This document shows, piece after piece, positions 1 to 64,000 of a stretch of DNA of 64,000 nt (positions within the stretch are counted from its first letter, which is position 1; each line of letters starts with the position of its first letter). The notes below the pieces were generated by a model. That model did no database searches. It was not told where the DNA came from and saw nothing but the letters and a program-made list of their open reading frames with translations. The translations under genes and the position numbers were made by a program. The DNA is from Escherichia coli (lineage in GTDB: Bacteria > Pseudomonadota > Gammaproteobacteria > Enterobacterales > Enterobacteriaceae): NCBI RefSeq assembly GCF_003334305.1, contig NZ_QOWS01000002.1; one strand, given 5' to 3'.

Positions 1-433
1 AATGGCGACGAAGGTTACCACCCACACCCACGGCGGCACTTCCGGGAAGAGGGCGGAGAGATAGATTTTCGCCAACAAAACGTTGATCATCGGCAAAAAG
101 AGATAATCCAGCAGTGATGACCAGCCGACCATAAATCCGACGTGCGGGTTAATCGACTTTTGCGCGTAGGTATAGGCCGAACCGGCCTCCGGAAACTGGC
201 GAACCAGTTTGCCGTAGCTGATAGCGGTAAACAGCACGCCCGCCAGCGCTAGCAAATAGGACGCCGGAACGTGACCGTCGCTAATGCCTGACACAATGCC
301 AAAAGTATCGAACACAGTCATCGGCGTGAGATAGGCCAGACCCATCATTACCACCTGCCACAATTTCAGTGATTTTCGCAGACGGGTTTTGCCGGGTTGC
401 GCAGCAATATTCAGTGGTGAATTAATAGCCATA
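1..433 (-). CDS. puuP: putrescine importer PuuP, 5' portion only (gene runs off the window start)
   Basis: Reverse-strand ATG at 431-433 followed by [28 protein letters not shown]..., an amino-acid/polyamine permease N-terminus; lies directly downstream of puuA as in the puu cluster. Not in the ORF track because no stop lies in-window. Confidence 0.85.
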
Positions 434-734
434 ATTGCTGCCTCCCCTGCGTAATAAGGTTTGCGGTCGTGTCGACCTGAAATCAAACCTGTTTAGCAAG
501 GGAAGCAAAGGGGGCGGAGTCCAGTCAGTAGCAGGAGGGGCGCATACGCAGCCTCCCTCGCCATGCGGGGATTTAATCATCGGCATCATCTCATTTCCTC
601 GTCACAGTCTTAATCGTTAACGGAAGCCCGTTGCCGCCTGCGCTCCATAACGCGACATCCGGGAAATGTCTGGATTACCAGCAAATGTCAGGCCTGGCTC
701 CGCTCAGGCCGATGAAACACCCCCGCAAGGGGAA

Positions 735-2153
735 TTACGCGTTTTTCAACATCCACTCAATTTCTGTTTCTGTGATGAGGCGCTCAAACTGCAACAGCTC
801 ATCATTTTTACAGGCGTGATACACATGGCAAAACCGTTCGCCTAAATAGCGGCGCAGGTGATCATTCTCGATAAACTCACCCAGGGCATCGCTCTGGCGA
901 ATCGGGAAGGGTAAGCCTTCCTGTTCCAGCCCGTTGCCTTCGACTTCTTCCTGCAACGGCAGCTCGTTATCAAGGCCATGCAAAATACCGGCAAAAATCG
1001 CTGCCATCACCAGATATGGGTTGGCATCGGCACCCGCCACGCGATATTCCACGCGGTGATTATGACGGTCGCCGCACGGAATACGCAGGGCGACGGTGCG
1101 GTTGTTATGGCCCCACGACGCCTGCGTCGGCACATACATTCCCGGCTGGAAGCGGCGATACGAGTTCACGTTTGGTGCCAGCAACGCCATCGACGACGGC
1201 ATCAGGTCAATCATCCCGGCGAGCATCTTTTTCAGCAGCGGCGAATCTTCGCCTTCCGCGTCAGAAAGCACGTTCTCGCCACGGTTATTTTGCATACTGA
1301 TATGGATATGCATTCCGCTGCCCGCGTGCTCTTCATACGGCTTCGCCATAAAAGTGGCGTGCATCTTATGCTTTTCTGCCATCAGACGCACCAGGCGTTT
1401 TAGCGCCAGCGCATCATCGCAGGCTTCCAGCACGTTATCGGTATGGTAAAGGTTGATTTCAAACTGACCCGGCGAGGCTTCGGCGACCGCACCGTCGGCG
1501 GGAATTAACTGTAACTGCGCCAGTTCATCAATATCATTGAGCACATCGGCGAAGTGGTTGAGGTTATCAACGGAGTAAACCTGGCTTTGTGTATTGCGGT
1601 CATCGGTGCCGGGCGCGCAGGGCGGTTGCAGATACCCTTCAGCGTCGCGCTGACGATCCAGTAAATAGAACTCCAGCTCTACCGCTACAACCGGGAACAA
1701 TCCGCGCTGGCGTAGCTGCTGCCACAGGCGGTTAAGAACGTTCCGCGGCTCAACGTCAAAGGGAGCGCCATCTTCATCGACCATGGTCAGGAGCATCTGA
1801 CCGATAAACTCTGGATCGGCGGCAGAAGGGGTTAAGGAACCGAGAACAGGAACACAAGTACGATCCGGCTCGCCCATTTCCTGACCCAGACCCGCTTCTT
1901 CTACTACGTTGCCCAGAATATCCATTGCAAACACCGAGGCCGGGAAATAACACCCTTTCTCCAACTTCTTCAGGCTTGAAACAGGGATACGTTTTCCACG
2001 GAAGCAACCATTCAAATCAGTAAGTAAAACATCAACATATTGCGTATTCGGGTAGCGCTCCAGGTAGCGTTTCACTTCCTGCGTAAAGGCGCTACCCCGC
2101 CTCTCTTCTGACTGCTGAACAAAGTTCTCTACTTCAACGATATTGGTTTCCAT
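735..2153 (-). CDS. puuA: gamma-glutamylputrescine synthetase (glutamine synthetase family)
   Basis: Track ORF 735..2231; trimmed to the ATG at 2151-2153 (METNIVEVENF...) giving 472 aa, the length I recall for PuuA. Confidence 0.93.
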   Translation of the reverse strand: METNIVEVENFVQQSEERRGSAFTQEVKRYLERYPNTQYVDVLLTDLNGCFRGKRIPVSSLKKLEKGCYFPASVFAMDILGNVVEEAGLGQEMGEPDRTCVPVLGSLTPSAADPEFIGQMLLTMVDEDGAPFDVEPRNVLNRLWQQLRQRGLFPVVAVELEFYLLDRQRDAEGYLQPPCAPGTDDRNTQSQVYSVDNLNHFADVLNDIDELAQLQLIPADGAVAEASPGQFEINLYHTDNVLEACDDALALKRLVRLMAEKHKMHATFMAKPYEEHAGSGMHIHISMQNNRGENVLSDAEGEDSPLLKKMLAGMIDLMPSSMALLAPNVNSYRRFQPGMYVPTQASWGHNNRTVALRIPCGDRHNHRVEYRVAGADANPYLVMAAIFAGILHGLDNELPLQEEVEGNGLEQEGLPFPIRQSDALGEFIENDHLRRYLGERFCHVYHACKNDELLQFERLITETEIEWMLKNA

Positions 2154-2196
2154 GATTCTTCGCCTTTGGTTTGTTTTCCGCTCGTTATCAAAGCGT

Positions 2197-2307
2197 AAAA
2201 TATAATGACCACCATTCGAATCTGTATGCAAACTAAATGTTTGTCAAATGTTAAATTGAGTTTGCAAAAATGAAAACCCACTGCTAGATTGAAAAAATAT
2301 TGAACAT
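2197..2307. promoter_or_regulatory. puuA/puuD divergent control region with two candidate PuuR boxes
   Basis: AAAATATAATGACCA at 2197-2211 and AAAAATATTGAACAT at 2293-2307 in the 211-bp divergent intergenic region; they resemble the PuuR recognition motif as I recall it (AAAATATAATGAACA). Assignment is by similarity only. Confidence 0.35.
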
Positions 2308-2364
2308 AAAGGTCATTTAAACCGCAGTAATGGCGATAATTTAGTCCACTTTGTGAGATTGAGC

Positions 2365-3129
2365 ATGGAAAATATAATGAACAATCCGGTTATCGGTGTC
2401 GTAATGTGCAGGAACAGGCTTAAGGGTCATGCGACCCAGACTCTGCAAGAAAAGTACCTGAATGCCATCATCCACGCAGGCGGCTTGCCAATTGCGCTAC
2501 CACATGCGCTGGCGGAACCGTCATTACTTGAACAACTTTTGCCGAAACTCGATGGCATTTATCTTCCTGGTAGTCCCAGCAATGTGCAGCCGCACCTATA
2601 TGGTGAAAACGGCGATGAGCCTGACGCCGATCCCGGGCGTGATCTTCTGAGCATGGCGTTAATTAATGCCGCACTCGAAAGGCGCATCCCCATTTTCGCC
2701 ATCTGCCGGGGTTTACAAGAACTGGTGGTGGCAACCGGTGGTTCGTTGCATCGCAAGCTGTGCGAACAGCCTGAATTGCTGGAACATCGGGAAGATCCCG
2801 AACTGCCGGTGGAACAGCAATATGCACCGTCGCATGAAGTTCAGGTTGAAGAGGGGGGATTACTGTCTGCGTTGTTACCTGAATGTAGCAACTTTTGGGT
2901 AAACTCTCTACATGGACAAGGGGCGAAGGTCGTTAGCCCACGGTTGCGTGTTGAAGCTCGCTCGCCGGATGGCTTAGTTGAGGCGGTTAGCGTCATCAAT
3001 CATCCTTTTGCGCTGGGCGTACAGTGGCACCCGGAATGGAACAGTAGCGAGTACGCGCTTTCGCGTATATTGTTCGAGGGCTTTATCACCGCTTGTCAGC
3101 ACCATATCGCTGAAAAACAGCGACTCTGA
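2365..3129 (+). CDS. puuD: gamma-glutamyl-gamma-aminobutyrate hydrolase (class I glutamine amidotransferase-like)
   Basis: Track ORF 2353..3129; start placed at ATG 2365 (MENIMNNPVIGVV...) giving 254 aa. Confidence 0.92.
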   Translation: MENIMNNPVIGVVMCRNRLKGHATQTLQEKYLNAIIHAGGLPIALPHALAEPSLLEQLLPKLDGIYLPGSPSNVQPHLYGENGDEPDADPGRDLLSMALINAALERRIPIFAICRGLQELVVATGGSLHRKLCEQPELLEHREDPELPVEQQYAPSHEVQVEEGGLLSALLPECSNFWVNSLHGQGAKVVSPRLRVEARSPDGLVEAVSVINHPFALGVQWHPEWNSSEYALSRILFEGFITACQHHIAEKQRL

Positions 3130-3155
3130 CCACTACAGTTTAAGGAAATGCAAAT

Positions 3156-3713
3156 ATGAGTGATGAGGGACTGGCGCCAGGAAAACGCTTGTCGGAAATC
3201 CGCCAGCAGCAGGGGCTTTCACAACGTCGTGCCGCCGAACTCTCCGGGCTGACTCACAGTGCTATCAGTACGATAGAACAAGATAAAGTCAGCCCTGCCA
3301 TCAGTACGCTGCAAAAGCTGCTGAAGGTGTATGGTCTGTCACTCTCGGAATTCTTTTCCGAGCCGGAAAAACCTGATGAGCCGCAGGTCGTCATTAATCA
3401 GGACGACTTAATTGAGATGGGCAGTCAGGGTGTGTCAATGAAGCTGGTTCATAACGGTAACCCGAATCGCACGCTGGCGATGATCTTTGAAACGTACCAG
3501 CCGGGCACAACCACTGGGGAAAGAATTAAGCATCAGGGTGAGGAAATAGGCACTGTACTGGAAGGTGAAATTGTTCTGACCATTAATGGTCAGGATTACC
3601 ACCTCGTCGCGGGGCAAAGTTATGCCATTAATACCGGCATCCCGCACAGTTTCAGTAATACGTCGGCAGGTATTTGCCGAATTATCAGCGCCCATACGCC
3701 CACCACGTTTTAA
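3156..3713 (+). CDS. puuR: HTH-type repressor of the puu genes (XRE HTH plus cupin domain)
   Basis: 185-aa ORF; N-terminal HTH (LSQRRAAELSGLTHSAISTIEQ) and position between puuD and puuC. Confidence 0.92.
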   Translation: MSDEGLAPGKRLSEIRQQQGLSQRRAAELSGLTHSAISTIEQDKVSPAISTLQKLLKVYGLSLSEFFSEPEKPDEPQVVINQDDLIEMGSQGVSMKLVHNGNPNRTLAMIFETYQPGTTTGERIKHQGEEIGTVLEGEIVLTINGQDYHLVAGQSYAINTGIPHSFSNTSAGICRIISAHTPTTF

Positions 3714-3862
3714 TCTTTTTGTTCTGTAAGCCGGGTAAGCGCAATGCGCCCGGCAATCCATAAAGAATGTCGCCAGAAATAAACGGGCATACGGCCCGGG
3801 GATCTCTGCGCCCTGACGTTCACAAACTGCATATATCTGATAGACGTGAAACAGGAGTCATA

Positions 3863-5350
3863 ATGAATTTTCATCATCTGGCTTACTGGCAGGATAAAGC
3901 GTTAAGTCTCGCCATTGAAAACCGCTTATTTATTAACGGTGAATATACTGCTGCGGCGGAAAATGAAACCTTTGAAACCGTTGATCCGGTCACCCAGGCA
4001 CCGCTGGCGAAAATTGCCCGCGGCAAGAGCGTCGATATCGACCGTGCGGTGAGCGCAGCACGCGGCGTATTTGAACGCGGCGACTGGTCACTCTCTTCTC
4101 CGGCTAAACGTAAAGCGGTACTGAATAAACTCGCCGATTTAATGGAAGCCCACGCCGAAGAGCTGGCACTGCTGGAAACTCTCGACACCGGCAAACCGAT
4201 TCGTCACAGTCTGCGTGATGATATTCCCGGCGCGGCGCGCGCCATTCGCTGGTACGCCGAAGCGATCGACAAAGTGTATGGCGAAGTGGCGACCACCAGT
4301 AGCCATGAGCTGGCGATGATCGTGCGTGAACCGGTCGGCGTGATTGCCGCCATCGTGCCGTGGAACTTCCCGCTGTTGCTGACTTGCTGGAAACTCGGCC
4401 CGGCGCTGGCGGCGGGAAACAGCGTGATTCTAAAACCGTCTGAAAAATCACCGCTCAGTGCGATTCGTCTCGCGGGGCTGGCGAAAGAAGCAGGCTTGCC
4501 GGATGGTGTGTTGAACGTGGTGACGGGTTTTGGTCATGAAGCGGGGCAGGCGCTTTCGCGTCATAACGATATCGATGCCATCGCCTTTACCGGCTCCACG
4601 CGTACGGGTAAACAACTGCTGAAAGACGCGGGTGATAGCAACATGAAACGTGTCTGGCTGGAAGCGGGCGGCAAAAGCGCCAACATCGTTTTCGCCGATT
4701 GTCCGGATCTGCAAAAAGCGGCAAGCGCCACCGCCGCAGGCATCTTCTACAACCAGGGCCAGGTGTGCATCGCCGGAACGCGTTTGTTACTGGAAGAGAG
4801 CATTGCCGATGAATTCTTAGCCCTGTTAAAACAGCAGGCGCAAAACTGGCAGCCGGGTCATCCACTTGATCCCGCAACCACCATGGGCACCTTAATCGAC
4901 TGCGCCCACGCCGACTCGGTGCATAGCTTTATTCGTGAAGGCGAAAGCAAAGGGCAACTGCTGCTGGATGGCCGTAACGCCGAGCTGGCTGCCGCCATCG
5001 GCCCGACCATCTTTGTGGATGTAGACCCGAATGCGTCCTTAAGCCGCGAAGAGATTTTCGGCCCGGTGTTGGTGGTCACGCGTTTCACATCAGAAGATCA
5101 GGCGCTTCAGCTTGCTAACGACAGCCAGTACGGCCTCGGCGCGGCGGTATGGACGCGCGACCTCTCCCGCGCGCACCGCATGAGCCGTCGCCTGAAAGCC
5201 GGTTCCGTCTTCGTCAATAACTACAACGACGGCGATATGACCGTGCCGTTTGGCGGCTATAAGCAGAGCGGCAACGGTCGCGACAAATCCCTGCATGCCC
5301 TTGAAAAATTCACTGAACTGAAAACCATCTGGATAAGCCTGGAGGCCTGA
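3863..5350 (+). CDS. puuC: gamma-glutamyl-gamma-aminobutyraldehyde dehydrogenase (aldehyde dehydrogenase family)
   Basis: Track ORF 3767..5350 trimmed to ATG 3863 (MNFHHLAYWQDK...) giving 495 aa; aldehyde dehydrogenase motifs (FTGSTRTG, EAGGKS). Confidence 0.92.
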   Translation: MNFHHLAYWQDKALSLAIENRLFINGEYTAAAENETFETVDPVTQAPLAKIARGKSVDIDRAVSAARGVFERGDWSLSSPAKRKAVLNKLADLMEAHAEELALLETLDTGKPIRHSLRDDIPGAARAIRWYAEAIDKVYGEVATTSSHELAMIVREPVGVIAAIVPWNFPLLLTCWKLGPALAAGNSVILKPSEKSPLSAIRLAGLAKEAGLPDGVLNVVTGFGHEAGQALSRHNDIDAIAFTGSTRTGKQLLKDAGDSNMKRVWLEAGGKSANIVFADCPDLQKAASATAAGIFYNQGQVCIAGTRLLLEESIADEFLALLKQQAQNWQPGHPLDPATTMGTLIDCAHADSVHSFIREGESKGQLLLDGRNAELAAAIGPTIFVDVDPNASLSREEIFGPVLVVTRFTSEDQALQLANDSQYGLGAAVWTRDLSRAHRMSRRLKAGSVFVNNYNDGDMTVPFGGYKQSGNGRDKSLHALEKFTELKTIWISLEA

Positions 5351-5351
5351 A

Positions 5352-6632
5352 ATGACCGAACATACCAGCAGTTATTACGCCGCCAGTGCGAATAAATACG
5401 CGCCATTCGACACGCTGAATGAGTCAATCACCTGCGACGTTTGCGTGGTTGGCGGCGGCTATACCGGGCTCTCCTCCGCGCTGCATCTGGCGGAAGCGGG
5501 CTTTGACGTAGTGGTTCTCGAAGCCTCACGCATCGGCTTTGGCGCAAGCGGGCGCAATGGCGGGCAGCTTGTGAACTCCTACAGCCGCGACATCGACGTG
5601 ATCGAAAAAAGCTACGGCATGGACACCGCCCGTATGCTCGGCAGCATGATGTTCGAAGGTGGTGAGATCATCCGCGAACGTATCAAACGTTATCAGATTG
5701 ACTGCGACTACCGCCCCGGCGGCCTGTTTGTGGCGATGAATGATAAACAGCTCGCCACACTTGAAGAGCAGAAAGAGAACTGGGAACGCTACGGCAATAA
5801 ACAGCTGGAATTGCTGGACGCCAACGCCATTCGCCGTGAAGTAGCCAGCGATCGCTATACCGGTGCGCTGCTGGATCACAGCGGTGGGCATATTCATCCG
5901 CTAAACCTCGCCATTGGCGAAGCGGACGCCATCCGCCTCAACGGCGGGCGCGTGTATGAACTTTCTGCCGTGACGCAGATCCAGCACACCACGCCAGCCG
6001 TTGTGCGAACTGCCAAAGGTCAGGTGACGGCGAAGTATGTGATTGTCGCCGGGAATGCGTATCTGGGCGATAAAGTAGAGCCGGAACTGGCGAAACGCAG
6101 CATGCCGTGCGGCACGCAGGTGATCACCACCGAACGGCTGTCGGAAGATTTAGCCCGTTCGCTGATCCCGAAAAACTACTGTGTGGAAGACTGTAACTAT
6201 CTGCTTGATTACTACCGTCTTACCGCCGACAACCGCCTGCTGTACGGCGGCGGCGTGGTCTACGGCGCGCGCGACCCGGATGACGTTGAGCGCCTTGTGG
6301 TGCCGAAACTGCTGAAAACCTTCCCGCAGCTGAAGGGCGTGAAAATTGATTACCGCTGGACGGGCAACTTCCTGCTGACCTTGTCGCGCATGCCGCAGTT
6401 CGGTCGCCTTGATACCAACATCTATTACATGCAGGGCTACAGCGGCCACGGCGTCACCTGTACCCATCTTGCCGGGCGTCTGATTGCCGAACTGCTGCGC
6501 GGCGACGCCGAACGTTTCGATGCCTTCGCCAATCTGCCGCATTACCCGTTCCCCGGCGGGCGCACGCTGCGCGTGCCATTTACCGCGATGGGCGCGGCTT
6601 ATTACAGCCTGCGCGATCGTCTGGGCGTTTAA
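5352..6632 (+). CDS. puuB: gamma-glutamylputrescine oxidase (FAD-dependent)
   Basis: 426-aa ORF with N-terminal FAD-binding GGGYTG motif; start 1 nt after the puuC stop. Confidence 0.92.
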   Translation: MTEHTSSYYAASANKYAPFDTLNESITCDVCVVGGGYTGLSSALHLAEAGFDVVVLEASRIGFGASGRNGGQLVNSYSRDIDVIEKSYGMDTARMLGSMMFEGGEIIRERIKRYQIDCDYRPGGLFVAMNDKQLATLEEQKENWERYGNKQLELLDANAIRREVASDRYTGALLDHSGGHIHPLNLAIGEADAIRLNGGRVYELSAVTQIQHTTPAVVRTAKGQVTAKYVIVAGNAYLGDKVEPELAKRSMPCGTQVITTERLSEDLARSLIPKNYCVEDCNYLLDYYRLTADNRLLYGGGVVYGARDPDDVERLVVPKLLKTFPQLKGVKIDYRWTGNFLLTLSRMPQFGRLDTNIYYMQGYSGHGVTCTHLAGRLIAELLRGDAERFDAFANLPHYPFPGGRTLRVPFTAMGAAYYSLRDRLGV

Positions 6633-6669
6633 TTTCCGATTAACAGTGAAGAGTCAAAAGGTGTGAAAC

Positions 6670-7935
6670 ATGAGCAACAATGAATTCCATCAGCGTCGTC
6701 TTTCTGCTACCCCACGCGGGGTTGGCGTGATGTGTAACTTCTTCGCCCAGTCGGCAGAAAACGCTACGCTGAAGGACGTAGAGGGCAACGAATACATCGA
6801 TTTCGCCGCAGGCATTGCGGTGCTGAATACCGGGCATCGCCACCCTGATCTGGTCGCGGCGGTGGAGCAGCAATTGCAACAGTTTACCCACACGGCGTAT
6901 CAGATTGTGCCGTACGAAAGCTACGTCACGCTGGCGGAGAAAATTAACGCCCTTGCCCCAGTGAGCGGGCAGGCTAAAACCGCATTCTTCACTACCGGTG
7001 CGGAAGCGGTGGAAAACGCGGTGAAAATTGCTCGCGCCCATACCGGACGACCTGGCGTGATTGCGTTTAGCGGTGGCTTCCACGGTCGTACATATATGAC
7101 CATGGCGCTGACCGGAAAAGTTGCGCCGTACAAAATCGGCTTCGGCCCGTTCCCTGGTTCGGTGTATCACGTACCTTATCCGTCAGATTTACACGGCATT
7201 TCAACACAGGACTCCCTCGACGCCATCGAACGCTTGTTTAAATCAGACATCGAAGCGAAGCAGGTCGCGGCCATTATTTTCGAACCGGTGCAGGGCGAGG
7301 GCGGTTTCAACGTTGCGCCAAAAGAGCTGGTTGCCGCCATTCGCCGCCTGTGCGACGAGCACGGTATTGTGATGATTGCCGATGAAGTGCAAAGCGGCTT
7401 TGCGCGTACCGGTAAACTGTTTGCCATGGATCATTACGCCGATAAGCCGGACTTAAAGACGATGGCGAAAAGCCTCGCGGGCGGGATGCCGCTTTCGGGC
7501 GTGGTCGGTAACGCGAATATTATGGACGCGCCCGCGCCGGGCGGGTTGGGTGGCACCTACGCCGGGAACCCGCTGGCGGTGGCTGCCGCGCACGCGGTGC
7601 TCAATATTATCGACAAAGAATCACTCTGCGAACGCGCGAATCAACTGGGCCAGCGTCTCAAAAACACGTTGATTGATGCCAAAGAAAGCGTTCCGGCCAT
7701 TGCTGCGGTACGCGGCCTGGGGTCGATGATTGCGGCAGAGTTTAACGATCCGCAAACGGGCGAGCCGTCAGCGGCGATTGCACAGAAAATCCAGCAACGC
7801 GCGCTGGCGCAGGGGCTGCTCCTGCTGACCTGTGGCGCATACGGCAACGTGATTCGCTTCCTGTATCCGCTGACCATACCGGATGCGCAATTCGATGCGG
7901 CAATGAAAATTTTGCAGGATGCGCTGAGCGATTAA
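6670..7935 (+). CDS. puuE: 4-aminobutyrate aminotransferase (class III PLP aminotransferase)
   Basis: 421-aa ORF; class III aminotransferase sequence; last gene of the puu cluster. Confidence 0.92.
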   Translation: MSNNEFHQRRLSATPRGVGVMCNFFAQSAENATLKDVEGNEYIDFAAGIAVLNTGHRHPDLVAAVEQQLQQFTHTAYQIVPYESYVTLAEKINALAPVSGQAKTAFFTTGAEAVENAVKIARAHTGRPGVIAFSGGFHGRTYMTMALTGKVAPYKIGFGPFPGSVYHVPYPSDLHGISTQDSLDAIERLFKSDIEAKQVAAIIFEPVQGEGGFNVAPKELVAAIRRLCDEHGIVMIADEVQSGFARTGKLFAMDHYADKPDLKTMAKSLAGGMPLSGVVGNANIMDAPAPGGLGGTYAGNPLAVAAAHAVLNIIDKESLCERANQLGQRLKNTLIDAKESVPAIAAVRGLGSMIAAEFNDPQTGEPSAAIAQKIQQRALAQGLLLLTCGAYGNVIRFLYPLTIPDAQFDAAMKILQDALSD

Positions 7936-7953
7936 TAGCCCAACGCAATAATG

Positions 7954-8036
7954 TCTGATGCGCTGCGCTTATCAGGCCTGCAAACGACGTATTGATTATG
8001 TATGCCGAATAAAGCATTCACGCCGCATCCGGCAAG
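7954..8036. repeat. REP-type extragenic palindromes (pair) between convergent puuE and pspF
   Basis: GATGCGCTGCGCTTATCAGGCCTG and CACGCCGCATCCGGCA units characteristic of enterobacterial REP/BIME elements; track ORF 7958..8155 over this region is judged non-coding. Confidence 0.5.
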
Positions 8037-8054
8037 TTGTATTGCTCAACTTCG

Positions 8055-9032
8055 CTAAATCTGGTGCTTTTTCAACAACGCGCGGAACTGATGATAAGTT
8101 AACCCCAGTAATTCAGCCGCGCGCTTCTGGTTATATTTCCCTTGTTGCAAACTGAGTTGCAGCAACTCTTTTTCCTGCTGCATCTGAAACTCACGTAAAT
8201 CCAGCGGCAGTGTTGGAAGCGAGGTGGTTTCTGAAACGGCGATAGTGTCTTCAGGCGGACGCCGTTTAAAGGGATCAATAATGATGTCATCAAGCGGATA
8301 ATCGCTGGTGCCGTGGCGATACACTGAACGTTCCACCACGTTTTTCAATTCACGAATATTTCCCGGCCAACGATAATTCAGCAATGTTTCTCTGGCGCGC
8401 TCCGTAAACCCCGGGAACAGAGGCAGCTTGATTTCCCGACACATCTGGATGGCAAAGTGTTCTGCCATCAACATTATGTCGCTTTCGCGCTCGCGCAGTG
8501 GTGGCAGTTGTACAACATCAAAAGCCAGTCGGTCGAGCAGGTCAGCGCGAAAAGTGCCTTCATTGACCATCGCCGGGAGATCGGCATTCGTCGCGCATAC
8601 CAACCGCACATTCACCTGCAATGGCTGGCTGCCGCCAACGCGCTCCAGTTCACCGTACTCAATCACGCGCAATAATTTCTCCTGCACCATCATCGGTGCC
8701 GTAGCGAGTTCATCAAGAAATAGCGTACCGCCGTCGGCACGTTCAAATCTCCCTGGATGACGTTTTTGCGCACCGGTAAACGCCCCCGCTTCGTGACCAA
8801 ACAGTTCGGAATCCAGCAGATTTTCATTTAACGCCGCGCAGTTAAGGGAAATAAACGGCCCTTGCCAACGGGAGGAGAGATAATGCAGGCGGCTGGCAAT
8901 CAGCTCTTTACCGGTGCCGCGTTCGCCGATGATGAGCACCGGTTTGTCCAGCGGTGCGAGATGCGAAACCTGTTCCAGCACTTCGAGAAAGCTGTTCGCC
9001 TCACCAAGTAAATTATCTTTGTATTCTGCCAT
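8055..9032 (-). CDS. pspF: sigma-54-dependent transcriptional activator of the psp operon (AAA+ enhancer-binding protein)
   Basis: Track ORF 8055..9047 trimmed to ATG at 9030-9032 (MAEYKDNLLGE...) giving 325 aa; Walker A GERGTGKE and GAFTGA motif present. Confidence 0.93.
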   Translation of the reverse strand: MAEYKDNLLGEANSFLEVLEQVSHLAPLDKPVLIIGERGTGKELIASRLHYLSSRWQGPFISLNCAALNENLLDSELFGHEAGAFTGAQKRHPGRFERADGGTLFLDELATAPMMVQEKLLRVIEYGELERVGGSQPLQVNVRLVCATNADLPAMVNEGTFRADLLDRLAFDVVQLPPLRERESDIMLMAEHFAIQMCREIKLPLFPGFTERARETLLNYRWPGNIRELKNVVERSVYRHGTSDYPLDDIIIDPFKRRPPEDTIAVSETTSLPTLPLDLREFQMQQEKELLQLSLQQGKYNQKRAAELLGLTYHQFRALLKKHQI

Positions 9033-9126
9033 GATGAAATTCGCCACTTGTTAGTGTAATTCGCTAACTCATCCTGGCATGTTGCTGTTGATTCTTCAAT
9101 CAGATCTTTATAAATCAAAAAGATAA

Positions 9127-9867
<741 letters not shown>

Positions 9868-9920
9868 TAACATCCAGGCGGCGTCCGAACGCGCCGCCGC
9901 TCATCGTCTAAGGAGTACTT

Positions 9921-10145
9921 ATGAGCGCGCTATTTCTGGCTATTCCGTTAACCATTTTTGTGCTGTTTGTTTTACCGATCTGGTTATGGCTGCATTACAG
10001 CAATCGTTCTGGTCGCAGTGAATTGTCGCAAAGTGAGCAGCAGCGATTAGCGCAACTGGCTGATGAAGCAAAACGGATGCGCGAACGTATTCAGGCGCTG
10101 GAATCTATTCTTGATGCAGAACATCCGAACTGGAGGGATCGCTAA
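9921..10145 (+). CDS. pspB: phage shock protein B (small membrane protein)
   Basis: 74-aa ORF with N-terminal hydrophobic segment; stop overlaps the pspC start by 1 nt. Confidence 0.92.
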   Translation: MSALFLAIPLTIFVLFVLPIWLWLHYSNRSGRSELSQSEQQRLAQLADEAKRMRERIQALESILDAEHPNWRDR

Positions 10146-10504
10146 TGGCGGGCATTAATCTCAATAAAAAATTATGGCGTATTCCACAGCAGGGCATGGT
10201 CCGCGGCGTCTGCGCCGGGATTGCCAACTATTTTGATGTACCGGTAAAACTGGTGCGTATCCTGGTGGTGCTGTCGATTTTCTTCGGTCTGGCGCTGTTT
10301 ACCCTGGTTGCTTACATCATTTTGTCATTTGCGCTTGATCCAATGCCGGACAACATGGCCTTTGGTGAGCAGCTACCTTCCAGCAGCGAATTGCTGGATG
10401 AAGTCGACCGTGAACTGGCGGCAAGTGAAACGCGTTTACGCGAGATGGAACGTTATGTCACTTCCGATACTTTCACGTTACGTAGCCGTTTCCGTCAACT
10501 GTGA
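10145..10504 (+). CDS. pspC: phage shock protein C
   Basis: 119-aa ORF with central transmembrane segment; follows pspB. Confidence 0.92.
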
Positions 10505-10512
10505 GGAAAGTT

Positions 10513-10734
10513 ATGAATACTCGCTGGCAACAGGCCGGGCAAAAGGTAAAGCCTGGTTTCAAATTAGCAGGCAAGCTGGTACTTCTTACCGCACTGCGCT
10601 ATGGCCCGGCGGGTGTGGCGGGCTGGGCGATAAAATCAGTTGCTCGCCGACCGCTGAAAATGTTGCTGGCTGTGGCGCTGGAACCGCTGTTAAGTCGGGC
10701 TGCTAATAAACTGGCACAGCGTTATAAAAGGTGA
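10513..10734 (+). CDS. pspD: phage shock protein D
   Basis: Track ORF 10501..10734 trimmed to ATG 10513 ([11 protein letters not shown]...) giving 73 aa. Confidence 0.88.
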
Positions 10735-10808
10735 GGGGAGTTTCGCAAAAATTGTTAAATCTCAGGCGTATAATGGATGGCAATTTTCATCCATAGAAGG
10801 ACGCTTAC

Positions 10809-11123
10809 ATGTTTAAAAAAGGCTTACTTGCTCTGGCACTGGTGTTTTCACTGCCCGTTTTCGCCGCTGAACACTGGATCGATGTTCGTGTTCCAGAGCA
10901 GTATCAGCAAGAGCACGTTCAGGGGGCCATCAATATTCCCCTGAAGGAAGTGAAAGAGCGCATTGCCACCGCCGTTCCGGATAAAAACGACACCGTGAAA
11001 GTGTATTGCAATGCCGGACGCCAGTCAGGGCAAGCAAAAGAGATCCTTAGCGAGATGGGATATACCCACGTTGAGAACGCCGGTGGCCTGAAAGACATCG
11101 CAATGCCGAAGGTCAAAGGTTAA
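10809..11123 (+). CDS. pspE: thiosulfate sulfurtransferase (rhodanese), periplasmic
   Basis: 104-aa ORF with signal peptide and the rhodanese active-site region (VYCNAGRQSG). Confidence 0.92.
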   Translation: MFKKGLLALALVFSLPVFAAEHWIDVRVPEQYQQEHVQGAINIPLKEVKERIATAVPDKNDTVKVYCNAGRQSGQAKEILSEMGYTHVENAGGLKDIAMPKVKG

Positions 11124-11136
11124 AAGAATTCACCAT

Positions 11137-11166
11137 GAGCGGCGCTTATGCGCCGTTTTTTTTTCT
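11137..11166 (+). terminator. rho-independent terminator after pspE
   Basis: GC stem GGCGC-TTAT-GCGCC followed by a run of nine T. Confidence 0.7.
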
Positions 11167-11308
11167 GTCACACCTTATTTACATCCCCATAGATTATTTG
11201 CGTCAGCTCACAAATACGCTTTTTCCCTGGTAAAAAATGATTTCCTGCGTGACTAAAACCCTTGTGCTCAATTGACAGTTTATTTTCTGCGGAGTAGTCT
11301 CTCGTTTC

Positions 11309-11324
11309 ATGGGACCGCTACCAC
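11309..11324 (+). promoter_or_regulatory. candidate YcjW (LacI-family) operator, copy 1, 12 bp upstream of the ycjM ATG
   Basis: ATGGGACCGCTACCAC; an identical 16-mer recurs at 21236-21251. Imperfect dyad TGGGAC-CG-CTACCA with the central CG typical of LacI/GalR-family operators. Confidence 0.5.
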
Positions 11325-11335
11325 GGAAAGGCAAC

Positions 11336-13015
11336 ATGAAACAGAAAATTACGGATTACCTGGACGAAATCTACGGTGGAACATTTACCGCAACTCATTT
11401 ACAGAAACTTGTAACGCGTCTTGAGAGTGCGAAACGATTAATTACACAGCGACGTAAAAAACACTGGGATGAAAGTGATGTCGTGTTAATTACCTATGCC
11501 GATCAATTTCACAGCAATGATTTAAAACCATTACCCACATTTAATCAGTTTTACCATCAATGGCTGCAAAGCATTTTTTCACATGTTCATTTGTTGCCGT
11601 TTTATCCATGGTCATCTGATGATGGCTTTTCGGTAATTGATTATCATCAGGTCGCCAGTGAAGCGGGGGAGTGGCAGGATATTCAGCAACTCGGTGAATG
11701 CAGTCATTTAATGTTTGATTTTGTCTGCAACCATATGTCGGCAAAAAGTGAATGGTTTAAAAACTATTTACAACAGCATCCAGGTTTTGAAGATTTTTTT
11801 ATTGCCGTTGACCCGCAAACCGATCTCAGCGCCGTCACTCGCCCGCGTGCGTTACCGTTATTAACGCCATTCCAGATGCGCGATCATTCAACGCGCCATT
11901 TATGGACCACCTTTAGTGACGATCAAATTGACCTGAATTACCGTAGCCCTGAAGTGTTGCTGGCGATGGTGGATGTTTTACTCTGTTACCTTGCGAAAGG
12001 TGCTGAGTATGTCCGCCTGGATGCCGTTGGCTTTATGTGGAAAGAGCCGGGAACAAGCTGCATCCATCTGGAAAAAACACATCTGATTATCAAACTGTTA
12101 CGGTCGATTATTGATAACGTTGCGCCAGGTACAGTGATCATTACCGAGACCAATGTTCCGCATAAAGACAACATTGCTTACTTTGGCGCAGGCGATGACG
12201 AAGCACATATGGTGTACCAGTTCTCGCTGCCGCCACTGGTGCTGCATGCGGTGCAAAAACAGAACGTTGAGGCGCTTTGTGCGTGGGCGCAAAACCTGAC
12301 ACTACCTTCCAGCAACACCACCTGGTTTAACTTCCTCGCCTCTCACGATGGCATCGGGCTAAACCCGCTACGGGGCTTGTTGCCTGAAAGCGAAATATTA
12401 GAGCTGGTCGAGGCGTTACAGCAGGAAGGTGCATTAGTAAACTGGAAAAATAATCCCGACGGTACACGCAGTCCGTATGAAATAAATGTGACCTATATGG
12501 ATGCGTTAAGCCGCCGTGAGAGTAGCGATGAAGAACGTTGCGCCAGGTTTATTCTCGCCCATGCGATTTTGTTAAGTTTCTCCGGTGTGCCAGCGATATA
12601 TATTCAAAGTATTCTTGGCTCGCGTAATGATTACGCAGGTGTCGAAAAACTCGGATATAACCGTGCGATTAACCGTAAAAAATATCACAGTAAAGAGATA
12701 ACCCGAGAACTGAACGATGAAGCTACATTAAGGCATGCGGTATATCATGAGTTGTCGCGTTTAATTACACTTCGTCGCAGCCATAACGAGTTTCATCCGG
12801 ATAATAATTTTACCATTGATACGATTAATTCATCCGTAATGCGTATTCAAAGAAGTAACGCTGATGGTAATTGTCTGACTGGATTGTTTAATGTCAGTAA
12901 AAATATTCAGCATGTAAATATTACTAATCTGCATGGTCGGGATCTGATTAGTGAAGTTGATATATTGGGTAATGAAATAACGCTGCGCCCCTGGCAGGTT
13001 ATGTGGATTAAATAA
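11336..13015 (+). CDS. ycjM: GH13-family sucrose-phosphorylase-like enzyme (glucosylglycerate phosphorylase)
   Basis: Track ORF 11309..13015 trimmed to ATG 11336 (MKQKITDYLDEIYGG...) giving 559 aa. Confidence 0.88.
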   Translation: MKQKITDYLDEIYGGTFTATHLQKLVTRLESAKRLITQRRKKHWDESDVVLITYADQFHSNDLKPLPTFNQFYHQWLQSIFSHVHLLPFYPWSSDDGFSVIDYHQVASEAGEWQDIQQLGECSHLMFDFVCNHMSAKSEWFKNYLQQHPGFEDFFIAVDPQTDLSAVTRPRALPLLTPFQMRDHSTRHLWTTFSDDQIDLNYRSPEVLLAMVDVLLCYLAKGAEYVRLDAVGFMWKEPGTSCIHLEKTHLIIKLLRSIIDNVAPGTVIITETNVPHKDNIAYFGAGDDEAHMVYQFSLPPLVLHAVQKQNVEALCAWAQNLTLPSSNTTWFNFLASHDGIGLNPLRGLLPESEILELVEALQQEGALVNWKNNPDGTRSPYEINVTYMDALSRRESSDEERCARFILAHAILLSFSGVPAIYIQSILGSRNDYAGVEKLGYNRAINRKKYHSKEITRELNDEATLRHAVYHELSRLITLRRSHNEFHPDNNFTIDTINSSVMRIQRSNADGNCLTGLFNVSKNIQHVNITNLHGRDLISEVDILGNEITLRPWQVMWIK

Positions 13016-13028
13016 AAAGGAACATCTC

Positions 13029-14321
13029 ATGATTAAATCAAAAATCGTGCTGTTATCAGCACTGGTTTCCTGCGCCCTGATTTCAGGCTGTAAAGAAGAA
13101 AATAAAACGAATGTATCCATCGAATTTATGCATTCTTCGGTGGAGCAGGAGCGCCAGGCCGTTATCAGTAAATTGATTGCCCGTTTTGAAAAAGAAAACC
13201 CTGGCATCACCGTTAAGCAAGTGCCCGTGGAAGAAGATGCCTATAACACTAAAGTCATTACTCTTTCACGTAGCGGTTCGCTGCCGGAAGTGATCGAAAC
13301 CAGCCATGACTACGCCAAAGTGATGGACAAAGAGCAGCTTATCGATCGCAAAGCGGTTGCCACAGTCATCAGCAACGTTGGTGAAGGCGCGTTTTACGAT
13401 GGCGTACTGCGTATTGTGCGTACCGAAGATGGTAGCGCATGGACCGGTGTTCCTGTCAGCGCCTGGATTGGCGGTATCTGGTATCGCAAAGATGTGCTGG
13501 CAAAAGCGGGGCTTGAGGAGCCGAAAAACTGGCAACAGCTGCTGGACGTTGCACAGAAACTGAATGACCCGGCGAATAAAAAATACGGCATTGCGCTGCC
13601 TACAGCAGAAAGCGTGTTGACGGAACAATCCTTCTCCCAGTTTGCGTTATCCAACCAGGCTAACGTCTTTAACGCCGAAGGCAAAATCACCCTTGATACA
13701 CCAGAGATGATGCAGGCACTGACCTATTACCGCGACCTTGCTGCCAACACTATGCCGGGTTCTAACGACATCATGGAAGTGAAAGACGCCTTTATGAACG
13801 GCACCGCGCCGATGGCGATTTACTCCACCTATATCCTTCCGGCTGTGATTAAAGAAGGCGACCCGAAAAACGTCGGTTTCGTGGTGCCAACCGAGAAAAA
13901 CTCTGCGGTCTACGGCATGTTGACCTCGCTGACCATTACCGCCGGGCAAAAGACCGAAGAGACGGAAGCAGCAGAAAAATTTGTCACCTTTATGGAGCAG
14001 GCAGACAACATTGCCGACTGGGTGATGATGTCGCCAGGTGCTGCGCTGCCGGTGAATAAAGCGGTTGTCACTACCGCCACCTGGAAAGACAACGACGTTA
14101 TTAAGGCGCTGGGTGAACTACCGAATCAGCTAATCGGTGAACTGCCAAATATTCAGGTCTTTGGTGCAGTAGGGGATAAAAACTTTACCCGCATGGGTGA
14201 TGTGACGGGGTCTGGAGTGGTGAGCTCCATGGTGCATAACGTCACCGTGGGTAAAGCCGATCTCCCTGGCACGCTGCAAGCGAGCCAGAAAAAGCTGGAT
14301 GAACTGATCGAACAGCACTAA
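13029..14321 (+). CDS. ycjN: ABC transporter periplasmic sugar-binding protein
   Basis: 430-aa ORF with lipoprotein-type signal peptide (LVSCALISGC). Confidence 0.88.
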   Translation: MIKSKIVLLSALVSCALISGCKEENKTNVSIEFMHSSVEQERQAVISKLIARFEKENPGITVKQVPVEEDAYNTKVITLSRSGSLPEVIETSHDYAKVMDKEQLIDRKAVATVISNVGEGAFYDGVLRIVRTEDGSAWTGVPVSAWIGGIWYRKDVLAKAGLEEPKNWQQLLDVAQKLNDPANKKYGIALPTAESVLTEQSFSQFALSNQANVFNAEGKITLDTPEMMQALTYYRDLAANTMPGSNDIMEVKDAFMNGTAPMAIYSTYILPAVIKEGDPKNVGFVVPTEKNSAVYGMLTSLTITAGQKTEETEAAEKFVTFMEQADNIADWVMMSPGAALPVNKAVVTTATWKDNDVIKALGELPNQLIGELPNIQVFGAVGDKNFTRMGDVTGSGVVSSMVHNVTVGKADLPGTLQASQKKLDELIEQH

Positions 14322-14341
14322 ACCCAGGACAGGAATCCGCA

Positions 14342-15223
14342 ATGAACAGGCTTTTTTCAGGTCGTTCCGATATGCCCTTTGCGCTGCTGCTTCTCGCGCC
14401 CAGCTTATTACTGCTGGGTGGTCTGGTGGCCTGGCCAATGGTGTCGAATATCGAAATCAGTTTTTTACGTCTGCCGCTCAATCCCAACATCGAGTCAACC
14501 TTTGTTGGGGTGAGTAACTATGTGCGTATCCTCTCCGATCCCGGCTTCTGGCACTCGCTGTGGATGACGGTCTGGTATACCGCGCTGGTGGTGGCGGGCA
14601 GCACCGTGCTCGGGCTGGCAGTGGCGATGTTTTTCAACCGCGAGTTCCATCTGCGCAAAACCGCGCGTTCGCTGGTGATCCTCTCCTACGTAACGCCGTC
14701 CATTTCGCTGGTGTTTGCCTGGAAATACATGTTCAACAACGGCTACGGCATTGTGAACTACCTCGGCGTCGATCTTCTGCATCTCTATGAGCAGGCACCG
14801 CTGTGGTTCGATAATCCGGGCAGTAGCTTTGTGCTGGTGGTGCTGTTCGCCATCTGGCGCTACTTCCCGTATGCCTTTATCTCGTTTCTGGCGATTTTGC
14901 AGACCATCGACAAATCGCTGTACGAAGCTGCAGAGATGGATGGCGCTAATGCCTGGCAACGGTTTCGTATCGTCACGCTGCCCGCGATTATGCCGGTCCT
15001 GGCGACGGTGGTGACCCTGCGCACCATCTGGATGTTCTACATGTTCGCGGATGTTTATTTGCTGACGACCAAGGTCGATATTCTCGGTGTATATCTCTAC
15101 AAAACCGCCTTTGCCTTTAATGACTTAGGGAAAGCGGCGGCGATCTCGGTGGTGCTCTTCATCATTATTTTCGCTGTCATTCTGCTGACCAGGAAACGGG
15201 TGAACCTCAATGGCAACAAATAA
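14342..15223 (+). CDS. ycjO: ABC transporter permease (MalF-like)
   Basis: 293-aa polytopic membrane protein. Confidence 0.88.
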   Translation: MNRLFSGRSDMPFALLLLAPSLLLLGGLVAWPMVSNIEISFLRLPLNPNIESTFVGVSNYVRILSDPGFWHSLWMTVWYTALVVAGSTVLGLAVAMFFNREFHLRKTARSLVILSYVTPSISLVFAWKYMFNNGYGIVNYLGVDLLHLYEQAPLWFDNPGSSFVLVVLFAIWRYFPYAFISFLAILQTIDKSLYEAAEMDGANAWQRFRIVTLPAIMPVLATVVTLRTIWMFYMFADVYLLTTKVDILGVYLYKTAFAFNDLGKAAAISVVLFIIIFAVILLTRKRVNLNGNK

Positions 15224-16052
15224 ACGCACACTCAGTCGCATCGGTTTTTACTGCGGGCTGGCGCTGTTTCTCATCATCACGCTGTTTCCATTTTTTGTGA
15301 TGCTGATGACCTCGTTCAAGGGCGCGAAAGAGGCGATCTCACTGCATCCTACGCTGCTGCCGCAGCAGTGGACGCTGGAGCATTACGTCGACATTTTTAA
15401 CCCGATGATTTTCCCGTTTGTCGACTACTTCCGTAACAGTCTGGTGGTGTCGGTGGTTTCATCCGTGGTGGCGGTATTCCTCGGCATTCTTGGGGCTTAC
15501 GCGCTTTCCCGCCTGCGCTTTAAAGGTCGGATGACCATCAATGCCAGCTTTTACACGGTGTATATGTTCTCTGGCATTTTGCTGGTGGTGCCGCTGTTCA
15601 AAATCATCACCGCGCTGGGCATTTACGACACCGAGATGGCGCTGATCATCACCATGGTGACGCAAACTCTGCCCACCGCCGTGTTTATGCTGAAAAGCTA
15701 CTTCGACACCATCCCCGATGAGATCGAAGAAGCGGCGATGATGGATGGCCTCAACCGTCTGCAAATTATCTTCCGCATCACCGTGCCGTTGGCGATGTCC
15801 GGGCTGATATCCGTGTTCGTCTACTGCTTTATGGTGGCGTGGAACGACTATCTGTTTGCGTCGATTTTCCTCTCCAGCGCCAGCAATTTCACCTTACCGG
15901 TGGGCCTGAACGCGCTGTTCAGTACGCCAGATTACATCTGGGGACGGATGATGGCGGCCTCACTGGTGACCGCATTGCCGGTGGTGATTATGTATGCGCT
16001 TTCGGAACGTTTTATTAAGAGTGGTTTGACCGCCGGTGGCGTGAAGGGCTAA
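15210..16052 (+). CDS. ycjP: ABC transporter permease (MalG-like)
   Basis: 280-aa polytopic membrane protein; overlaps the ycjO 3' end by 14 nt. Confidence 0.88.
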   Translation: MATNKRTLSRIGFYCGLALFLIITLFPFFVMLMTSFKGAKEAISLHPTLLPQQWTLEHYVDIFNPMIFPFVDYFRNSLVVSVVSSVVAVFLGILGAYALSRLRFKGRMTINASFYTVYMFSGILLVVPLFKIITALGIYDTEMALIITMVTQTLPTAVFMLKSYFDTIPDEIEEAAMMDGLNRLQIIFRITVPLAMSGLISVFVYCFMVAWNDYLFASIFLSSASNFTLPVGLNALFSTPDYIWGRMMAASLVTALPVVIMYALSERFIKSGLTAGGVKG

Positions 16053-16082
16053 AGCGGCCAGTTTCTTTACAAGGAGTTTTAA

Positions 16083-17135
16083 ATGAAAAAGTTAGTAGCC
16101 ACAGCACCGCGTGTTGCTGCGCTGGTTGAGTATGAAGATCGGGCGATTTTAGCCAATGAAGTGAAAATCCGCGTGCGTTTCGGCGCACCGAAACACGGAA
16201 CGGAAGTGGTCGACTTCCGCGCCGCCAGCCCGTTTATCGATGAAGACTTTAACGGTGAATGGCAGATGTTCACTCCGCGTCCGGCAGATGCGCCGCGCGG
16301 CATTGAGTTTGGCAAATTCCAGCTTGGCAACATGGTGGTTGGCGACATTATCGAGTGCGGCAGCGACGTAACCGACTACGCGGTGGGCGACAGCGTATGC
16401 GGCTACGGCCCACTCTCCGAGACGGTCATCATTAACGCGGTGAATAACTACAAGCTGCGCAAAATGCCGCAAGGCAGCTCCTGGAAAAACGCCGTCTGTT
16501 ACGACCCGGCGCAGTTTGCCATGAGCGGCGTGCGCGATGCCAACGTGCGCGTGGGTGATTTTGTGGTGGTGGTAGGGCTTGGCGCGATTGGTCAAATAGC
16601 CATCCAACTGGCGAAACGCGCTGGCGCATCGGTGGTAATTGGCGTCGATCCTATCGCCCATCGCTGTGATATTGCCCGTCGCCACGGTGCGGATTTCTGC
16701 CTTAACCCCATCGGCACTGACGTAGGTAAAGAGATCAAAACGCTGACCGGCAAGCAGGGTGCCGATGTGATTATCGAAACCAGCGGTTACGCCGACGCGC
16801 TGCAATCGGCGCTCCGCGGCCTGGCTTATGGCGGCACCATCTCGTATGTTGCGTTTGCCAAACCGTTTGCCGAAGGTTTTAACCTCGGACGCGAAGCCCA
16901 TTTCAATAACGCCAAAATTGTCTTCTCCCGCGCGTGCAGCGAACCGAACCCGGATTATCCGCGCTGGAGCCGCAAGCGTATCGAAGAAACCTGTTGGGAA
17001 CTGCTGATGAACGGTTATCTCAATTGTGAAGATCTAATCGACCCGGTGGTGACCTTTGCCAATAGCCCGGAAAGCTACATGCAGTATGTCGACCAGCATC
17101 CGGAACAGAGCATCAAAATGGGCGTTACGTTTTAA
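16083..17135 (+). CDS. ycjQ: zinc-dependent alcohol dehydrogenase family sugar dehydrogenase
   Basis: 350-aa ORF with the NAD-binding GLGAIG motif of medium-chain dehydrogenases. Confidence 0.88.
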   Translation: MKKLVATAPRVAALVEYEDRAILANEVKIRVRFGAPKHGTEVVDFRAASPFIDEDFNGEWQMFTPRPADAPRGIEFGKFQLGNMVVGDIIECGSDVTDYAVGDSVCGYGPLSETVIINAVNNYKLRKMPQGSSWKNAVCYDPAQFAMSGVRDANVRVGDFVVVVGLGAIGQIAIQLAKRAGASVVIGVDPIAHRCDIARRHGADFCLNPIGTDVGKEIKTLTGKQGADVIIETSGYADALQSALRGLAYGGTISYVAFAKPFAEGFNLGREAHFNNAKIVFSRACSEPNPDYPRWSRKRIEETCWELLMNGYLNCEDLIDPVVTFANSPESYMQYVDQHPEQSIKMGVTF

Positions 17136-17152
17136 TTCAAAGGAATGAAAAA

Positions 17153-17941
17153 ATGAAAATAGGCACACAGAATCAGGCATTCTTTCCGGAAAACATTCTG
17201 GAGAAATTTCGTTATATCAAAGAGATGGGCTTCGATGGTTTTGAGATTGACGGCAAACTGCTGGTCAACAATCTCGAAGAAGTCAAAGCAGCAATCAAAG
17301 AAACCGGTTTACCGGTGACCACCGCCTGCGGTGGCTATGACGGTTGGATTGGCGACTTTATCGAAGAGCGTCGTCTTAATGGCTTAAAGCAGATCGAACG
17401 CATTCTCGAAGCGCTGGCAGAAGTGGGGGGTAAAGGTATCGTCGTTCCGGCAGCGTGGGGCATGTTTACCTTCCGCTTACCGCCGATGACCTCGCCGCGT
17501 AGCCTGGACGGCGACCGCAAAATGGTGAGTGATTCCCTGCACGTACTGGAACAGGTCGCCGCGCGTACCGGAACCGTGGTGTATCTCGAACCGTTAAACC
17601 GCTATCAGGATCATATGATCAACACCCTCGCCGATGCCCGCCGTTACATCGTCGAAAACGATCTTAAACATGTACAGATTATCGGCGATTTCTATCACAT
17701 GAATATCGAAGAAGATAACCTGGCGCAGGCGCTGCATGACAACCGCGACCTGCTCGGTCATGTGCATATTGCGGATAACCATCGCTACCAGCCGGGCAGC
17801 GGCACCCTGGATTTCCACGCGCTGTTTGAACAGCTGCGCGCGGATAACTATCAGGGCTATGTAGTGTACGAAGGGCGTATCCGGGCGGAAGATCCTGCCC
17901 AGGCGTACCGTGATTCGTTGGCCTGGTTGCGTACCTGCTAA
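17153..17941 (+). CDS. ycjR: sugar phosphate isomerase/epimerase (xylose isomerase-like TIM barrel)
   Basis: 262-aa ORF; position and sequence match ycjR. Confidence 0.85.
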   Translation: MKIGTQNQAFFPENILEKFRYIKEMGFDGFEIDGKLLVNNLEEVKAAIKETGLPVTTACGGYDGWIGDFIEERRLNGLKQIERILEALAEVGGKGIVVPAAWGMFTFRLPPMTSPRSLDGDRKMVSDSLHVLEQVAARTGTVVYLEPLNRYQDHMINTLADARRYIVENDLKHVQIIGDFYHMNIEEDNLAQALHDNRDLLGHVHIADNHRYQPGSGTLDFHALFEQLRADNYQGYVVYEGRIRAEDPAQAYRDSLAWLRTC

Positions 17942-17950
17942 GAGGTCTTT

Positions 17951-19006
17951 GTGAAAAGTGCAATGACAAGCTCTCCGCTGCGGGTCGCGATAATAGGCGC
18001 AGGCCAGGTGGCGGATAAGGTTCATGCTTCGTACTACTGCACCCGCAACGATCTGGAACTGGTGGCTGTCTGTGACAGCCGCCTTTCCCAGGCGCAGGCG
18101 CTGGCAGATAAATACGGGAATGCATCCGTGTGGGACGATCCGCAGGCCATGCTGCTGGCGGTGAAACCTGATGTGGTTAGCGTCTGCTCACCTAACCGTT
18201 TTCATTACGAACATACCCTGATGGCACTGGAAGCGGGCTGCCATGTGATGTGCGAAAAACCGCCCGCCATGACGCCAGAACAGGCGCGGGAAATGTGCGA
18301 TACCGCGCGCAAACTGGGCAAGGTGCTGGCCTACGACTTTCACCATCGTTTTGCGCTCGATACGCAACAGCTGCGTGACCAGGTGACCAACGGCGTTTTG
18401 GGAGAGATTTACGTTACCACCGCCCGCGCCCTGCGTCGCTGCGGCGTTCCTGGCTGGGGCGTCTTTACCAATAAAGAACTGCAGGGTGGTGGCCCGCTGA
18501 TCGACATCGGCATTCATATGCTGGATGCTGCGATGTATGTGCTGGGCTTTCCGGCGGTGAAAAGCGTGAATGCGCATAGCTTTCAAAAGATCGGCACGCA
18601 AAAGAGCTGTGGTCAATTTGGCGAGTGGGATCCGGCAACTTATAGCGTCGAAGATTCGCTGTTTGGCACCATTGAATTTCATAACGGCGGCATTCTGTGG
18701 CTGGAAACGTCATTTGCACTCAACATCCGCGAACAGTCGATTATGAACGTCAGCTTTTGTGGTGATAAAGCCGGTGCGACGCTGTTTCCAGCACATATCT
18801 ACACCGATAACAACGGTGAATTAATGACGCTGATGCAACGGGAACTGGCAGACGACAACCGCCATTTGCGCAGCATGGAAGCCTTTATCAATCACGTACA
18901 GGGCAAGCCCGTGATGATAGCCGACGCCGAGCAGGGGTACATCATCCAGCAACTGGTGGCGGCGTTGTATCAATCCGCAGAAACAGGGACGCGTGTGGAA
19001 TTATGA
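17951..19006 (+). CDS. ycjS: Gfo/Idh/MocA-family NAD-dependent oxidoreductase
   Basis: 351-aa ORF with N-terminal Rossmann signature (VAIIGAGQVA). Confidence 0.88.
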   Translation: MKSAMTSSPLRVAIIGAGQVADKVHASYYCTRNDLELVAVCDSRLSQAQALADKYGNASVWDDPQAMLLAVKPDVVSVCSPNRFHYEHTLMALEAGCHVMCEKPPAMTPEQAREMCDTARKLGKVLAYDFHHRFALDTQQLRDQVTNGVLGEIYVTTARALRRCGVPGWGVFTNKELQGGGPLIDIGIHMLDAAMYVLGFPAVKSVNAHSFQKIGTQKSCGQFGEWDPATYSVEDSLFGTIEFHNGGILWLETSFALNIREQSIMNVSFCGDKAGATLFPAHIYTDNNGELMTLMQRELADDNRHLRSMEAFINHVQGKPVMIADAEQGYIIQQLVAALYQSAETGTRVEL

Positions 19007-21270
19007 CCAGGCCAGTAACGTTATCAGAACCCCATTTCAGCCAGCATACCCTGAACAAGTATGCATCGCTGATGGCGCAGGGGAACGGCTATCTTGGGCT
19101 TCGCGCCAGCCATGAAGAAGATTACACGCGCCAGACGCGAGGGATGTATCTGGCGGGGCTGTATCATCGGGCGGGAAAAGGTGAAATCAACGAACTGGTG
19201 AACCTGCCTGATATCTTGGGGATGGAGATTGCCATAAATGGTGAGGTTTTCTCGTTATCCCGCGAAGCCTGGCAGCGTGAACTTGACTTTGCCAGTGGAG
19301 AATTACGCCGTAGCGTTGTCTGGCGTACCAGCAACGGCACAGGTTACACCATCGCCAGCCGTCGCTTTGTTTCGGCAGACCAACTGCCGCTCATTGTGCT
19401 GGAAATCACTATTACGCCACTGGACGCCGACGCGTCAGTGCTGATTTCAACAGGTATCGACGCCACGCAAACCAACCACGGTCGCCAACATCTCGACGAA
19501 ACCCAGGTGCGGGTGTTTGGTCAGCATCTGATGCAGGGGATCTACACCACCCAGGATGGACGCAGTGATGTGGCCATCAGCTGTTGCTGTATGGTGAGCG
19601 GTGATGTGCAGCAATGCTATACCGCCAAAGAGCGCCGTTTGCAGCAACATACCAGTGCGCAGCTTCATGCAGGCGAGACAGTGACGTTGCAAAAACTGGT
19701 GTGGATCGACTGGCGGGATGACAGGCAAGCCGTTTTAGACGAGTGGGGCAGCGCGTCGCTTCGCCAGCTTGAAATGTGCGCGCAGCAGAGTTACGACCAA
19801 CTTCTTGCAGTATCAACAGAAAACTGGCGTCAATGGTGGCAGAAACGTCGTATCACGGTAAATGGCGGCGAAGCGCACGATCAGCAAGCGTTAGATTATG
19901 CGCTTTATCATCTGCGCATCATGACGCCTGCCCACGACGAGCGCAGCAGCATTGCGGCAAAAGGCTTAACCGGCGAAGGCTACAAAGGCCACGTTTTCTG
20001 GGATACAGAAGTATTTTTGTTACCGTTTCATCTGTTTAGCGATCCGACGGTTGCCCGAAGTTTACTGCGTTATCGCTGGCACAACTTGCCAGGCGCGCAG
20101 GAGAAAGCGCGACGCAACGGCTGGCAGGGCGCGCTATTTCCGTGGGAAAGCGCGCGCAGCGGCGAAGAAGAGACGCCGGAATTTGCCGCCATTAACATTC
20201 GCACCGGGCTGCGGCAAAAAGTGGCCTCGGCGCAGGCGGAACATCATCTGGTGGCCGATATCGCCTGGGCGGTTATTCAATACTGGCAGACCACGGGGGA
20301 TGAAAGTTTCATTGCGCATGAAGGCATGGCGCTACTTCTGGAAACTGCAAAGTTCTGGATTAGCCGCGCGGTGAGGGTTAACGACCGTCTGGAAATTCAT
20401 GATGTTATTGGGCCTGACGAATATACCGAACATGTCAATAATAACGCCTTCACCAGCTATATGGCGTATTACAACGTCCAGCAGGCGCTGAGTATTGCCC
20501 GCCAGTTTGGCTGTAGCGACGACGCGTTTATTCATCGCGCCGAAATGTTCCTCAAAGAACTGTGGCTACCAGAAACTCAGCCCGACGGCGTTTTGCCGCA
20601 GGATGATTCGTTTATGGCGAAACCAGCGATTAATCTGGCGAAATACAAAGCGGCGGCGGGGAAGCAAACCATTTTGCTGGATTATTCACGCGCAGAAGTG
20701 AACGAAATGCAGATCCTCAAGCAGGCAGATGTGGTGATGCTCAATTACATGCTGCCGGAGCAGTTCTCAGCGGCATCGTGTCTCGCCAATCTGCAATTTT
20801 ATGAACCGCGTACCATTCACGACTCGTCATTAAGTAAAGCAATCCACGGCATTGTTGCCGCACGTTGTGGCCTGTTGGCGCAGGGATATCACTTCTGGCG
20901 GGAGGGGACTGAAATCGATCTTGGTGCTGATCCGCATAGTTGTGATGATGGTATCCATGCTGCCGCAACTGGCGCTATCTGGCTGGGGGCGATTCAGGGT
21001 TTTGCCGGGGTGAGCGTGCGTGACGGTGAATTGCATCTCAATCCGGCGTTACCTGAGCAGTGGCAACAGTTGTCTTTCCCTCTGTTCTGGCAGGGCTGCG
21101 AATTACAGGTCACGCTCGACGCGCAGCGTATTGCGATTCGAACTTCTGCGCCCGTTTCACTGCGTTTGAACGGTCAGCTTATATCCGTGGCTGAAGAATC
21201 TGTTTTCTGTTTGGGTGATTTTATTTTGCCCTTCAATGGGACCGCTACCACACATCAGGAGGATGAATGA
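19003..21270 (+). CDS. ycjT: GH65-family glycoside phosphorylase (kojibiose phosphorylase)
   Basis: 755-aa ORF; start overlaps the ycjS stop (ATGA). Confidence 0.88.
21236..21251 (+). promoter_or_regulatory. candidate YcjW operator, copy 2, inside the 3' end of ycjT and 15 bp upstream of the ycjU ATG
   Basis: Exact second copy of ATGGGACCGCTACCAC (see 11309-11324). Confidence 0.5.
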
Positions 21271-21926
21271 AACTGCAAGGGGTAATTTTCGATCTGGATG
21301 GTGTAATCACCGATACCGCGCATCTGCATTTCCAGGCGTGGCAGCAGATTGCCGCTGAAATTGGCATCAGCATTGATGCGCAGTTTAACGAATCCCTAAA
21401 AGGGATCAGCCGCGATGAGTCTCTGCGGCGCATTCTGCAACACGGGGGCAAAGAGGGCGACTTTAACTCGCAGGAGAGGGCGCAACTGGCGTATCGCAAA
21501 AATCTGCTCTATGTCCACTCACTGCGCGAGTTGACGGTCAACGCTGTTCTACCCGGCATTCGCTCTTTGCTGGCAGCTCTCCGTGCACAGCAGATCCCGG
21601 TTGGGCTGGCTTCTGTCTCCCTGAATGCGCCGACGATTTTAGCGGCGCTGGAGCTGCGCGAGTTTTTCACCTTCTACGCGGATGCTTCCCAACTTAAAAA
21701 CTCGAAACCGGACCCGGAAATCTTTCTCGCCGCCTGTGCAGGGCTGGGCGTGCCGCCGCAGGCATGTATCGGCATTGAAGATGCGCAGGCGGGCATTGAC
21801 GCCATTAACGCCAGCGGTATGCGCTCGGTGGGGATCGGCGCGGGCTTAACCGGGGCGCAATTACTGTTGCCTTCAACGGAATCACTCACCTGGCCGCGGT
21901 TATCGGCCTTCTGGCAAAACGTATAG
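21267..21926 (+). CDS. ycjU: beta-phosphoglucomutase (HAD superfamily)
   Basis: 219-aa ORF with the HAD motif I ([12 protein letters not shown]). Confidence 0.9.
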
Positions 21927-21939
21927 CAAAGGAATCAAC

Positions 21940-31986: not shown

Positions 31987-32052
31987 TTATCCCAGATTAT
32001 TGGCAGCAATATGCCAGGCCATATCACTATTGCGGATTTGAATATGTTTCAT
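31987..32052 (-). CDS. ymjD: 21-codon ORF between ycjY and ymjC (ymjD-like)
   Basis: Reverse-strand ATG at 32050-32052 (overlapping the ycjY stop by 1 nt) through stop at 31987-31989, encoding MKHIQIRNSDMAWHIAANNLG; I recall a tiny annotated ymjD at this position in K-12 but cannot verify. Confidence 0.4.
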   Translation of the reverse strand: MKHIQIRNSDMAWHIAANNLG

Positions 32053-32972
32053 TACAGAGTTTCCTCAAAGAACGGAGCTAATACTGAAATTGCTTCAGCC
32101 ACATAGGCTTTGCCGTCATAAAGATCCATATGGTTTGCGCCTTCAACAATGTGATAGCGTTTATCCTGGCTTGATGCCCGATCGTACAGGTCGTCACTCA
32201 TCCATTTGCTCCCTGCCTGGCTGCCCGCCACAATCTGCATCGGCTGAGTCAGGTACACTTCCGCCATATGGTAAGCATCATAGGTAATAATCTGGTTAAG
32301 GCTGCGCAAAGTAGCGTAACCCGGTGCTGTTGGATACTGCGCGCGAGGGGTGTGGTAATACTCCCAGGCCTGACGCAGTTCTTCGTTCGGCGCATCGGAC
32401 TCCTTCATTGGTGCCAGTGGCATAACGGCATATTCTCCGCTGCTAATATCGCTGGTTCGGGCGTTTGAACCCGCTTCAACGTATGGCAGGGCATCAATAG
32501 ATTTCACATTGTTTTCCCAACCATTACGGAACATCGAACCAATATTGACCGCACTAACGGTACCGATGGCCTTGATGCGGCGATCCTGAATTGCAGCATT
32601 GGCTGTATATCCTGCACCGGCACAAATTCCCATCGCACCAATTCGGGTATTGTCGACATAAGAAAGCGTTGTCAGGTAATCAATCACGGCACTGATGTCT
32701 TCAGTACGAATGTATGGGTTTTCTAACTGACGCGGCTCGCCGCCACTTTCACCTTGATAAGATGCGTCATAAGCAATAGTGACAAATCCCTTTTCCGCCA
32801 GTTTTTTGGCATAGGTTCCGGCCGTTTGTTCTTTAACGCCCCCACCTGGGTGAGATACCACAATTGCCTGATACTGACGGGTTTCATCAAATTTTGGAGG
32901 GAAATAGATCACTGCAGACAAAGAGATGGTTGGATTATTGCTGTTAGTGAAGCTGACTTTATTATTCATCAT
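32052..32972 (-). CDS. ycjY: alpha/beta-hydrolase fold protein
   Basis: Track ORF 32052..32984; start tentatively at the ATG giving MMNNKVSF... (306 aa); serine-hydrolase nucleophile elbow GICAG. Start could be 12 nt further upstream. Confidence 0.85.
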   Translation of the reverse strand: MMNNKVSFTNSNNPTISLSAVIYFPPKFDETRQYQAIVVSHPGGGVKEQTAGTYAKKLAEKGFVTIAYDASYQGESGGEPRQLENPYIRTEDISAVIDYLTTLSYVDNTRIGAMGICAGAGYTANAAIQDRRIKAIGTVSAVNIGSMFRNGWENNVKSIDALPYVEAGSNARTSDISSGEYAVMPLAPMKESDAPNEELRQAWEYYHTPRAQYPTAPGYATLRSLNQIITYDAYHMAEVYLTQPMQIVAGSQAGSKWMSDDLYDRASSQDKRYHIVEGANHMDLYDGKAYVAEAISVLAPFFEETL

Positions 32973-33042
32973 TCCGTTCCTCATGGAGTTGTCGGTTCGT
33001 TTTAACGGTTGGTGATATCACTATAGATATTGATCATTAAGT

Positions 33043-33085
33043 TGATTAGACCCAAAATCATGATTAGACCTATCATTTAAATGAT
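33043..33085. promoter_or_regulatory. candidate PgrR (LysR-type) operator in the ycjY/pgrR divergent promoter
   Basis: Direct repeat TGATTAGACC at 33043-33052 and 33061-33070, followed by the perfect 14-bp palindrome ATCATTTAAATGAT at 33072-33085, 25 bp upstream of the pgrR ATG. Confidence 0.4.
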
Positions 33086-33109
33086 TAATAGATTGCATGG
33101 AGATACTGA

Positions 33110-34009
33110 ATGAAGCGTGAAGAAATCGCTGATCTGATGGCGTTTGTCGTCGTTGCAGAGGAGCGTAGCTTCACTCGTGCAGCAGCCCGCCTGAGCATGG
33201 CGCAGTCAGCTTTAAGCCAGATAGTGCGTCGTATAGAAGAACGATTGGGATTGCGGCTTCTGACGCGAACCACGCGCAGCGTTGTTCCAACTGAAGCGGG
33301 CGAGCATCTTTTGTCTGTTCTTGGCCCTATGTTGCATGACATAGATTCAGCCCTGGCATCCCTGAGCGAGCTGCAGAACCGCCCATCCGGGACAATACGT
33401 ATTACTACTGTAGAACATGCAGCAAAAACGATATTGTTACCAGCAATGCGCACATTCCTGAAATCGCATCCTGAAATTGATATTCAGCTCACCATTGATT
33501 ATGGTTTGACCGATGTCGTTTCTGAACGTTTTGATGCAGGCGTCCGTCTGGGTGGGGAGATGGATAAAGATATGATCGCCATTCGAATCGGGCCAGATAT
33601 ACCAATGGCTATTGTTGGCTCACCGGATTATTTTTCTCGCCGAAGTGTTCCAACGTCAGTGTCACAATTAATAGATCATCAGGCAATTAATTTGTATCTT
33701 CCCACATCGGGTACAGCAAATCGCTGGAGATTAATACGCGGTGGACGTGAAGTTCGTGTTCGCATGGAAGGTCAGCTTTTACTGAATACGATAGACCTGA
33801 TCATTGATGCTGCAATTGATGGGCATGGATTGGCGTATCTACCTTATGATCAGGTTGAGCGGGCTATTAAAGAAAAAAAACTGATACGTGTTTTGGATAA
33901 ATTCACACCAGATTTACCCGGTTATCACCTGTACTATCCACACCGTCGACATGCTGGCTCGGCATTCTCATTATTTATAGATAGGCTGAAGTATAAAGGT
34001 GCTGTTTAG
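33110..34009 (+). CDS. pgrR: LysR-family transcriptional regulator
   Basis: 299-aa ORF with N-terminal LysR HTH (FTRAAARLSMAQSALSQ). Confidence 0.9.
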   Translation: MKREEIADLMAFVVVAEERSFTRAAARLSMAQSALSQIVRRIEERLGLRLLTRTTRSVVPTEAGEHLLSVLGPMLHDIDSALASLSELQNRPSGTIRITTVEHAAKTILLPAMRTFLKSHPEIDIQLTIDYGLTDVVSERFDAGVRLGGEMDKDMIAIRIGPDIPMAIVGSPDYFSRRSVPTSVSQLIDHQAINLYLPTSGTANRWRLIRGGREVRVRMEGQLLLNTIDLIIDAAIDGHGLAYLPYDQVERAIKEKKLIRVLDKFTPDLPGYHLYYPHRRHAGSAFSLFIDRLKYKGAV

Positions 34010-34345
34010 CACTACTTGCTGATACATTAATTTAATTTCTCTCTTAACGTATTCTCAGTTCCTTTCAACGTTTTGGTTATTTTTTATTCTTCGTACAATG
34101 GCGACAGATGCTGATTATGATACCGAAAACTGGTTTGAACGTGCGAAGCCTGAACGTAGTGTTCGGTGTTCTATGTGCTTTACCGCATTTTGGCGTCGAT
34201 TATTTACACTAAATCTGATTTAATATATTGATACATAAAACATTTTATGCTTCCTGTGTCACTTTTTTGATGGAAGTTGTTTGCATTTCTTTAAGGCGAA
34301 ACAAATAATTACGCATCAATTTTAATGTCGGTTAGAGGGAAACTT

Positions 34346-35959
34346 ATGAAGCACTCTGTTTCAGTCACGTGTTGTGCGCTGTTGGTCAGCAGCATTTCTC
34401 TTTCGTATGCTGCAGAAGTTCCGAGCGGCACAGTACTGGCAGAGAAGCAGGAGCTGGTGCGCCACATTAAAGATGAGCCTGCGTCGCTGGATCCCGCTAA
34501 AGCCGTGGGCCTGCCAGAGATTCAGGTCATTCGCGATCTGTTTGAAGGACTGGTGAATCAGAACGAGAAAGGGGAGATTGTCCCCGGCGTTGCGACTCAG
34601 TGGAAAAGTAATGACAACCGTATCTGGACTTTTACCCTGCGCGATAACGCAAAATGGGCGGATGGCACACCGGTAACGGCGCAAGATTTTGTCTACAGCT
34701 GGCAACGTCTGGTGGACCCGAAAACTCTATCGCCATTTGCATGGTTTGCCGCGCTGGCGGGAATCAACAACGCACAGGCGATTATTGATGGTAAAGCTAC
34801 GCCTGACCAGCTTGGCGTCACCGCAGTTGATGCCCATACTTTGAAAATTCAGCTTGATAAACCGTTGCCGTGGTTTGTGAATTTAACCGCTAACTTTGCC
34901 TTCTTCCCGGTGCAAAAAGCCAACGTAGAAAGCGGTAAAGAGTGGACGAAACCCGGAAATCTGATTGGCAATGGCGCTTATGTTCTTAAAGAGCGCGTAG
35001 TCAATGAAAAACTGGTCGTGGTACCGAATACCCATTATTGGGATAACGCCAAAACGGTACTGCAAAAAGTGACCTTCCTGCCAATTAATCAGGAATCCGC
35101 AGCCACTAAGCGTTACCTCGCGGGGGATATTGATATCACCGAATCCTTCCCGAAAAATATGTATCAGAAGCTGTTGAAGGATATTCCGGGGCAGGTTTAT
35201 ACGCCGCCGCAGCTCGGGACCTATTATTATGCGTTTAACACGCAAAAAGGGCCGACGGCAGATCAGCGCGTTCGTCTGGCATTAAGTATGACGATAGATC
35301 GCCGCCTGATGACCGAAAAAGTATTAGGGACGGGCGAAAAGCCAGCGTGGCATTTTACACCAGATGTTACCGCCGGATTTACGCCGGAACCTTCGCCGTT
35401 TGAACAAATGAGTCAGGAAGAACTGAATGCGCAGGCAAAAACTTTGTTGAGCGCAGCTGGTTATGGTCCGCAAAAACCGCTGAAGCTGACGCTTTTGTAT
35501 AACACTTCAGAAAACCATCAAAAAATTGCGATTGCTGTAGCATCGATGTGGAAAAAGAACCTTGGCGTAGATGTTAAATTGCAAAATCAGGAATGGAAAA
35601 CCTATATCGATAGCCGTAACACCGGCAATTTTGATGTTATCCGCGCCTCATGGGTGGGGGATTATAATGAACCCTCCACTTTCCTGACATTATTAACGTC
35701 AACGCATTCAGGAAATATTTCACGCTTTAACAATCCGGCATATGACAAAGTTCTGGCCCAGGCATCGACGGAAAATACCGTTAAAGCGCGTAATGCCGAT
35801 TACAACGCGGCAGAAAAAATCCTCATGGAGCAAGCACCGATTGCACCAATTTATCAATATACCAATGGACGATTAATCAAACCGTGGCTGAAAGGTTATC
35901 CCATTAATAACCCTGAAGATGTGGCGTACAGTCGGACTATGTATATTGTGAAGCATTGA
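34346..35959 (+). CDS. mppA: periplasmic murein tripeptide-binding protein (OppA paralogue)
   Basis: Track ORF 34325..35959 trimmed to ATG 34346 (MKHSVSVTCCALLVSS...) giving 537 aa. Confidence 0.92.
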   Translation: MKHSVSVTCCALLVSSISLSYAAEVPSGTVLAEKQELVRHIKDEPASLDPAKAVGLPEIQVIRDLFEGLVNQNEKGEIVPGVATQWKSNDNRIWTFTLRDNAKWADGTPVTAQDFVYSWQRLVDPKTLSPFAWFAALAGINNAQAIIDGKATPDQLGVTAVDAHTLKIQLDKPLPWFVNLTANFAFFPVQKANVESGKEWTKPGNLIGNGAYVLKERVVNEKLVVVPNTHYWDNAKTVLQKVTFLPINQESAATKRYLAGDIDITESFPKNMYQKLLKDIPGQVYTPPQLGTYYYAFNTQKGPTADQRVRLALSMTIDRRLMTEKVLGTGEKPAWHFTPDVTAGFTPEPSPFEQMSQEELNAQAKTLLSAAGYGPQKPLKLTLLYNTSENHQKIAIAVASMWKKNLGVDVKLQNQEWKTYIDSRNTGNFDVIRASWVGDYNEPSTFLTLLTSTHSGNISRFNNPAYDKVLAQASTENTVKARNADYNAAEKILMEQAPIAPIYQYTNGRLIKPWLKGYPINNPEDVAYSRTMYIVKH

Positions 35960-36009
35960 TGTGATGGGAACTGGCGTTACCCTTGTGGATAACGCCAGTG
36001 ATGTCTGAT

Positions 36010-37041
36010 TTAGCGACCCTGTTCCGGCGGTGTAATGTTATCCATATACAGCGTCTGGCTGGGGAAGGCAAAGTCCGCGCCGTGTGACTGTACAATATCG
36101 ATAATCTTCAAATAAACGTCTTGCTGTGCAGCAAGCCATTCAGCCCATACCGTGGTTTTGGTAAAGCAATAAACCATAATATTCAATGACGAGTCGGCAA
36201 ACTGGTTGAAATAAACCAGTAAGGTTTGTCGCTGGTCGATGGCCGGGTGATTTTTCAGCATCTCACGTACGGCTTCGACAATAACGCCCACTTTTGCCGC
36301 ATCCTCATAACGTAAACCAATGGTCGTGGTAATGCGGCGGTTGGTCATTCGTCCTGGGTTTTCTACGCTGATCGACGAAAACAGCGAGTTCGGTACGTAC
36401 AATGGACGATTATCAAAGGTCGTAATTTTGGTAATTCGCCAGCCAATTTCCGCTACTGTACCTTCGATATTTCTGTCCGGTGAACGGATCCAGTCGCCAA
36501 TACTGAAAGGACGGTCGAAATAGAGCATGATCCCGGAAAAGAAATTACTCAGAATATCTTTACCGGCCATACCGACAGCCAGACCACCAATACCACCAAA
36601 GGTCAACAAGCCAGAAAGGCTCATGCCGAAATGTTCGCCATAAAGCAGAACAAGCACCACAATAATGGTGATTTTGATAATGCGCGACATAATCCGCGCA
36701 CTGGTGATATCGCGACCTTTTTTAATCTGCTGTTTTTCAAACTGATTAATCAGCAAAAATAGCTTAATCGTCAGAATAACCGCAATCAGGGACGTACAGA
36801 TAAAATCGATAACGCCTGGGGTGATAAATTTGAGTTTATAGTTTTCTATAACATAATTAATAATGCTACCAACAGCACTGATAATTATGGTGTAGATTAA
36901 AAATTGCACCGCATGGAATAAAAAACCTTTTCTTTTACGATTTCCGCGGCGAAACCAAAAGCTCATCAGAATCAATGCTGCGCAGCTACCGAAAATAATG
37001 ACCAGATTAAGCGCATTATTTGTAAACAGTTCAGCGATCAT
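36010..37041 (-). CDS. ynaI: MscS-family mechanosensitive channel
   Basis: 343-aa ORF with N-terminal transmembrane helices and MscS-like C-terminal domain. Confidence 0.9.
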
Positions 37042-37284
37042 TGTTTTATCAGGCTCCTCCAGATAATTGTCGTCATGCCGGAAACCCCTGGCGGGGCTAT
37101 TTTACCGCGACAATTCATTCAGATCATCAATAGTCAGGGAAGGAAGTAGCAATATTAGCTAACTAATCAATGCGTTGATTGTAAATCCAGCTAAGAGGTG
37201 AGGTTTTCAGAGCAGACAACGGTGAAATGTCATGGTATTGTTACGTTTAGGTAACAAGAAATTTGTCTGCACAAGGATTACATC

Positions 37285-37542
37285 ATGATTATGGCGAAAC
37301 TGAAGTCAGCGAAAGGGAAGAAATTTCTCTTTGGTTTGTTGGCGGTTTTCATTATTGCGGCGTCGGTTGTGACTCGCGCGACTATCGGCGGCGTTATAGA
37401 ACAGTACAATATTCCGCTGTCTGAGTGGACGACATCAATGTATGTGATTCAGTCATCGATGATTTTTGTTTATAGCCTGGTCTTTACTGTGTTGCTGGCA
37501 ATCCCGTTGGGAATTTATTTCCTTGGCGGCGAAGAGCAGTAA
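37285..37542 (+). CDS. ynaJ: small inner-membrane protein (DUF2534)
   Basis: 85-aa ORF with two hydrophobic segments. Confidence 0.85.
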   Translation: MIMAKLKSAKGKKFLFGLLAVFIIAASVVTRATIGGVIEQYNIPLSEWTTSMYVIQSSMIFVYSLVFTVLLAIPLGIYFLGGEEQ

Positions 37543-37551
37543 GTAAAAAAT

Positions 37552-37571
37552 AGGCCCGATAACTCGGGCCT
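37552..37571. terminator. bidirectional hairpin terminator between convergent ynaJ and uspE
   Basis: AGGCCCGATAACTCGGGCCT stem-loop flanked by an A-run upstream and a T-rich tract downstream. Confidence 0.6.
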
Positions 37572-37591
37572 TGTCAGTTATTGAAGAGTCG

Positions 37592-38542
37592 TTAATCGTC
37601 TTCTTCGTCATCCAGTTCAACGGGTGTCTGATACTGGTCAGGTTTAATGACCAACAGATCGCAGCGAAGATGATCAATCACCTGTTCCGCCGTGTTGCCG
37701 AGGAATGCTGCTGAAATACCGGTGCGTCCTACCGTGCCCAGAACCACAATCCCCGCCTGTAAGTGCTCCGCCAAATCAGGAATCACCTCTTCTGGCAGAC
37801 CTTTTTCTACGTGCGTCATGTTTTCATTAATGCCGAATTTCTGCCGCAGAGCTTTCATTGCCAGCAAATGTTGCCCACGAATGGCATCGTTATAAACGCT
37901 CGGATCAAATTCCGGCAGTTCAATCGCGATATTAATTGGCGTTACCGGATAAGCGCCAACCAGATGAACTTCGGTATGGTTGACTTGTTCTGCCAGTTCG
38001 ATCGTCTCTTTGACCAGTTTTTCATTGAGCGCATTATGATACGGCTCTTCACTGGCGAGATTCACCGCCACCAGCGCCTTGCCTCCTTCCGGCCACGGCT
38101 GGTCTTTCACCATCCACACCGGGCTTGGGCATTTGCGTAACAGATGCCAGTCCGTTGGCGTAAAAATCACCGCTTCCAGACGGTCATGTTGGTGCGCCAT
38201 TTTTAGCACCAAATCGTGCCCGCCGCTGATCACTTCCTGAATGATGGCTTCGAAAGGACGGTTATGCCAGACCACTTTAATTTCAATGGGAACGCCAGCA
38301 TTGAGATAATATTTTGCCTGCTCGTGGATCCAGGCTGTACGCTGGCTGATGACGCCCTGACGCATAGCCGTACGTTCGTCCGGGGAGAGCAGGGTGGTCA
38401 TTTCGTATGAGAAGTCATAGATCGGCAAAAAGGCTTTAATTTTGCCACCAATCCGTTGATGTAAATAAACAGCTCGCCGCAATGCTGGTTGGTCGTCCTG
38501 GTTAGGATCGATAACAACGAGCATGTTCTGATACATAGCCAT
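37592..38542 (-). CDS. uspE: universal stress protein E (tandem Usp domains)
   Basis: Track ORF 37592..38569 trimmed to the ATG at 38540-38542 ([17 protein letters not shown]...) giving 316 aa. Confidence 0.92.
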
Positions 38543-38693
38543 ACAGGGTCTCCTTACAACAACTGTCAACGCAGTTTGTAATTAAAAGATTAACCCATAT
38601 CTGGTGAATGAAACAGTGATGAACCTTCTGCCAGATCAATAAATCAGAAAAATTTAATGATATGACAGAAGGATAGTGAGTTATGCGGAAAAA

Positions 38694-39446
38694 TCAGGCA
38701 ACATTACGCGTATGACCAGCAAGCTGGGCCAGCGCATCGTTATTTTCGATGGTGATGTATTTACCTTTGACTGCCAGCATACCGCTTTTCTGGAAGCGAC
38801 CTAGCAGACGGCTGATGGTTTCTACCGTCAGGCCCAGATAGTTACCGATATCGCCACGAGTCATCGTCAGGCGGAATTCACGAGGGGAGAAGCCGCGTTG
38901 GGCAAAACGACGGGACAGGTTGTAGATGAATGCAGCCAGACGTTCCTCGGCATTTTTCTTCGACAACAGCAGGATCATGTCCTGATCGCCTTTGATTTCA
39001 CCGCTCATCAGACGCATCATCTGCTGACGCAGATTCGGCATTTTACCGGACAAATCGTCCAGCGTTTCGAACGGGATTTCACATACCATCGAGGTTTCCA
39101 GCGCCTGAGCGAAGCTCGGGTGATGGCCGCTGCCGATGGCGTCAAATCCCACCAGGTCGCCTGCTAAATGGAAACCAGTGATTTGCTCGTCGCCTTGCTC
39201 AGTGATGGTATAACTTTTAATCGTACCGGAGCGGATGGCATAAAGCGATTTAAGTTCATCACCAGCCTTAAACAGCGTCTGGCCTTTCTGAATAGGCTTC
39301 TTCCGCTCAATGATATTATCAAGCTGATCAAGCTCATGTTCGTTGAGTGTGAACGGGATGCAAAGCTGGCTGATGCTGCAATCCTGGCAATGGATAGCAC
39401 AACCGCCAGACTGAATGCGCCGTATAATTCGCTTTTCCGGGATCAT
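38694..39446 (-). CDS. fnr: anaerobic global regulator FNR (CRP/FNR family, Fe-S cluster)
   Basis: Track ORF 38694..39503 trimmed to the ATG at 39444-39446 ([31 protein letters not shown]...) giving 250 aa; N-terminal Cys cluster and C-terminal HTH. Confidence 0.96.
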
Positions 39447-39465
39447 AGGTCTGCTCAAGCCGTAA

Positions 39466-39479
39466 TTGATATTTGTCAA
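39466..39479. promoter_or_regulatory. FNR box in the fnr promoter (autoregulation)
   Basis: TTGATATTTGTCAA, a near-consensus TTGAT-N4-ATCAA site 20 bp upstream of the fnr start codon. Confidence 0.6.
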
Positions 39480-39640
39480 TTTTAACATCTTTTTAGGGAG
39501 CAAGTAAGTCTAAGCAAACCTTAACAGCAGAGAATTCCGATATTAGATGTAAATATATGTCTATCTATTTGAAAACCCTTAAGTTGTTAAGGGTAACTTT
39601 ACATAAAAGTGTGAACAAGCTGGCACAAATTGTTTAATGT

Positions 39641-40156
39641 TTACAGCAAAAGATAACCTTCGTGGCGCAATAACCACTCTTTTCGCTGAACTCCGCCTGC
39701 ATATCCGGTCATGGTGCCGTTTCGGCCAATAACCCGATGGCAAGGTACGACGATGCTGATGGGATTCGATCCGTTTGCCGCACCAACGGCACGCGCCGCG
39801 CCAGGGCGGCCCAATTGTTCAGCCAGTTGGCCGTAATGCATTACCTGCCCGCAGGGGATAGTGCGTAGAGTTTTCCAGACTTCGCGCTGAAATGGCGTCC
39901 CCCCTGTGGCAGTGGGAAGCGTATCAATAATGCTAAGATTACCGGCAAAATAATCACGAAGCTTGTCGCTTAAACCGCCTGGGTTGGTGGCAGAAATGCG
40001 CTCATAGCCTTCTTTGCGATAATGGATGTCCAGCAGCTGCACCATGCGTTCGCTGTACTCTTCCCATTCAACCGCCCGCAGGCGAAATTGCTCATCGCAA
40101 ATCACCCACAGTGGACCCAGTGGCGTGGCAATTTTTTCTTCAAGTAATCTCAGCAT
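39641..40156 (-). CDS. ogt: O6-alkylguanine-DNA alkyltransferase
   Basis: 171-aa ORF containing the active-site PCHRV motif. Confidence 0.93.
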
Positions 40157-40166
40157 CCGTTCTCTC

Positions 40167-41693
40167 TTAAGACAAACGTGGGTAAATCCCCGGACCTATC
40201 GGCAGACCAACAAGATACCACGCCAGCAACATCAGCAGCCATACCACCAAAAAGATAAGCGGATAGGGCAAGACTAACGAATAGTAAGTACCCAGTTTTG
40301 CGTCTGGTTTGTAGCGTTGCAGGAATCCAAGAAACAGTGGAACAAAAGGAGATACCGGCGCTAAAGGCAATACGGATGAGTCGGCAATACGAAAGAGGAT
40401 TTGCGCAAATGCCGGGTGAAAGCCAAGTAGCATAAACATTGGTACGAAAATGGGGGCCAGAATCGACCAGATTGCGGAACCGCTGGCAATAAACATGCAT
40501 AAGAAAGAGGAAAGCAACGCCAGACCGACAAACGCCGGGATGCCGCTAAGCCCTGAACTTTCAAGTATATCGGTCAGCCCCACGGCGATGAATTTCCCCA
40601 TGTTGCTCCAGTTAAACATGGCGACAAACTGGGCGAGGGGAAAAACCATCACGATAAATCCCGCCATCTCTTTCATCGGTTCAATCATTAAATGCGGTAA
40701 ATCCGCCTGACGTCGAATTGTGCGGGTAGCGATGCCATAAGCCAGCGAAACCACAAAGAAAAAAAGAATGATTAGTGGCACGATACCTTTAATAAAGGGT
40801 GATGGCATCACGGTGTGATTAATCGGATCGCGCAATATCCCGTTTTCCGGGATCACCATCAGCGCGATCGCAGCAATAAAAAGTAGCGATACGACACCTG
40901 CTATGCGTAAACCAAAACGCTGACTTTCGGTCAATGTCTGCAGTTTCTCATCGCTGTTTCCCTGCCATTGACCTAACCGTGGCTCGATGATTTTGTCGGT
41001 TATCAGGCCGCCAACAATCGTCAGTACGACTACGGAGCTGGCCATAAAATACCAGTTATCAATTACACTGACGTGCATTTGCGGATTGAACGCAGCCGCC
41101 GCTTCCGTGCTGATCCCCGACAGCAACACGTCGGTTGTGACAATCAGTAAATTAGCCGTGAAGCCGCAACCTACGCCTGCAATGGCGGCCAGTAAACCTG
41201 CAACTGGATGCCTGCCCACCGCCAGAAAAATCAGCGCACCCATCGGTGGCATGATCACTAACGCCGCATCGGAAGAAATGTGGCTGAAAAAAGCAATAAA
41301 CAGCACCATATAACTGGCGTAGCGGGCATTAACATGCGATGCCATTTTAACCATTAGCGCTGGCAGTAAGCCGACGCGCTCCGCTAGGCCGGCACCTAAA
41401 ACCAGCGCCAGGATCGCTCCAAGTGGAGCAAAACCGCTAAAGTTTTTAATCACATTGGGTAAAAACCAGTGTAATCCTTCCACACTGAGCAGGTTTTTCA
41501 CCACCACCGGCGTACCATCGGTCGGGTTTTTCGCACTGACGCCAAAGGCTGACAAAATTGCCGTCGTCACCATGAGTACGATTATCAAATAGATAAAGAG
41601 CAAAAAAGGATGGGGAACCTTGTTACCAATTCTTTCGACCCAGCCATAGAGCTTCCCGGATTGGGAGGACGACGGTATGGATGACATACTCAT
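40167..41693 (-). CDS. abgT: p-aminobenzoyl-glutamate transporter (AbgT family)
   Basis: Track ORF 40167..41699 trimmed by 2 codons to [11 protein letters not shown]... (508 aa); polytopic membrane protein. Confidence 0.9.
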
Positions 41694-41729
41694 GGGCATT
41701 CCTCGGTTGTTGTGTTTGCGTTGTTGTTG

Positions 41730-43175
41730 TTATTTTAAAGGTGACGGTGTCACGTTTTTCGGGATAGGGCAGTGATACGGTTGCGTGTCCGTAACTTGCT
41801 GATGCTCTTGTTGGCATTCTTGCAATAGCCCTGAATCAATGAAGAGATTGACTGTGGTTGCTGCCATAGTTTTCGCCGCCAGCAGCATTCCTTTATGAGC
41901 AATCGATGTTCGCCCCTGGCTAACCAGTTGCCACGTATGTAGCGGTGTACCGACGGCAAAACAGGGGCTGAAACACTGGGCAACAGGCAGTTTCCAACTG
42001 ACGTCGCCGACATCAGTCGATGCCGCAAGCACGTTATCGGTGGCGGCATATGGAGCGACCTCATTCGCCAGTACCGTTTCACGATGACGTAGTGCAAAAA
42101 CCTTGCCGTTTTCGCCACCGGTTGCGGCGATATTATTCAGACTGTTTTGCCGATCGTTGGGGGTGAGCGTAGCCTGAATTTGTTTCGCAAAAGCCAGTTC
42201 TTCGGAGTTCCATTCCGGGGTACCAAAATGGGATAGGGCATGGTACATGGCATTTTCTAAGGTGCGATTCGGGAGATAACTGGAACAGGCTTTGTCGAAG
42301 CGGCATTCAACCGTGGTTTCGGTCATCAATGCCGCACCTTCGGCGATTTTGGCGACCCGATCATAAATATGCTGCACGTCGGTCATTTCGGGGGCGCGGA
42401 TAAGATAAAGCACTTCTGCCTGCGCCTGGACCACGTTGGGCGAGATCCCGCCGCTATTTGTGATGGCATAGTGTACGCGCGCTTTTTCAATAATATGTTC
42501 GTTGAGGAAGTTGGTGCCAGTGGTCATCAACGTTACGGCATCAAGGGCGCTGCGTCCCAAATGAGGGGAATTCGCGGCATGTGCTGCGATCCCTTTAAAG
42601 CACCATGATGCCTGAATGTTTGCCAGCGTGCGGGTATTGAACATGCCGGCAAAGGCTTCCGGGTGCCAGGTGAGTGCCGCATCCACATCATCAAATACCC
42701 CCTCGCGGACCATGAACGTTTTACCCGAGCCGCCTTCTTCGCCAGGACAACCATAAAAGCGCACTGTGCCGCCTTGCCCATATTGTTCCAGCCATTTCTT
42801 GACGGCTATTGCAGCGGCAAAGGCGGCGGTTCCCAGCAAATTGTGTCCGCAACCGTGACCATTTTCACCGGGCGTCGCGGATGTAGGTTGCGCGCAACCA
42901 GCTTGCTGACTTAAACCTGCCAGGGCGTCATATTCTCCCAGCAGGGCGATAACCGGTTTGCCTTGACCAAACGAAGCAATAAATGCATTTGGGATATTGC
43001 CTACGTTGCGGGTAACGGTGAAGCTTGCAGATTCCAGCGCCGAAGCCAGATGCTCCGCTGACCAGAACTCTTCAAAACGTGTTTCTGGATGATCCCAGAT
43101 TTGATCGGCAATATCGGTATAACGTTGGCGATCGGCTTCAATCGCATCGTCGATAAAACGATAGATTTCCTGCAT
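41730..43175 (-). CDS. abgB: p-aminobenzoyl-glutamate hydrolase subunit B (M20 peptidase family)
   Basis: 481-aa ORF with M20 metallopeptidase features. Confidence 0.9.
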   Translation of the reverse strand: MQEIYRFIDDAIEADRQRYTDIADQIWDHPETRFEEFWSAEHLASALESASFTVTRNVGNIPNAFIASFGQGKPVIALLGEYDALAGLSQQAGCAQPTSATPGENGHGCGHNLLGTAAFAAAIAVKKWLEQYGQGGTVRFYGCPGEEGGSGKTFMVREGVFDDVDAALTWHPEAFAGMFNTRTLANIQASWCFKGIAAHAANSPHLGRSALDAVTLMTTGTNFLNEHIIEKARVHYAITNSGGISPNVVQAQAEVLYLIRAPEMTDVQHIYDRVAKIAEGAALMTETTVECRFDKACSSYLPNRTLENAMYHALSHFGTPEWNSEELAFAKQIQATLTPNDRQNSLNNIAATGGENGKVFALRHRETVLANEVAPYAATDNVLAASTDVGDVSWKLPVAQCFSPCFAVGTPLHTWQLVSQGRTSIAHKGMLLAAKTMAATTVNLFIDSGLLQECQQEHQQVTDTQPYHCPIPKNVTPSPLK

Positions 43176-44485
43176 CAGATACCTCGCGTCCAGGGAAAAT
43201 TGAGCGCGGTGCGCGCCAGCGTTTCGACGGCAATAGCGAGAACCTGCTCGTCAAAATCGAATTTTTCGTTGTGATGACCTGCCGCCAGCTGTGTGCCAAA
43301 CACCACGTAGGAGGCTTGCCCTTGATGTTGCTGCACGCGGGCCATCATTAATGTGGCATCTTCGGAACCCGCAGGCGCTTCAACACGTTCAATGGCCTGA
43401 TTGACCCCCGCGACCTGAGCCGCCTGACTTTGCAACCATGCGACCCATTGCGGCGAAGGAGAACTGGCGGTAGCTGCACCCATCAGACGAGTTTCAACGC
43501 CGACACCATACATGGTTGCTGCGCCCTGAATCGCTTGTTGTGCACGGTCAAAAACATATTGATTAATGACGTCGCTGGCCCCGCGTGTTTCCACTTTCAG
43601 CAACGCCGAGGCAGGAACAACGTTACGACCGCTTCCTGCCTGCATAACGCCCACGTTTACTCTGGAAGCTCCTTCGCTGTGCGGGGCGATTGCATGCAGT
43701 GCAAGAGTGGCTTGTGCTGCCGCCAACAAGGCATTGTGACCGTCTTCTGGTTTTGCGCCTGCGTGAGCGGCGGTACCGGTGAAGTGCGCGTCAAATTTGG
43801 TGGTTGCCATAAAATTATCACTGCCGCACACCACGGTGCCCGCAGGTACGCCAGTGCCAATGTGCACGGCAGTAAAATAATCAACATCATCTACGACACC
43901 TGCATCGACCATCGCCCGCGCGCCACGCGTACCTTCCTCTGCAGGCTGAAAAATCAGTTTGATGACGCCATGTAGTCCGGACTCGAATTGTTTAAGGGTA
44001 TGCGCCAGCCCAAGCCCAATGGCGGTATGTCCATCATGACCACAGGCATGCATCATTCCGGCGTTACATGACGCAAAACCGTCGCGGTAGGGGCGATGGC
44101 TGACATCCTGCTCTTCACTGAGATCCAGCGCGTCCATATCGACACGGAAAGCCATCACCGGACCGGGGCGACCGGTATCCAGGGTGGCGACGATACCAGT
44201 GAAACCACCTTCAAAAACCGCAATCCATTGTGCTAGCGCACCCTGTTGACGAGCGCGCTCGAATTCGCGTTGTAGAGTGAGTTCATCAGGTAGTCCCATC
44301 CGGCTACTTTCATTAACTACTTCGCGGCCCAGCGCCAGTGAATAGCCGAGCTGCTGCAATTCTTCCGCAACAAGGGTGGCAGTGCGGAATTCCACCCAGC
44401 CAGACTCTGCATAGTGATGAAAATCACGTCGCCAGTGCGATAATTTTGGGGCAAGCGAATTAACAAATTGATTCAAAGACTCCAT
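43175..44485 (-). CDS. abgA: p-aminobenzoyl-glutamate hydrolase subunit A (M20 peptidase family)
   Basis: Track ORF 43175..44500 trimmed to the ATG at 44483-44485 (MESLNQFVNSLAPK...) giving 436 aa; stop overlaps the abgB start. Confidence 0.9.
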   Translation of the reverse strand: MESLNQFVNSLAPKLSHWRRDFHHYAESGWVEFRTATLVAEELQQLGYSLALGREVVNESSRMGLPDELTLQREFERARQQGALAQWIAVFEGGFTGIVATLDTGRPGPVMAFRVDMDALDLSEEQDVSHRPYRDGFASCNAGMMHACGHDGHTAIGLGLAHTLKQFESGLHGVIKLIFQPAEEGTRGARAMVDAGVVDDVDYFTAVHIGTGVPAGTVVCGSDNFMATTKFDAHFTGTAAHAGAKPEDGHNALLAAAQATLALHAIAPHSEGASRVNVGVMQAGSGRNVVPASALLKVETRGASDVINQYVFDRAQQAIQGAATMYGVGVETRLMGAATASSPSPQWVAWLQSQAAQVAGVNQAIERVEAPAGSEDATLMMARVQQHQGQASYVVFGTQLAAGHHNEKFDFDEQVLAIAVETLARTALNFPWTRGI

Positions 44486-44660
44486 AACCTTTCCCGTCAT
44501 CAGTAAAAAGTGTGACCCGGTTCACGTAGCGATAGTTTTTACTTATCACTAACTGATTTTTCACAGTTTTAACCGTTCATAAATTACCCTGACACAATCA
44601 TCTGCATTAAAGTAGATGCCAGTTTCTTTGGTCTGATAAATAACGGTTATCGGTGGCGTC

Positions 44661-45569
44661 ATGACTTTTCAGGTAAAAATTCATCAAATTCGTGCTTTTG
44701 TTGAAGTGGCTCGTCAGGGCAGCATTCGCGGAGCGAGCCGAATGTTGAATATGTCGCAACCGGCACTGAGTAAATCTATTCAGGAGCTGGAAGAAGGATT
44801 AGCGGCGCAACTCTTTTTTCGCCGTAGTAAAGGCGTGACGTTAACTGATGCCGGTGAAAGTTTTTATCAGCACGCCAGTCTTATTCTTGAAGAGCTGCGC
44901 GCAGCGCAAGAGGAAATTCGCCAACGACAAGGGCAACTGGCAGGGCAGATTAATATCGGCATGGGGGCCAGTATTTCCCGCAGTCTGATGCCAGCTGTCA
45001 TATCTCGTTTTCATCAGCAGCATCCGCAGGTAAAAGTACGCATTATGGAAGGGCAACTGGTGTCGATGATTAATGAATTGCGTCAGGGAGAATTGGATTT
45101 CACCATCAATACCTATTATCAGGGACCGTACGACCACGAATTTACTTTTGAGAAATTACTGGAAAAGCAATTCGCGATCTTTTGCCGCCCGGGACACCCC
45201 GCCATTGGTGCCCGTTCGATCAAACAGTTACTGGATTACAGCTGGACAATGCCGACGCCACACGGCAGTTACTACAAACAGTTGAGTGAATTGCTTGACG
45301 ATCAGGCGCAAACGCCACAGGTCGGTGTAGTCTGCGAGACGTTCTCAGCCTGTATCAGTCTGGTGGCAAAAAGCGATTTTCTCAGCATACTGCCTGAAGA
45401 AATGGGCTGCGATCCCTTGCACGGACAGGGGCTGGTGATGTTGCCGGTTAGCGAAATTTTACCGAAAGCGGCCTATTATTTGATTCAGCGGCGTGATAGT
45501 CGCCAGACACCACTGACCGCGTCATTAATCACGCAATTCCGGCGAGAATGCGGCTATCTGCAAAGTTAA
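44661..45569 (+). CDS. abgR: LysR-family regulator of the abg operon
   Basis: 302-aa ORF divergent from abgA with LysR-type HTH (GASRMLNMSQPALSKSIQ). Confidence 0.9.
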   Translation: MTFQVKIHQIRAFVEVARQGSIRGASRMLNMSQPALSKSIQELEEGLAAQLFFRRSKGVTLTDAGESFYQHASLILEELRAAQEEIRQRQGQLAGQINIGMGASISRSLMPAVISRFHQQHPQVKVRIMEGQLVSMINELRQGELDFTINTYYQGPYDHEFTFEKLLEKQFAIFCRPGHPAIGARSIKQLLDYSWTMPTPHGSYYKQLSELLDDQAQTPQVGVVCETFSACISLVAKSDFLSILPEEMGCDPLHGQGLVMLPVSEILPKAAYYLIQRRDSRQTPLTASLITQFRRECGYLQS

Positions 45570-45570
45570 A

Positions 45571-45671
45571 ACTGCATAAAAAAATAGAGTCTGTCGACAT
45601 CCGCCAGACTCTACAGTACACACAGCAGTGCATCCGCGTCTTAAGTCCGGCATTGTCTCCTCTGCGCCGGT
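45571..45671 (-). ncRNA. mcaS: Hfq-binding small RNA McaS (IsrA)
   Basis: Reverse strand reads ACCGGCGCAGAGGAGACAAUGCCGGACUUAAGACGCGGAUGCACUGCUGUGUGUACUGUAGAGUCUGGCGGAUGUCGACAGACUCUAUUUUUUUAUGCAGUU, matching the McaS sequence as I remember it, ending in a hairpin plus U7 terminator. Ends are approximate (a few nt). Confidence 0.8.
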
Positions 45672-45898
45672 GACTGTGTTATAACGGTTTTAACCTTTAG
45701 TTGCCAATTTTCTTCAGTGACAGATTTCACGAAAATATAAGTTACATTATTAATATCGTGAATGAATAATCATGCATAAGCATTTTGCTTAAAATATCGG
45801 CAATATTTGGAACTTATTACTGGAATTTTGGGTAATACGTTGTTGGACCGACCCGGTCTGGTTATCATATCGCGCTCTTAATTGCGGGAGGATGTAAC

Positions 45899-46462
45899 AT
45901 GAACCTTGACGACAAATCGCTGTTTCTTGACGCCATGGAAGATGTCCAGCCGCTGAAACGTGCTACCGATGTCCACTGGCATCCAACGCGTAACCAACGT
46001 GCGCCGCAGCGTATCGACACGCTGCAGCTTGATAATTTCCTCACCACCGGATTTCTCGACATCATCCCACTAAGTCAGCCGCTGGAGTTTCGGCGGGAAG
46101 GGTTGCAACATGGGGTGCTGGATAAGCTGCGCAGTGGTAAATATCCGCAACAGGCGAGCCTGAATCTTTTGCGCCAGCCGGTGGAAGAGTGCCGCAAAAT
46201 GATGTTCAGTTTCATTCAACAAGCCATGGCTGATGGTTTGCGTAACGTGCTGATTATTCATGGCAAAGGACGGGATGATAAATCGCATGCCAATATTGTC
46301 CGCAGCTATGTGGCGCGCTGGCTGACCGAATTTGATGATGTTCAGGCATATTGCACCGCGCTACCGCATCATGGCGGCAGCGGGGCGTGTTACGTCGCAC
46401 TACGTAAAACGGCGCAGGCGAAGCAAGAAAACTGGGAGCGCCACGCTAAGCGCAGTCGTTGA
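45899..46462 (+). CDS. smrA: Smr-domain DNA endonuclease
   Basis: 187-aa ORF with C-terminal Smr domain (LIIHGKGR). Confidence 0.88.
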   Translation: MNLDDKSLFLDAMEDVQPLKRATDVHWHPTRNQRAPQRIDTLQLDNFLTTGFLDIIPLSQPLEFRREGLQHGVLDKLRSGKYPQQASLNLLRQPVEECRKMMFSFIQQAMADGLRNVLIIHGKGRDDKSHANIVRSYVARWLTEFDDVQAYCTALPHHGGSGACYVALRKTAQAKQENWERHAKRSR

Positions 46463-46482
46463 TCTCGAGACGCATCCGCGGC

Positions 46483-47715
46483 TTATGCCGCCAGCACGCG
46501 GTTGCGACCATCATTTTTCGCCCGATACAAAGCATCATCAACGCGTTTAAACAGTTCATCGATGCTTTCATTTCCTTCGTGATGCGCCACACCAATGCTG
46601 ACGGTAAAGCGTGGTAAGCCCGAAATACTCACTTTTGCCACGCTTACGCGGATAGTTTCAGCCAGCGAAAGCGCGGTATCCAGTGGGGTTCTTGGTAGCA
46701 ATAAGACAAACTCTTCGCCTCCCCAACGAAACACCAAATCGCCTTTGCGAGCGCAACTTTCGAGGGTGCGGGCGAGGGCGCATAACACCTCATCACCTTT
46801 AGAATGCCCATAGAGATCGTTAATGTGTTTAAAACGATCGGTGTCGATGAGCAACAAGCTGTAATCCTGAGCGATGGCGAGATGCTGCATTTGGCCTGGT
46901 TCCGTAATGTGATAAAACTGTCGCCGATTCAGTAATCCGGTCATCGCGTCATGGTGAGCAGCATGTTCCAGCTGCTCCTCCAGCCGTTTTTGCTCAGTAA
47001 TATCATGCACAATACATAACATGAGCTTGTCGCCATAAATTTCAATCGGTCCGGCATAGGTCTGCACATGACGAGTAGATCCATCCGCCAGTTTATGAAC
47101 AAAATTCAAAGGTTTATGACCGCCGGGTAAATGCGAAATTTCATGCATGATAGGCATGACGCGACGCCCGAGCATATTTATTTCCCAGGTATGTTTCTGG
47201 CACATCGTTTCATGGTTATAACCATAGAAATTGAGCGCGGCGAGGTTAGCATCGACGATTTGTCCATCTCGTGACGGGTCAATCAACAACATTGGTGCAG
47301 AGTTAGTCAGAAAAAAGCGCGCATAAAAACCTTGTTTTTTGCGCTGATAATTTGCCGAGCGACTGGCTTTTAACCCCAGCGTTGCCGGCGCTTCGATACC
47401 TTCGAAAATAATCACCGGTTCTGTTTCTGTCAGCTCTCGCAAAACAAGCCGACAGCTTAATGCTGTTTCCTCTTCTTTACGCTGAACAGTGAGGATTTCG
47501 ATAATATCGTGTTGGTTTTGCAGATCGGAGAGGTATTTCGGCAGTTCTTTTTGTGAGGAGACGGAATAGGGACCGGTTCGTAGCTGACTAAACGTGAGGT
47601 CTTGCATCAACAGTCGCGCCGCGCTATTGGCATAAATTAACTGTTCCTCAAAGGGCGAAACGATCCAGACAGGACTGGTGAGTAAGTCCAGGGTATTGAA
47701 GTTGTGCGTAATCAT
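46483..47715 (-). CDS. dgcM: diguanylate cyclase (PAS-PAS-GGDEF)
   Basis: Track ORF 46483..47775 trimmed to the ATG at 47713-47715 (MITHNFNTLDLL...) giving 410 aa; GGEEF active-site motif present. Confidence 0.9.
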   Translation of the reverse strand: MITHNFNTLDLLTSPVWIVSPFEEQLIYANSAARLLMQDLTFSQLRTGPYSVSSQKELPKYLSDLQNQHDIIEILTVQRKEEETALSCRLVLRELTETEPVIIFEGIEAPATLGLKASRSANYQRKKQGFYARFFLTNSAPMLLIDPSRDGQIVDANLAALNFYGYNHETMCQKHTWEINMLGRRVMPIMHEISHLPGGHKPLNFVHKLADGSTRHVQTYAGPIEIYGDKLMLCIVHDITEQKRLEEQLEHAAHHDAMTGLLNRRQFYHITEPGQMQHLAIAQDYSLLLIDTDRFKHINDLYGHSKGDEVLCALARTLESCARKGDLVFRWGGEEFVLLLPRTPLDTALSLAETIRVSVAKVSISGLPRFTVSIGVAHHEGNESIDELFKRVDDALYRAKNDGRNRVLAA

Positions 47716-47948
47716 TGAGATCCCATTATTTTTATCAATTTTTGTTGCTATCCGATCGCAAAAAAGCCACGTCATATGATCAGATAATTCTGATAATGAT
47801 AGACGCTATTTAACACTTCACACGGTTTGTATACGGAAAAGCATTTTGCTTTTTGTATTCAATTTAGACAGAATTTTATTAATCATTTCAGGGTAATGGG
47901 GTGATGAGATGTTGCGTAACAGGGCCAGAAGGCTAGACTACAAAATAA

Positions 47949-48953
<1,005 letters not shown>

Positions 48954-48999
48954 CAAAAGCAATTTTTCCGGCTGTCTGTATACAAAAACGCCGCAAAGT

Positions 49000-49013
49000 T
49001 TGAGCGAAGTCAA
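49000..49013. promoter_or_regulatory. FNR box of the fnrS promoter
   Basis: TTGAGCGAAGTCAA centred about 42 bp upstream of the FnrS 5' end, the class II activation spacing. Confidence 0.7.
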
Positions 49014-49048
49014 TAAACTCTCTACCCATTCAGGGCAATATCTCCATT

Positions 49049-49170
49049 GCAGGTGAATGCAACGTCAAGCGATGGGCGTTGCGCTCCATATTGTCTTACT
49101 TCCTTTTTTGAATTACTGCATAGCATAATTGATTCGTACGACGCCGACTTTGATGAGTCGGCTTTTTTTT
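49049..49170 (+). ncRNA. fnrS: FNR-activated small RNA FnrS
   Basis: GCAGGUGAAUGCAACGUCAAGCGAUGGGCGUUGCGCUCC...GACGCCGACUUUGAUGAGUCGGCUUUUUUUU matches FnrS as I remember it, ending in a hairpin plus U8 terminator; track ORF 49047..49265 over it is judged non-coding. Confidence 0.85.
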
Positions 49171-49227
49171 GCCTGTTATTTATCAGCGTCTACCCTTTAA
49201 GAGTCCACCCAATGACCGGAGGGAAAT

Positions 49228-49401
49228 ATGACGACACTTATTTATTTGCAAATTCCTGTCCCTGAACCGATTCCTGGCGATCCTGTTCCAGTGCCCGATC
49301 CGATCCCTCGCCCGCAACCCATGCCTGACCCACCACCCGATGAAGAACCGATTAAATTGTCGCATCGTGAGCGTAGATCTGCGAGGATACGCGCCTGCTA
49401 A
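49228..49401 (+). CDS. unlisted 57-codon proline-rich small ORF immediately upstream of dbpA
   Basis: GGAGGG Shine-Dalgarno at 49218-49223, ATG 49228, stop TAA 49399-49401; encodes MTTLIYLQIPVPEPIPGDPVPVPDPIPRPQPMPDPPPDEEPIKLSHRERRSARIRAC. Below the 60-aa cutoff of the ORF track. Coding status not proven. Confidence 0.45.
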   Translation: MTTLIYLQIPVPEPIPGDPVPVPDPIPRPQPMPDPPPDEEPIKLSHRERRSARIRAC

Positions 49402-49430
49402 CTTTGCGTCGATGACCACGAGAATAGATT

Positions 49431-50804
49431 GTGACCGCTTTTTCTACCCTGAATGTTTTGCCTCCCGCCCAACTCACGAACCTTAATGAGTTGGGTTATT
49501 TAACCATGACGCCGGTGCAGGCCGCCGCGCTTCCGGCGATCCTTGCCGGAAAAGATGTTCGCGTGCAGGCGAAAACCGGCAGCGGCAAAACGGCGGCTTT
49601 TGGCCTCGGCTTGTTACAGCAAATTGATGCGTCGCTATTTCAAACCCAGGCTTTAGTGCTGTGTCCTACGCGTGAACTGGCGGATCAGGTGGCAGGTGAA
49701 TTGCGTCGGCTGGCGCGTTTTCTGCCAAATACCAAAATTTTGACGTTGTGCGGTGGTCAACCGTTCGGTATGCAGCGTGATTCGTTGCAACATGCGCCGC
49801 ATATTATCGTGGCAACGCCGGGTCGTTTGCTGGATCACTTGCAAAAAGGCACGGTATCACTGGATGCGCTGAATACTTTGGTGATGGATGAGGCCGACCG
49901 CATGCTGGATATGGGATTTAGCGATGCCATTGATGATGTCATCCGTTTTGCGCCTGCATCTCGACAGACGCTTCTGTTTTCGGCAACCTGGCCGGAAGCC
50001 ATCGCCGCAATCAGCGGACGAGTGCAACGCGATCCTTTGGCGATTGAAATTGACTCAACAGATGCTTTGCCACCCATTGAACAACAATTTTATGAGACAT
50101 CCAGCAAAGGCAAAATTCCTCTGTTGCAACGGTTATTAAGCTTGCATCAGCCATCCTCTTGCGTGGTGTTTTGCAATACCAAAAAAGATTGCCAGGCTGT
50201 CTGCGACGCGCTGAATGAAGTAGGGCAAAGTGCATTGTCGTTACACGGCGATCTGGAGCAACGCGATCGCGATCAGACTCTGGTACGTTTTGCTAACGGT
50301 AGCGCCCGTGTACTGGTTGCTACTGATGTTGCTGCGCGTGGTCTGGATATTAAATCGCTTGAGCTGGTGGTGAACTTTGAGCTGGCGTGGGACCCTGAAG
50401 TTCATGTACATCGCATCGGTCGTACAGCTCGTGCAGGAAATAGCGGTCTGGCGATCAGTTTCTGTGCTCCGGAAGAAGCACAGCGGGCCAATATCATTTC
50501 TGACATGTTGCAGATAAAACTTAACTGGCAAACGCCGCCAGCTAATAGTTCCATTTTGCCGCTGGAAGCAGAAATGGCAACGTTGTGTATCGATGGCGGG
50601 AAAAAAGCCAAAATGCGCCCGGGTGATGTATTAGGTGCGCTGACAGGAGACATCGGGCTTGATGGCGTAGATATTGGCAAAATCGCCGTGCATCCGGCGC
50701 ATGTCTATGTCGCGGTCCGTCAGGCTGTTGCTCATAAAGCATGGAAACAGTTACAGGGCGGGAAGATTAAAGGAAAAACGTGCCGGGTGCGGTTATTAAA
50801 ATAA
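49431..50804 (+). CDS. dbpA: ATP-dependent RNA helicase DbpA (DEAD-box, 23S rRNA-specific)
   Basis: 457-aa ORF with GTG start; motifs AKTGSGKT, DEAD and SAT present, plus C-terminal RNA-binding domain. Confidence 0.95.
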   Translation: MTAFSTLNVLPPAQLTNLNELGYLTMTPVQAAALPAILAGKDVRVQAKTGSGKTAAFGLGLLQQIDASLFQTQALVLCPTRELADQVAGELRRLARFLPNTKILTLCGGQPFGMQRDSLQHAPHIIVATPGRLLDHLQKGTVSLDALNTLVMDEADRMLDMGFSDAIDDVIRFAPASRQTLLFSATWPEAIAAISGRVQRDPLAIEIDSTDALPPIEQQFYETSSKGKIPLLQRLLSLHQPSSCVVFCNTKKDCQAVCDALNEVGQSALSLHGDLEQRDRDQTLVRFANGSARVLVATDVAARGLDIKSLELVVNFELAWDPEVHVHRIGRTARAGNSGLAISFCAPEEAQRANIISDMLQIKLNWQTPPANSSILPLEAEMATLCIDGGKKAKMRPGDVLGALTGDIGLDGVDIGKIAVHPAHVYVAVRQAVAHKAWKQLQGGKIKGKTCRVRLLK

Positions 50805-50840
50805 TGAAATGTTGAATTGCCGGGTGCAAGAGTAAACATC

Positions 50841-50926
50841 TTATGCGGGATTGCCGGATGCGACGCTGGCCGCGTCTTATGCGGCCTCCATAAGAGTAGC
50901 CCGATACGCTTGCGCATCGGGCGCTA
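50841..50926. repeat. REP-type extragenic palindromes between convergent dbpA and ttcA
   Basis: TTGCCGGATGCGACGCTGGCCGCGTCTTATGCGGCCTCC plus a second dyad CCCGAT...ATCGGG. Confidence 0.5.
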
Positions 50927-50932
50927 TCCTGG

Positions 50933-51868
50933 TTATTTCACTTCAACCACATTCAGCCGTAACTCATCCAACTGATTTTCATCTTCTTCTGGCTGCCAGC
51001 CCGCCGGTTGTAGTGGGATCTCTTCGCGATCAAACGCCAGATCACCCCCGTTAACCACTTCAGAACCGTGGGTAATGCCTTTGAAATCGAACAGGTTGGT
51101 ATCGCACAGATGCGACGGCACCACATTCTGCATCGCGCTGAACATCGTCTCGATACGCCCTGGATAACGTTTATCCCAGTCACGCAACATGTCAGCAATC
51201 ACCTGACGTTGCAGGTTAGGCTGTGAACCGCACAGGTTGCACGGAATAATCGGGAACGCTTTTGCATCGGCAAATCGCTGAATATCTTTCTCGCGGCAGT
51301 AGGCCAGCGGACGAATAACGATATGTTTGCCATCATCGCTCATCAGTTTCGGAGGCATACCTTTCATCTTGCCGCCGTAGAACATATTTAAGAACAACGT
51401 TTGCAGGATATCGTCACGATGGTGACCCAACGCGATCTTCGTCGCCCCCAGTTCCGTTGCGGTACGATAAAGGATACCGCGACGAAGGCGAGAACACAGT
51501 GAGCAAGTGGTTTTGCCCTCTGGAATCTTCTCTTTCACGATACCGTAAGTATTCTCTTCAACAATCTTGTACTCAACGCCCAGCTTTTCAAGATACTCGG
51601 GCAGAACGTGTTCCGGGAAGCCCGGTTGCTTTTGATCGAGGTTAACAGCCACCAGCGAAAAATTGATTGGCGCGCTTTGCTGCAAATTGCGCAGAATCTC
51701 CAGCATGGTATAGCTGTCTTTACCCCCGGAGAGGCAAACCATGATGCGATCGCCTTCTTCAATCATATTGAAGTCAGCAATGGCTTCGCCCACGTTACGA
51801 CGCAGACGTTTTTGTAATTTGTTCAGGTTGTATTGTTCTTTCTTACTAATTTCTTGATTTTGCGACAT
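50933..51868 (-). CDS. ttcA: tRNA 2-thiocytidine(32) synthetase (PP-loop ATPase)
   Basis: 311-aa ORF with PP-loop SGGKDS and Cys motifs; N-terminus here is [18 protein letters not shown]. Confidence 0.92.
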
Positions 51869-52010
51869 TTAAAAGCGACTCAATTCGTTATATGGCATCA
51901 GAAGAGTATGCGTCATGCCGGAACGCCCAGCATAAGAAATCTGATATAAAAACTGTGGCGTGTATGGTACGGATTAGAGGGGAAAATGTCAGCACATTTG
52001 CGAAATGAAT

Positions 52011-52037
52011 CAAAAAGCCCGCAGCAATGTGCGGGCG
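52011..52037 (-). terminator. rho-independent terminator after uspF
   Basis: On the reverse strand GCCCGC-loop-GCGGGC followed by UUUUU, immediately 3' of the uspF stop. Confidence 0.6.
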
Positions 52038-52043
52038 TTAGTG

Positions 52044-52559
<516 letters not shown>

Positions 52560-52585
52560 TTAGATCAAAGGAGGAAGAATAAGCA

Positions 52586-52611
52586 GAAAAAGCCCGCCAT
52601 AACAGCGGGCA
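52586..52611 (-). terminator. rho-independent terminator after ompN
   Basis: Reverse strand GCCCGCUGUUAUGGCGGGC followed by UUUUUCU, just 3' of the ompN stop. Confidence 0.6.
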
Positions 52612-52618
52612 GGAGGAT

Positions 52619-64000: not shown

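Follow-up and report, generated by a model that had tools for sequence, protein, structure and literature searches.

The spacer between the divergent genes puuA and puuD of Escherichia coli carries two sequence boxes which are, very probably, two of the operators in an array of three to four PuuR operators laid over back-to-back puuA and puuD promoters. A sequence-only reading of the 64,000 nt stretch of DNA considered here (the window) had pointed to these boxes as PuuR-like, a view that is upheld by their location in the puu cluster, by the presence of an intact puuR, by their identity to the boxes of K-12 and by their conservation in 41 loci. The PuuR array at puuA/puuD is already known and published, and as the boxes are copies of the already published PuuR binding sequence the finding is correct but ordinary.

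The puu locus

The E. coli puu cluster occupies positions 1-8000 of the window and matches E. coli chromosomes at up to 100% identity. Genes were assigned from the RefSeq annotation of an identical E. coli record together with tblastn, and their order in the first 8 kb is puuP (cut by the window edge), ymjE, puuA, puuD, puuR, puuC, puuB and puuE. The glutamate-putrescine ligase gene puuA (735-2153, minus strand; RefSeq annotation, tblastn) heads the leftward puuA-puuP unit, and puuD (2365-3129, plus strand; RefSeq annotation, tblastn) heads the rightward puuDRCBE unit, listed by Cho 2014 as the transcription unit puuD;puuR;puuC;puuB;puuE. The spacer between these two genes, 211 bp at 2154-2364, contains both boxes.

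The repressor gene puuR (3156-3713, plus strand), assigned by NCBIfam and Pfam to a protein with an XRE-type helix-turn-helix and a cupin domain, is intact and lies 0.8 kb from the boxes. Its product scores 385.5 bits against the NCBIfam equivalog NF007408, for which the cut-off is 211, it has the Pfam domains HTH_3 and Cupin_2, and by tblastn it is 100% identical to K-12 PuuR. The control region is likewise that of K-12, with one base in 277 differing from MG1655 over 2124-2400 (C at 2322, where K-12 has G), outside every box and other feature; window position x corresponds to x+1358755 in NC_000913.3 and to x+1356779 in U00096.2. At 95% identity or more the spacer is found in 4372 of 5426 complete E. 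coli genomes, and in the complete genomes without it the whole puu cluster is missing. About 1,050 complete genomes, for example that of an O127:H6 strain, match window positions 1-8000 only in a 125-nt piece at 7873-8000.

The start-site lists of Kim 2012 and Cho 2014 also place a puuP start at 578 on the minus strand, within ymjE and 146 nt upstream of puuP, and two starts assigned to puuR at 2613 and 2912 on the plus strand, both within puuD. The start at 578 and those at 2613 and 2912 would allow expression of puuP and puuR that is independent of PuuR.

A repeated operator sequence

Both boxes are present on the plus strand as they had been written down, box 1 (AAAATATAATGACCA) at 2197-2211 and box 2 (AAAAATATTGAACAT) at 2293-2307. 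A template-free repeat search of 2100-2420 recovers a single direct-repeat family made up of three 15-mers, all on the plus strand: copy 1 is box 1 itself, with one mismatch to AAAATATAATGAACA; copy 2 is AAAAAATATTGAACA at 2292-2306, with two mismatches; and copy 3, missed by the sequence-only reading, is an exact AAAATATAATGAACA at 2369-2383, inside puuD codons 2-7. Since the repeat family puts copy 2 at 2292-2306, box 2 had been drawn one base out of register. The proposal of two boxes in the divergent puuA/puuD control region was therefore right as to the location but not as to the number, since three boxes are clear and a fourth is probable. If up to two mismatches are allowed, AAAATATAATGAACA has three matches in 64 kb against an expectation of 0.17, all of them within 187 bp and on one strand, and three matches were reached in none of 100 shuffles; the boxes are more than chance. 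The 15-mer AAAATATAATGAACA is presumably the 15-bp PuuR consensus of Nemoto et al. 2012, to which the third copy at 2369-2383 would be identical. A full-text literature search for this 15-mer returned no match.

The same sequences were followed through 41 Enterobacterales loci that share the divergent puuA, puuD-puuR layout, which were taken from a PuuD scan with one genome per species and include Escherichia, Klebsiella, Raoultella, Citrobacter, Enterobacter, Pluralibacter, Cedecea, Buttiauxella, Yokenella, Franconibacter, Hafnia, Erwinia and Serratia. In all of these orthologous loci, which reach from Escherichia as far as Serratia, Hafnia and Erwinia, the boxes keep their place and their sequence. 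When 23 of the 41 spacers are aligned, the three boxes stand out as conserved blocks, together with two more blocks, a central one at 2226-2268 and another at 2330-2349. Over the 41 loci the distances between blocks are near-invariant, at 38, 44, 14, 39-40 and 28-29 bp, and the length of the spacer varies only in the puuA leader, which runs to 42-77 nt from the core of the first operator to the puuA ATG. A position weight matrix (PWM) built from the non-Escherichia copies of the boxes only gives the E. coli boxes its three highest scores in the 64-kb window (26.5, 23.8 and 19.8 bits), the top score in shuffles having a mean of 14.4 and a maximum of 21.4 bits.

We describe the sites as 20-bp operators on the plus strand, the borders of which are predicted from the sequence. 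O1, at 2193-2212, holds box 1 and is the third best match in 64 kb (19.8 bits), with ATATAAT and CAC invariant in the 23 aligned species. O2, at 2288-2307, holds box 2 in its register of 2292-2306 and is the second best match (23.8 bits), its core AAATATTGAAC being kept in the 23 aligned species. O4, at 2365-2384, is the best match (26.5 bits) and takes in the puuD start codon and codons 2-7, so that it holds the exact AAAATATAATGAACA at 2369-2383; in the alignment of 23 spacers this third box keeps ATGG..AATATA.T..ACA. The fourth codon of puuD, for isoleucine, is the rare ATA in every one of the 41 loci, a codon that makes up 11% of the isoleucine codons elsewhere in puuD, and the operator appears to dictate codon choice here, and perhaps the N-terminal residues too.

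The conserved block at 2330-2349, ATGGCGATAATTTAGTCCAC, lies in the puuD leader and is a candidate operator, O3, with no strand assigned. When it was scored with a matrix built without this block it ranked fourth among the matches in 21 of 23 species, for the most part on the minus strand and with 9-12.7 bits, scores that are reached by 5% of shuffles or fewer in most genera. In E. coli it scores only 5 bits, which 16% of shuffles reach and which is not significant. From this pattern of conservation 2330-2349 is a probable fourth PuuR site, one that would be weak in E. coli.

It could be argued that the boxes are nothing but generic AT-rich promoter sequence, such as UP elements or sites for IHF, Fis or H-NS, as they are indeed AT-rich and do lie within a promoter region. 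This is barely credible, given that the conserved pattern has specific G and C positions (TGG..., ...G.(A/C)CA) which are repeated in register, that one copy of the box, sitting within a reading frame, holds a rare codon in place in 41 of 41 loci, and that the matrix finds nothing comparable elsewhere in the 64 kb. Nor is there anything comparable upstream of puuP/ymjE, puuC or puuE, where the best scores of the PuuR-site matrix are below 0 bits, and between 400 and 760 no sequence comes within 7 mismatches of a 20-bp palindromic PuuR consensus; a separate PuuR site at puuP is without sequence support in this window.

Two departures from the common layout were seen among the 41 loci. In Serratia and Hafnia (loci L028-L032, L034, L036, L037, L040 and L042) the puuD -35 region is overlain by an extra operator-like sequence, GTTTGAATATTGTCCAC, which lies some 17 bp upstream of the extended -10 of puuD and scores 10-12.7 bits in Serratia oryzae and S. 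rubidaea and 2.4 in Hafnia; judged by its sequence it would be a fifth site with no counterpart in E. coli. Buttiauxella sp. A111 (L015) has a 10-bp insertion directly after O2 that duplicates ATATTGA(A/G)C and sets O2 and O3 one helical turn further apart; this is the sole sizeable indel in an otherwise rigid O1-O4 module.

The puuD promoter and the TATAAT hexamer

Only one start is mapped on the plus strand of the spacer. Cho 2014 and Table S1 of Kim 2012 list it at 1359076 (U00096.2), window position 2297, at the head of the puuD;puuR;puuC;puuB;puuE unit; it lies 68 nt upstream of the puuD ATG and is supported by 5 reads only. Seven bases upstream of this start is an extended -10, TGcTAGATT, at 2282-2290 on the plus strand, and the extended -10 region, TGCTAGATT, is identical in 37 of 41 loci. 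A -35 hexamer, TTGCAA, lies 17 bp further upstream at 2262-2267 (plus strand), in a position that fits the start at 2297, and is TTGCAA or TTGAAT in 34 of 41 loci. With the start at 2297, box 2 extends from -5 to +10 of the puuD promoter and the 20-bp O2 from -9 to +11; O3 would then lie at +34 to +53 and O4 at +69 to +88.

Several other candidates in this part of the spacer were set aside. The sole match of a promoter scan, TTGTGA-16-TATAAT at 2351-2378, has a -35 that is not kept outside Escherichia and is probably not a real promoter; it runs across the puuD start codon and is covered by O4. A sigma-54 promoter in 2331-2348 (TGGC...) was rejected because, on reading by eye, the GC of the -12 is missing, and as an RNA element in the spacer or leaders Rfam offers only a sub-threshold chance match of 17.5 bits against a gathering score of 39.

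Box 1 had been said to overlap a perfect TATAAT hexamer, and such a hexamer is present at 2201-2206 on the plus strand, but the role of promoter hexamer that had been given to it is unsupported. It is on the plus strand when puuA is on the minus, it lies 84 nt upstream of the place that a start at 2297 requires, it has no conserved -35 partner, and there is no start near 2213 among the mapped puuD starts. The start-site data sets come from repressed or low-expression conditions, so the absence of a start near 2213 is not in itself proof. As a component of the operator consensus, TATAAT turns up again in box 3, within the puuD reading frame, and the hexamer at 2201-2206 is best read as operator sequence and is probably not a promoter element.

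There is a slim chance that this hexamer, perfect as it is and on the strand that codes for puuD, forms the -10 of a distal second puuD promoter with a start at about 2213 which PuuR would occlude. Such a promoter is at odds with the one mapped puuD start, which is at 2297, and it would have to draw on 2154-2196, the sequence upstream of TATAAT, where the spacer is least conserved and where there is neither a -35 nor a TG motif; the promoter scan did not report the TATAAT at 2201-2206 either.

The puuA promoter

The start of puuA is not given in the lists of Kim 2012 or Cho 2014, which have the puuD start only; Park 2013 enters 'no TSS', and no puuA start is listed in the supplements of Ettwiller 2016, which are possibly incomplete. 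Conservation points to a predicted -35, TTGACA, at 2242-2247 and a predicted -10, CAGATT, at 2219-2224, both on the minus strand. Of the 41 loci 29 have TTGACA as the -35 and the others have TTGnnA, and the -10 fits nAnnnT in 40 of 40 scorable loci at exactly 17 bp from the -35. The puuA promoter is thus probably this pair, with a start near 2212, which would put box 1 at +2 to +16 and O1 at +1 to +20.

This arrangement is favoured over one in which the occlusion idea of the sequence-only reading could work, with the AT core of box 1 serving as the puuA -10, a minus-strand TATATT at 2204-2199. PuuR would sit directly on this TATATT, and the start would be at about 2192. The latter is rather unlikely, though it has points in its favour: TATATT is found in 39 of 41 orthologous loci, and a start at about 2192 would give puuA a plausible 39-nt leader. 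However, conservation of TATATT is inseparable from operator conservation, the stretch 16-18 bp upstream of it has 19 different hexamers and no conserved -35-like one, and the competing TTGACA/TTGnnA and nAnnnT pair with its invariant 17-bp spacing stands 20 bp further upstream. The TATAAT of the sequence-only reading, being on the plus strand, points away from puuA. With the TTGACA/CAGATT pair as the preferred puuA promoter, both promoters have their -35 hexamers within the central conserved block, which is the most conserved block of the spacer and corresponds to the ArcA site of Park 2013 (1359005-1359047 in U00096.2, window 2226-2268, plus strand, four direct repeats). In that work ArcA represses puuA 15.3-fold and puuDR 10.6-fold.

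Repression by PuuR

Repression by promoter occlusion, which had been put forward on the strength of the TATAAT hexamer, is the likely mechanism, but for a different reason, namely that box 2 is on the puuD start and box 1 is at or next to the predicted puuA start. At low putrescine PuuR, by means of its XRE helix-turn-helix and with the cupin domain as sensor, would occupy the operators, of which O2 lies across the puuD start and O1 at or directly beside the putative puuA start. As O1 and O2 are on or beside the starts, RNA polymerase would be excluded from or trapped at both promoters, PuuR blocking its binding, its escape or the formation of the open complex. Auxiliary repression may be added by O3, in the puuD leader, and O4, at the puuD start codon, through cooperativity or as a roadblock. 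Putrescine acting on the cupin domain would lower the affinity for DNA and release both operons, and because puuR is in the puuD operon, under the same operators, it would be released too and the circuit would be negatively autoregulated. Phosphorylated ArcA, bound between O1 and O2 over both -35 hexamers, would add anaerobic repression.

Binding and protection by PuuR in the K-12 puuA-puuD spacer, and its release by putrescine, were reportedly shown by Nemoto et al. 2012 with footprints and primer extension.

Four PuuR DNA-binding motifs in the puuA/puuD spacer, from which putrescine releases PuuR, are described in PMC9951944, and this release is restated in PMC7901475; the PhoB paper mentions puu genes only for expression changes. 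The primers of PMC9951944 map to window positions 2154-2278, 2154-2389, 2154-2402 and 2221-2364, and the 'full-length' constructs were deliberately lengthened into puuD to take in a third box, which is O4. In a Corynebacterium glutamicum host PuuR repressed the 2154-2402 puuD fusion, with O1 to O4, 36-fold, and the 2221-2364 fusion, which has O2 and O3 only and is without O1 and O4, 6.9-fold (PMC9951944). The difference is consistent with auxiliary operators adding to repression; the constructs also differ in the translation start region.

Symmetry and architecture of the array

A 20-bp palindromic PuuR consensus was reportedly given by Terui et al. 2014, and a scan with such a consensus selects exactly the four blocks of the spacer. 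When all sites are pooled into a 26-column matrix and this is compared with its reverse complement, the correlation is r = 0.75 without a shift and no more than 0.35 at other shifts; the individual sites are strongly asymmetric. Scored in the reverse orientation O1 reaches 17.3 bits and O4 15.9 bits. A PuuR dimer may sit on a 20-bp dyad. The pooled symmetry agrees with the palindromes bound by other XRE-cupin repressors and conflicts with PMC12645834, which denies that the PuuR site is a palindrome and sees no evidence that the protein is dimeric.

The centres of O1 and O2 are 95 bp apart and those of O2 and O3 42 bp apart, with O4 35 bp beyond O3 and out of phase. As 95 and 42 bp are about 9 and 4 turns, O1, O2 and O3 lie on the same helix face. 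This phasing is compatible with cooperative binding; promoter geometry also constrains the distances.

Taken together these observations allow a wider proposal, which we put forward tentatively and as one that, taken as a whole, has somewhat less than an even chance of holding. Instead of the asymmetric 15-mer usually cited, each operator would be an imperfect dyad of 20 bp (about aTGG..AATATATT..CCAt) to which a dimer binds; the operators would form a rigid module of about 190 bp with four sites, or five in Serratia and Hafnia, of which O1 to O3 share one face; and the operator within puuD codons 1-7 would dictate codon choice.

Comparison with known systems

The closest known system is the set of PuuR sites in K-12, which has the same species, locus and repressor and from which nothing of substance differs here; the only differences are that box 2 had been placed one base out of register and that two of the sites had been listed. 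Further away are the Pseudomonas repressors PauR, PsdR and ErfA (Trouillon et al. 2021, PMC7901475), which combine HTH_3 and Cupin_2 as PuuR does. The Pseudomonas XRE-cupin proteins are local repressors of an adjacent metabolic operon, are released by a metabolite of the pathway and bind palindromic sites as dimers (PMC7901475). The pooled PuuR sites also show dyad symmetry, each single site being strongly asymmetric, but the recognition sequence of PuuR differs, as does its array, with three to five sites over about 190 bp, one of them in the first codons of a gene.

The lac O1/O2/O3 and gal OE/OI operators are an analogy only, in that there too a primary operator at the start is joined by downstream auxiliaries, one of them in coding sequence. 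As in lac and gal, repression by PuuR is stronger with the auxiliary sites present, by the two fold values given above. Unlike those systems, PuuR belongs to an unrelated protein family and looping or cooperativity is only putative for it.

What the array means

PuuR binding to the puuA/puuD spacer was reportedly published in 2012 and is said to have been entered in regulatory databases, and because of that publication the boxes carry little weight as a discovery. The present re-analysis is a check and a small refinement, from which it can be seen that real operators were recognisable to a reader without tools. The promoter assignment is corrected, the TATAAT being operator sequence, the puuD extended -10 lying at 2282-2290 and the puuA promoter probably being TTGACA/CAGATT. 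Comparative evidence is added that the operator array, including the site embedded in puuD, is kept across the Enterobacterales, and this conservation is relevant to those who build putrescine biosensors from the puuA/puuD region. If the dyad proposal were true, the complex that exerts repression would be looped or cooperative and would enclose the ArcA site as well.

Follow-up and report, generated by a model that had tools for sequence, protein, structure and literature searches.

The sequence ATGGGACCGCTACCAC, which is present in two exact copies in the 64,000-nucleotide stretch of Escherichia coli DNA analysed here (the window), almost certainly marks a pair of operators to which YcjW, which represses the sugar-utilisation operon ycjMNOPQRSTUV-ompG, binds with high affinity. 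It has been shown in published experiments that both sites are bound by YcjW in vivo and site 1 also in vitro, that YcjW represses the operon and that kojibiose detaches the repressor from the DNA. The present comparisons show, at the level of sequence, the conservation of both sites, an arrangement of ycjM promoter, predicted transcription start site (TSS) and operator that is kept from E. coli to Listeria, and selection on the DNA of site 2, which refines the published description by placing this site inside ycjT. The regulator, both sites, the motif, in vitro binding of the site 1 fragment and an inducer were all already known. A sequence-only reading of the window had proposed the 16-mer as a YcjW operator and had treated the assignment as an open question, which it was not, both sites, their binding and the inducer having been published in 2019 (PMC6599011). 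The proposal itself is supported by published ChIP-seq, EMSA and ChIP-exo data and by footprinting across genera; a true operator can be recovered by such a reading.

Two copies of one operator in the ycj region

The window covers the pspF / pspABCDE / ycjMNOPQRSTUV-ompG / ycjW region of E. coli and is 100% identical to several complete genomes. Gene annotation was taken from an identical E. coli record (window coordinate = locus coordinate + 6799). The main features are as follows:

11310-11323, + strand: YcjW operator 1, core TGGGACCGCTACCA, within the 5' leader of ycjM and 12 nt upstream of its ATG (exact match, oligonucleotide LL58, ChIP-seq peak, conservation)
21237-21250, + strand: YcjW operator 2, with the same 14-bp core, within the final codons of ycjT and 16 nt upstream of the ycjU ATG (exact match, ChIP-exo peak 20, ChIP-seq peak, conservation)
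11336-23972, + strand: regulated operon ycjMNOPQRSTUV-ompG (RefSeq annotation, published derepression in a ycjW deletion), annotated as encoding glucosylglycerate phosphorylase, an ABC transporter, dehydrogenases/epimerase, kojibiose phosphorylase, beta-phosphoglucomutase and a porin
24083-25081, - strand: ycjW, LacI/GalR-family repressor of both operators, convergent with the operon (annotation, Pfam, PDB relatives)

The exact copies of the 16-mer lie at 11309-11324 and 21236-21251, both on the + strand and 9927 bp apart, and a search of the window at up to three mismatches returned no third copy. The first copy ends 11 nt before the ycjM ATG (11336) and the second 15 nt before the ATG of ycjU (pgmB; 21267). 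The exact repeat is 16 bp long, the flanking bases of the two copies differing on either side. The imperfect dyad around a central CG described in the sequence-only reading is present in the 14-bp core (TGGGAC-CG-CTACCA), in which five of the seven position pairs are complementary, and such a near-palindrome with a central CG corresponds to the form of LacI/GalR-family operators (14-20 bp); a perfect palindrome, TGGGAGCGCTCCCA, was found among the orthologous sites. The outer A and C of the 16-mer vary between genera, and in K-12 MG1655 the site 2 core is followed by an A, which shortens the exact repeat to 15 bp. These differences imply that the conserved, functional unit is the 14-bp core (11310-11323 and 21237-21250) and not the full 16-mer. 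The motif, the two positions, the repressor, the operon and the link to pspE all agree with those published for K-12, whereas this strain has C instead of A after the site 2 core, which extends the exact repeat from 15 to 16 bp. The strain also carries ycjV (21940-23022) as an intact ABC ATPase gene of 1083 nt; the K-12 MG1655 annotation treats it as a pseudogene in two parts, ycjV and ymjB. At 11137-11158, directly after pspE and ~115 nt upstream of the ycjM -35 element, a hairpin with a T-run resembles an intrinsic terminator and is the only evident barrier between the psp and ycj operons.

In 64 kb of sequence, an exact repeat of 16 bp has no significance by itself. The earlier assertion that such a match within 10 kb is unlikely by chance is weakened by dinucleotide shuffles of the window, 18% of which yield a direct 16-mer repeat within 10 kb (uniform expectation for such a pair in 64 kb, 0.15). 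The window holds 10 exact repeats of at least 16 nt (three direct and seven inverted; shuffle mean, 1.35), and the nine others, 16-17 nt long (23203/61162, 31826/34272 and seven inverted pairs), are without evident positional logic and at about chance frequency. Since exact 16-mers are common in shuffles, conservation across genera, rather than the repeat, was used as evidence, and the significance of the element rests on its position, symmetry and conservation.

The comparative set comprised 80 loci from other species, with YcjR as the anchor and ycjM, ycjT, ycjU and ycjW located in each; a core was counted when within two mismatches of TGGNANCGNTNCCA, and ycjM sites when within 60 nt upstream of the start. 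A scan of other genomes for the motif upstream of ycjM orthologues, suggested in the sequence-only reading, found the core before ycjM in all 53 non-Escherichia Enterobacterales loci with a ycjM start, the 14-mer being identical to TGGGACCGCTACCA in 44 of these. The core was also found just before ycjU in 46 of 51 non-Escherichia Enterobacterales loci (identical in 31), and the median nucleotide identity of ycjT to E. coli in these genomes is 63%. The family-wide consensus is TGGKASCGSTMCCA, again with a central CG, and a conserved site upstream of orthologous targets is the footprint of a regulon. At up to three mismatches, scans of the window gave six matches to the E. coli core (3.9 expected) and 18 matches to TGGKASCGSTMCCA (16.4 expected), both counts being at chance level, and no further site emerged within the ycj cluster or upstream of ycjW or pspE. 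There is thus no sign, in these scans, of ycjW autoregulation or of a direct pspE site, in agreement with PMC6599011.

It is extremely improbable that the repeat represents a chance coincidence or an element acting in RNA (a leader hairpin, or an sRNA target beside the Shine-Dalgarno sequence) instead of a protein-binding site. The abundance of exact repeats in the window and in its shuffles is compatible with chance, and both copies would be transcribed, each right before a ribosome-binding site, as expected of an RNA element. However, chance coincidence was rejected on the conservation of both positions across genera, and an RNA-level role was rejected on folding and Rfam comparisons: the predicted folds are no better than those of shuffled sequences (z = -1.66, +1.01 and -1.34), the putative stem has 3 bp only, and no Rfam family matched in 10500-25500. 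As the main explanation, both are refuted by the published EMSA and ChIP results (PMC6599011).

ChIP-seq with tagged YcjW gave the strongest peaks before the ycjM start codon and at ycjT/ycjU and defined the YcjW motif as a 14-nt palindrome around a central CG; the binding was validated with purified YcjW in an EMSA with competition, on 50-bp probes (Luhachack, Rasouly, Shamovsky & Nudler 2019, Nat Commun 10:2868, PMC6599011). The ycjM-EMSA oligonucleotide LL58, GAGTAGTCTCTCGTTTCATGGGACCGCTACCACGGAAAGGCAACatgAAAC (PMC6599011), is identical to window positions 11292-11342 and has operator 1 at its centre; the EMSA that had been proposed as a check on a fragment covering 11290-11340 is therefore already published, with binding by YcjW as its outcome. 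The accessible part of the oligonucleotide entries of PMC6599011 includes no EMSA probe for site 2. Deletion of ycjW led to strong upregulation of ycjM, ycjT, ycjU and ompG, and kojibiose at 0.5-1 mM abolished the YcjW-DNA complex, which trehalose and sucrose did not (PMC6599011). Because E. coli K-12 grows poorly on kojibiose, the authors question whether it is the natural inducer, and they report no YcjW motif at pspE, the modest increase of which they thought to be indirect (PMC6599011).

In an independent ChIP-exo study, the YcjW signal was by far the highest at ycjM (signal/noise 840) and ycjU (1665), the other sites in the accessible part of the list having a signal/noise of at most about 120 (Gao et al. 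2021, PMC8464067). The list also includes narP and cyaA, which were secondary sites of the 2019 study as well (PMC8464067). After coordinate conversion, the ycjU and narP motifs fall inside their ChIP-exo peaks, and these two sites validate the conversion; operator 2 lies inside peak 20, the strongest YcjW signal. The tabulated 'ycjM' peak (signal/noise 840) converts to 11415-11450, ~100 bp downstream of operator 1 and within the ycjM coding sequence, and a weak 'ycjN' peak (signal/noise 38) converts to about 13094-13131, in the 5' part of ycjN. A motif scan found no YcjW-like motif at either of these two positions. A predicted YcjW motif had reportedly been tested earlier by Zuo and Stormo (2014). 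The main text of Ravcheev 2014 does not name YcjW.

The ycjM promoter and its repressor

YcjW is a protein of 332 amino acids with a LacI-type helix-turn-helix domain (PF00356, 3e-20) and matches to Peripla_BP_1/3/4 (PF00532, PF13377 and PF13407), which correspond to a periplasmic-binding-protein-like sugar domain. Among solved structures, it is closest to a LacI-family regulator (5ysz), CcpA and PurR, and RbsR and LacI are also among its PDB relatives. As the sequence-only reading held, the convergent ycjW is the sole LacI-type regulator of the locus; no second LacI-family ORF was found in the window, and in 60+ loci ycjW is found together with the operon and the motif. The alignment of YcjW to LacI ends at LacI residue 313, with no C-terminal extension, and together with the length of 332 amino acids this implies that YcjW has no counterpart of the LacI tetramerisation helix. 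At the sequence level, YcjW therefore does not appear to have the ability of a looping repressor to bridge two operators as a tetramer formed through this helix.

The following elements surround operator 1:

11272-11277, + strand: predicted -35 element (TTGACA) of the ycjM promoter, read from the sequence, its distance from the operator constant in the 54-sequence set and in Listeria
11295-11300, + strand: predicted -10 element (TAGTCT; TAGATT in the Enterobacter group) in a conserved GAGTAG..T block, 17 nt after the -35 element and 9 nt before the operator
11325-11338, + strand: Shine-Dalgarno-like GGAAAGG and ATG (11336) of ycjM, from the sequence, the RefSeq annotation and a conserved GGAAA block directly after the operator

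An operator-anchored alignment of 54 distinct sequences (E. coli and 53 other Enterobacterales) showed that the arrangement of TTGACA, a 17-nt spacer, TAG..T, a 9-nt gap and the operator is kept throughout. A generic promoter scan returned no promoter at site 1, because the -10 element is weak (three of six matches); the predicted promoter was recognised by inspection of the sequence and borne out by its conservation. The ycjM TSS would lie near 11307-11309, which would put the centre of operator 1 near +9 to +11; beginning 9 nt past the -10 element, the operator would then cover about +2 to +17. With this predicted TSS, operator 1 is located at or just downstream of the promoter that it regulates, as is typical of LacI/GalR-family operators, and the predicted placement fits the published position of the ycjM site, after a predicted TSS and before the start codon (PMC6599011).

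A YcjW dimer would recognise the 14-bp imperfect palindrome and, when bound to operator 1, would probably hinder RNA polymerase binding or promoter escape by a steric mechanism, as Lac repressor does at lac O1. Binding of a kojibiose-type alpha-glucoside to the sugar domain would then release YcjW and turn the operon on. Operator 2, 9.9 kb downstream and before the ycjU ribosome-binding site, would most likely serve as a second checkpoint for ycjU, ycjV and ompG, either as a block to elongating polymerase or through repression of a weak internal promoter. The system resembles Lac repressor and lac O1 in combining a LacI-family repressor, an imperfect palindrome with a central CG and a sugar inducer that releases the repressor, and also in its probable geometry, operator 1 being centred about +10 past the predicted TSS and lac O1 at +11. 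In contrast to Lac repressor, YcjW is without a tetramerisation tail, its second operator is 9.9 kb away instead of 92 or 401 bp, and its half-site is TGGGAC, compared with TGTGAGC in lac.

Operator 2 within the ycjT reading frame

The ycjT gene spans 19003-21270, ends with the stop codon TGA at 21268-21270 and overlaps ycjU by 4 nt. Copy 2 of the 16-mer, previously regarded as non-coding upstream DNA, is located within the 3' end of this coding sequence, where it encodes N-G-T-A-T-T (ycjT codons N745 to T750), whereas PMC6599011 puts site 2 between ycjT and ycjU. One further element adjoins it:

21257-21269, + strand: Shine-Dalgarno sequence AGGAGG and ATG (21267) of ycjU (pgmB), from the sequence and annotation; the GGAGG after operator 2 is kept across genera

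In 46 of 50 loci, the ycjT ORF contains site 2, read in the same frame each time. Among the 2315 14-nt windows of ycjT, operator 2 ranks first by the fraction of perfect matches (63%) and second by mean identity. Conservation at its five third-codon positions reaches 94%, compared with 44% over the whole gene, and no other of the 751 runs of this kind scores as high. A change of the core from C..C to G..G is accompanied by a change of the peptide from GTAT to GSGT, and in two Atlantibacter-type loci (L054 and L056) the ycjT stop codon precedes site 2 and the site is still retained. The conservation of third-codon positions, the switch between GTAT and GSGT and the retention of the site past the stop codon together imply selection on the DNA, with the peptide as a passenger. 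By these comparisons, operator 2 is maintained by selection at the DNA level.

A search of the literature found no published experiment addressing the role of site 2 and no transcript-end data at this site. The role of the intragenic operator 2 is relevant to the silencing of OmpG, a porin that is normally off. Three readings of site 2 were ranked, with a roadblock to transcription ahead of an internal promoter and a DNA loop last, because of the apparently dimeric repressor and the distance. Site 2 may quite possibly act as a roadblock to polymerases that escape site 1 or read in from the strongly inducible psp operon upstream, keeping OmpG, YcjV and YcjU off in the absence of inducer, a reading that would fit in with the main explanation. 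Roadblocks of this kind are formed by the PurR operator in purB and by CcpA cre sites within ORFs, and site 2, like these, is an operator of an apparently dimeric LacI-family protein in coding sequence, well downstream of the promoter. A high-occupancy site in a transcribed region is what a roadblock calls for, and site 2, within a coding sequence and 9.9 kb inside the transcription unit, has the highest occupancy in vivo of all YcjW sites, with the strongest ChIP-exo signal. The selection on its DNA, the lack of conserved promoter elements before it and the fact that one intrinsic terminator (11137-11158) is all that was seen to separate pspE from the ycjM promoter point in the same direction. 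However, a roadblock would not need a fixed position just before the ycjU Shine-Dalgarno sequence, and single LacI-type roadblocks are often leaky. Unlike the PurR and CcpA examples, moreover, site 2 lies in a poorly conserved C-terminal tail and is fixed next to the downstream ribosome-binding site, and for YcjW the roadblock is a candidate only. A fuller version of the roadblock is put forward tentatively, as one possibility: operator 2 would be no redundant copy but an intragenic checkpoint in the ycjT frame, with the last conserved YcjT residues (G-T-A-T or G-S-G-T) as passenger, at which bound YcjW stops read-through, whether it starts at the ycjM promoter or in the stress-induced psp operon, gating OmpG, YcjU and YcjV apart from the first eight genes. 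If this checkpoint is real, OmpG, a potentially hazardous large-channel porin, would be gated separately.

It is more doubtful that site 2 is the operator of an internal promoter driving ycjUV-ompG separately, in a layout copied from ycjM (-10 element, 9 nt, operator, Shine-Dalgarno sequence and ATG). A hexamer, TATTTT (21222-21227), is located exactly 9 nt upstream of operator 2 in E. coli, in the same register as TAGTCT at operator 1; a Shine-Dalgarno sequence and a start codon directly follow both operators, and conservation is unusually high (0.85 and 0.96) at two third-codon positions of the T-rich block. Nevertheless, no -35-like hexamer accompanies TATTTT, the sequence at 17-nt spacing being TCTGTT, and across genera the A at position 2 and the T at position 6 of the -10 hexamer are conserved in only 50% and 39%, respectively, with TCTTGC in the Enterobacter group. 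A conserved internal promoter at site 2 was rejected, as the anchored alignment revealed no conserved -35/-10 pair upstream of the site and a promoter consensus scan there was empty; an internal promoter is kept only as a minority reading because of the E. coli TATTTT hexamer. Cooperation of the two operators through a 9.9-kb DNA loop, like that of lac O1/O2/O3 or gal OE/OI, is distinctly unlikely. A loop would accommodate the identity of the two cores, their strong occupancy in vivo and the conservation of the pair across Enterobacteriaceae. Against it, the 9927 bp between the operators lie outside the spacing of roughly 0.1-0.5 kb expected for looping, and to our knowledge all known auxiliary-operator distances are far below 9.9 kb. 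YcjW also lacks the C-terminal helix through which LacI tetramerises, its closest solved relatives CcpA and PurR are dimers, and YcjW itself was modelled as a dimer by Gao et al. (PMC8464067). The Firmicute relatives described below, moreover, are without the ycjU site.

Related loci in Firmicutes

A whole ycjM-V type cluster with ycjW was found in Listeria, Bacillus, Neobacillus and Paenibacillus (L062-L081), with ycjW divergent from ycjM and a YcjR that is 70-76% identical to the E. coli protein. In these loci, a related core, TGGGAGCGGTACCA, ends about 10-13 nt before ycjM, at the same distance as in E. coli, and the site at ycjU is absent altogether. In Listeria, TTGACA and TAATAT/TATAAT are positioned at the same distances from the operator as in Enterobacterales. 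These relationships suggest that the operon and its control region were transferred together across phyla.

The number and placement of the sites differ among these genera. Six Bacillus-type loci (L075, L076, L069, L080, L078 and L074) have two to four operator copies, ~26-64 bp apart, in the spacer between ycjW and ycjM (or between ycjW and ycjN); in L075, the copies end 166, 102, 55 and 12 nt before ycjM. The enterobacterial layout, in contrast to these arrays, consists of one promoter site and one site before ycjU. In Listeria loci, a copy with one mismatch, TGGGAGCGCTCCAA, occurs within the 3' end of ycjM, ahead of ycjN (L062, 5653-5666; L063, 5586; L066, 5460; L071, 3284), and represents an intragenic second site at a gene junction different from that in E. 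coli. A perfect palindrome, AGAAAGCGCTTTCT, is located between TTGACA and the -10 element of the ycjM promoter in L062-L067, L071, L074 and L077; it resembles a CcpA cre site and could mediate catabolite repression of the operon in Firmicutes.

What the first reader, a model, noticed from the sequence alone, without database searches (positions are those of the whole stretch)
21236..21251. Second copy of the 16-bp motif inside the 3' end of ycjT, upstream of ycjU: possible internal operator/promoter splitting the cluster
This copy lies within ycjT coding sequence, 15 bp before the ycjU ATG. That suggests an internal regulated promoter for ycjU-ycjV-ompG, separate from the promoter at ycjM, which would allow the phosphoglucomutase, ATPase and porin to be expressed independently of the upstream enzymes.
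Basis: partly seen in the sequence, partly recalled or inferred. Interest (0 to 1): 0.5.

Follow-up and report, generated by a model that had tools for sequence, protein, structure and literature searches.

The report
Known second YcjW operator before ycjU
The repeated 16-base motif at the end of ycjT is real. It is the second binding site of the sugar-operon repressor YcjW, already mapped experimentally in E. coli K-12. I found no sign that it comes with a promoter of its own.

Summary
ATGGGACCGCTACCAC occurs exactly twice in the window: at 11309-11324, just before ycjM, and at 21236-21251, in the last 11 codons of ycjT and 15 nt before the ycjU ATG. Its 14-bp core, TGGGACCGCTACCA, is an imperfect palindrome with a central CG, as expected for a LacI-family operator.

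This site is already known. ChIP-seq (Luhachack 2019) and ChIP-exo (Gao 2021) both place YcjW on it in K-12. It is the strongest of 64 ChIP-exo peaks.

New here:
- The core is kept in 12 further taxa from Escherichia to Klebsiella aerogenes, although it sits in a poorly conserved YcjT tail.
- Three of the only five invariant four-fold synonymous sites in all of ycjT lie inside it.

- The ycjM site follows a near-consensus, conserved promoter (TTGACA-17-TAGTCT).
- Nothing above background precedes the ycjU site in any of ten taxa, and nothing upstream of it is conserved.
- No transcript start there was listed in the datasets I could search, but the operon is repressed in those conditions, so this says little.

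My best reading, which is inferred, is a second lock inside the operon: a roadblock that keeps ycjU-ycjV-ompG shut. A weak repressed promoter remains a live rival. Interest is low.

The parts
21237..21250 (.). O2: the 14-bp YcjW operator core TGGGACCGCTACCA, an imperfect palindrome with a central CG, inside YcjT codons 745-750
   Evidence: Exact copy of the ycjM site. The K-12 14-mer is identical. The ChIP-exo footprint 1380109-1380138 (converted to NC_000913.3) brackets it, with S/N 1665, the highest of 64 sites. ChIP-seq gives a peak 'between ycjT and ycjU'. The core is exact or has 1 mismatch in 12 further taxa.
21236..21251 (+).
   Evidence: The flanking bases vary between strains and species.
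11310..11323 (.). O1: the identical YcjW operator core, ending 12 nt before the ycjM ATG (11336)
   Evidence: EMSA with a ycjM probe and a ChIP-seq peak in Luhachack 2019. Conserved in all taxa where the region was available.
11272..11300 (+). Predicted ycjM promoter: -35 TTGACA (11272-11277), 17-nt spacer, -10 TAGTCT (11295-11300). The operator starts 9 nt after the -10.
   Evidence: Weight-matrix score 12.0, in the top 0.1% of windows. GTAGTCT is invariant in 4 divergent lineages. Budvicia has the same layout, TTGACA-17-TAGCCT. No transcript start was mapped here.
21222..21227 (+). Weak -10-like TATTTT, ending 9 nt before O2, with no usable -35. This is the only candidate for an internal promoter.
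   Evidence: Score 3.0, at background level. It lies within the F-I-L codons of YcjT and is not conserved in C. amalonaticus, S. arizonae, Enterobacter, K. aerogenes or Scandinavium.
21257..21262 (+). ycjU Shine-Dalgarno sequence AGGAGG, 4 nt before the ATG at 21267
   Evidence: Read from the sequence. A purine-rich stretch is kept at this position in the other taxa.
19003..21270 (+). ycjT (kojibiose phosphorylase); its poorly conserved C-terminal tail holds O2
21267..23972 (+). ycjU/pgmB (21267-21926), ycjV (21940-23022) and ompG (23067-23972): the genes downstream of O2
   Evidence: Gene order is conserved as far as Budvicia.
24083..25081 (-). ycjW, the LacI-family repressor (332 aa)
   Evidence: Closest solved relatives are CcpA and PurR; it has no LacI-type C-terminal tetramerisation segment.

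Best explanation
The motif is O2, the second operator of the LacI-family repressor YcjW. I put that identification at about 0.97.

Shown:
- It is the same 14-bp CG-centred palindrome as the operator at the ycjM promoter.
- YcjW occupies it in vivo in K-12, more strongly than any other site in the genome.
- Selection acts on the DNA sequence itself, not on the YcjT residues it encodes.
- Loss of YcjW derepresses the downstream genes. In vitro, kojibiose releases YcjW from the identical 14-mer.

Inferred:
- O2 has no promoter of its own.
- A YcjW dimer bound there acts as a second lock inside the 11-gene transcription unit. It blocks RNA polymerases that leak from the ycjM promoter, start spuriously within the 10 kb upstream, or read through from the strongly inducible psp operon.
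- Without the inducer, ycjU, the ATPase gene ycjV and above all the large-pore porin gene ompG therefore stay silent.
- The inducer opens O1 and O2 together, so the operon is still expressed as one unit.

The confidence figure below refers to the roadblock mechanism.
For: Identity:
- Exact repeat and palindrome.
- ChIP-seq peaks at ycjM and between ycjT and ycjU, a 14-nt motif, EMSA and release by kojibiose.
- ChIP-exo S/N 1665 at ycjU against 840 at ycjM and at most 121 elsewhere. The footprint is centred on the core.
- ycjW is encoded next to the cluster.

Selection on the DNA:
- The core is exact in E. coli K-12, E. whittamii, Pseudocitrobacter, Escherichia sp. E1V33, a Citrobacter MAG, C. 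sedlakii, C. amalonaticus, the Enterobacter cloacae complex and K. aerogenes. It has 1 mismatch in Escherichia sp. MOD1, S. enterica arizonae and Scandinavium.
- Across six taxa, ycjT has 119 four-fold codon columns with an invariant amino acid. Only 5 have an invariant third base, and 3 of those 5 lie in the operator.
- In S. arizonae the one change is non-synonymous (A to D), while the synonymous positions are kept.

No promoter:
- (background-level scores in 10 taxa).
- (no conservation upstream of O2, in contrast to O1).

One transcription unit:
- ycjT and ycjU overlap or abut everywhere.
- The whole ycjM-ompG set is co-induced together with psp in a plasma-stress study.

Effect across O2: the fold derepression in a ycjW deletion is 22 for ycjT, 45 for ycjU and 40 for ompG (Welch p = 0.016 and 0.008, n = 3). 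This is as expected if O2 lowers the repressed baseline downstream.

Precedent: YcjW's closest solved relatives are PurR and CcpA. From established knowledge rather than anything tested here, both act as roadblocks at operators inside transcribed regions (PurR at purB; CcpA cre sites in ORFs).
Against: - No experiment isolates O2. The 2-fold step in qRT-PCR ratios is equally predicted by an internal repressed promoter, and it rests on three replicates with different primer pairs.
- A roadblock does not need to sit 12-16 nt before a start codon, yet O2 keeps that position in every taxon, just as O1 does. That geometry looks like a promoter-proximal operator.
- A -10-like TATTTT sits at the same 9-nt spacing as the -10 of the ycjM promoter in Escherichia and C. 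sedlakii.
- My weight matrix uses consensus frequencies recalled from the literature. It cannot see activator-dependent or alternative-sigma promoters.
- A ycjU fragment with 395 bp of upstream DNA complemented a ycjU mutant from pBR322, although vector read-through could explain that.
Confidence: 0.5

Rival explanations
1. O2 overlaps the start of a weak internal promoter (-10 TATTTT at 21222-21227, start near 21234-21236) that YcjW represses. Derepression would then add transcripts for ycjU-ycjV-ompG on top of those from the ycjM promoter, offsetting the decay of transcription along a 12.6-kb operon.
For: - O2 keeps the same spacing to the -10-like hexamer (9 nt) and to the start codon (12-16 nt) as O1.
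- ycjU and ompG show about 2-fold higher derepression than ycjT. This restores the level seen at ycjM: 43, 22, 45 and 40 for ycjM, ycjT, ycjU and ompG.
- ycjU with 395 bp upstream complemented a mutant from a plasmid; the authors called that stretch its promoter region.
Against: - There is no -35 element and no extended -10.
- Scores are at background in all ten taxa.
- The TATTTT lies within conserved F-I-L codons and is lost where those residues change.
- Nothing upstream of O2 is conserved, whereas the ycjM promoter elements are kept as far as Budvicia.
- No feature in ycjT or ycjU is listed in the transcript-end supplements I could search. These are uninformative for a repressed operon.
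- Neither site is flagged as RNA-polymerase-bound in glucose medium.
- Splitting ycjT from ycjU makes little pathway sense, since they catalyse consecutive steps.
Confidence: 0.3
2. O2 is an auxiliary operator. It helps repress the ycjM promoter from a distance, either by looping to O1 or by holding repressor near the locus, as lacO2 and galOI do for their promoters.
For: There are two identical high-affinity sites in one operon, and O2 has the higher occupancy. The O1-O2 distance is kept at about 9.93-9.95 kb across taxa.
Against: - The sites are 9,927 bp apart, far beyond the 92-401 bp of the classical cases.
- YcjW aligns to LacI only up to residue 313 and ends 13 residues later, so it lacks LacI's tetramerisation helix.
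- It was modelled as a dimer on PurR (file 9).
- The constant distance simply follows from conserved gene content.
Confidence: 0.07
3. The binding has no regulatory consequence: a chance repeat or an evolutionary relic that merely titrates YcjW.
For: Exact 14-15-mers do recur by chance in the cluster. In Budvicia the corresponding position has lost the central CG, reading TGCGAGCAGTGCCA. The cluster can therefore exist without an intact O2.
Against: The core shows DNA-level purifying selection across taxa whose YcjT is only about 62-73% identical (the six full-length sequences compared). Three of the five invariant four-fold sites in ycjT fall in the core. It is also the strongest in vivo YcjW site.
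Confidence: 0.03

Closest known systems
YcjW operator at the ycjM promoter (O1), and the published YcjW site 'between ycjT and ycjU' in E. coli K-12 (Luhachack et al. 2019; Gao et al. 2021)
   Same: The 14-bp core is identical, the repressor is the same, and the distance to the following start codon is the same. The K-12 site is the orthologous position and has an identical core.
   Different: O1 follows a strong, conserved sigma-70 promoter; O2 does not. This window comes from a non-K-12 strain and differs from K-12 only in the base flanking the core.
PurR operator inside purB, and CcpA cre sites inside ORFs (roadblock operators of LacI-family dimers; from established knowledge)
   Same: A LacI-family dimer binds a palindromic operator inside a transcribed coding region with no promoter next to it. 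PurR and CcpA are YcjW's closest solved relatives.
   Different: The purB operator lies 242 bp from its promoter; O2 lies about 9.9 kb downstream, at a gene junction. A roadblock at O2 has not been shown.
lacO2 (in lacZ) and galOI (in galE): internal auxiliary operators that loop to the promoter operator
   Same: A second operator lies inside coding sequence of the regulated operon.
   Different: Those sites are 401 and about 114 bp from the primary operator. They rely on a tetramer (LacI) or on HU-assisted pairing of dimers (GalR). O2 is 9,927 bp away, and YcjW lacks the tetramerisation segment.

Membership tests
LacI/GalR-family operator (YcjW regulon site) | 14-20-bp palindrome with a central CG | tested here: met
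   TGGGACC|GCTACCA has 10 of 14 positions symmetric and CG at the centre (read). The criterion is quoted.
LacI/GalR-family operator (YcjW regulon site) | Matches the sequence shown to bind YcjW | tested here: met
   The 14-mer is identical to the ycjM site used as the EMSA probe. The ycjU fragment itself was not used as a probe.
LacI/GalR-family operator (YcjW regulon site) | Occupied by the regulator in vivo | tested here: met
   From published data: a ChIP-seq peak and a ChIP-exo footprint that brackets the core, the top peak of 64. The data are for K-12, whose core is identical.
LacI/GalR-family operator (YcjW regulon site) | Conserved in orthologous loci beyond what coding constraint explains | tested here: met
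   the core is exact or has 1 mismatch in 12 further taxa, and 3 of the 5 invariant four-fold sites of ycjT lie in it.
LacI/GalR-family operator (YcjW regulon site) | A regulatory effect attributable to this site | tested here: inconclusive
   A ycjW deletion derepresses ycjU and ompG, with a 2-fold step relative to ycjT. No O2-specific mutant exists.
Repressor-controlled internal promoter | Recognisable -35/-10 elements placed so that the operator overlaps the promoter or the transcript start | tested here: not met
   The tool scan gave 0 hits. The best weight-matrix score is 3.0-3.6, at background. The same holds in 10 taxa. Only an isolated TATTTT is present.
Repressor-controlled internal promoter | Promoter elements conserved across species | tested here: not met
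   There are no invariant columns upstream of O2, whereas GTAGTCT is invariant upstream of O1.
Repressor-controlled internal promoter | A mapped primary transcript start | not testable with these tools
   Nothing is listed for ycjT or ycjU in three searchable supplements. The operon is repressed in those conditions, and some files were cut when stored.
Transcriptional roadblock operator | Operator inside a transcribed region, downstream of the promoter, with no promoter of its own | tested here: met
   Position in ycjT. The operon is treated as one unit. No promoter signal was found.
Transcriptional roadblock operator | Truncated transcripts or paused polymerase just upstream of the bound repressor | not testable with these tools
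   This needs 3'-end mapping or NET-seq in wild-type and ycjW-deleted cells.
Auxiliary looping operator (lacO2/galOI type) | The repressor can bridge two operators (a tetramer or an equivalent) | tested here: not met
   The YcjW-LacI alignment ends at LacI residue 313 and YcjW ends 13 residues later. It was modelled as a dimer. This is inferred from sequence only.
Auxiliary looping operator (lacO2/galOI type) | Operators within a few hundred bp of each other | tested here: not met
   The spacing is 9,927 bp.

The most novel reading that the evidence does not exclude
O2 is a natural, conserved intra-operon roadblock. A LacI-family dimer parked 10 kb into an 11-gene operon, inside the dispensable tail of an enzyme gene, would act as a second lock. 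It would keep a potentially harmful large-pore porin (OmpG) and its partner genes off despite leak or read-through from the neighbouring stress-induced psp operon.
Probability: 0.45. Interest if true: 0.35.

Novelty: already known. Interest (0 to 1): 0.15.

Why it matters
The site itself adds nothing new, because two published genome-wide binding studies already list it. What remains open is how a repressor site 10 kb inside an operon works: as a promoter operator or as a roadblock. The question is small but cleanly testable. It bears on why ompG is so tightly silent in laboratory E. coli. It also bears on how often "internal" transcription-factor peaks in ChIP data are elongation blocks rather than promoters. 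The conservation analysis here shows that the site is under selection as DNA, so it is worth one targeted experiment.

Tried and rejected
- Transcript-start evidence. I searched the supplements of SMRT-Cappable-seq, Adams 2021 and Kim 2012 for ycjT/ycjU. One search also covered ycjM and ompG, ycjV and ompG, and ycjM. The only hit was an entry antisense to ompG in Adams 2021; a neighbouring row in that passage is antisense to ycjN. The Cappable-seq GTF is stored truncated. Thomason 2015 and Zuo & Stormo 2014 are not held. None of this can test a promoter that is repressed in the conditions used.
- Literature searches for ycjU plus 'transcription start site', and for an ompG/ycjV promoter, returned only the YcjW paper and YcjN papers. 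The YcjW paper does not mention a roadblock, an internal promoter or looping.
- A split operon elsewhere. I looked for taxa where pgmB-ycjV-ompG forms its own unit behind an intergenic operator. Gene order is identical in all 13 loci, from Escherichia to Budvicia.
- Extended homology between the two regulatory regions. Only the 16-mer and a TTTTCTG heptamer align, so a recent duplication of the promoter region is rejected.
- Known RNA families in the cluster: none.
- Four-way invariant runs as a conservation test. Runs of 14 nt or more are common in this alignment, so I replaced that test with the synonymous-site test.

Full report
**What is there.** The window carries the E. coli (non-K-12) region pspF-pspABCDE / ycjMNOPQRSTUV-ompG / ycjW. 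This follows from a 100% match to strain CFSAN064035 and its RefSeq annotation. The ORFs fit the annotation: ycjT 19003-21270, ycjU (pgmB) 21267-21926, ycjV 21940-23022, ompG 23067-23972 and ycjW 24083-25081 on the minus strand.

The reported 16-mer ATGGGACCGCTACCAC is at 21236-21251, in YcjT codons N745-T750. Fifteen bases separate it from the ycjU ATG, which overlaps the ycjT stop as ATGA. The only other match in 64 kb, even with three mismatches allowed, is an exact copy at 11309-11324, whose core ends 12 nt before the ycjM ATG at 11336. The ORF lister's start at 11309 is an in-frame ATG that happens to lie inside the motif.

**Is it more than chance?** For a given 16-mer, a second exact copy is expected 3e-5 times. 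Some exact 16-mer pair somewhere in 64 kb is expected about 0.5 times, though, and the cluster also contains chance exact 14- and 15-mers. The repeat alone would therefore be weak evidence. Three things carry the case:
- The 14-bp core TGGGACCGCTACCA is an imperfect palindrome with a central CG, the LacI-family signature.
- Both copies sit just upstream of a ribosome-binding site in one operon, next to a LacI-family gene.
- The comparative and published data below agree.

**Already known.** Luhachack et al. 2019 (PMC6599011) did ChIP-seq on FLAG-tagged YcjW. [quoted passage not shown] They derive a 14-nt motif, show EMSA binding to the ycjM probe, and show release by kojibiose. A ycjW deletion derepresses ycjM, ycjT, ycjU and ompG.

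Gao et al. 2021 (PMC8464067) list 64 YcjW ChIP-exo sites. The ycjU site has the highest signal-to-noise ratio (1664.9), ycjM is second (840.0) and the next is 120.6. Converted from NC_000913.2 to NC_000913.3 (+1976), the ycjU footprint is 1380109-1380138. In K-12 that interval reads GCCCTTCAA-TGGGACCGCTACCA-AACATCA, so it is centred on the core. The K-12 core is identical to the window; only the 3' flanking base differs. The functional unit is therefore the 14-mer, not the 16-mer.

**New comparative evidence.** A species-level genome scan with YcjU and the genomic contexts of YcjW orthologues gave 13 loci with the same gene order. The O2 core varies as follows:
- It is exact in E. whittamii, Pseudocitrobacter, Escherichia sp. 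E1V33, a Citrobacter MAG, C. sedlakii, C. amalonaticus, the Enterobacter cloacae complex and Klebsiella aerogenes.
- It has one mismatch in Escherichia sp. MOD1, S. enterica arizonae and Scandinavium.
- It is degenerate in Budvicia (TGCGAGCAGTGCCA, central CG lost).

It always lies 12-16 nt before the ycjU start and inside the YcjT tail. That tail is otherwise barely conserved.

In a six-taxon codon alignment of ycjT, 119 four-fold degenerate columns have an invariant amino acid. Only 5 of them also have an invariant third base, and 3 of those 5 are the G, T and T codons of the operator. In S. arizonae the single change is non-synonymous, while the synonymous positions are kept. Selection is therefore on the DNA, not on the protein.

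**Is there a promoter?** At O1 there is TTGACA-17 nt-TAGTCT, ending 9 nt before the operator. It scores 12.0 in a simple sigma-70 weight matrix, which places it in the top 0.1% of windows. GTAGTCT is invariant in four divergent lineages, and Budvicia has TTGACA-17-TAGCCT in the same place.

At O2 the picture is different:
- The tool scan finds nothing on either strand.
- The best weight-matrix candidates score 3.0-3.6, which 51-59% of random windows equal.
- The ten taxa tested all give background values, with P from 0.13 to 0.88.
- No column upstream of the operator is conserved.

The one suggestive feature is a TATTTT at 21222-21227 with the same 9-nt spacing as at O1. It has no -35 element, lies within F-I-L codons, and disappears where those residues change.

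Two caveats apply. The matrix uses consensus frequencies that I recalled from the literature. It would also miss activator-dependent or alternative-sigma promoters. The tool's stricter scan also misses the ycjM promoter.

**Expression data.** The Luhachack source data give these fold changes for the ycjW deletion over wild type, as geometric means: ycjM 43, ycjT 22, ycjU 45 and ompG 40. ycjU and ompG exceed ycjT (Welch p = 0.016 and 0.008, n = 3).

This step across O2 suggests that the site acts in cis. It fits both models equally: an internal repressed promoter adding transcripts, or a roadblock lowering the repressed baseline downstream.

Han et al. 2010 complemented a ycjU::Tn5 mutant with ycjU plus 395 bp of upstream DNA in pBR322. 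Vector read-through and titration of YcjW make this weak evidence.

A plasma-stress transcriptome reports psp and the whole ycjM-ompG set induced together. That fits one transcription unit and read-through from psp as a real source of unscheduled transcription.

No feature in ycjT or ycjU appears in the transcript-end supplements I could search. Neither operator is flagged as RNA-polymerase-bound in glucose medium. All of these are repressed conditions, so the absence of a start site says little.

**Mechanism.** It is shown that O2 is a high-occupancy, selected YcjW operator, and that its downstream genes are YcjW-repressed. My inference, at about 0.5, is that O2 has no promoter and works as a roadblock inside the operon.

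Long-range cooperation with O1 gets about 0.07. The sites are 9,927 bp apart, and YcjW (332 aa) aligns to LacI only up to residue 313, so it lacks the tetramerisation helix. Its closest solved relatives are the dimers CcpA and PurR. Binding with no function gets about 0.03, given the selection on the site.

**Verdict.** The operator interpretation is correct but already published. The promoter interpretation is unsupported by sequence and untested by experiment. Novelty: already known. Interest is low (0.15); the only open point is the mode of action of O2, and the experiments listed under next steps would settle it.

Noticed in passing
window 13047-13087 (ycjN codons 7-20, lipoprotein signal peptide): A 41-nt run is identical in E. 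coli, C. sedlakii, C. amalonaticus and S. arizonae. It is the longest invariant run in the 20-kb four-way alignment, and all of its synonymous sites are frozen. It contains the hairpin GTGCTG-TTAT-CAGCAC, which Budvicia keeps with loop CTAT. It may be an mRNA structure or a processing or regulatory site just inside ycjN. No Rfam family matches.
   Followed up: partly
window about 11416-11451 (K-12 NC_000913.3 1370296-1370331, inside ycjM): The ChIP-exo peak that Gao 2021 assigns to ycjM maps about 106 bp downstream of operator O1. This uses the same coordinate offset that puts the ycjU peak exactly on O2. That stretch has no YcjW-like motif (5 mismatches or fewer) and is not conserved. It is either a peak-calling or coordinate quirk, or something unexplained.
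   Followed up: partly
L014 6961-6974 and 16901-16914 (Budvicia diplopodorum): Budvicia keeps the whole cluster, the ycjM promoter and O1 (TGGTACCGCTCCCA). At the O2 position it has TGCGAGCAGTGCCA: 11 of 14 bases match the reverse complement of its own O1, but the central CG is lost. O2 is therefore old, yet it can decay.
   Followed up: partly
L009, about 9700-10000 (C. amalonaticus AUH_CA_2023_1): The ycjT reading frame is open for only 92 codons before its stop in this assembly, which suggests a frameshift, a pseudogene or a sequencing error. Both operators are nevertheless exact.
   Followed up: no
window 11134-11158: A strong terminator-like hairpin with a T-run follows pspE, about 150 nt upstream of O1. 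Published data nevertheless show psp and the ycj operon co-induced, and pspE raised in a ycjW deletion. That suggests transcriptional cross-talk across this junction.
   Followed up: no
L002 14822-15903 (K-12 ycjV/ymjB) versus window 21940-23022: ycjV, which encodes the ATPase of the ABC transporter, is an intact 360-codon ORF in this window but is annotated as a split pseudogene (ycjV plus ymjB) in K-12 MG1655.
   Followed up: no

Follow-up and report, generated by a model that had tools for sequence, protein, structure and literature searches.

The question raised by this locus is what the very short open reading frame between ycjY and ymjC of Escherichia coli represents: a small gene in its own right, or something handed down from a longer one. 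The frame, which corresponds to ymjD, lies on the minus strand at positions 31987..32052 of the window (that is, the whole stretch of 64,000 nucleotides of E. coli DNA that was analysed). It follows ycjY (32052..32972, minus strand), which encodes an alpha/beta hydrolase of 306 aa with a solved structure (5xb6), and precedes ymjC (31799..31981, minus strand; 60 codons). The next downstream gene is mpaA (30989..31717, minus strand; murein tripeptide amidase), and pgrR, the divergent LysR-type regulator of the ycjY-ymjDC-mpaA unit, occupies 33110..34009 on the plus strand. The original prediction, which was made from the sequence alone, described a 21-codon frame whose start overlaps the ycjY stop by 1 nt and whose end falls 5 nt before the ymjC start. 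All of this was borne out on reading the sequence: an ATG is followed by 21 sense codons and a TAA (product, MKHIQIRNSDMAWHIAANNLG), the ycjY TAA (32054..32052) and the ymjD ATG (32052..32050) have base 32052 in common within TAATG, and the ymjD stop (31989..31987) is separated from the ymjC ATG (31981..31979) by the 5-nt spacer TTTTC (31982..31986, minus strand).

The same prediction tentatively mentioned an annotated ymjD at this place, which proved correct. In NC_000913.3, positions 1390868..1390933 are annotated as ymjD (b4673, 'uncharacterized protein YmjD'), with ycjY (b1327) and ymjC (b4525) on either side, and MKHIQIRNSDMAWHIAANNLG was found as an exact peptide in protein collections. 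The ymjD gene of K-12 MG1655 (b4673, YP_009518774.1, UniProt YMJD_ECOLI) agrees with that of the window in locus, length, overlap with ycjY and spacing to ymjC, and 65 of the 66 nucleotides are identical. Codon 12 reads GCC (Ala, the ancestral residue of the longer gene described below) in the window, whereas it reads GAC (Asp) in K-12 MG1655. The window derives from an E. coli other than K-12 and was 100% identical to several natural isolates across 341 nt. A full-text literature search on ymjD, b4673 and ymjC returned operon listings and nothing else relevant, and ymjD is unmentioned in the supplement of PMC8921622. It should be noted that ymjD itself is already a known gene and that decay of the kind described below is ordinary.

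The origin of the frame can be read from E. coli 13KWH46, in which ycjY, a second hydrolase gene (hyd2; 310 aa, WP_000680602.1) and a gene for a 212-aa SDR oxidoreductase are all intact and the same TAATG overlap is found. Nucleotides 1-55 of ymjD (window 32052..31998) are identical to the 5' end of hyd2 at this locus (L086:1446-1500; 55/55, 0 mismatches), and nucleotides 56-66 (window 31997..31987, ATCTGGGATAA) are identical to its 3' end, stop included (L086:2368-2378; 11/11). The intervening 867 nt of 13KWH46 (L086:1501-2367) are absent from the window, where the deletion junction falls between 31998 and 31997; as 867 nt correspond to 289 codons, the deletion is in frame. The 5' segment (31998..32052, minus strand) comprises the first 55 nt of hyd2, namely codons 1-18 and the first base of codon 19, and the 3' segment AT-CTG-GGA-TAA (31987..31997, minus strand) comprises its last 11 nt with the native stop. 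YmjD is made up of hyd2 residues 1-18, the residue of a hybrid codon (AAT) and the final Leu-Gly, followed by the native stop of hyd2. Among hyd2 orthologs, the C-terminus ends in HLG-stop in Serratia PL17 and in HLE-stop in Pseudocitrobacter, and the hyd2-type N-terminus MKHVQIQNADMAWHIAAN... of the Citrobacter, Shimwellia, Serratia and Rhizobium orthologs aligns to YmjD residues 1-18. Across the hyd2 stop and the SDR start, the intact allele reads ...CTGGGATAAGTTTCATGAGAAATATTATGAAAAATG and the window ...CTGGGATAATTTTCATGAAAAATG.

On the basis of these results, we put a probability of roughly 85% on the reading that ymjD is the stump of a tandem paralog of ycjY, that is, a deletion-remnant pseudogene of the alpha/beta hydrolase gene hyd2, whose peptide is most likely functionless yet most likely translated. 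Because the ends of ymjD are identical to those of hyd2, its overlapping start, its GAGG site and its spacing to the next ATG were inherited from the ycjY-hyd2-SDR operon; the 5-nt gap before ymjC is the ancestral distance from the hyd2 stop to the first in-frame SDR ATG. The geometry is therefore as it had been described, but it is no property of a small gene, having come from a 310-codon hydrolase through an 867-nt in-frame deletion. Intact hyd2 (WP_000680602.1 in 13KWH46, frameshifted in EDL933, with orthologs in Citrobacter, Shimwellia, Serratia, Rhizobiales and Bacteroidota) has the same start codon, Shine-Dalgarno sequence, first 55 nt, last 11 nt, stop and position between ycjY and the SDR gene as ymjD, whereas in the window the 867 nt for residues about 19-308, which amount to the whole catalytic fold, are gone. 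Whether so short a frame could have arisen by chance is moot, since its descent from a longer gene accounts for every base. The ancestral unit would have consisted of ycjY, hyd2 (310 codons) and the SDR oxidoreductase gene in this order, adjoining the divergent pgrR. One 867-bp in-frame deletion in one Escherichia lineage took hyd2 codons 19/20 to 308 and left the start codon on the ycjY stop, the Shine-Dalgarno sequence, 18 N-terminal codons, one hybrid codon, the last two codons and the gene's own stop.

The state of hyd2 in other species was examined in 80 loci obtained by a scan with YcjY as the query (one genome per species), in each of which the DNA just past the ycjY stop was read. A hyd2 homolog was found directly downstream of ycjY in 54 of the 80 loci and was near full length in 49 (tblastn), and an SDR oxidoreductase gene was found downstream of ycjY in 24. 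Intact hyd2 is both widespread and ancestral. The TAATG overlap of Pseudocitrobacter, Shimwellia, Citrobacter and Serratia marks the start of a long gene of 306-310 codons (MKHVQIQNADMAWHIAAN(V/I)QFPPAFDESKQYP...), and in many Alphaproteobacteria and Bacteroidota hyd2 comes after ycjY with a short spacer. The hyd2 product and YcjY are paralogs (42% identity, E 1e-78); hyd2 has the alpha/beta-hydrolase Pfam domains Peptidase_S15, Abhydrolase_1, Hydrolase_4 and DLH, and its closest solved relative is YcjY itself (5xb6). Besides E. coli, the short ymjD form was present only in Escherichia sp. E1V33 among the 80 loci. Outside Escherichia, the frame after ycjY was 306-324 codons long or had decayed in other ways. 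In Serratia sp. AKBS12 (L009:3921-3990), hyd2 has decayed independently and a 5-codon ORF (MKHIG followed by a stop) is left: a deletion fuses hyd2 codons 1-4 (MKHI) to the 3' end of the SDR gene, of which the final 22 codons are left (...KHIGENIGVNQPG...), with the junction at the common AAACATATTGG (K-H-I-G) microhomology. Independent decay was also seen in Kluyvera genomosp. 1 (L010:3921-4030), where hyd2 contains in-frame stops.

Two further observations concern the gene neighborhood. The SDR gene of Citrobacter sp. Awk 4 (L008:4860-5105) carries an internal deletion and encodes 81 aa. Moreover, YcjY protein identity is 70-97% across Enterobacteriaceae, Rhizobiales, Rhodobacterales, Acetobacteraceae, Burkholderia, Acinetobacter, Bacteroidota (Chryseobacterium, Chitinophaga and Flavobacterium) and a Nostoc MAG, and hyd2 often follows ycjY, sometimes together with the SDR gene. 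Such conservation is far too high for vertical descent and therefore suggests that ycjY(-hyd2-SDR) may be a widely transferred cassette of two or three genes.

Population counts were made in 5426 complete E. coli genomes using a 100-nt probe that spans ymjD from the end of ycjY to the beginning of ymjC (coverage of at least 80%). This junction probe was matched in 3948 of the 5426 genomes, and the hyd2 interior was kept in 1283. In the hyd2-bearing genomes, the match to the probe ends at position 74, which is the inferred breakpoint, or at 77 where the next bases match by chance. That the junction is shared speaks for one deletion that spread afterwards. Three alleles with an open frame were distinguished. 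The 21-codon allele (GGATAAT) was found in 2288 genomes with a 42-nt junction probe; the 24-codon allele (GGAAAAG; 1519 genomes) has its stop changed from TAA to AAA, so that the frame reaches a TGA overlapping the SDR ATG; and an inferred intermediate (GGATAAG) was found in 7 genomes. These open-frame alleles amount to at least 3814 genomes, which might be held against a mere relic but is to be expected anyway for 66 nt given the low divergence of E. coli.

The surrounding genes also differ among strains. O157:H7 EDL933 (L084:3056-3986) has the layout of 13KWH46 with a +1 frameshift in hyd2, strain MS20675 has ymjD together with an intact SDR gene, and K-12 and the window have ymjD together with ymjC. 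Within ymjD, synonymous changes were seen at codons 7 and 20, and the A12D change of K-12 affects a residue that is Ala in 9 of 9 aligned full-length homologs and in the other two YmjD alleles. An IS1 element lies after ymjD codon 7 in strain YZ22PE106, and another lies between ymjD and ymjC in strain HCP30S3_I2. The change of stop codon, A12D, the IS1 insertions and the independent decay of hyd2 all point to relaxed constraint on the peptide. Interruption of the frame in close relatives had been named beforehand as evidence against a gene here, and in this respect the picture was mixed, as the frame has 310, 24 or 21 codons or is cut by IS1. The locus thus offers a natural series of operon decay and coupling, from three intact genes through loss of the middle one and then of the third as well to IS1 insertions.

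As a separate observation, the whole pgrR-ycjY-ymjD-SDR block is absent from strain HS-02 (L085 compared with window about 31780..34100), in which mppA adjoins mpaA, and about 190 of the 5426 genomes had no match to the 100-nt probe. In view of these genomes, the pgrR-to-SDR block behaves as an indel island between two murein-tripeptide genes.

The original prediction, which placed ymjC in the chain from ycjY to mpaA, missed that ymjC is a second deletion remnant, in this case of the SDR gene. It contains the first 46 codons of the 212-aa SDR oxidoreductase followed by 14 unrelated codons, with the junction between 31843 and 31842. The deletion of 665 bp corresponds to L001:2779-3443, shows about 1 nt of microhomology, and removed the rest of the SDR gene and about 165 nt past its stop; the gene is intact in, for example, MS20675, 13KWH46 and EDL933. 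RefSeq describes ymjC as a partial 'NAD-dependent dehydratase ... missing C-terminus'. Like ymjD, ymjC (b4525) is an N-terminal stump produced by a deletion within the same operon. However, its deletion overruns the end of the SDR gene and gives an unrelated tail, whereas that of ymjD is internal and in frame and reuses the native stop.

The start of the SDR gene has changed along with hyd2. A loss of 12 nt between ATGA repeats accompanies the hyd2 deletion, the intact allele reading TAAGTTTCATGAGAAATATTATGAAAAATG and the ymjD alleles TAA(T/G)TTTCATGAAAAATG. In hyd2-intact alleles (L086:2376-2400 compared with window 31975..31992), the hyd2 stop is followed after 5 nt by an in-frame ATG, which precedes the annotated SDR start by 12 nt (MRNIMKNVL...), and precisely these 12 nt are gone from the ymjD alleles. 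The upstream ATG may be the true SDR start in intact alleles.

With regard to translation, a Shine-Dalgarno sequence, GAGGA (32062..32066, minus strand), lies inside the 3' end of ycjY and can form a duplex with the 3' end of 16S rRNA. Its GAGG (32066..32063) is 10 nt upstream of the ymjD ATG and gives an anti-Shine-Dalgarno duplex of -6.2 kcal/mol, compared with a background mean of -2.4 and with 7% of random sites reaching -6. The same sequence is found upstream of intact hyd2 in 13KWH46, the gene that it formerly served. The corresponding site of ymjC or the SDR gene is weak (-4.0 to -4.2 kcal/mol), as is that of mpaA (-2.9 kcal/mol). Overlapping stop and start codons are known from textbook cases of translational coupling such as the junctions of the trp operon. 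ymjD likewise has the overlap characteristic of a coupled cistron, that is, TAATG with a Shine-Dalgarno sequence in the upstream gene, and the 24-codon allele adds an ATGA overlap with the next gene. Unlike in classical coupling, the middle 'gene' at ymjD is a relic of 21-24 codons and no functional cistron, and the dependence of its translation on that of ycjY is a prediction. Coupled translation from ycjY through ymjD to ymjC is plausible on this geometry, which agrees with part of the original proposal of coupling along ycjY-ymjD-ymjC-mpaA. The extension to mpaA was ruled out by its weak Shine-Dalgarno sequence and by the gap between the ymjC stop and the mpaA start, which measures 81 nt in strains of the K-12 type and 290 nt in those that have an intact SDR gene.

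If the remnant behaves as its initiation region suggests, ribosomes that finish ycjY or bind GAGG would most likely still initiate at the relic ATG whenever the operon is transcribed, and would make a peptide of 21 residues, or 24 in the other common allele. Termination would fall 5 nt short of the next ATG or overlap with it, so that a passive coupling by termination and reinitiation to the SDR or ymjC frame would persist. In the alpha/beta fold of 310 residues, the peptide would make up the first strand-forming residues; it varies in length and sequence, is not conserved as a short form beyond Escherichia, and most likely has no function. In K-12-type strains, including that of the window, the downstream SDR gene has been destroyed as well, and the ycjY-proximal part of the operon would thus be decaying.

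One counterpoint is that an in-frame deletion preserving the native start and stop, an outcome with a prior of about 1 in 3, could reflect selection for continued translation. The frame would then be kept by selection as a relay, in which translating matters and the peptide does not: its translation would pass ribosomes from the ycjY stop to the weak SDR start and so avert polarity. We consider this unlikely, and no more likely is the related proposal that coupling was preserved after loss of the middle gene by keeping only the hyd2 start and stop, with the TAA-to-AAA/ATGA change as an adaptive tightening. The weak SDR site and the in-frame junction would fit such selection, and so would the distribution of alleles, since in every case sampled the 24-codon allele, whose TGA overlaps the SDR ATG (ATGA), stood beside an intact SDR gene and the 21-codon allele beside a truncated one. 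However, there are exceptions to this pairing: in Escherichia sp. E1V33 the 24-codon allele occurs next to a truncated SDR gene, and truncation of the SDR gene is likewise seen in the seven genomes that carry the intermediate allele. Besides the one-in-three chance of an in-frame result, an out-of-frame deletion would likewise end near the SDR start, which makes the benefit doubtful; IS1 insertions are tolerated; and in the window a relay would have nothing to serve, the downstream gene being dead already.

It is also very improbable that the 21-residue YmjD has gained a function of its own. Its annotation as a protein in NC_000913.3 would favor such a function, and ymjD is said to have been named in the small-protein screen of Hemm et al. 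in 2008, in which a tagged version was reportedly detected. Against this stand the absence of the short ORF outside Escherichia (among the 80 species' loci, only Escherichia sp. E1V33 had it), the variable C-terminus and length, the replacement of the invariant Ala by Asp in K-12, and a hydrophobic stretch too short for a membrane helix. In a Ribo-seq study (PMC10746267, Table S8), ymjD appears as a 'Previously known sORF', and of the Ribo-seq, RNA-seq and translation-efficiency values given for it none is significantly changed by acid stress; its place among known sORFs would speak for a functional protein, and the lack of significant regulation in these Ribo-seq or RNA-seq comparisons against one. 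The same values also tell against the opposite extreme, to which we give hardly any weight, namely that ymjD is an untranslated annotation artefact whose frame is open only through the short time since the deletion and is unused by ribosomes. The frame is indeed short, and its descent from hyd2 is its sole demonstrable property. Furthermore, published operon and regulon listings place ycjY-ymjDC(-mpaA) under the control of PgrR, a LysR regulator, and expression of a unit reportedly so controlled may be low (PMC3946193; PMC5934670). However, the complete initiation region (GAGG at -10, ATG on the upstream stop) has been retained unchanged from hyd2, which other strains have in intact and presumably expressed form.

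The deletion-remnant reading has consequences mostly for annotation hygiene. ymjD, which is counted among the small proteins of E. coli, consists of the two ends of a deleted hydrolase gene joined together, and we suggest that it be treated as an expressed pseudogene remnant and not as a candidate regulator. For catalogs of small ORFs, the locus calls for caution, as a frame can owe a good ribosome-binding site, a coupled start and even its ribosome density to a gene that has since died. Older GenBank or EcoGene annotation reportedly described ymjD as an expressed deletion or fusion remnant; the present comparison arrives at this origin base by base, and the allele frequencies are added here.

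RNA-level alternatives were considered separately. A search of 31500-33200 against Rfam gave no match at E <= 1, there was no terminator-like site on the minus strand between ycjY and mpaA, and the RNA folded (MFE) no better than shuffles (z = +0.65). An RNA element in the gap between ycjY and ymjC was rejected on these three grounds, and so was a leader peptide or attenuator uORF, for which an alternative structure or terminator would be expected.

Several minor observations were made in the same region. A sigma-70-like promoter match lies within ymjC, upstream of mpaA (31839..31866, minus strand; TCCACA-16-TAAAAT, 9/12); it may be due to chance, as the count of such matches in the region was no higher than in shuffles. 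Antisense ORFs are present on the plus strand at 31980..32081 (33 aa) and 31895..32041 (48 aa), in a region where hyd2 and SDR ancestry accounts for the whole sequence. Finally, the ORFs found mechanically exceed the annotation for mpaA (262 aa from TTG 31777, compared with 242 aa from 31717) and for ycjY (310 aa from ATG 32984, compared with 306 aa from 32972). For ycjY, the Shine-Dalgarno duplex is -6.9 kcal/mol at ATG 32972 and +0.1 at ATG 32984, which supports the annotated start.

Follow-up and report, generated by a model that had tools for sequence, protein, structure and literature searches.

The spacer between ycjY and the divergently transcribed regulator gene pgrR of E. coli contains two exact copies of a 10-bp sequence followed by a perfect 14-bp palindrome. 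This arrangement raises the question of whether these motifs constitute the operator of the LysR-type regulator PgrR, or whether they serve the promoters of the two genes, another DNA-binding protein or the pgrR transcript. As argued below, the repeats and the palindrome are most likely the binding sites by which PgrR shuts off both its own gene and the ycjY operon.

The ycjY/pgrR locus

The analyzed window, i.e. the whole 64-kb stretch of DNA, is E. coli chromosome and is colinear with that of MG1655 at the ycjY/pgrR locus (the NC_000913.3 coordinate equals the window coordinate plus 1,358,881). An earlier note on this DNA, made from the sequence alone, had placed the motifs between a LysR-type regulator gene and ycjY, and both gene identities are borne out by the RefSeq annotation (Table 1). 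pgrR, on the plus strand, is a LysR-family gene transcribed divergently from its target on the minus strand. Its product carries the Pfam domains HTH_1 (PF00126) at the N-terminus and LysR_substrate (PF03466) at the C-terminus, and both the NCBIfam and the PDB searches with PgrR returned LysR-family matches. No NCBIfam equivalog was found for PgrR, the best match, YafC, scoring far under its cut-off. The length of 125 bp that had been given for the spacer holds when ycjY starts at the ATG of the longest ORF (32984), while the RefSeq start (32972) gives 137 bp up to the pgrR ATG (33110). The spacer was found in 5223 of 5426 complete E. coli genomes, in 4383 of them with at least 99% identity.

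The PgrR (YcjZ) regulon was reportedly described by Shimada, Yamazaki and Ishihama in 2013 (Genes Cells 18:123) and is curated in RegulonDB and EcoCyc. The DAP-seq data mentioned below are reportedly those of Baumgart et al. (2021). The protein, a repressor of the LysR family once named YcjZ, was identified by genomic SELEX, and its curated regulon comprises ycjY-ymjDC-mpaA, ycjG and ycjXF-tyrR (PMC5934670, PMC4797297, PMC6094552, PMC5210515). At the level of the region, the ycjY/ycjZ spacer is itself a gSELEX target of PgrR (PMC5934670). RegulonDB lists ycjY-ymjDC-mpaA as repressed by PgrR, in agreement with the earlier note. The PgrR DAP-seq enrichment at the pgrR promoter was 5632-fold, of the same order as that of LacI at lacZYA (4413) (PMC10505187, Supplementary Data 6). 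In the same study, pgrR was shown to be negatively autoregulated by PPTP-seq, which was confirmed with a tunable-TF strain. Knock-down of pgrR by CRISPRi increased the activity of the pgrR promoter (log2 0.97, significant in glucose), and that of the ycjY promoter weakly and non-significantly (log2 0.60, 0.28 and 0.34) (PMC10505187).

Table 1. Genes, motifs and predicted promoters of the ycjY/pgrR region (window coordinates).
Feature	Position	Strand	Remarks
ycjY	32052..32972	-	Alpha/beta (dienelactone-hydrolase-type) hydrolase; RefSeq annotation
ycjY-ymjD-ymjC-mpaA		-	ycjY is the first gene; divergent to pgrR
Conserved regulatory block	33020..33089	.	Holds both dyads, the repeats and the predicted promoters
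Predicted sigma-70 promoter of ycjY, TAATCA-17-TATAGT	33020..33048	-	Best PWM score; predicted start ~33013
Box 1, imperfect dyad ATCATTAAGTTGAT	33033..33046	.	Proposed second, ABS-like PgrR site
Direct repeat copy 1, TGATTAGACC	33043..33052	+	Exact match
Predicted sigma-70 promoter of pgrR, TAGACC-18-TATCAT	33047..33076	+	Ranked first by consensus scan and PWM scan; predicted start ~33083
Direct repeat copy 2, TGATTAGACC	33061..33070	+	Exact match; candidate proximal ABS half-site
Box 2, perfect 14-bp palindrome ATCATTTAAATGAT (ATC-N8-GAT)	33072..33085	.	Proposed primary PgrR recognition site (RBS)
pgrR (ycjZ)	33110..34009	+	LysR-type regulator, 299 aa; RefSeq annotation of identical E. coli DNA

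The direct repeat and the palindrome

The two copies of TGATTAGACC are 18 bp apart from start to start, leaving a gap of 8 bp, and the palindrome ATCATTTAAATGAT, which is its own reverse complement, begins one base after copy 2. The arrangement at 33043-33085 is therefore present as the earlier note had described it. When the 125-bp spacer was shuffled 20,000 times with its dinucleotides preserved, a perfect palindrome of at least 14 bp occurred with P = 1.4% and an exact direct repeat of at least 10 bp within 40 bp with P = 0.64%, the two occurring jointly with P = 0.015% (~1.5e-4). Across the 64-kb window, five 14-bp palindromes were observed versus about four expected (estimated as 64,000/4^7). 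A palindrome of this length is thus not rare by itself, and the observation rests on its combination with the repeat and on its location.

The palindrome had also been said to fit the T-N11-A dyad of LysR-type regulators, which is not the case. Since its length is even, its symmetric T/A pairs are separated by N10, N4, N2 or N0, and T-N11-A pairs are found in the spacer at the expected number (13 observed versus 12.7 expected). It is therefore not a T-N11-A LTTR box; its core, in E. coli as well as in the homologues described below, is ATC-N8-GAT. The half-site centers of this dyad (T-N10-A) are 9 bp apart, below the classical 15-bp LysR box.

Conservation among enterobacteria

A scan of a genome collection with PgrR provided orthologues of 84-88% identity from Citrobacter, Kluyvera, Pseudocitrobacter, Shimwellia, Serratia and a MAG, together with further matches in Escherichia sp. 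(98%) and in a gammaproteobacterial MAG (58%). A first protein search with PgrR had returned only relatives at least 87% identical.

When 11 enterobacterial spacers were aligned, 50 of the 70 columns of the block at 33020-33089 were invariant. The rest of the spacer had 6 invariant columns out of 55, including none of the 20 between the end of the block and the pgrR ATG. In the same comparison, only 2 of 101 four-fold degenerate sites in pgrR were invariant. These sites show 28-38% identity to E. coli and are saturated, which indicates that the block is under strong purifying selection.

Thirteen of the 14 columns of the palindrome are invariant in the 11 orthologues, the remaining one differing by a single base in one sequence. 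Among the enteric orthologues, 8 of the 10 columns of repeat copy 1 are invariant, as are 5 of the 10 columns of copy 2, where three more are nearly so. Outside Escherichia, copy 2 reads TGATTGGACT, TGATTGGTCT or CGATAGGACC and the two copies agree at 7-8 of 10 positions; at 33066, every other enteric genus has G in place of the A of E. coli. The exact 10/10 repeat is thus lineage-specific, and the description of two exact copies applies to Escherichia but not to the other enteric genera. Within E. coli, the SNPs of three sampled variant strains are located at 33004, 33054, 33059 and 33096, none of them in the dyads or the repeat copies; one strain carries a 299-bp deletion (32764-33062).

A second dyad and three TGATTA half-sites

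A repeat search related a segment upstream of the palindrome (hereafter Box 2) to the palindrome itself. Compared with ATCAT-N4-ATGAT, this segment, Box 1, deviates at one position, and its center is 39 bp away from that of Box 2. With at most one mismatch, the ATCAT-N4-ATGAT pattern was found five times in the 64 kb versus 2.65 times expected, and two of the five matches are in this spacer. In most other enteric genera Box 1 reads ATCATTAAGATGAT or ATTATTAAGATGAT, the former without the mismatch. The candidate architecture proposed in the earlier note, repeat plus palindrome, thus consists of real elements but missed this second dyad.

The repeat and the dyads are interlocked. Copy 1 consists of the right arm of Box 1 plus TAGACC and comprises a conserved GATTAG element, 21 nt upstream of the TATCA of the palindrome core. 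Copy 2 overlaps a 10-bp palindrome, AATCATGATT (33057-66). TGATTA occurs three times in the same orientation, with starts at 33043, 33061 and 33082, i.e. with spacings of 18 and 21 bp. Both Box 1 and the middle element differ between genera in their left arms. Altogether the proposed operator covers about 53 bp (33033-33085). Upstream of ycjG and mppA, which are reported PgrR targets within the window, neither ATCAT-N4-ATGAT (at most one mismatch) nor ATGATTRGAC was found.

Predicted promoters within the same block

The predicted pgrR promoter (Table 1) scores highest in the PWM scan of E. coli and of 8 of the 10 other enteric orthologues, and ranks second in one more; the second-ranked prediction for pgrR is TTGATC(33030)-17-CAAAAT. 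An alternative predicted pgrR start is near 33065. For ycjY, the predicted -35 (TAATCA) is at 33048..33043 and the predicted -10 (TATAGT) at 33025..33020, the latter corresponding to an ACTATAG block that is invariant in 11 orthologues. Both predicted -35 hexamers overlap in repeat copy 1, TAATCA on the minus strand and TAGACC at 33047-52, and copy 2 is located within the spacer of the predicted pgrR promoter. The center of the palindrome is at -65.5 from the predicted ycjY start and at -4.5 from the predicted pgrR start. Relative to the predicted ycjY start, Box 1 is centered at about -26.5 and the middle element at about -48.5. In 9 of the 11 enteric spacers and 7 of the 9 distant spacers described below, the dyad center is at -64.5 or -65.5 from the best or second-best predicted promoter of the hydrolase strand.

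An earlier prediction gave the same pgrR hexamers (TAGACC-18-TATCAT) and a different pair for ycjY (ATGATA-19-TCTAAT), and the ycjY/pgrR spacer is among the sites bound by the RpoD holoenzyme alone (PMC3946193). In another study, RpoE and RpoH holoenzyme peaks were reported at the spacer and a sigma-E promoter was claimed for both pgrR and ycjY (PMC5493296). The spacer was read by eye for a GGAACTT-like -35 located about 16 nt upstream of a TCTGA/TCAAA-like -10. It contains no GGAAC-like -35 at the right distance and no convincing -35/-10 pair, and the sigma-E promoter was rejected as a candidate. A TCTAA-like -10 appears twice in the minus-strand sequence GGTCTAATCA, and the sole GGAAC of the region (32975-81, minus strand) is the Shine-Dalgarno region of ycjY. 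The TSS supplements for Shigella M90T gave no match for this locus, either by gene name or by sequence.

The repeats cannot be regarded as operator alone, since they fall on the best predicted -35 hexamers of both promoters. It could then be proposed that the motifs serve mainly as core elements (-35 and -10 hexamers and their spacing) of two divergent promoters that overlap, that recognition by RNA polymerase accounts for their conservation, and that PgrR binds elsewhere in the spacer, or loosely. TAGACC, present in both repeat copies, and TATCAT, the left arm of the palindrome, make up the top-scoring sigma-70 promoter, the minus strand of copy 1 provides the best -35 for ycjY (TAATCA), and the RpoD, RpoE and RpoH holoenzyme sites are in keeping with this proposal. 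The hexamers are, however, poor matches, yet their conservation is far stricter than promoter function requires. All predicted hexamers are located upstream of the invariant stretch AAATGATTAAT (33079-89), so that promoter function alone is no full explanation, and the dyad symmetry likewise falls outside any hexamer. Moreover, the DAP-seq signal at the pgrR promoter requires a strong specific site, for which the block is the sole conserved candidate. Promoter elements as the main function of the motifs are therefore unlikely. As the operator model includes both promoters, this proposal is compatible with it and is partly true.

The candidate PgrR operator of the earlier note is supported in part. 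The spacer is bound by PgrR in gSELEX and DAP-seq, pgrR is autorepressed, the palindrome is near-invariant and its core is conserved family-wide, although the repeats also overlap predicted -35 hexamers.

The proposed operator core in distant homologues

A second set of sequences comprised nine more distant homologues of Alpha- and Gammaproteobacteria (57-64% identity to PgrR), whose named sources include Agrobacterium, Bradyrhizobium, Hyphomonas, Sphingopyxis, Acuticoccus and Candidatus Thiodiazotropha. All nine face a divergent gene of the YcjY-type dienelactone-hydrolase family across a spacer of 111-168 bp. YcjY is unusually conserved, with 74-83% identity across the classes versus the 57-64% of the regulator. 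In the genomes examined, mpaA, ycjG and mppA flank the ycjY/pgrR pair in Escherichia only.

The final 75 nt of the distant spacers align nearly gap-free to the enteric block, with the consensus A.taTAg...tt......t.a...gAttAg...c..Aaaa.TG.tTG.ac.TATcA.T.a..TGAT.AATg and the aligned register GAT(T/A)AG-N21-TATCA-N6-TGAT(A/T)A. The five enteric sequences share the GAT(T/A)AG-N21-TATCA spacing with four of the nine distant ones (L020, L023, L024 and L026), while L025 has GACTAG in the register of GAT(T/A)AG. A C(C/T)TATC-N8-GAT(A/G)A dyad is present at the homologous place in six of the nine, and in L020 two ATC-N8-GAT dyads are exactly 39 bp apart, like Box 1 and Box 2 of E. coli. The distant spacers also contain a TGCATGAGCC-like sequence at the position of repeat copy 2 and a TATAG/CTAGA-like element in the register of the ycjY -10. 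The hydrolase -10, the GATTAG element and the ATC-N8-GAT dyad thus share one register from Escherichia to the Alphaproteobacteria.

In the distant homologues an extended Shine-Dalgarno sequence and the start codon fall on the right arm of the dyad (GAGGTGATAAATG), whose conservation there is therefore ambiguous and could be translational. In the enteric palindrome the right arm precedes the start codon by 24-29 nt and is invariant although it lacks Shine-Dalgarno character. The palindrome TTGTTAATTAACAA of L010 was considered as a co-varying operator and rejected: it sits at the Box 1-equivalent position and hence gives no evidence of covariation. The homologous RBS position of L010 reads ATT-N8-GAT.

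These comparisons bear on whether a different protein, such as H-NS or another regulator binding AT-rich DNA, reads the motifs, PgrR not being their main reader. The 125-bp spacer has a GC content of 33%, knock-down of hns raises the activity of the ycjY promoter (log2 0.88, with ChIP-exo support; PMC10505187, Data 6), and the ATCAT/ATGAT units are, in our own reading, loosely similar to Fur-type hexamers. The dyad nevertheless accompanies a PgrR-type gene, always in one register, in Gammaproteobacteria as well as Alphaproteobacteria, which is what would be expected of a cognate operator rather than of the site of a host-specific global regulator, and which makes another binder of AT-rich DNA quite improbable. 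In addition, PgrR binding at the spacer is very strong in vitro, and Data 6 of PMC10505187 flags no response of the pgrR promoter to Fur or another specific regulator as direct.

Possible RNA-level elements and chance

The palindrome might also act in the RNA, either as a leader hairpin or through a 10-codon upstream ORF that begins at the ATG within the palindrome (33081) and ends in an ATGA overlapping the start of pgrR. The palindrome is part of the pgrR leader if the transcript begins upstream of 33072, and the stop codon of the upstream ORF overlaps the pgrR ATG. The ATG within the palindrome is in frame with pgrR in the Klebsiella/Citrobacter group, where gene callers often choose it and thus annotate 309-aa forms. 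The predicted leader fold, however, is no better than that of shuffled sequences (-2.1 kcal/mol, z = +1.24), and no credible Rfam match was found, the one match at E <= 1 being a chance one far below the gathering score. The stretch from the palindrome to the pgrR ATG varies in both sequence and length, and the frame relation of the upstream ORF varies between genera. A function in the RNA is thus very unlikely.

Finally, that the motifs are functionless chance features of AT-rich intergenic DNA, for which the near-chance rate of 14-bp palindromes in the window could be invoked, is extremely improbable given the joint shuffle probability, and is refuted by a block that is near-invariant next to saturated synonymous sites. 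The feature is real and functional, chance is excluded, and its kind is ordinary.

A probable composite operator for PgrR

Taken together, these features suggest that 33043-33085 is probably the core of a composite LysR-type operator interleaved with two back-to-back predicted promoters. In the textbook LysR layout, an RBS near -65 overlaps the promoter of the regulator gene and an ABS is located near -35. From the register of the elements and the predicted promoters we infer the following working scheme, in which the bases touched by PgrR, both start sites, the switching between sites and the effector are all provisional.

Of the two DNA-binding dimers in a PgrR tetramer, one would occupy the palindrome as its high-affinity RBS. 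The palindrome would lie about 65 bp upstream of the predicted ycjY start and atop the -10/+1 region of the predicted pgrR promoter, so that its occupancy is proposed to repress pgrR. The second dimer would reach one of the weaker upstream sites of the TGATTA type, either the distal Box 1 or the middle half-site in repeat copy 2. With the distal contact, Box 1 being over the -35 and the spacer of the predicted ycjY promoter, RNA polymerase would be blocked at ycjY. A putative effector may shift the contact to the proximal site and thereby relieve repression, by analogy with the 'sliding dimer' model. The exact direct repeat would then be a by-product of overlapping elements. Copy 1 would combine the right arm of Box 1, the ancient GATTAG and the two -35 hexamers, while copy 2 would be a third half-site whose perfect match, in Escherichia only, probably arose by happenstance.

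Comparison with known LysR-type systems

The pgrR spacer resembles the classical LTTR operators (BenM/CatM, CbnR, AtzR and OxyR) in having the regulator gene divergent to its target. Judged from the predicted start, it would also have in common with them a strong dyad some 65 bp upstream of the target and overlapping the regulator promoter, weaker, putative related sites that extend to the -35 of the target, and a total extent of about 53 bp. The classical box is a 15-bp T-N11-A sequence whereas the pgrR dyad has an even length, ATC-N8-GAT (T-N10-A), and PgrR, unlike the regulators of those systems, has been reported solely as a repressor. Negative autoregulation is another common property, and in the case of pgrR it is experimental (PMC10505187). 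The spacer thus matches the RBS/ABS paradigm of the LysR family in gene layout, regulator binding and autoregulation, and in position through the predicted starts only.

Among solved structures, the closest LysR relatives of PgrR are 3mz1 (a putative regulator), AphB of Vibrio cholerae (3szp/3t1b) and CrgA of Neisseria meningitidis (3hhg). They have the full-length LysR architecture, as does PgrR, and with E-values of 1e-33 to 1e-29 are distant relatives only. Their operators are of the T-N11-A type and differ in sequence and spacing from the PgrR dyad. To our knowledge, no PgrR-DNA complex has been solved.

The facts on PgrR at the level of the region were already present in the literature and databases. 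The regulon of Shimada 2013, RegulonDB and EcoCyc concerns the same protein, the same spacer and the same direction of regulation (repression of ycjY-ymjDC-mpaA, gSELEX at ycjY/ycjZ), and autoregulation was added later by PPTP-seq (PMC10505187). This work adds the reading of the spacer as two dyads, the lineage-specific nature of the exact repeat and a family-wide register tied to YcjY.

Meaning for PgrR and YcjY

The shared register and the constant presence of a YcjY-type gene lead us to propose, tentatively, that the operator belongs to an ancient module of a YcjY-type hydrolase and a PgrR-type regulator, and not to a peptidoglycan-recycling regulon. PgrR might then primarily sense the substrate or product of YcjY and control YcjY, and mpaA would have become linked to it late, in Escherichia.

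For a regulator known at this spacer from genome-wide screens, the analysis provides a working model at the level of bases. It names the exact bases to mutate, i.e. the palindrome arms, Box 1 and repeat copy 2, and corrects the T-N11-A assumption for the PgrR dyad. The arrangement is otherwise a textbook LysR one in the best-studied bacterium. The conserved target suggested for PgrR is the uncharacterized hydrolase YcjY, which could guide the search for both the effector of PgrR and the substrate of YcjY.

The ycjY side of the spacer

The predicted start site of ycjY carries a 10-bp palindrome, GTGATATCAC, built from the same TGATA/TATCA half-sites as the proposed PgrR operator, in everted order. 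It is present in Escherichia and in one Serratia locus (L013), is imperfect in two further loci (L008 and L009), and is absent in the Citrobacter/Kluyvera group. The translation start of ycjY is unsettled, with three candidate ATG codons, and ribosome profiling with tetracycline placed the start at a position that differs from the 2006 and 2014 annotations alike (PMC4909307). In RefSeq, no ymjC or ymjD gene stands between ycjY and mpaA, and the region is annotated as a NAD-dependent dehydratase pseudogene fragment, which suggests that the ycjY-mpaA operon is composite.

Sequence features in and around the ycjY/pgrR spacer (window coordinates)
Feature	Position	Remark
Palindrome GTGATATCAC, 10 bp	33012-33021	At predicted ycjY start site, adjoining invariant ACTATAG
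ORF MINRLHGDTE, 10 codons	33081-33113	Opened by ATG within the palindrome of the proposed PgrR site
Candidate ycjY start ATGs	32984, 32972, 32969	32972 is the RefSeq start
Dehydratase pseudogene fragment (ymjC/ymjD region)	31799-31981	Between ycjY and mpaA
Deletion in E. coli ET358	32764-33062	299 bp
SNP in two E. coli strains	33054	A to T
ycjY/pgrR spacer	32985-33109	Holoenzyme gSELEX peaks
ycjY to pgrR	32052-34009	Compared with nine distant loci

A short ORF ahead of pgrR

The TGA stop codon of the short ORF MINRLHGDTE overlaps the ATG of pgrR (ATGA). In the Klebsiella/Citrobacter group, the ATG within the 14-bp palindrome shares the reading frame of pgrR, and the protein is called at 309 aa, 10 residues longer, in many database entries.

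Variation among E. coli strains

Through its deletion, E. coli ET358 (L019, NZ_CP100962.1) has lost the 5' portion of ycjY together with the predicted promoter of this gene, the second dyad (Box 1) and copy 1 of the direct repeat. The 14-bp palindrome of the proposed PgrR site and pgrR are intact in this strain, as is repeat copy 2 except for its first two bases. The SNP is shared by E. coli O157:H7 strain 9234 (L017) and ETEC1701 (L016), the latter with a pgrR annotated as frameshifted. It falls in CAAAAT, the -10 element of the pgrR promoter candidate ranked second. All the other genera compared show no variation at this position.

Other reported regulators

Holoenzyme gSELEX peaks that were called strong have been reported in the spacer for RpoE (17.2) and RpoH (4.4), in a study that refers to pgrR and ycjY as 'known RpoE-dependent promoters' (PMC5493296). 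Inspection of the spacer by eye revealed no promoter of the GGAACTT-N16-TCTGA type. A CRP ChIP site of ETEC, CGTGAACCGGGTCACA, has been assigned to ycjZ/mppA (PMC4287617); this exact 16-mer was not seen in the pgrR-mppA spacer of the window (34150-34160 region) when its sequence was inspected.

The hydrolase-regulator pair and its possible mobility

A PgrR-type gene is divergent to the YcjY hydrolase gene in every one of the nine distant loci (L010 and L020 to L027). Between E. coli and these Alpha- or other Gammaproteobacteria, the hydrolase is better conserved (74-83% identity) than its regulator (57-64%). Among the loci compared, it is only in Escherichia that the pair has mpaA, ycjG and mppA as neighbors, and in most of the others a second, paralogous hydrolase is found downstream in their place. 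Spacer matches in the E. coli genome collection were on plasmids at 6 of 5227 places, a Klebsiella variicola plasmid carries an annotated PgrR homologue (ca. 87% identity, protein database), and the Sphingopyxis copy (L023) adjoins an IS110-family transposase. The hydrolase and its regulator may form a mobile pair.

Follow-up and report, generated by a model that had tools for sequence, protein, structure and literature searches.

In Escherichia coli the divergent genes mpaA and mppA are held apart by an inserted cassette that carries the regulator gene pgrR, and the 37-bp direct repeat found at the two edges of this cassette is a duplication of the target into which it was inserted. The repeated unit is likely the common core of two back-to-back promoters, whose transcription starts would have lain ~70 bp apart in the ancestral layout, and we consider the explanation as a whole (target duplication of a shared promoter core, complementary decay of the two copies and recombination between them) a probable one. 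The analysis concerns a 64,000-nt stretch of E. coli DNA (the window), for which a first-pass annotation had pointed to a 30-bp repeat upstream of mppA and had offered promoter element, regulator site and recombination scar as possible roles; the first and the last of these both hold, together. Since a literature search returned no paper on this 37-bp duplication, it is probably previously unreported.

Target duplication in the mpaA-mppA spacer

A repeat finder identified a single outstanding direct pair within positions 29000-38000, at 31806-31847 and 34252-34293 (36 of 42 positions identical; 2446 bp from start to start). Its 30-nt core, TCACTTTTTTGNNGGAAGTTGTTTGCATTT, has exactly two exact matches in the window and any match in 0 of 100 dinucleotide shuffles of the window, which rules out a chance repeat. 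Comparison with single-copy relatives gives a duplicated unit of 37 bp, identical at 33 of 37 positions between the two copies in the window, and the repeat tool independently bounds the same 37 nt in strain NCTC9112; the 30-bp repeat noticed initially is real and is the well-matching core of this unit. The copy near mppA ends 57 nt upstream of the start codon, as had been noted, the ATG being at 34346. The features of the locus are as follows.

30989-31717, minus strand: mpaA coding sequence, murein tripeptide amidase, 88 nt from copy A
31806-31842, plus strand: copy A of the 37-bp core, TCTTGTATCACTTTTTTGCCGGAAGTTGTTTGCATTT
31843-34251: cassette in its K-12-type reduced form, with ymjC (SDR N-terminal remnant), the ymjD region, ycjY, pgrR and a queH remnant
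34252-34288, plus strand: copy B, the duplicated 37-bp putative promoter core, TCCTGTGTCACTTTTTTGATGGAAGTTGTTTGCATTT
34346-35959, plus strand: mppA coding sequence, murein tripeptide-binding protein

Over 5.2 kb the window is 100% identical to E. coli strain 2013C-3181, and 5,419 of 5,426 complete E. coli genomes have the locus. Its gene order in the window is ycjG(+), mpaA(-), the 60-codon ymjC remnant(-), ycjY(-), pgrR(+), mppA(+) and ynaI(-). Across these 5,419 genomes the element occurs at 10,656 places, with a median of two and a maximum of four per genome, indicating that it is locus-specific and not dispersed. This median, with both places at the locus, and the two matches in the 64-kb window rule out a dispersed intergenic repeat of the REP/BIME, ERIC or MITE type. 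A known RNA family (leader or sRNA) was likewise rejected, since no Rfam covariance model overlapped either copy at E <= 1 and the lone Rfam match was a sub-threshold RAGATH-10 inside pgrR.

The ancestral layout was reconstructed from 80 loci encoding MpaA relatives in other species, 78 of which have both genes. In 74 of these 78 loci, all from other Enterobacteriaceae, mppA and mpaA are uninterrupted divergent neighbors 138-233 bp apart, and the spacer measures exactly 182 bp in five non-coli Escherichia lineages, among them E. albertii and E. whittamii. Uninterrupted spacers hold a single copy of the element wherever it is recognizable, and that of Escherichia sp. MOD1-EC7003 has the same sequence as copy A. 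The copy A side of the E. coli locus matches the single-copy spacer from mpaA through GTTGTTTGCATTT (...GCATTT) and then passes into cassette DNA, while on the copy B side the match begins at TC.TGT.TCAC and extends as far as mppA. These two junction matches overlap by 37 bp, and because 88 + 37 + 57 = 182, no ancestral base was lost. The exact empty site, posed as a synthetic query, was matched end to end in 173 of the 5,419 E. coli genomes. From the match of both junctions to uninterrupted single-copy relatives it follows that the pair is a target duplication flanking an insertion, and it is in this form that the recombination scar proposed at first was borne out.

Such a pair resembles the attL and attR sites of islands and prophages, in which two pieces of the target flank the insert, recombination between them excises it precisely, and the interrupted target stays functional thanks to the duplicated piece, as with the tRNA 3' end at islands. 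It also resembles the target-site duplications of transposons and IS elements, in which host DNA is directly duplicated at both junctions and no host bases are lost. These likenesses, together with unrelated insertions in the same spacer of Salmonella arizonae and diarizonae and at one further locus (L058), would favor attL/attR-like sites or a transposon target duplication around a cassette that is, or was, a site-specific mobile element. Nevertheless, we regard this as highly improbable, because no integrase, transposase or terminal inverted repeat is present in any cassette form examined, the repeat exists at this locus only, and the other spacer insertions use different junctions without duplication. 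The cassette holds only an SDR gene, one or more hydrolase genes, a LysR-type regulator gene and a queH remnant; unlike at attL/attR, the target is not a tRNA gene, its sequence is unused at other sites, the function preserved would be that of a promoter pair, and excision apparently proceeds by ordinary short-homology recombination, with neither integrase nor excisionase. Transposon target duplications are typically 2-14 bp, a size that 37 bp far exceeds. The same lack of a transposase or integrase to account for a 37-bp duplication also counts against the explanation that we favor, target duplication of a shared promoter core.

The other spacer insertions differ from the E. coli cassette in their junctions, and no duplication was seen at them. 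Salmonella enterica subsp. arizonae and diarizonae (L025 and L026) carry independent insertions of 3.1-3.4 kb, in which the mppA-proximal promoter is replaced; their left junction falls inside the element (...ATCAACTTTCTGCCGGA/TACAG in L026). At L058, 9.2 kb is inserted to the left of the element.

Mapped and predicted promoter elements in the two copies

The promoter features assigned to the two copies are listed below; positional conservation was taken from an alignment of 68 single-copy spacers from 68 species.

31800, minus strand: published mpaA transcription start (PMC3415461, Table S1)
31807-31815, minus strand: extended -10 of the mpaA promoter, TGaTACAAG, at the left end of copy A
34263-34268, plus strand: T6 tract of copy B, at about -53 to -48 of the predicted mppA promoter, a presumed UP-element position
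34280-34286, plus strand: predicted mppA -35, TTTGCA (18-nt spacer) or TTGCAT (17-nt spacer), at the right end of copy B
34304-34309, plus strand: predicted mppA -10, AATAAT, within the conserved block GAAACAAATAATTAC (34298-34312)

For mpaA, a transcription start has been mapped at NC_000913.2 position 1388705 on the minus strand with 20 reads (Kim et al. 2012, PMC3415461, Table S1). The accompanying "-50 nt + TSS" string, AACTAATAAAATGCAAACAACTTCCGGCAAAAAAGTGATACAAGATCGATG (PMC3415461), is the exact reverse complement of window positions 31800-31850, placing the start at 31800. TGaTACAAG then occupies positions -15 to -7, and copy A spans -7 to -43, so that a TGn motif and a -10 hexamer are followed 7 nt downstream by a mapped start, as in an extended -10 promoter. 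The TGA of this motif (minus strand; TCA at element positions 8-10 on the plus strand) is invariant in the 68 species. On the evidence of this published start site, copy A is the working mpaA promoter.

Two blocks within the 83-nt mpaA 5' UTR, 31748-31761 (CAGTGTTGTGCAAA) and 31773-31779 (ATCAAAT), lie between this start and the ATG and are at least 95% conserved in the 68 species, exceeding even the promoter elements; candidate roles are those of an operator, an RNA element or a second promoter. Readings of GGAAGTT and of a TGGCAG..GC block near mpaA as sigma-E or sigma-54 sites were dropped, since by eye their spacing departs from the general consensus sequences of these sigma factors.

For mppA, a promoter scan returned TTTGCA-18-AATAAT at 34280-34309, with matches at 9 of 12 positions, or equivalently TTGCAT-17-AATAAT; the -35 hexamer, in either register, matches only three to four of the six consensus positions. 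Across the 68 species, TTGC (element positions 30-33) is invariant, GAAACAAATAAT and AAACAAATAAT are each ~100% conserved, the GAAACAAATAATTAC block is near-invariant, and TTGCA-N18-AATAAT is kept at the same spacing in 64 of 68. The TTT of the T-tract is 82-99% conserved, the O157 tract having a 1-nt deletion and a T>C change, and the conserved AAG (positions 23-25) and TTT (positions 13-15) are unexplained by promoter hexamers alone. Within E. coli, the 57 nt between copy B and the mppA ATG are identical in 12 of 12 strains, and 5,136 of 5,419 genomes have the mppA-proximal GGAAGTTGTTTGCATTTCTTTAAGGCGAAACA unaltered. Conservation and consensus thus predict an mppA promoter with a start at about 34315-34318. 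The initial placement of copy B in the promoter or 5' leader of mppA stands for the promoter and falls for the leader, because the right half of the copy carries the conserved -35 of this predicted promoter. The wider expectation that the whole element matters for mppA expression narrows in the same way; the gene-proximal part of copy B alone likely matters, the left half being a relic of the opposite-strand mpaA promoter.

Published transcript data bear on this prediction. The start-site table of PMC3415461 has no entry near 34316 and assigns a single start to mppA, at NC_000913.2 position 1390762, with 6 reads and a 489-nt leader (Kim et al. 2012, PMC3415461). That position corresponds to ~33857 of the window on the plus strand, inside pgrR, and could represent an internal promoter or noise. 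Neither mppA nor mpaA is among the genes in the SMRT-Cappable-seq supplements, and the main text of the RpoD-holoenzyme SELEX study lists the ycjY/pgrR spacer and has no entry for mppA or mpaA (PMC3946193). The missing SELEX entry and the missing proximal start suggest that the mppA promoter may be weak or activator-dependent. They would also fit a neutral scar in copy B, with mppA transcribed by read-through from pgrR or from an internal start such as the only one mapped, and with TTGCA...AATAAT otherwise employed. However, only 6 reads support the start inside pgrR, and 74 of the 78 related loci have no pgrR upstream, such that mppA must there start within the ~180-bp spacer; the retention of TTGCA-N18-AATAAT and the invariant 57 nt to the ATG also speak against it. 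Because most species have only this spacer upstream of mppA, we find a neutral scar distinctly unlikely and retain the predicted promoter. A CRP site labeled ycjZ/mppA in ChIP-seq data (CGTGAACCGGGTCACA, PMC4287617, Table 1) was set aside, as it maps to 44511-44526 on the minus strand, ~10 kb from mppA; the homologue label seems to mean paralogous genes.

An operator for PgrR or another recycling regulator, co-regulating mpaA and mppA and needed in both copies, would be suggested by the placement of the two genes in the same pathway with pgrR between the copies, and by the repression of the ycjY-ymjDC-mpaA operon by PgrR described in PMC5934670 and PMC9928106. The AAG and TTT conserved in mid-element beyond the hexamers, and an ATCA-N6-TGAT dyad that the derived GAT of copy B creates, point the same way. 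Yet the element is conserved in more than 60 species that lack pgrR at the locus, its best-conserved positions coincide with the extended -10 and the -35 at canonical spacing, and positions 19-20 are the most polymorphic in E. coli. In addition, the PgrR SELEX targets reported in PMC5934670 are the ycjY/ycjZ spacer and other loci, and include neither the mppA upstream region nor ymjC. The regulator-site option of the first-pass annotation is therefore left without support, and we judge an operator unlikely.

Comparison of the copies in 12 E. coli strains and Escherichia sp. E1V33 revealed asymmetric polymorphism. Positions 1-11 of copy A, which contain the mpaA extended -10, are invariant, and its TTTGCA has become TTTGTA (C>T) in 5 of the 12 strains, at a site invariant in 68 species; a junction-specific probe found TTTGTA in at least 942 genomes, and TTTGCA at this type of junction in at least 1,409. 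In all 13 copy B sequences, the base that would be T(-12) of the mpaA -10 is altered (A>G). Conservation, in each copy, of the half turned toward its own gene and change in the other half fit complementary relaxation of selection, from few independent mutations. Not all differences at the left end of copy B are decay after the duplication, since positions 3 and 5 match a polymorphism in outgroups such as the Escherichia lineage E69.

The history that we propose begins with an ancestor in which mpaA and mppA would have been divergent, ~182 bp apart, with the ~70 bp between their starts covered in part by a 37-bp unit comprising the mpaA extended -10 (minus strand, left) and the mppA -35 and T-tract (plus strand, right). 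In the E. coli lineage, an SDR gene, one or two alpha/beta hydrolase genes including ycjY, the LysR-type regulator gene pgrR and a queH fragment would have entered this spacer in an event that cleanly duplicated exactly the 37 bp, allowing mpaA and mppA each to keep a complete core promoter. Copy A would have remained the working mpaA promoter while its mppA-type -35 decays, and copy B would serve mppA through its right part, the TTTGCAT -35 placed 17-18 nt before AATAAT with a predicted start near 34316, its left part being the decaying relic of the mpaA -10. Being direct repeats, the copies would also recombine, by gene conversion and by precise excision that restores the ancestral spacer.

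Cassette forms and recombination between the copies

The cassette ranges from 2.4 to 4.0 kb in E. coli. Its 3953-bp form in NCTC9112 encodes an SDR oxidoreductase, two alpha/beta hydrolases and PgrR and ends in a queH fragment; O157 and O145 carry this type with the second hydrolase broken, and the 3074-bp form of EC958 lacks the second hydrolase. In the 2409-bp K-12-type form of the window a further 665 bp is deleted, leaving 46 SDR codons. An argument for foreign origin from the GC content of the cassette (0.40-0.52) was dropped, this range being insufficiently distinctive.

The K-12-type deletion, seen in at least 2,288 genomes as well as in Escherichia sp. E1V33, begins at the cassette edge, a single base beyond copy A (31842-31845; 1445-2109 of locus L001). 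Its junction, GCATTTT/ATTAGTTGG, leaves the SDR gene reduced to the 60-codon ymjC ORF and creates a promoter-like match on the minus strand (TCACA.. -16- TAAAAT, 31866-31839). The position of the breakpoint at the element edge might reflect selection for a fusion of mpaA to the ycjY operon that leaves the mpaA promoter in place. Between pgrR and copy B, positions 34107-34181 encode in a plus-strand frame a short internal fragment of the epoxyqueuosine reductase QueH (...DADYDTENWFERAKPERSVRCSMCF...), which PGAP annotates in O157, O145 and NCTC9112. To our knowledge E. coli is otherwise without queH, and the cassette was therefore probably cut from a donor genome in which pgrR adjoined queH.

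Decay of the cassette was seen in many E. coli lineages (L002, L090, L091, L094, L096 and L099). A frameshift or an internal stop disrupts the second hydrolase gene of O157 and O145, ETEC4067 has an IS1 beside the SDR gene and an internal stop in pgrR, ycjY is frameshifted in FJ_Ec_21, and in MS1657 and EC28, whose SDR truncation is of another kind, a deletion fuses ycjY' to 'pgrR. In O145 RM12522-C8, mppA itself is frameshifted.

Traces of recombination between the copies appear in genomes with and without the cassette. Three of eight fetched empty-site loci have a single copy that is A-type on the left and carries the B-specific GAT. The same combination is found in copy A of the cassette-bearing strains O145, ETEC4067 and EC332, indicating gene conversion between the copies. 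Since cassette-bearing strains share the combination, chimerism by itself does not prove excision, and an initial reading of every such copy as an excision product was wrong, the same 32-mer being present in their copy A. Strain CP131_Sichuan lacks the cassette and has an A/B chimeric copy, and its flanks differ from K-12 at 0 of 1,017 and 0 of 1,517 positions; the chimera and the K-12-identical flanks together place a crossover within TCACTTTTTTG. This is a precise excision of the cassette and the sole clean case that we claim.

Recombination between lineages is apparent in Escherichia sp. E1V33 (L006; window 31750-34000), whose cassette interior is 96-99% identical to E. coli, in contrast to 79-93% for the flanks and ~90% for the segment with the queH remnant. 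Its copy B retains the ancestral GCC and has the same boundaries as that of E. coli. This mosaic indicates that the E1V33 lineage has long carried the cassette, parts of which recombination has overwritten, and it points to a recent recombinational import that included the K-12-type SDR deletion.

These exchanges raise another origin for the pair, in which a circular or linear donor fragment already bearing a diverged version of the 37 bp integrated by Campbell-type recombination at short homology, the left-end differences of copy B being donor-derived. Excision between A and B demonstrably occurs and would yield circles, copy B agrees at positions 3 and 5 with other Escherichia lineages such as E69, and the E1V33 interior attests that homologous recombination has moved the cassette between lineages. 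Such a fragment, however, would account for the spread of the cassette and not for its first insertion; the cassette-side similarity to the spacer stops at 37 bp, and E1V33 and E. coli share the boundaries of copy B. A donor fragment is accordingly rather unlikely as the source of the duplication, for which we continue to favor insertion into a single ancestral core.

Relation to known systems and significance for peptidoglycan recycling

The pair is a new instance of known phenomena, and its parts are ordinary sigma-70 promoter elements and not a new class of element. Like other back-to-back divergent sigma-70 promoters, the two predicted for the ancestral spacer have outward-facing cores with starts ~70 bp apart and common upstream DNA, one with an extended -10 (TGn) and the other with a -35 and -10 at 17-18 nt spacing; they differ in that the core has been split and duplicated, so that 2.4-4 kb now separates the promoters, and each retains a vestige of the other's element. 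The closest evolutionary concept is duplication-degeneration-complementation, acting on a 37-bp promoter core. As in that model, each copy keeps the sub-function of its neighboring gene while its other part changes (C>T in TTGCA in copy A; A>G at -12 in copy B), whereas the unit here is a promoter core and not a gene with modular enhancers, the mutations are few, and gene conversion partly erases the pattern.

A more speculative proposal, to which we give little credence at present, is that the duplicated core makes the pgrR cassette a reversible plug-in, that E. coli toggles between PgrR-controlled and ancestral regulation, and that the repeat pair has been selected for this reason. If so, neither gain of the cassette by flanking homologous recombination nor its loss by recombination between A and B would ever disable mpaA or mppA, and toggling would affect the uptake and degradation of murein peptides.

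More directly, the results explain a conspicuous repeat in a well-studied region of the E. coli chromosome, and they indicate that pgrR, whose product regulates the recycling of peptidoglycan peptides, came in on a cassette whose insertion split the divergent promoter region of mpaA and mppA. The cassette is polymorphic, with three or more decaying forms, and in part of the ~3% of genomes without it the loss was a precise excision. Both promoter assignments are testable, that of the mapped extended -10 promoter of mpaA to copy A and that of the predicted -35/-10 promoter of mppA to copy B, and they should be useful for reading the regulation of mppA and mpaA and the differences among strains in peptidoglycan recycling.

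Follow-up and report, generated by a model that had tools for sequence, protein, structure and literature searches.

The uninterrupted ynaI/ynaJ intergenic region of a non-K-12 Escherichia coli corresponds to the empty target site of the K-12 element IS5F

Introduction

In Escherichia coli K-12 the divergent genes ynaI (b1330) and ynaJ (b1332) are separated by a copy of IS5. The annotation of MG1655 (NC_000913.3) describes it as "insertion sequence:IS5F", an element of 1,195 bp at 1396044-1397238 that carries insH4 (b1331, + strand). The ynaI/ynaJ locus belongs to the 11 IS5 loci of BW25113 reported in a 2024 study, in which the insertion sites are given as CTAA and CTAG and an IS5-deletion mutant of this strain was constructed (PMC11677980).

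This copy has consequences for the neighbouring genes. In some K-12 stocks a second IS5 lies beside ogt, and recombination between it and "the known IS5 element b1331 to the right of ynaI" removes the segment ynaJ-uspE-fnr (Herring & Palsson 2007, PMC2072959). An IS5 upstream of fnr is also, judging by its title, the subject of Sawers 2005 (cited in PMC3149613).

Here we compare with this K-12 arrangement the ynaI/ynaJ region of a 64-kb stretch of E. coli DNA, referred to below as the window. The window has the locus, the flanks and the CTAA target of IS5F/insH4, but neither the 1,195-bp element, nor its 16-bp terminal repeats, nor insH, and it contains one copy of CTAA fewer.

Results and discussion

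The ynaI/ynaJ spacer contains no IS5 sequence

The gene ynaI (36010-37041, - strand) encodes a low-conductance mechanosensitive channel of the MscS family (343 aa), and ynaJ (37285-37542, + strand) a small membrane protein with a DUF2534 domain (85 aa). Both are complete open reading frames whose products are identical to those of b1330 and b1332 and whose lengths are those of the MG1655 annotation; the corresponding genes of strain A7 bear the same names, in the case of ynaI given by PGAP. On one side ynaI is followed by mppA (34325-35959), while uspE and fnr lie beyond ynaJ. The two start codons, i.e. the ATG at 37041 (- strand) and the ATG at 37285, delimit a divergent intergenic region of exactly 243 bp (37042-37284; 41.6% GC), which is uninterrupted and represents the wild-type allele.

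The original prediction, made from the sequence of the window, held that this spacer has no transposase ORF and no terminal inverted repeats, and that MG1655 has an IS5 copy at this position. Both statements are correct and the coordinates are exact. The longest ORFs of the spacer are of 30-31 aa, and an ORF for the InsH transposase (326 aa, in an element of ~1.2 kb) was not found in it. Elements of the IS5 family are recognised by 16-bp terminal inverted repeats of the form GGAAGGTGCGAA(C/T)AAG. Both 16-bp ends were found in IS5F of MG1655, whereas the terminal repeat GGAAGGTGCGAAYAAG gave no match in the whole 64-kb window with up to three mismatches allowed. The inverted repeats present in 36900-37400 are short pairs of the size expected by chance, and none of them flanks an insert. 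When the window was searched with IS5F by blastn and with InsH4 by tblastn, only chance-level matches were returned (best E-values of 0.064 and 0.039, respectively). A spacer of 243 bp is in any case too short for an IS of 1,195 bp, so that the absence of an IS from it is trivially true; the information comes from the comparison with K-12.

The window retains a single copy of the IS5F target

At this position MG1655 does not display an uninterrupted spacer, which would have contradicted the prediction, but IS5F between collinear flanks. Positions 3760-37162 of the window align to 1362640-1396043 of MG1655 and positions 37159-51861 to 1397239-1411941, i.e. to the two sides of the element. The two blastn blocks overlap at exactly 37159-37162, the sequence of which is CTAA; together with the MG1655 junctions this overlap defines the unoccupied IS5 target. 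In MG1655 the left junction reads ...CATTAGCTAA / GGAAGGTGCGAACAAG... and the right junction ...CTTATTCGCACCTTCC / CTAACTAATC..., and the 4 bp duplicated around the element are CTAA. The insertion point and the target duplication can thus be read directly from the aligned sequences, and the window has exactly one copy of the duplicated CTAA, as an empty allele should.

Removing in silico IS5F together with one CTAA from MG1655 leaves 243 bp, of which 242 are identical to the spacer of the window. A target duplication of 4 bp is the sole length that restores 243 bp, and a single mismatch is then left, at 37153 (position 112 of the spacer): a T in the window and a C in MG1655. This C is shared by MG1655 and 42 matches restricted to the flanks, among the matches listed in the junction search described below, including O157:H7 and ST131 genomes; beyond this base nothing notable separates the spacer of the window from the uninterrupted spacers of natural isolates. 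The form YTAR recurs at three more sites of the spacer (37155, 37191 and 37247).

Comparison of the whole window with MG1655

By local megablast against MG1655 1,355,000-1,454,999 the whole window is collinear with 1,358,756-1,447,141. This collinearity, directly observed, extends over four blocks of 98.4-99.1% identity, which contain 860 substitutions and four single-base indels across the 64 kb. The three boundaries between blocks are the only large differences: at ~3760, at the IS5F site (37159-37162) and at the Rac site (51819-51861). At the first of them MG1655 has 122 bp more (1362518-1362639) in the spacer between puuR and puuC, missing from the window at ~3760-3762; this extra segment resembles intergenic repeats of the ERIC/IRU type, to which it may belong.

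The original prediction had associated the intact spacer with a missing Rac prophage and an intact ycjV, and both are found. The 23,060-bp Rac prophage of MG1655 (1411899-1434958) is absent and ttcA is directly followed by uspF. The flanks of the prophage join at a single unoccupied attachment core (attB) of 43 bp at the 3' end of ttcA (51819-51861), delimited by the overlap of the blastn blocks: it aligns to both edges of Rac, the left copy ending at 1411941 and the right copy starting at 1434959. As for ycjV (21940-23022, + strand), it is an intact ORF for an ABC transporter ATP-binding protein of 360 aa, also intact in strain A7 as a CDS of 1,083 nt. In MG1655 the G found at 22894 of the window is missing, and this 1-nt deletion results in a frameshift and in the pseudogene pair ycjV'/ymjB. 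In summary of the K-12 features, IS5F, Rac at ttcA, the ycjV frameshift and a near-100% identity to MG1655 are all absent from the window.

The more general statement that the background is free of several K-12 lesions thus stands for IS5F, Rac and ycjV, but it does not extend to the whole region. A dehydratase remnant (~31844-31981; ymjC/ymjD region), located between mpaA and ycjY, is common to the window and K-12, with no indel between them there. The annotation of strain A7 labels it as a partial ("incomplete") NAD-dependent dehydratase, and a second remnant at ~34107-34199, which K-12 also has, as a partial QueH. Not every decayed gene of the region is therefore specific to K-12.

The window is shared with natural isolates

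A 25-kb segment of the window (27000-51999) has full-length matches, at a displayed identity of 100.0% (46,134-46,167 bits), in six natural isolates: A7 (orangutan faeces), TUM1887, DETEC-E601 (sink), A28 (echidna), H15 and NCTC9088. As these sources are very different, the segment may represent a clone of wide distribution or a haplotype that has been conserved. In the PGAP annotation of A7 (NZ_CP028767.1) ynaI is directly beside ynaJ with nothing annotated between them, an intact 1,083-nt gene for an ABC ATPase occupies the position of ycjV, and ttcA is followed by uspF. An uninterrupted spacer is also found in other natural isolates (B7A, HS, O157:H7 and ST131).

These matches bear on two artificial origins of the empty site. 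Strains of the MDS type exist, i.e. "clean genome" derivatives of K-12 engineered to be free of IS and prophages, and such a strain, from which IS5F and Rac had been deliberately deleted, would lack both elements as the window does. But the density of substitutions relative to MG1655 (860 over 64 kb, 98.4-99.1% identity) refutes this origin, ycjV is intact in the window and frameshifted in K-12, and a stretch of 25 kb matches at 100.0% natural isolates whose sources include an orangutan, an echidna and a sink. We consider the probability of an engineered K-12 as negligible.

The second concerns the assembly. IS copies are classic break points of short-read assemblies, and a real copy that was collapsed or skipped would leave a falsely clean spacer. 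However, a skipped IS normally ends the contig and does not produce a seamless empty site, whereas the join observed here is perfect to the base, with exactly one CTAA fewer than in K-12. The same spacer is moreover present in thousands of independently finished genomes, the top two matches being identical to the window over the 643 bp of the query used below. An artefact of this kind has hardly any chance of being the explanation. The 100.0% match to A7 and to the other isolates, combined with the annotation of A7, rules out both the engineered K-12 and the assembly collapse.

The empty site is the normal state of the species

A query of 643 bp centred on the spacer has matches in 5,423 of the 5,426 complete E. 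coli genomes. The spacer is uninterrupted, in a single place and at 98-100% identity, in 5,056 of the 5,426 (~93%). The occupied site was counted with a 44-bp query spanning the left IS5F junction, which can be matched only in genomes possessing that junction: 357 genomes have the K-12 type of junction at a coverage of at least 80%. These frequencies are direct counts. A second junction search gave 584 genomes at a coverage of at least 80%; this count was inflated by other IS5 copies lying beside similar flanks and was discarded.

An evenly spaced sample of 58 of the 357 genomes was listed. With the exception of EC21Z-048 they are K-12 laboratory strains or genomes of K-12 size. Among the matches listed the junction is carried by MG1655, W3110, BW25113, DH1, DH5alpha (NEB 5-alpha), DH10B (NEB 10-beta), C600, MC4100, MC1061 and HMS174. 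They also include a genome of the size of J53 (J53 itself being listed separately) and other K-12-sized genomes labelled with other sources. PJ-T13, an unusually large genome with the junction, is of K-12 type: it shows no mismatch to MG1655 over 40 kb. Genomes matching the junction query by the flank only have an empty site; this is the case of NEBExpress, a strain of the B lineage, and of the O157:H7 and ST131 genomes listed.

EC21Z-048 (NZ_CP101269.1; human, Zhejiang) is not a K-12 strain, and yet it has an IS5 between ynaI and ynaJ (20023-21217 of the NZ_CP101269.1 locus examined), inserted at the same base and in the same orientation as in K-12 and with the same CTAA duplication. Of its 1,195 positions, 5 are not those of IS5F, and the flanks differ from MG1655 by 0.8-2% on both sides of it. 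Its ycjV is intact, a Rac-like prophage is present at ttcA, and full-length SDR and hydrolase genes stand at the site of the dehydratase remnant. Its variant junction was found in this genome only among the 5,426. The insertion may result from common descent with the natural ancestor of K-12, or this target may have been hit more than once. Given this one non-K-12 carrier, the IS5-occupied allele is not strictly exclusive to K-12. The occupied site is essentially, and not absolutely, a K-12 marker, and the empty site is the normal state.

Gain of IS5 in K-12 or loss from the lineage of the window

A second CTAA (37163-37166) directly adjoins the target, so that the window contains the tandem pair CTAACTAA at 37159-37166. 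This pair resembles a retained target duplication, and would fit a lineage in which an IS5 was once present and was then precisely excised, the empty site being that of a revertant. But the same tandem pair sits on the ynaJ (right) side of IS5F in MG1655, and therefore it predates the insertion in K-12. The excision must also be set against the uninterrupted spacers, at 98-100% identity, of 93% of the complete genomes, O157:H7, ST131, B-lineage and HS genomes included. With an empty site in 93% of the genomes and the same tandem pair in MG1655, the most parsimonious history is that the K-12 lineage gained the element once, and a precise excision appears very improbable. We infer that the empty state is ancestral and not the product of an excision.

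The reading that we retain, with little doubt, is that 37042-37284 is the native and never interrupted divergent intergenic region (promoter and 5'-UTR) of ynaI and ynaJ in a natural non-K-12 E. coli. On this reading a copy of IS5 (IS5F/insH4) transposed, within the lineage of K-12, into the CTAA equivalent to 37159-37162 of the window. This transposition duplicated the 4 bp and brought the distance between ynaI and ynaJ to its present value, 1,199 bp longer, and the window retains the ancestral empty site. The spacer is thus the wild-type allele of a well-documented insertion polymorphism of K-12; it is already known and represents no new element, gene or mechanism. Its value lies in strain typing: the window comes from a natural non-K-12 E. 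coli devoid of IS5F and of Rac and with an intact ycjV.

The fnr region in the absence of flanking IS5 copies

The genes ynaI, ynaJ, uspE, fnr and ogt, i.e. the neighbourhood in which the IS5-mediated deletion occurs in K-12 stocks, are all present in the window and collinear with MG1655. In contrast to these stocks, the window has no IS5 beside ynaI and none between fnr and ogt, and the alignment with MG1655 has no indel from 37159 to 51861. As no IS5 is present in these 64 kb, a deletion of ynaJ-uspE-fnr by recombination between two IS5 copies would be unavailable to the strain. The fnr region lacks here the flanking copies that destabilise it in some K-12 stocks, and is expected to be more stable.

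Sequence features of the intact spacer

The spacer must carry the promoters and the 5' leaders of both ynaI and ynaJ. A scan of 36900-37650 with the sigma-70 consensus gave no promoter-like match, for 1.5 expected by chance, and therefore the two promoters are not placeable from sequence. A permissive Rfam scan of 36000-38700 detected no RNA family in the spacer; its only match, to a miRNA (E = 0.13), lies outside the spacer and is attributable to chance.

Two perfect palindromes are present in the spacer, AATCAA-N4-TTGATT (37165-37180) and TTGTTAC-N6-GTAACAA (37238-37257). The number of palindromes observed, three, is above the mean of shuffled sequences (0.69), but it is reached by 8% of the shuffles and is not significant. 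It is conceivable, though rather unlikely, that the intact spacer functions as a single bidirectional control region, for instance through these two palindromes, and that IS5F splits it in K-12, 121 bp upstream of ynaI. All that is known of ynaI and ynaJ regulation in K-12 would then be a poor guide to that in wild E. coli.

At 37076-37093 (+ strand), upstream of the start of ynaI by 36-53 nt, a GC-rich hairpin precedes a T-run. On the + strand this structure resembles a terminator; on the - strand it forms part of the ynaI leader. Elsewhere in the window three small RNAs, McaS (45576-45671, - strand), FnrS (49049-49166, + strand) and MicC (53977-54097, + strand), are the only Rfam matches that reach gathering scores; their order relative to the neighbouring genes is the same as in MG1655.

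Follow-up and report, generated by a model that had tools for sequence, protein, structure and literature searches.

The closest described system is the fnr promoter of Escherichia coli K-12. In the work of Mettert and Kiley, footprinting and in vitro transcription reportedly established that [4Fe-4S]-FNR bound at the downstream FNR site is sufficient for repression, reportedly by competing directly with RNA polymerase, and this site is said to be required for repression of fnr in vivo. By the same account, the predicted upstream site is unbound by FNR, and the upstream region is bound by IHF, which is said to raise the activity of the promoter (Pfnr).

Genome-wide data exist for the same promoter. 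Myers et al. (2013, PMC3688515) list TTGATATTTGTCAA for fnr at MG1655 position 1397570 together with an FNR ChIP peak (their Table S6), and the peak at 1397630 was found by both ChIP-chip and ChIP-seq (Table S5). FNR peaks were retained in that study only if absent from the Δfnr control. In Table 1 of the same paper, fnr belongs to Category 2, the operons that FNR represses directly, with one site, centered at −0.5, and decreased σ70 occupancy; Mettert & Kiley 2007 is cited there for binding and regulation alike. σ70 ChIP-seq occupancy at fnr is 2645 aerobically and 1172 anaerobically (Table S2), a change of about 2.3-fold. Table 1 also marks fnr with an 'o', which stands for no >2-fold change in expression between the anaerobic and aerobic wild type, and the effect of FNR on fnr is modest. 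Autoregulation of E. coli fnr is also noted by Ravcheev et al. (2007, PMC1805755), whose comparative predictions place Fnr sites upstream of this gene in Yersinia, Pasteurellaceae and Vibrionaceae.

The locus described here lies in a stretch of E. coli DNA of 64,000 nucleotides, analyzed as a whole and called the window below (Table 1). Its fnr coding sequence is 100% identical to the RefSeq-annotated fnr (WP_000611911.1), and the translation contains the cluster ligands, which are the N-terminal Cys16, Cys20, Cys23 and Cys29 together with Cys122, and the recognition helix E209-x-x-S212-R213, as in E. coli FNR. The local gene order in RefSeq is uspE, fnr, ogt, abgT, all on the − strand, in an E. 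coli chromosome. The 1.6 kb surrounding the operator matches many E. coli chromosomes with 100% identity, and 5404 of 5426 complete genomes contain this segment. Six of the matches to the fnr region in the E. coli collection are on plasmids, not chromosomes. In DTU-1, an in vitro laboratory strain, the core promoter is matched only in part and the annotation over the match is abgT, pointing to a rearrangement or deletion at this place.

The 14-mer upstream of this gene is, almost certainly, the operator of the fnr promoter, at which the binding of FNR blocks polymerase and lowers the transcription of its own gene under anaerobic conditions.

Table 1. Features of the window, with coordinates counted from its first nucleotide
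Feature	Position	Strand	Source or remark
fnr coding sequence, 250 aa	38694–39446	−	ORF translation; RefSeq match
fnr 5' untranslated leader, 26 nt	39447–39472	−	Transcription start plus RefSeq ATG at 39446
FNR operator	39466–39479	−	TTGACAAATATCAA on fnr sense strand; TTGATATTTGTCAA on + strand
fnr transcription start (+1, an A)	39472	−	Kim 2012, supplementary file 2
−10 hexamer TAAAAT	39484–39479	−
Extended −10 element TGTTAAAAT	39479–39487	−	Read from sequence
Weak −35-like hexamer TTACTT	39502–39507	−	Inferred from spacing (17-bp spacer to −10)
IHF-like core TTTCAAATAGATA, 7/9 to WATCAANNNNTTR	39562–39574	−	Overlaps proximal half of upstream FNR-like element
Upstream FNR-like element TTAAGGGTTTTCAA, 7/10	39569–39582	−	Sequence; centre −103.5
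Perfect 8-bp hairpin ACCCTTAA-CAAC-TTAAGGGT, then TTTTC	39576–39595	−	Downstream of ogt stop
One-mismatch FNR match TTGATTATCATCAG	11637–11650	+
One-mismatch FNR match TTGATGTAAATAAA	38456–38469	+	Within uspE coding region
sRNA McaS/IsrA	45576–45671	−	RF00115, 117.6 bits
fnrS FNR site TTGAGCGAAGTCAA	49000–49013	+	Centre ~42 nt upstream of FnrS 5' end
sRNA FnrS	49049–49166	+	Rfam RF01796, 135 bits
uspF FNR site TTAATTTAGATCAA	52555–52568	+	Myers 2013 Table S6 (PMC3688515), MG1655 1433720
sRNA MicC	53977–54097	+	RF00121, 125 bits

The FNR operator and the fnr transcript start

The operator reads TTGAC-N4-ATCAA, with half-sites TTGAC and TTGAT when read on the two strands. It matches nine of the ten specified positions of the FNR consensus TTGATNNNNATCAA (TTGAT-N4-ATCAA), and the single departure is a C in place of T at window position 39475, which is operator position 5 and position −3 of Pfnr. 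Counted from the fnr ATG, the near edge of the operator lies 20 bp upstream, leaving 19 nt between the two. A sequence-only reading of this DNA had named a near-consensus FNR site 20 bp upstream of the fnr start codon, and both the match and the distance hold.

The fnr entry in supplementary file 2 of Kim et al. (2012, PMC3415461) places the transcription start at NC_000913.2 position 1397576 on the − strand, with a 26-nt 5' untranslated region, and the 51-mer given there upstream of the start ends with ...TTGACAAA. Window coordinates equal U00096.2 coordinates minus 1358104, a conversion taken from the site position 1397570 of Myers et al. (2013). The mapped start is the eighth base of the 14-mer, and because of this the operator spans −7 to +7 and is centered at −0.5. 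The final T of the −10 hexamer lies 7 nt upstream of the start and doubles as the opening base of the FNR site. The proposal that this FNR site covers the fnr core promoter or the beginning of its transcript is thus supported: the start lies inside the operator, the −10 hexamer ends at the operator's outer edge, and a far-upstream start with FNR-independent expression, which would have spoken against the proposal, is not what the data show.

A scan for σ70 consensus promoters between positions 38500 and 40300 called no promoter. The scan missed the fnr promoter because its −35 element is weak and it relies on an extended −10, so the empty result reflects a shortcoming of the method.

FNR bound at this position could also act on transcription that arrives from ogt, as a roadblock to read-through, besides or in place of occluding Pfnr. 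A terminator consensus gave no hit in the spacer that separates ogt from fnr. The sole hairpin in this spacer, with a folding energy of −10 kcal/mol (for a folded segment of 55 nt), overlaps the upstream FNR-like element and is unconserved even within Escherichia, being disrupted in E. coli E69 and in E. albertii. A roadblock can be entertained as an addition because there is no conserved terminator between the two genes. Against it stands a strong primary transcription start within the operator, with an extended −10 element of its own that is conserved, and we consider the roadblock improbable. In the lineage of the window, the hairpin may terminate transcription of ogt. A terminator of ogt overlapping the FNR-like element is not claimed as a feature of the locus, given the disruption of the hairpin in E69 and E. 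albertii.

Conservation of the operator

Of 5400 E. coli genomes, 5266 carry the 64-nt core promoter at an identity of 99% or more. A scan across species, with a single genome for each, found 80 loci, 79 of them with upstream sequence, and ranged from Escherichia, Citrobacter, Salmonella, Klebsiella and Enterobacter to Dickeya, Pectobacterium, Serratia, Sodalis and Yersinia. An FNR site matching at least nine of ten positions occupies the equivalent place in all 79 Enterobacterales loci, and its distance to the ATG is 19–20 nt in 73 of the 79 species. Operator positions 1–4 and 10–14 are invariant, and position 5 is a C in 78 species, so that the ten contact positions together carry one substitution across the entire set. 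The exception is Salmonella enterica subsp. arizonae, which has a 10/10 match to the FNR consensus at the same place and the sole perfect TTGAT. Spacer positions 6, 7 and 9 vary, with three to four different bases each. The fourth spacer position, position 8, is an A in 79 of 79 species. Since it is the initiating nucleotide, every invariant column of the operator is accounted for. Across orthologous promoters, the contact positions of this FNR box are thus kept and its spacer positions drift.

Outside the operator, all 79 species have the TGNTAAAAT of the −10 region, and the TTAC core of the −35-like hexamer is conserved across species. Beyond about −40, the upstream intergenic region is poorly conserved, and the fnr leader 3' of the operator varies among species.

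Could constraint on the core promoter alone, i.e. on the edge of the −10 element, the discriminator, the start nucleotide and the initial transcribed sequence, account for this pattern, with FNR binding being incidental and of no consequence for regulation? The operator does share bases with the promoter, namely the final base of the −10 hexamer and the A at +1. Both are invariant, and the hexamer and the initiating nucleotide can explain part of the conservation at positions 1 and 8. The small change in steady-state expression points the same way. However, the invariant bases form a perfect dyad, TTGA...TCAA, with a variable middle, a pattern that marks a dimeric regulator and not a discriminator or leader. 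The leader 3' of the operator is variable, FNR is bound in vivo, and σ70 occupancy falls anaerobically. We regard an explanation by the core promoter alone as very unlikely, and slightly more so than the roadblock.

The use of the operator by CRP, a paralogous regulator, in place of FNR is less probable still. FNR and CRP sites are related inverted repeats: the CRP core is TGTGA-N6-TCACA with a GTGA half-site, and the FNR half-site starts with TTGA. Sites for the two proteins overlap at a few promoters (Myers et al. 2013, PMC3688515). The half-sites of the operator start with TTGA, and neither GTGA nor TCAC occurs in them, so a CRP site is excluded; moreover, the FNR ChIP peak is missing from the Δfnr control.

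By motif count alone, the operator does not rise above chance. The window contains four FNR matches with at most one mismatch, against 3.09 ± 1.84 expected, and at least four matches were found in 33 of 100 shuffles of its sequence. Any given 60-bp stretch is expected to contain about 0.003 such matches (by arithmetic from the window scan). The operator stands out by its position and its conservation, decisively by the latter, and not by the motif count. A chance, functionless match, with which the count and the shuffles agree, has a negligible probability and is excluded by half-sites that are invariant in 79 species against poorly conserved intergenic DNA further upstream, by the ChIP peak and by the published classification as directly repressed.

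Two of the further one-mismatch matches, both listed in Table 1, lie elsewhere in the window, one of them inside uspE; the number of one-mismatch matches that includes these two is at chance level.

The upstream element

A second FNR-like element is annotated at −103.5. FNR-like sequences with at least seven of ten matches occur at an offset of 100–107 in 27 of 79 loci, compared with 0–11 in control windows. The conserved portion of the element is its proximal WWTCAA only, and together with a following N4-ATR it resembles the core of an IHF site. IHF-like sequences with at least eight of nine matches were found at the offset of the upstream element in 23 of 80 sequences; control windows mostly gave 0–4, with higher counts of 18 and 10 in two of them. 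The element is probably not an operative FNR operator and, judged from its letters across the species, in most genera it looks more like an IHF-type core than an FNR site.

The recurring WWTCAA-N4-ATR fits the binding of IHF to the upstream region that Mettert and Kiley reportedly found. Two negative results count against it. A search of the fnr–ogt spacer for the exact IHF consensus WATCAANNNNTTR found none, the best match being 7/9. No IHF ChIP-chip peak near 1397.3–1397.8 kb was found in the tables, including Table S4, of Myers et al. (2013, PMC3688515).

In two Kluyvera species, a perfect FNR consensus TTGATAYATATCAA is found at −103.5, at a distance of 103 bp from the main site, and the sequences there are TTGATACATATCAA and TTGATATATATCAA. 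Tentatively, and with the odds against them, two suppositions may be made: that the conserved C at position 5 is selected to keep the main operator sub-maximal, and that in some lineages the −103.5 element works as a second operator in its own right. A sub-maximal operator would mean that repression trims FNR only at high levels of active FNR, and a second operator of this kind would imply cooperative or looped autorepression in those lineages. The alternative for the conserved C is that it merely reflects a constraint on the discriminator.

Mechanism and comparison with known FNR promoters

The preferred reading is that of FNR autorepression at the operator. Without oxygen, dimeric [4Fe-4S] FNR would bind the TTGAC-N4-ATCAA of the fnr promoter and cover −7 to +7, where it would touch the last base of the −10 hexamer. 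FNR in this position would sterically block either the binding of σ70 RNA polymerase or the formation of the open complex, and the blocked polymerase would in turn produce less fnr transcript, i.e. negative autoregulation. We infer that the precise step is steric occlusion and not a later block, and that the purpose of the loop is homeostasis of the FNR level. Negative autoregulation by promoter occlusion was also the interpretation offered from the sequence alone, and it gains support from the transcription start within the site, the FNR ChIP peak, the listing of fnr as directly repressed and the lower anaerobic σ70 occupancy.

As a discovery, the site carries little weight. It is the textbook autoregulatory site of a model regulator and has been mapped, verified by ChIP and mutated in the literature; transcription start mapping and fnr'-lacZ fusions in fnr+ and fnr− backgrounds under anaerobiosis are already published. 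The present analysis confirms the observation and supports its earlier interpretation at an autorepression site that is already known. It can serve as a positive control, operator and mechanism having been named correctly from the sequence without tools. It also provides a clean example of a transcription factor footprint, in which an invariant dyad flanks a spacer that drifts everywhere except at the transcript start.

The window also contains the FNR sites of fnrS and uspF. The FNR site of fnrS is at MG1655 position 1407104 (Myers et al. 2013, Table S6, PMC3688515). The distance from the fnr site to the fnrS site is 9534 bp in both the window and MG1655, and that from the fnr site to the uspF site is 13,089 bp in the window versus 36,150 bp in MG1655. 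Thus, about 23.06 kb is missing between fnrS and uspF relative to MG1655. In view of the size of the Rac prophage, this fits its absence, and the strain of the window appears to be without Rac.

Several FNR-repressed promoters share features with fnr. The promoters of ndh (site at −50.5) and of can and hisL (−11.5) are repressed by the same regulator through the same consensus and also show decreased σ70 occupancy (Myers et al. 2013, Table 1, PMC3688515). Unlike at fnr, where a single site is centered exactly on the transcript start, the ndh sites lie upstream of the core promoter, and the geometry of repression is therefore different. Class II FNR-activated promoters, such as that of fnrS, are bound by the same protein at the same kind of inverted repeat, but their sites are centered at −41.5. 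The fnr operator is centered at −0.5, not near −41.5, so FNR bound to it would be unable to contact σ or α productively and would block the promoter instead.

The site described here and the −0.5 site of fnr in K-12 (Mettert & Kiley 2007; Myers et al. 2013; fnrp in RegulonDB/EcoCyc) are one and the same, with an identical 14-mer, distance to the ATG, transcription start and flanking genes. Relative to MG1655, the strain of the window shows no difference at the site and differs elsewhere, apparently in its lack of the Rac prophage.

Follow-up and report, generated by a model that had tools for sequence, protein, structure and literature searches.

The window analysed here is a stretch of 64,000 nucleotides of Escherichia coli DNA, and the locus of interest within it contains a match to the small RNA McaS between the protein-coding genes abgR and smrA (Table 1). 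Both flanking genes carry these names in RefSeq records of strains that are identical to the window over 45400-45900, and K-12 MG1655 carries them at 1404741..1405649 (abgR) and 1405979..1406542 (smrA). A spacer of 227 bp, which contains the mcaS promoter, separates mcaS from smrA. The plus strand over 45560-45680 reads ...GCAAAGTTAA AACTGCATAAAAAAATAGAGTCTGTCGACATCCGCCAGACTCTACAGTACACACAGCAGTGCATCCGCGTCTTAAGTCCGGCATTGTCTCCTCTGCGCCGGT...

Table 1. Genes and sequence elements of the abgR-mcaS-smrA locus, in window coordinates
Feature	Position	Strand	Basis
abgR (LysR-type regulator, 302 aa; stop TAA 45567-45569; convergent with mcaS)	44661..45569	+	ORF, RefSeq names and K-12
mcaS (McaS/IsrA/IS061, 94 nt; Rfam model reaches 45576)	45578..45671	-	Rfam RF00115 and K-12 b4426 mapping
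Intrinsic terminator: hairpin nt 58-88 (-15.8 kcal/mol alone) and U7 (45584-45578)	45578..45614	-	Rfam structure and folding
GGA 4, nt 70-72, terminator loop, first G closes loop	45600-45602	-	structure
Base-pairing core, RNA nt 40-55, UGCACUGCUGUGUGUA	45617..45632	-	exact-complement search against K-12 csgD leader
Stem-loop 2, RNA nt 33-52	45620..45639	-	Rfam structure; 83% of cells paired, 18 sequences
GGA 3, nt 37-39, top of stem 2 (stem edge)	45633-45635	-	structure
GGA 2, nt 24-26, 3' foot of stem 1 (stem edge)	45646-45648	-	structure
Stem-loop 1, RNA nt 2-25; 6-bp stem, 12-nt loop with AGGAG	45647..45670	-	Rfam structure
GGA 1, nt 12-14, inside loop 1	45658-45660	-	structure
-10 box TATAAC (positions -12 to -7)	45678..45683	-	sequence and PMC4824073 supplement
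Putative -35-like TTGGCA, 18-bp spacer to -10 box	45702..45707	-	sequence
CRP-like site AGTGACAGATTTCACG (sense strand cGTGAaatctgTCACt), centre -52.5	45716..45731	.	consensus search, 2 mismatches
smrA (ydaL), divergent from mcaS	45899..46462	+	ORF, RefSeq names and K-12

We found that a scan of the whole window with Rfam 15 at gathering thresholds gave three matches in total, McaS/IsrA, FnrS and MicC. The McaS/IsrA match (RF00115, 45671..45576, minus strand, E 2.9e-21) scored 117.6 bits, almost three times the gathering score (42) and far above chance expectation, and it covered model positions 1-96 of 96, untruncated and with maximal posterior probability all along. FnrS (49049-49166, plus strand, 135.1 bits) and MicC (53977-54097, plus strand, 125.0 bits) are likewise full length and above their gathering scores. 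The mcaS gene of K-12 MG1655 (b4426, 'small regulatory RNA McaS') occupies the complement of 1405658..1405751 in NC_000913.3. Since the 2002 bases of the abgR-smrA region align to K-12 without gaps, with 18 substitutions, K-12 mcaS maps to 45578..45671 of the window, and its orientation relative to abgR (convergent) and smrA/ydaL (divergent) identifies the site as the positional orthologue of b4426. The window copy is 94 nt long and agrees with K-12 mcaS at 93 of 94 nucleotides. The sole difference, RNA nt 27 (window 45645), is a C where K-12 has a U; it lies in the unpaired linker between stem-loops 1 and 2, outside the csgD-complementary core, in a column that also differs between species in the 18-sequence alignment described below. 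Our data indicate that 45578-45671 of the minus strand is almost certainly an intact E. coli mcaS in which all published functional elements are present.

An earlier note on this DNA had placed McaS on the reverse strand at 45571-45671, had described its terminator as lying within 2 nt of the abgR stop in a very compact convergent arrangement, and had proposed an Rfam scan as a check. Its McaS identification is supported: the match is complete and undisrupted (1-96/96, 117.6 bits) and the position is that of K-12 b4426. The 5' end at 45671 is exact, but 45571 overshoots the 3' end by 7 nt, or by 5 nt relative to the end of the Rfam model. The abgR stop is separated from the final U of the McaS U7 by 8 nt (45570-45577, AACTGCAT) rather than at most 2; the gap is 6 nt if measured to the Rfam model end (45576), and 15 nt (45570-45584) if measured to where the terminator hairpin has its foot (45585). 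The compact convergent arrangement itself is borne out, and the spacing in K-12 is likewise 8 nt (abgR end 1405649, mcaS start 1405658).

The -10 box of isrA/mcaS in MG1655 is TATAAC, and a TATAAT mutant over-expresses the RNA (PMC4824073 supplement). The -35-like TTGGCA is conserved in Escherichia. A generic promoter scan missed the mcaS promoter because it accepts only -10 hexamers that end in T, and the hexamer here is TATAAC; the two promoter-like sites that it returned, 45762..45734 (minus strand) and 45741..45770 (plus strand), are no more than chance expectation and were rejected. A search of the whole window for the CRP consensus gave 23 sites where 26 are expected from shuffles, which is not above chance. 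Between Escherichia and Citrobacter the CRP-like site upstream of mcaS keeps its half-sites GTGA and TCAC while its 6-nt spacer differs. McaS has been reported as CRP-activated and as a member of the CRP regulon (PMC3634460), and the mcaS promoter alignment in PMC4824073 supplementary Fig. S2 labels a CRP element. We therefore retained 45716-45731 as a candidate CRP site on the grounds of cross-genus conservation and the literature, and not of the pattern match by itself. Its centre at -52.5 is at neither the classical class I (-61.5) nor the class II (-41.5) position, but between them. Either activation from this site is atypical, or the site also serves the divergent smrA promoter. The best match to the CRP consensus in the window is found at 44511-44526 (TGTGACCCGGTTCACG, one mismatch), in the divergent intergenic region between abgA and abgR.

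When the Rfam consensus structure is placed on the window RNA, 24 of 24 pairs are standard and the folding energy is -30.2 kcal/mol. The single-sequence MFE fold is long-range and unlike the three-hairpin Rfam structure, it beats shuffles by a slim margin (z = -1.98), and it was given no weight. A simple terminator scan returned nothing over 45300-46000. This was not taken as absence of a terminator, since CM alignment and folding show that of McaS clearly; the scan missed it because its stem rule disallows the bulge in the stem (nt 68 and 78). McaS contains four GGA motifs, in agreement with the published count, and two of these have been shown to bind CsrA (PMC10729762), which is bound through two exposed GGA motifs (PMC4098024; PMC3971182). 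For the copy described here, CsrA binding is a prediction. The earlier note had put the GGA motifs in loops, which applies to two of them (nt 12-14 and 70-72), while the other two (nt 24-26 and 37-39) are found at stem edges.

We found that McaS nt 40-55 form a 16-nt perfect Watson-Crick complement to the K-12 csgD 5' leader in a search for exact complementary runs. The pairing site lies approximately 80-100 nt upstream of the csgD AUG in K-12 (the csgD of the window strain falls outside the window), and this position fits the published pairing of McaS far upstream of the csgD ribosome-binding site (PMC6061853). This core is nearly invariant across all 18 aligned McaS sequences. The corresponding search of the flhD leader for exact complementary runs to McaS found only 7-nt runs. 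RNAduplex, applied over the whole length to the csgD and flhD leaders, over-extended its predicted pairings and was uninformative, and the exact-run search was used in its place.

We asked whether the region might encode a small protein, instead of or besides a non-coding RNA, as a mechanical open reading frame of 42 aa (45653..45525, minus strand) has its AUG at RNA nt 19. However, this frame crosses the terminator and the U-tract and ends 53 nt past the RNA 3' end, within abgR antisense, so that a 94-nt transcript would run out before reaching its stop codon. Its AUG is also sequestered in the 3' strand of stem 1, and between lineages loop 1 differs by non-synonymous-type changes and by indels. 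A coding role is extremely improbable.

Within E. coli, the 111 bases at 45570-45680 were matched in 5368 of 5426 complete genomes. These matches comprise 3366 genomes at 99% identity or above, 533 at 95-99%, 11 at 90-95% and 1458 at 80-90%, and the exact sequence is common to many genomes (matches at 100% identity). The 80-90% group was sampled through three representatives, all of them urine isolates (FDAARGOS_144, SCAID URN1-2021 and Survcare321). Their McaS allele is 86-89% identical over the 111 nt: the loop sequence of stem-loop 1 is replaced, while the GGA of loop 1 is kept, the closing pair G7.U20 becomes C7-G20 (a compensatory change), nt 27-94 are nearly identical and the promoter is conserved. 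That the 5' third of McaS is variable has already been described (PMC4824073). These lineage-specific stem-loop 1 alleles, the K-12/window type and the urine-isolate type, may shift McaS between flhD pairing and CsrA binding. In all three urine isolates an AraC-family gene lies upstream of mcaS instead of smrA. Two of the three have lost the abg operon, with a short abgR fragment beside an intact McaS, and in the third abgR is intact and ends 8 nt from McaS. The deletion in FDAARGOS_144 and SCAID URN1-2021 (locus 1501-2000) takes out abgA, abgB and most of abgT and leaves short pieces of abgR and abgT, and AraC-family and HlyD-family genes replace smrA upstream of the divergent McaS.

In strain MSI001 the query is matched over no more than its 3' 70 nt, directly downstream of an IS5 transposase gene (locus 1500-2570); this appears to be a natural disruption of mcaS. 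Since disrupted copies exist elsewhere, and since the window allele departs from K-12 at nt 27, we considered whether the window copy could itself be a decayed or disrupted remnant that yields no functional small RNA. We give this reading almost no credence: RF00115 is matched from end to end without truncation, nothing is missing from the promoter, terminator, GGA motifs or pairing core, and the identical 111-base sequence recurs in many E. coli genomes. An intact mcaS remains the reading adopted here.

We extended the comparison to other genera with an exact-pattern scan that used the conserved 3' part of McaS on one genome per species. The scan gave 41 loci, 28 of which were dismissed as chance matches in unrelated, mostly GC-rich organisms. 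The remaining 13 are from Enterobacteriaceae, namely Escherichia albertii, E. whittamii and other Escherichia, Citrobacter amalonaticus and relatives, Pseudescherichia vulneris and Trabulsiella odontotermitis, and in each of these 13 a full-length McaS exceeds the RF00115 gathering score (69.6-108.7 bits). Using the window SmrA as a tblastn query, we found smrA divergent and upstream of mcaS in 11 of the 13 loci, all but those of E. coli E69 and Escherichia sp. E1V33, whose locus begins 9 nt ahead of the RNA. With the window AbgR as the query, just two of the 13 loci gave a homologue: E. coli E69 has a fragment, and C. amalonaticus S646 has an AbgR-like LysR gene (2981-3472, 62% identity over 142 aa) with its stop 7 nt from the McaS U-tract, a tight convergent junction like that of E. 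coli. In the other C. amalonaticus genomes abgR was undetected by tblastn within the fetched sequence. The presence of smrA in 11 of 13 loci and of abgR in few of them indicates that mcaS-smrA is a conserved unit and that abgR is a dispensable neighbour. A table of the presence and absence of ydaL, isrA and abgR has already been published (PMC4824073 supplement).

Structural conservation was assessed in a MAFFT alignment of 18 sequences from Escherichia, Citrobacter, Pseudescherichia and Trabulsiella. The terminator helix is paired in 100% of cells and has three pairs changed on both sides, whereas helix 1, in a region that is variable and partly misaligned across genera, is paired in 67%. Over the whole structure five pairs are changed on both sides, compared to 1.5 ± 0.7 in shuffles, and slid-register controls gave 33-43% of cells paired in every case. 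Overall, these comparisons give a picture of constraint in which McaS is kept where abg has been lost, loop 1 varies around a fixed GGA, and nt 40-94 are nearly invariant.

The closeness of mcaS and abgR raises the question of whether the hairpin at 45585-45614 is a shared bidirectional terminator, or whether abgR read-through runs antisense to McaS, with abgR and mcaS expression coupled as a result. The interval from the abgR stop to the hairpin, only 15 nt to its foot, contains no other terminator-like element, the hairpin comes directly after A7 when the plus strand is read, and the spacing of 7-8 nt between the stop and the RNA end occurs in both E. coli and C. amalonaticus S646. On the plus strand, however, the hairpin is followed by CAGTACAC, which contains no T-run, and it is thus not a canonical intrinsic terminator in that direction. 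A bidirectional terminator has an A-tract, a hairpin and a U-tract on both strands; this combination is missing at mcaS, and the simple scan gave no terminator-like site on either strand. McaS is also intact where abgR is a remnant or undetected, which argues that its function is independent of abgR, and a full-text search of the open-access literature found no paper on abgR-McaS interplay. Such a shared terminator or coupling therefore appears unlikely. We regard as somewhat less plausible still the specific proposal that the 8-nt convergent junction is functional, with abgR transcripts that lack a terminator of their own either stopping at the McaS hairpin or running antisense to McaS. If it were true, the junction would couple p-aminobenzoyl-glutamate (abg) regulation to the level of McaS, and hence to biofilm and motility decisions. 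The proximity of mcaS and abgR is a normal inherited gene arrangement, and functional coupling finds no support here.

McaS has been characterized in K-12 as an Hfq-binding transcript of approximately 95 nt that is found in late exponential or stationary phase (PMC6061853, PMC3634460, PMC3971182, PMC4824073). It is an Hfq-dependent repressor of csgD, which acts through induced cleavage of an A/U-rich region and pairs far upstream of the ribosome-binding site (PMC6061853). Repression of csgD, activation of flhDC by the opening of an inhibitory leader structure and the CRP dependence of McaS have been described together (PMC3634460). McaS is furthermore a minor CsrA sponge that de-represses pgaA (PMC3971182; PMC10729762; PMC4098024). 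Its association with core RNA polymerase has also been reported (PMC4824073).

The present analysis shows what the window gene is, that it is complete, where it lies, how it is structured and which motifs it contains, while expression, Hfq and CsrA binding and regulatory outcomes are derived from this literature. On that combined basis, mcaS would be transcribed from its own sigma70-type promoter (TTGGCA-18-TATAAC), starting with the A at 45671 and depending on cAMP-CRP as reported, and transcription would end at the intrinsic terminator hairpin and U7, leaving 8 nt to the convergent abgR stop. The RNA would then be expected to act in two ways described in the literature. The first is Hfq-dependent base pairing. 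Through its core (nt 40-55) McaS would pair with the csgD leader at a site far upstream of where ribosomes bind, which would lead to endonucleolytic cleavage and to loss of the curli regulator CsgD, and by pairing with the flhD leader it would open an inhibitory structure and raise flagellar synthesis. The second is that of a minor protein sponge, whose exposed GGA motifs would bind CsrA and thereby relieve CsrA repression of pgaA and other targets.

The McaS copy, the locus and the arrangement are already known, and the gene is an ordinary E. coli gene in its usual place. The annotation is correct for a textbook E. coli small RNA of biofilm formation and motility, and it leaves current understanding unchanged. 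It has some practical value in that an Rfam pass recovers a real gene that is omitted from the non-K-12 E. coli RefSeq records examined. The RefSeq matches listed for 45570-45680 give 'none' as the annotated feature in each case, including the MG1655 assembly NZ_AKBV01000001.1, the feature table of strain 602354 has no ncRNA row, and among the records examined mcaS is annotated only in NC_000913.3.

Two further observations concern the genomic background of the window. The alignment to K-12 breaks at window position 51861, the 5' end of ttcA, where K-12 has the 23-kb Rac cryptic prophage (annotated from 1411899). As the window continues without Rac at ttcA, the strain lacks this prophage and is not K-12. 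Past 51861 the window follows strain 602354, with ttcA, then uspF and ompN; MicC lies at 53977. Between mpaA and pgrR, an indel polymorphism distinguishes the window (31846-31995, approximately 150 bp) from strain 602354, which has approximately 1.7 kb there, with an SDR oxidoreductase gene and a portion of an alpha/beta hydrolase gene.

The closest known counterpart is K-12 McaS (RF00115, b4426), with which the window copy shares the abgR/mcaS/smrA locus, strand relations, length and ends, as well as the three hairpins, the four GGA motifs, the csgD core, the TATAAC box and the U7 terminator. Differences are U27C within McaS and, in the host strain, the Rac prophage, which is missing downstream of ttcA in the window strain. 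The urine-isolate allele has the same RNA architecture as the window copy and differs in loop 1, in its AraC-family neighbour and, in two of three isolates, in the loss of abg. McaS belongs with the sponges CsrB and CsrC to Rfam clan CL00106, and in those RNAs GGA motifs in hairpin loops titrate CsrA (PMC10729762; PMC4098024). CsrB has 22 GGA motifs, whereas McaS has four, binds approximately two CsrA and is a weaker sponge that in addition engages in Hfq-dependent base pairing (PMC10729762). The CsrB/CsrC architecture comprises about 14-22 repeated GGA hairpins, compared to the four GGA motifs of McaS with two in loops. Judged by this architecture, McaS is partly sponge-like but is not a homologue of CsrB/CsrC.
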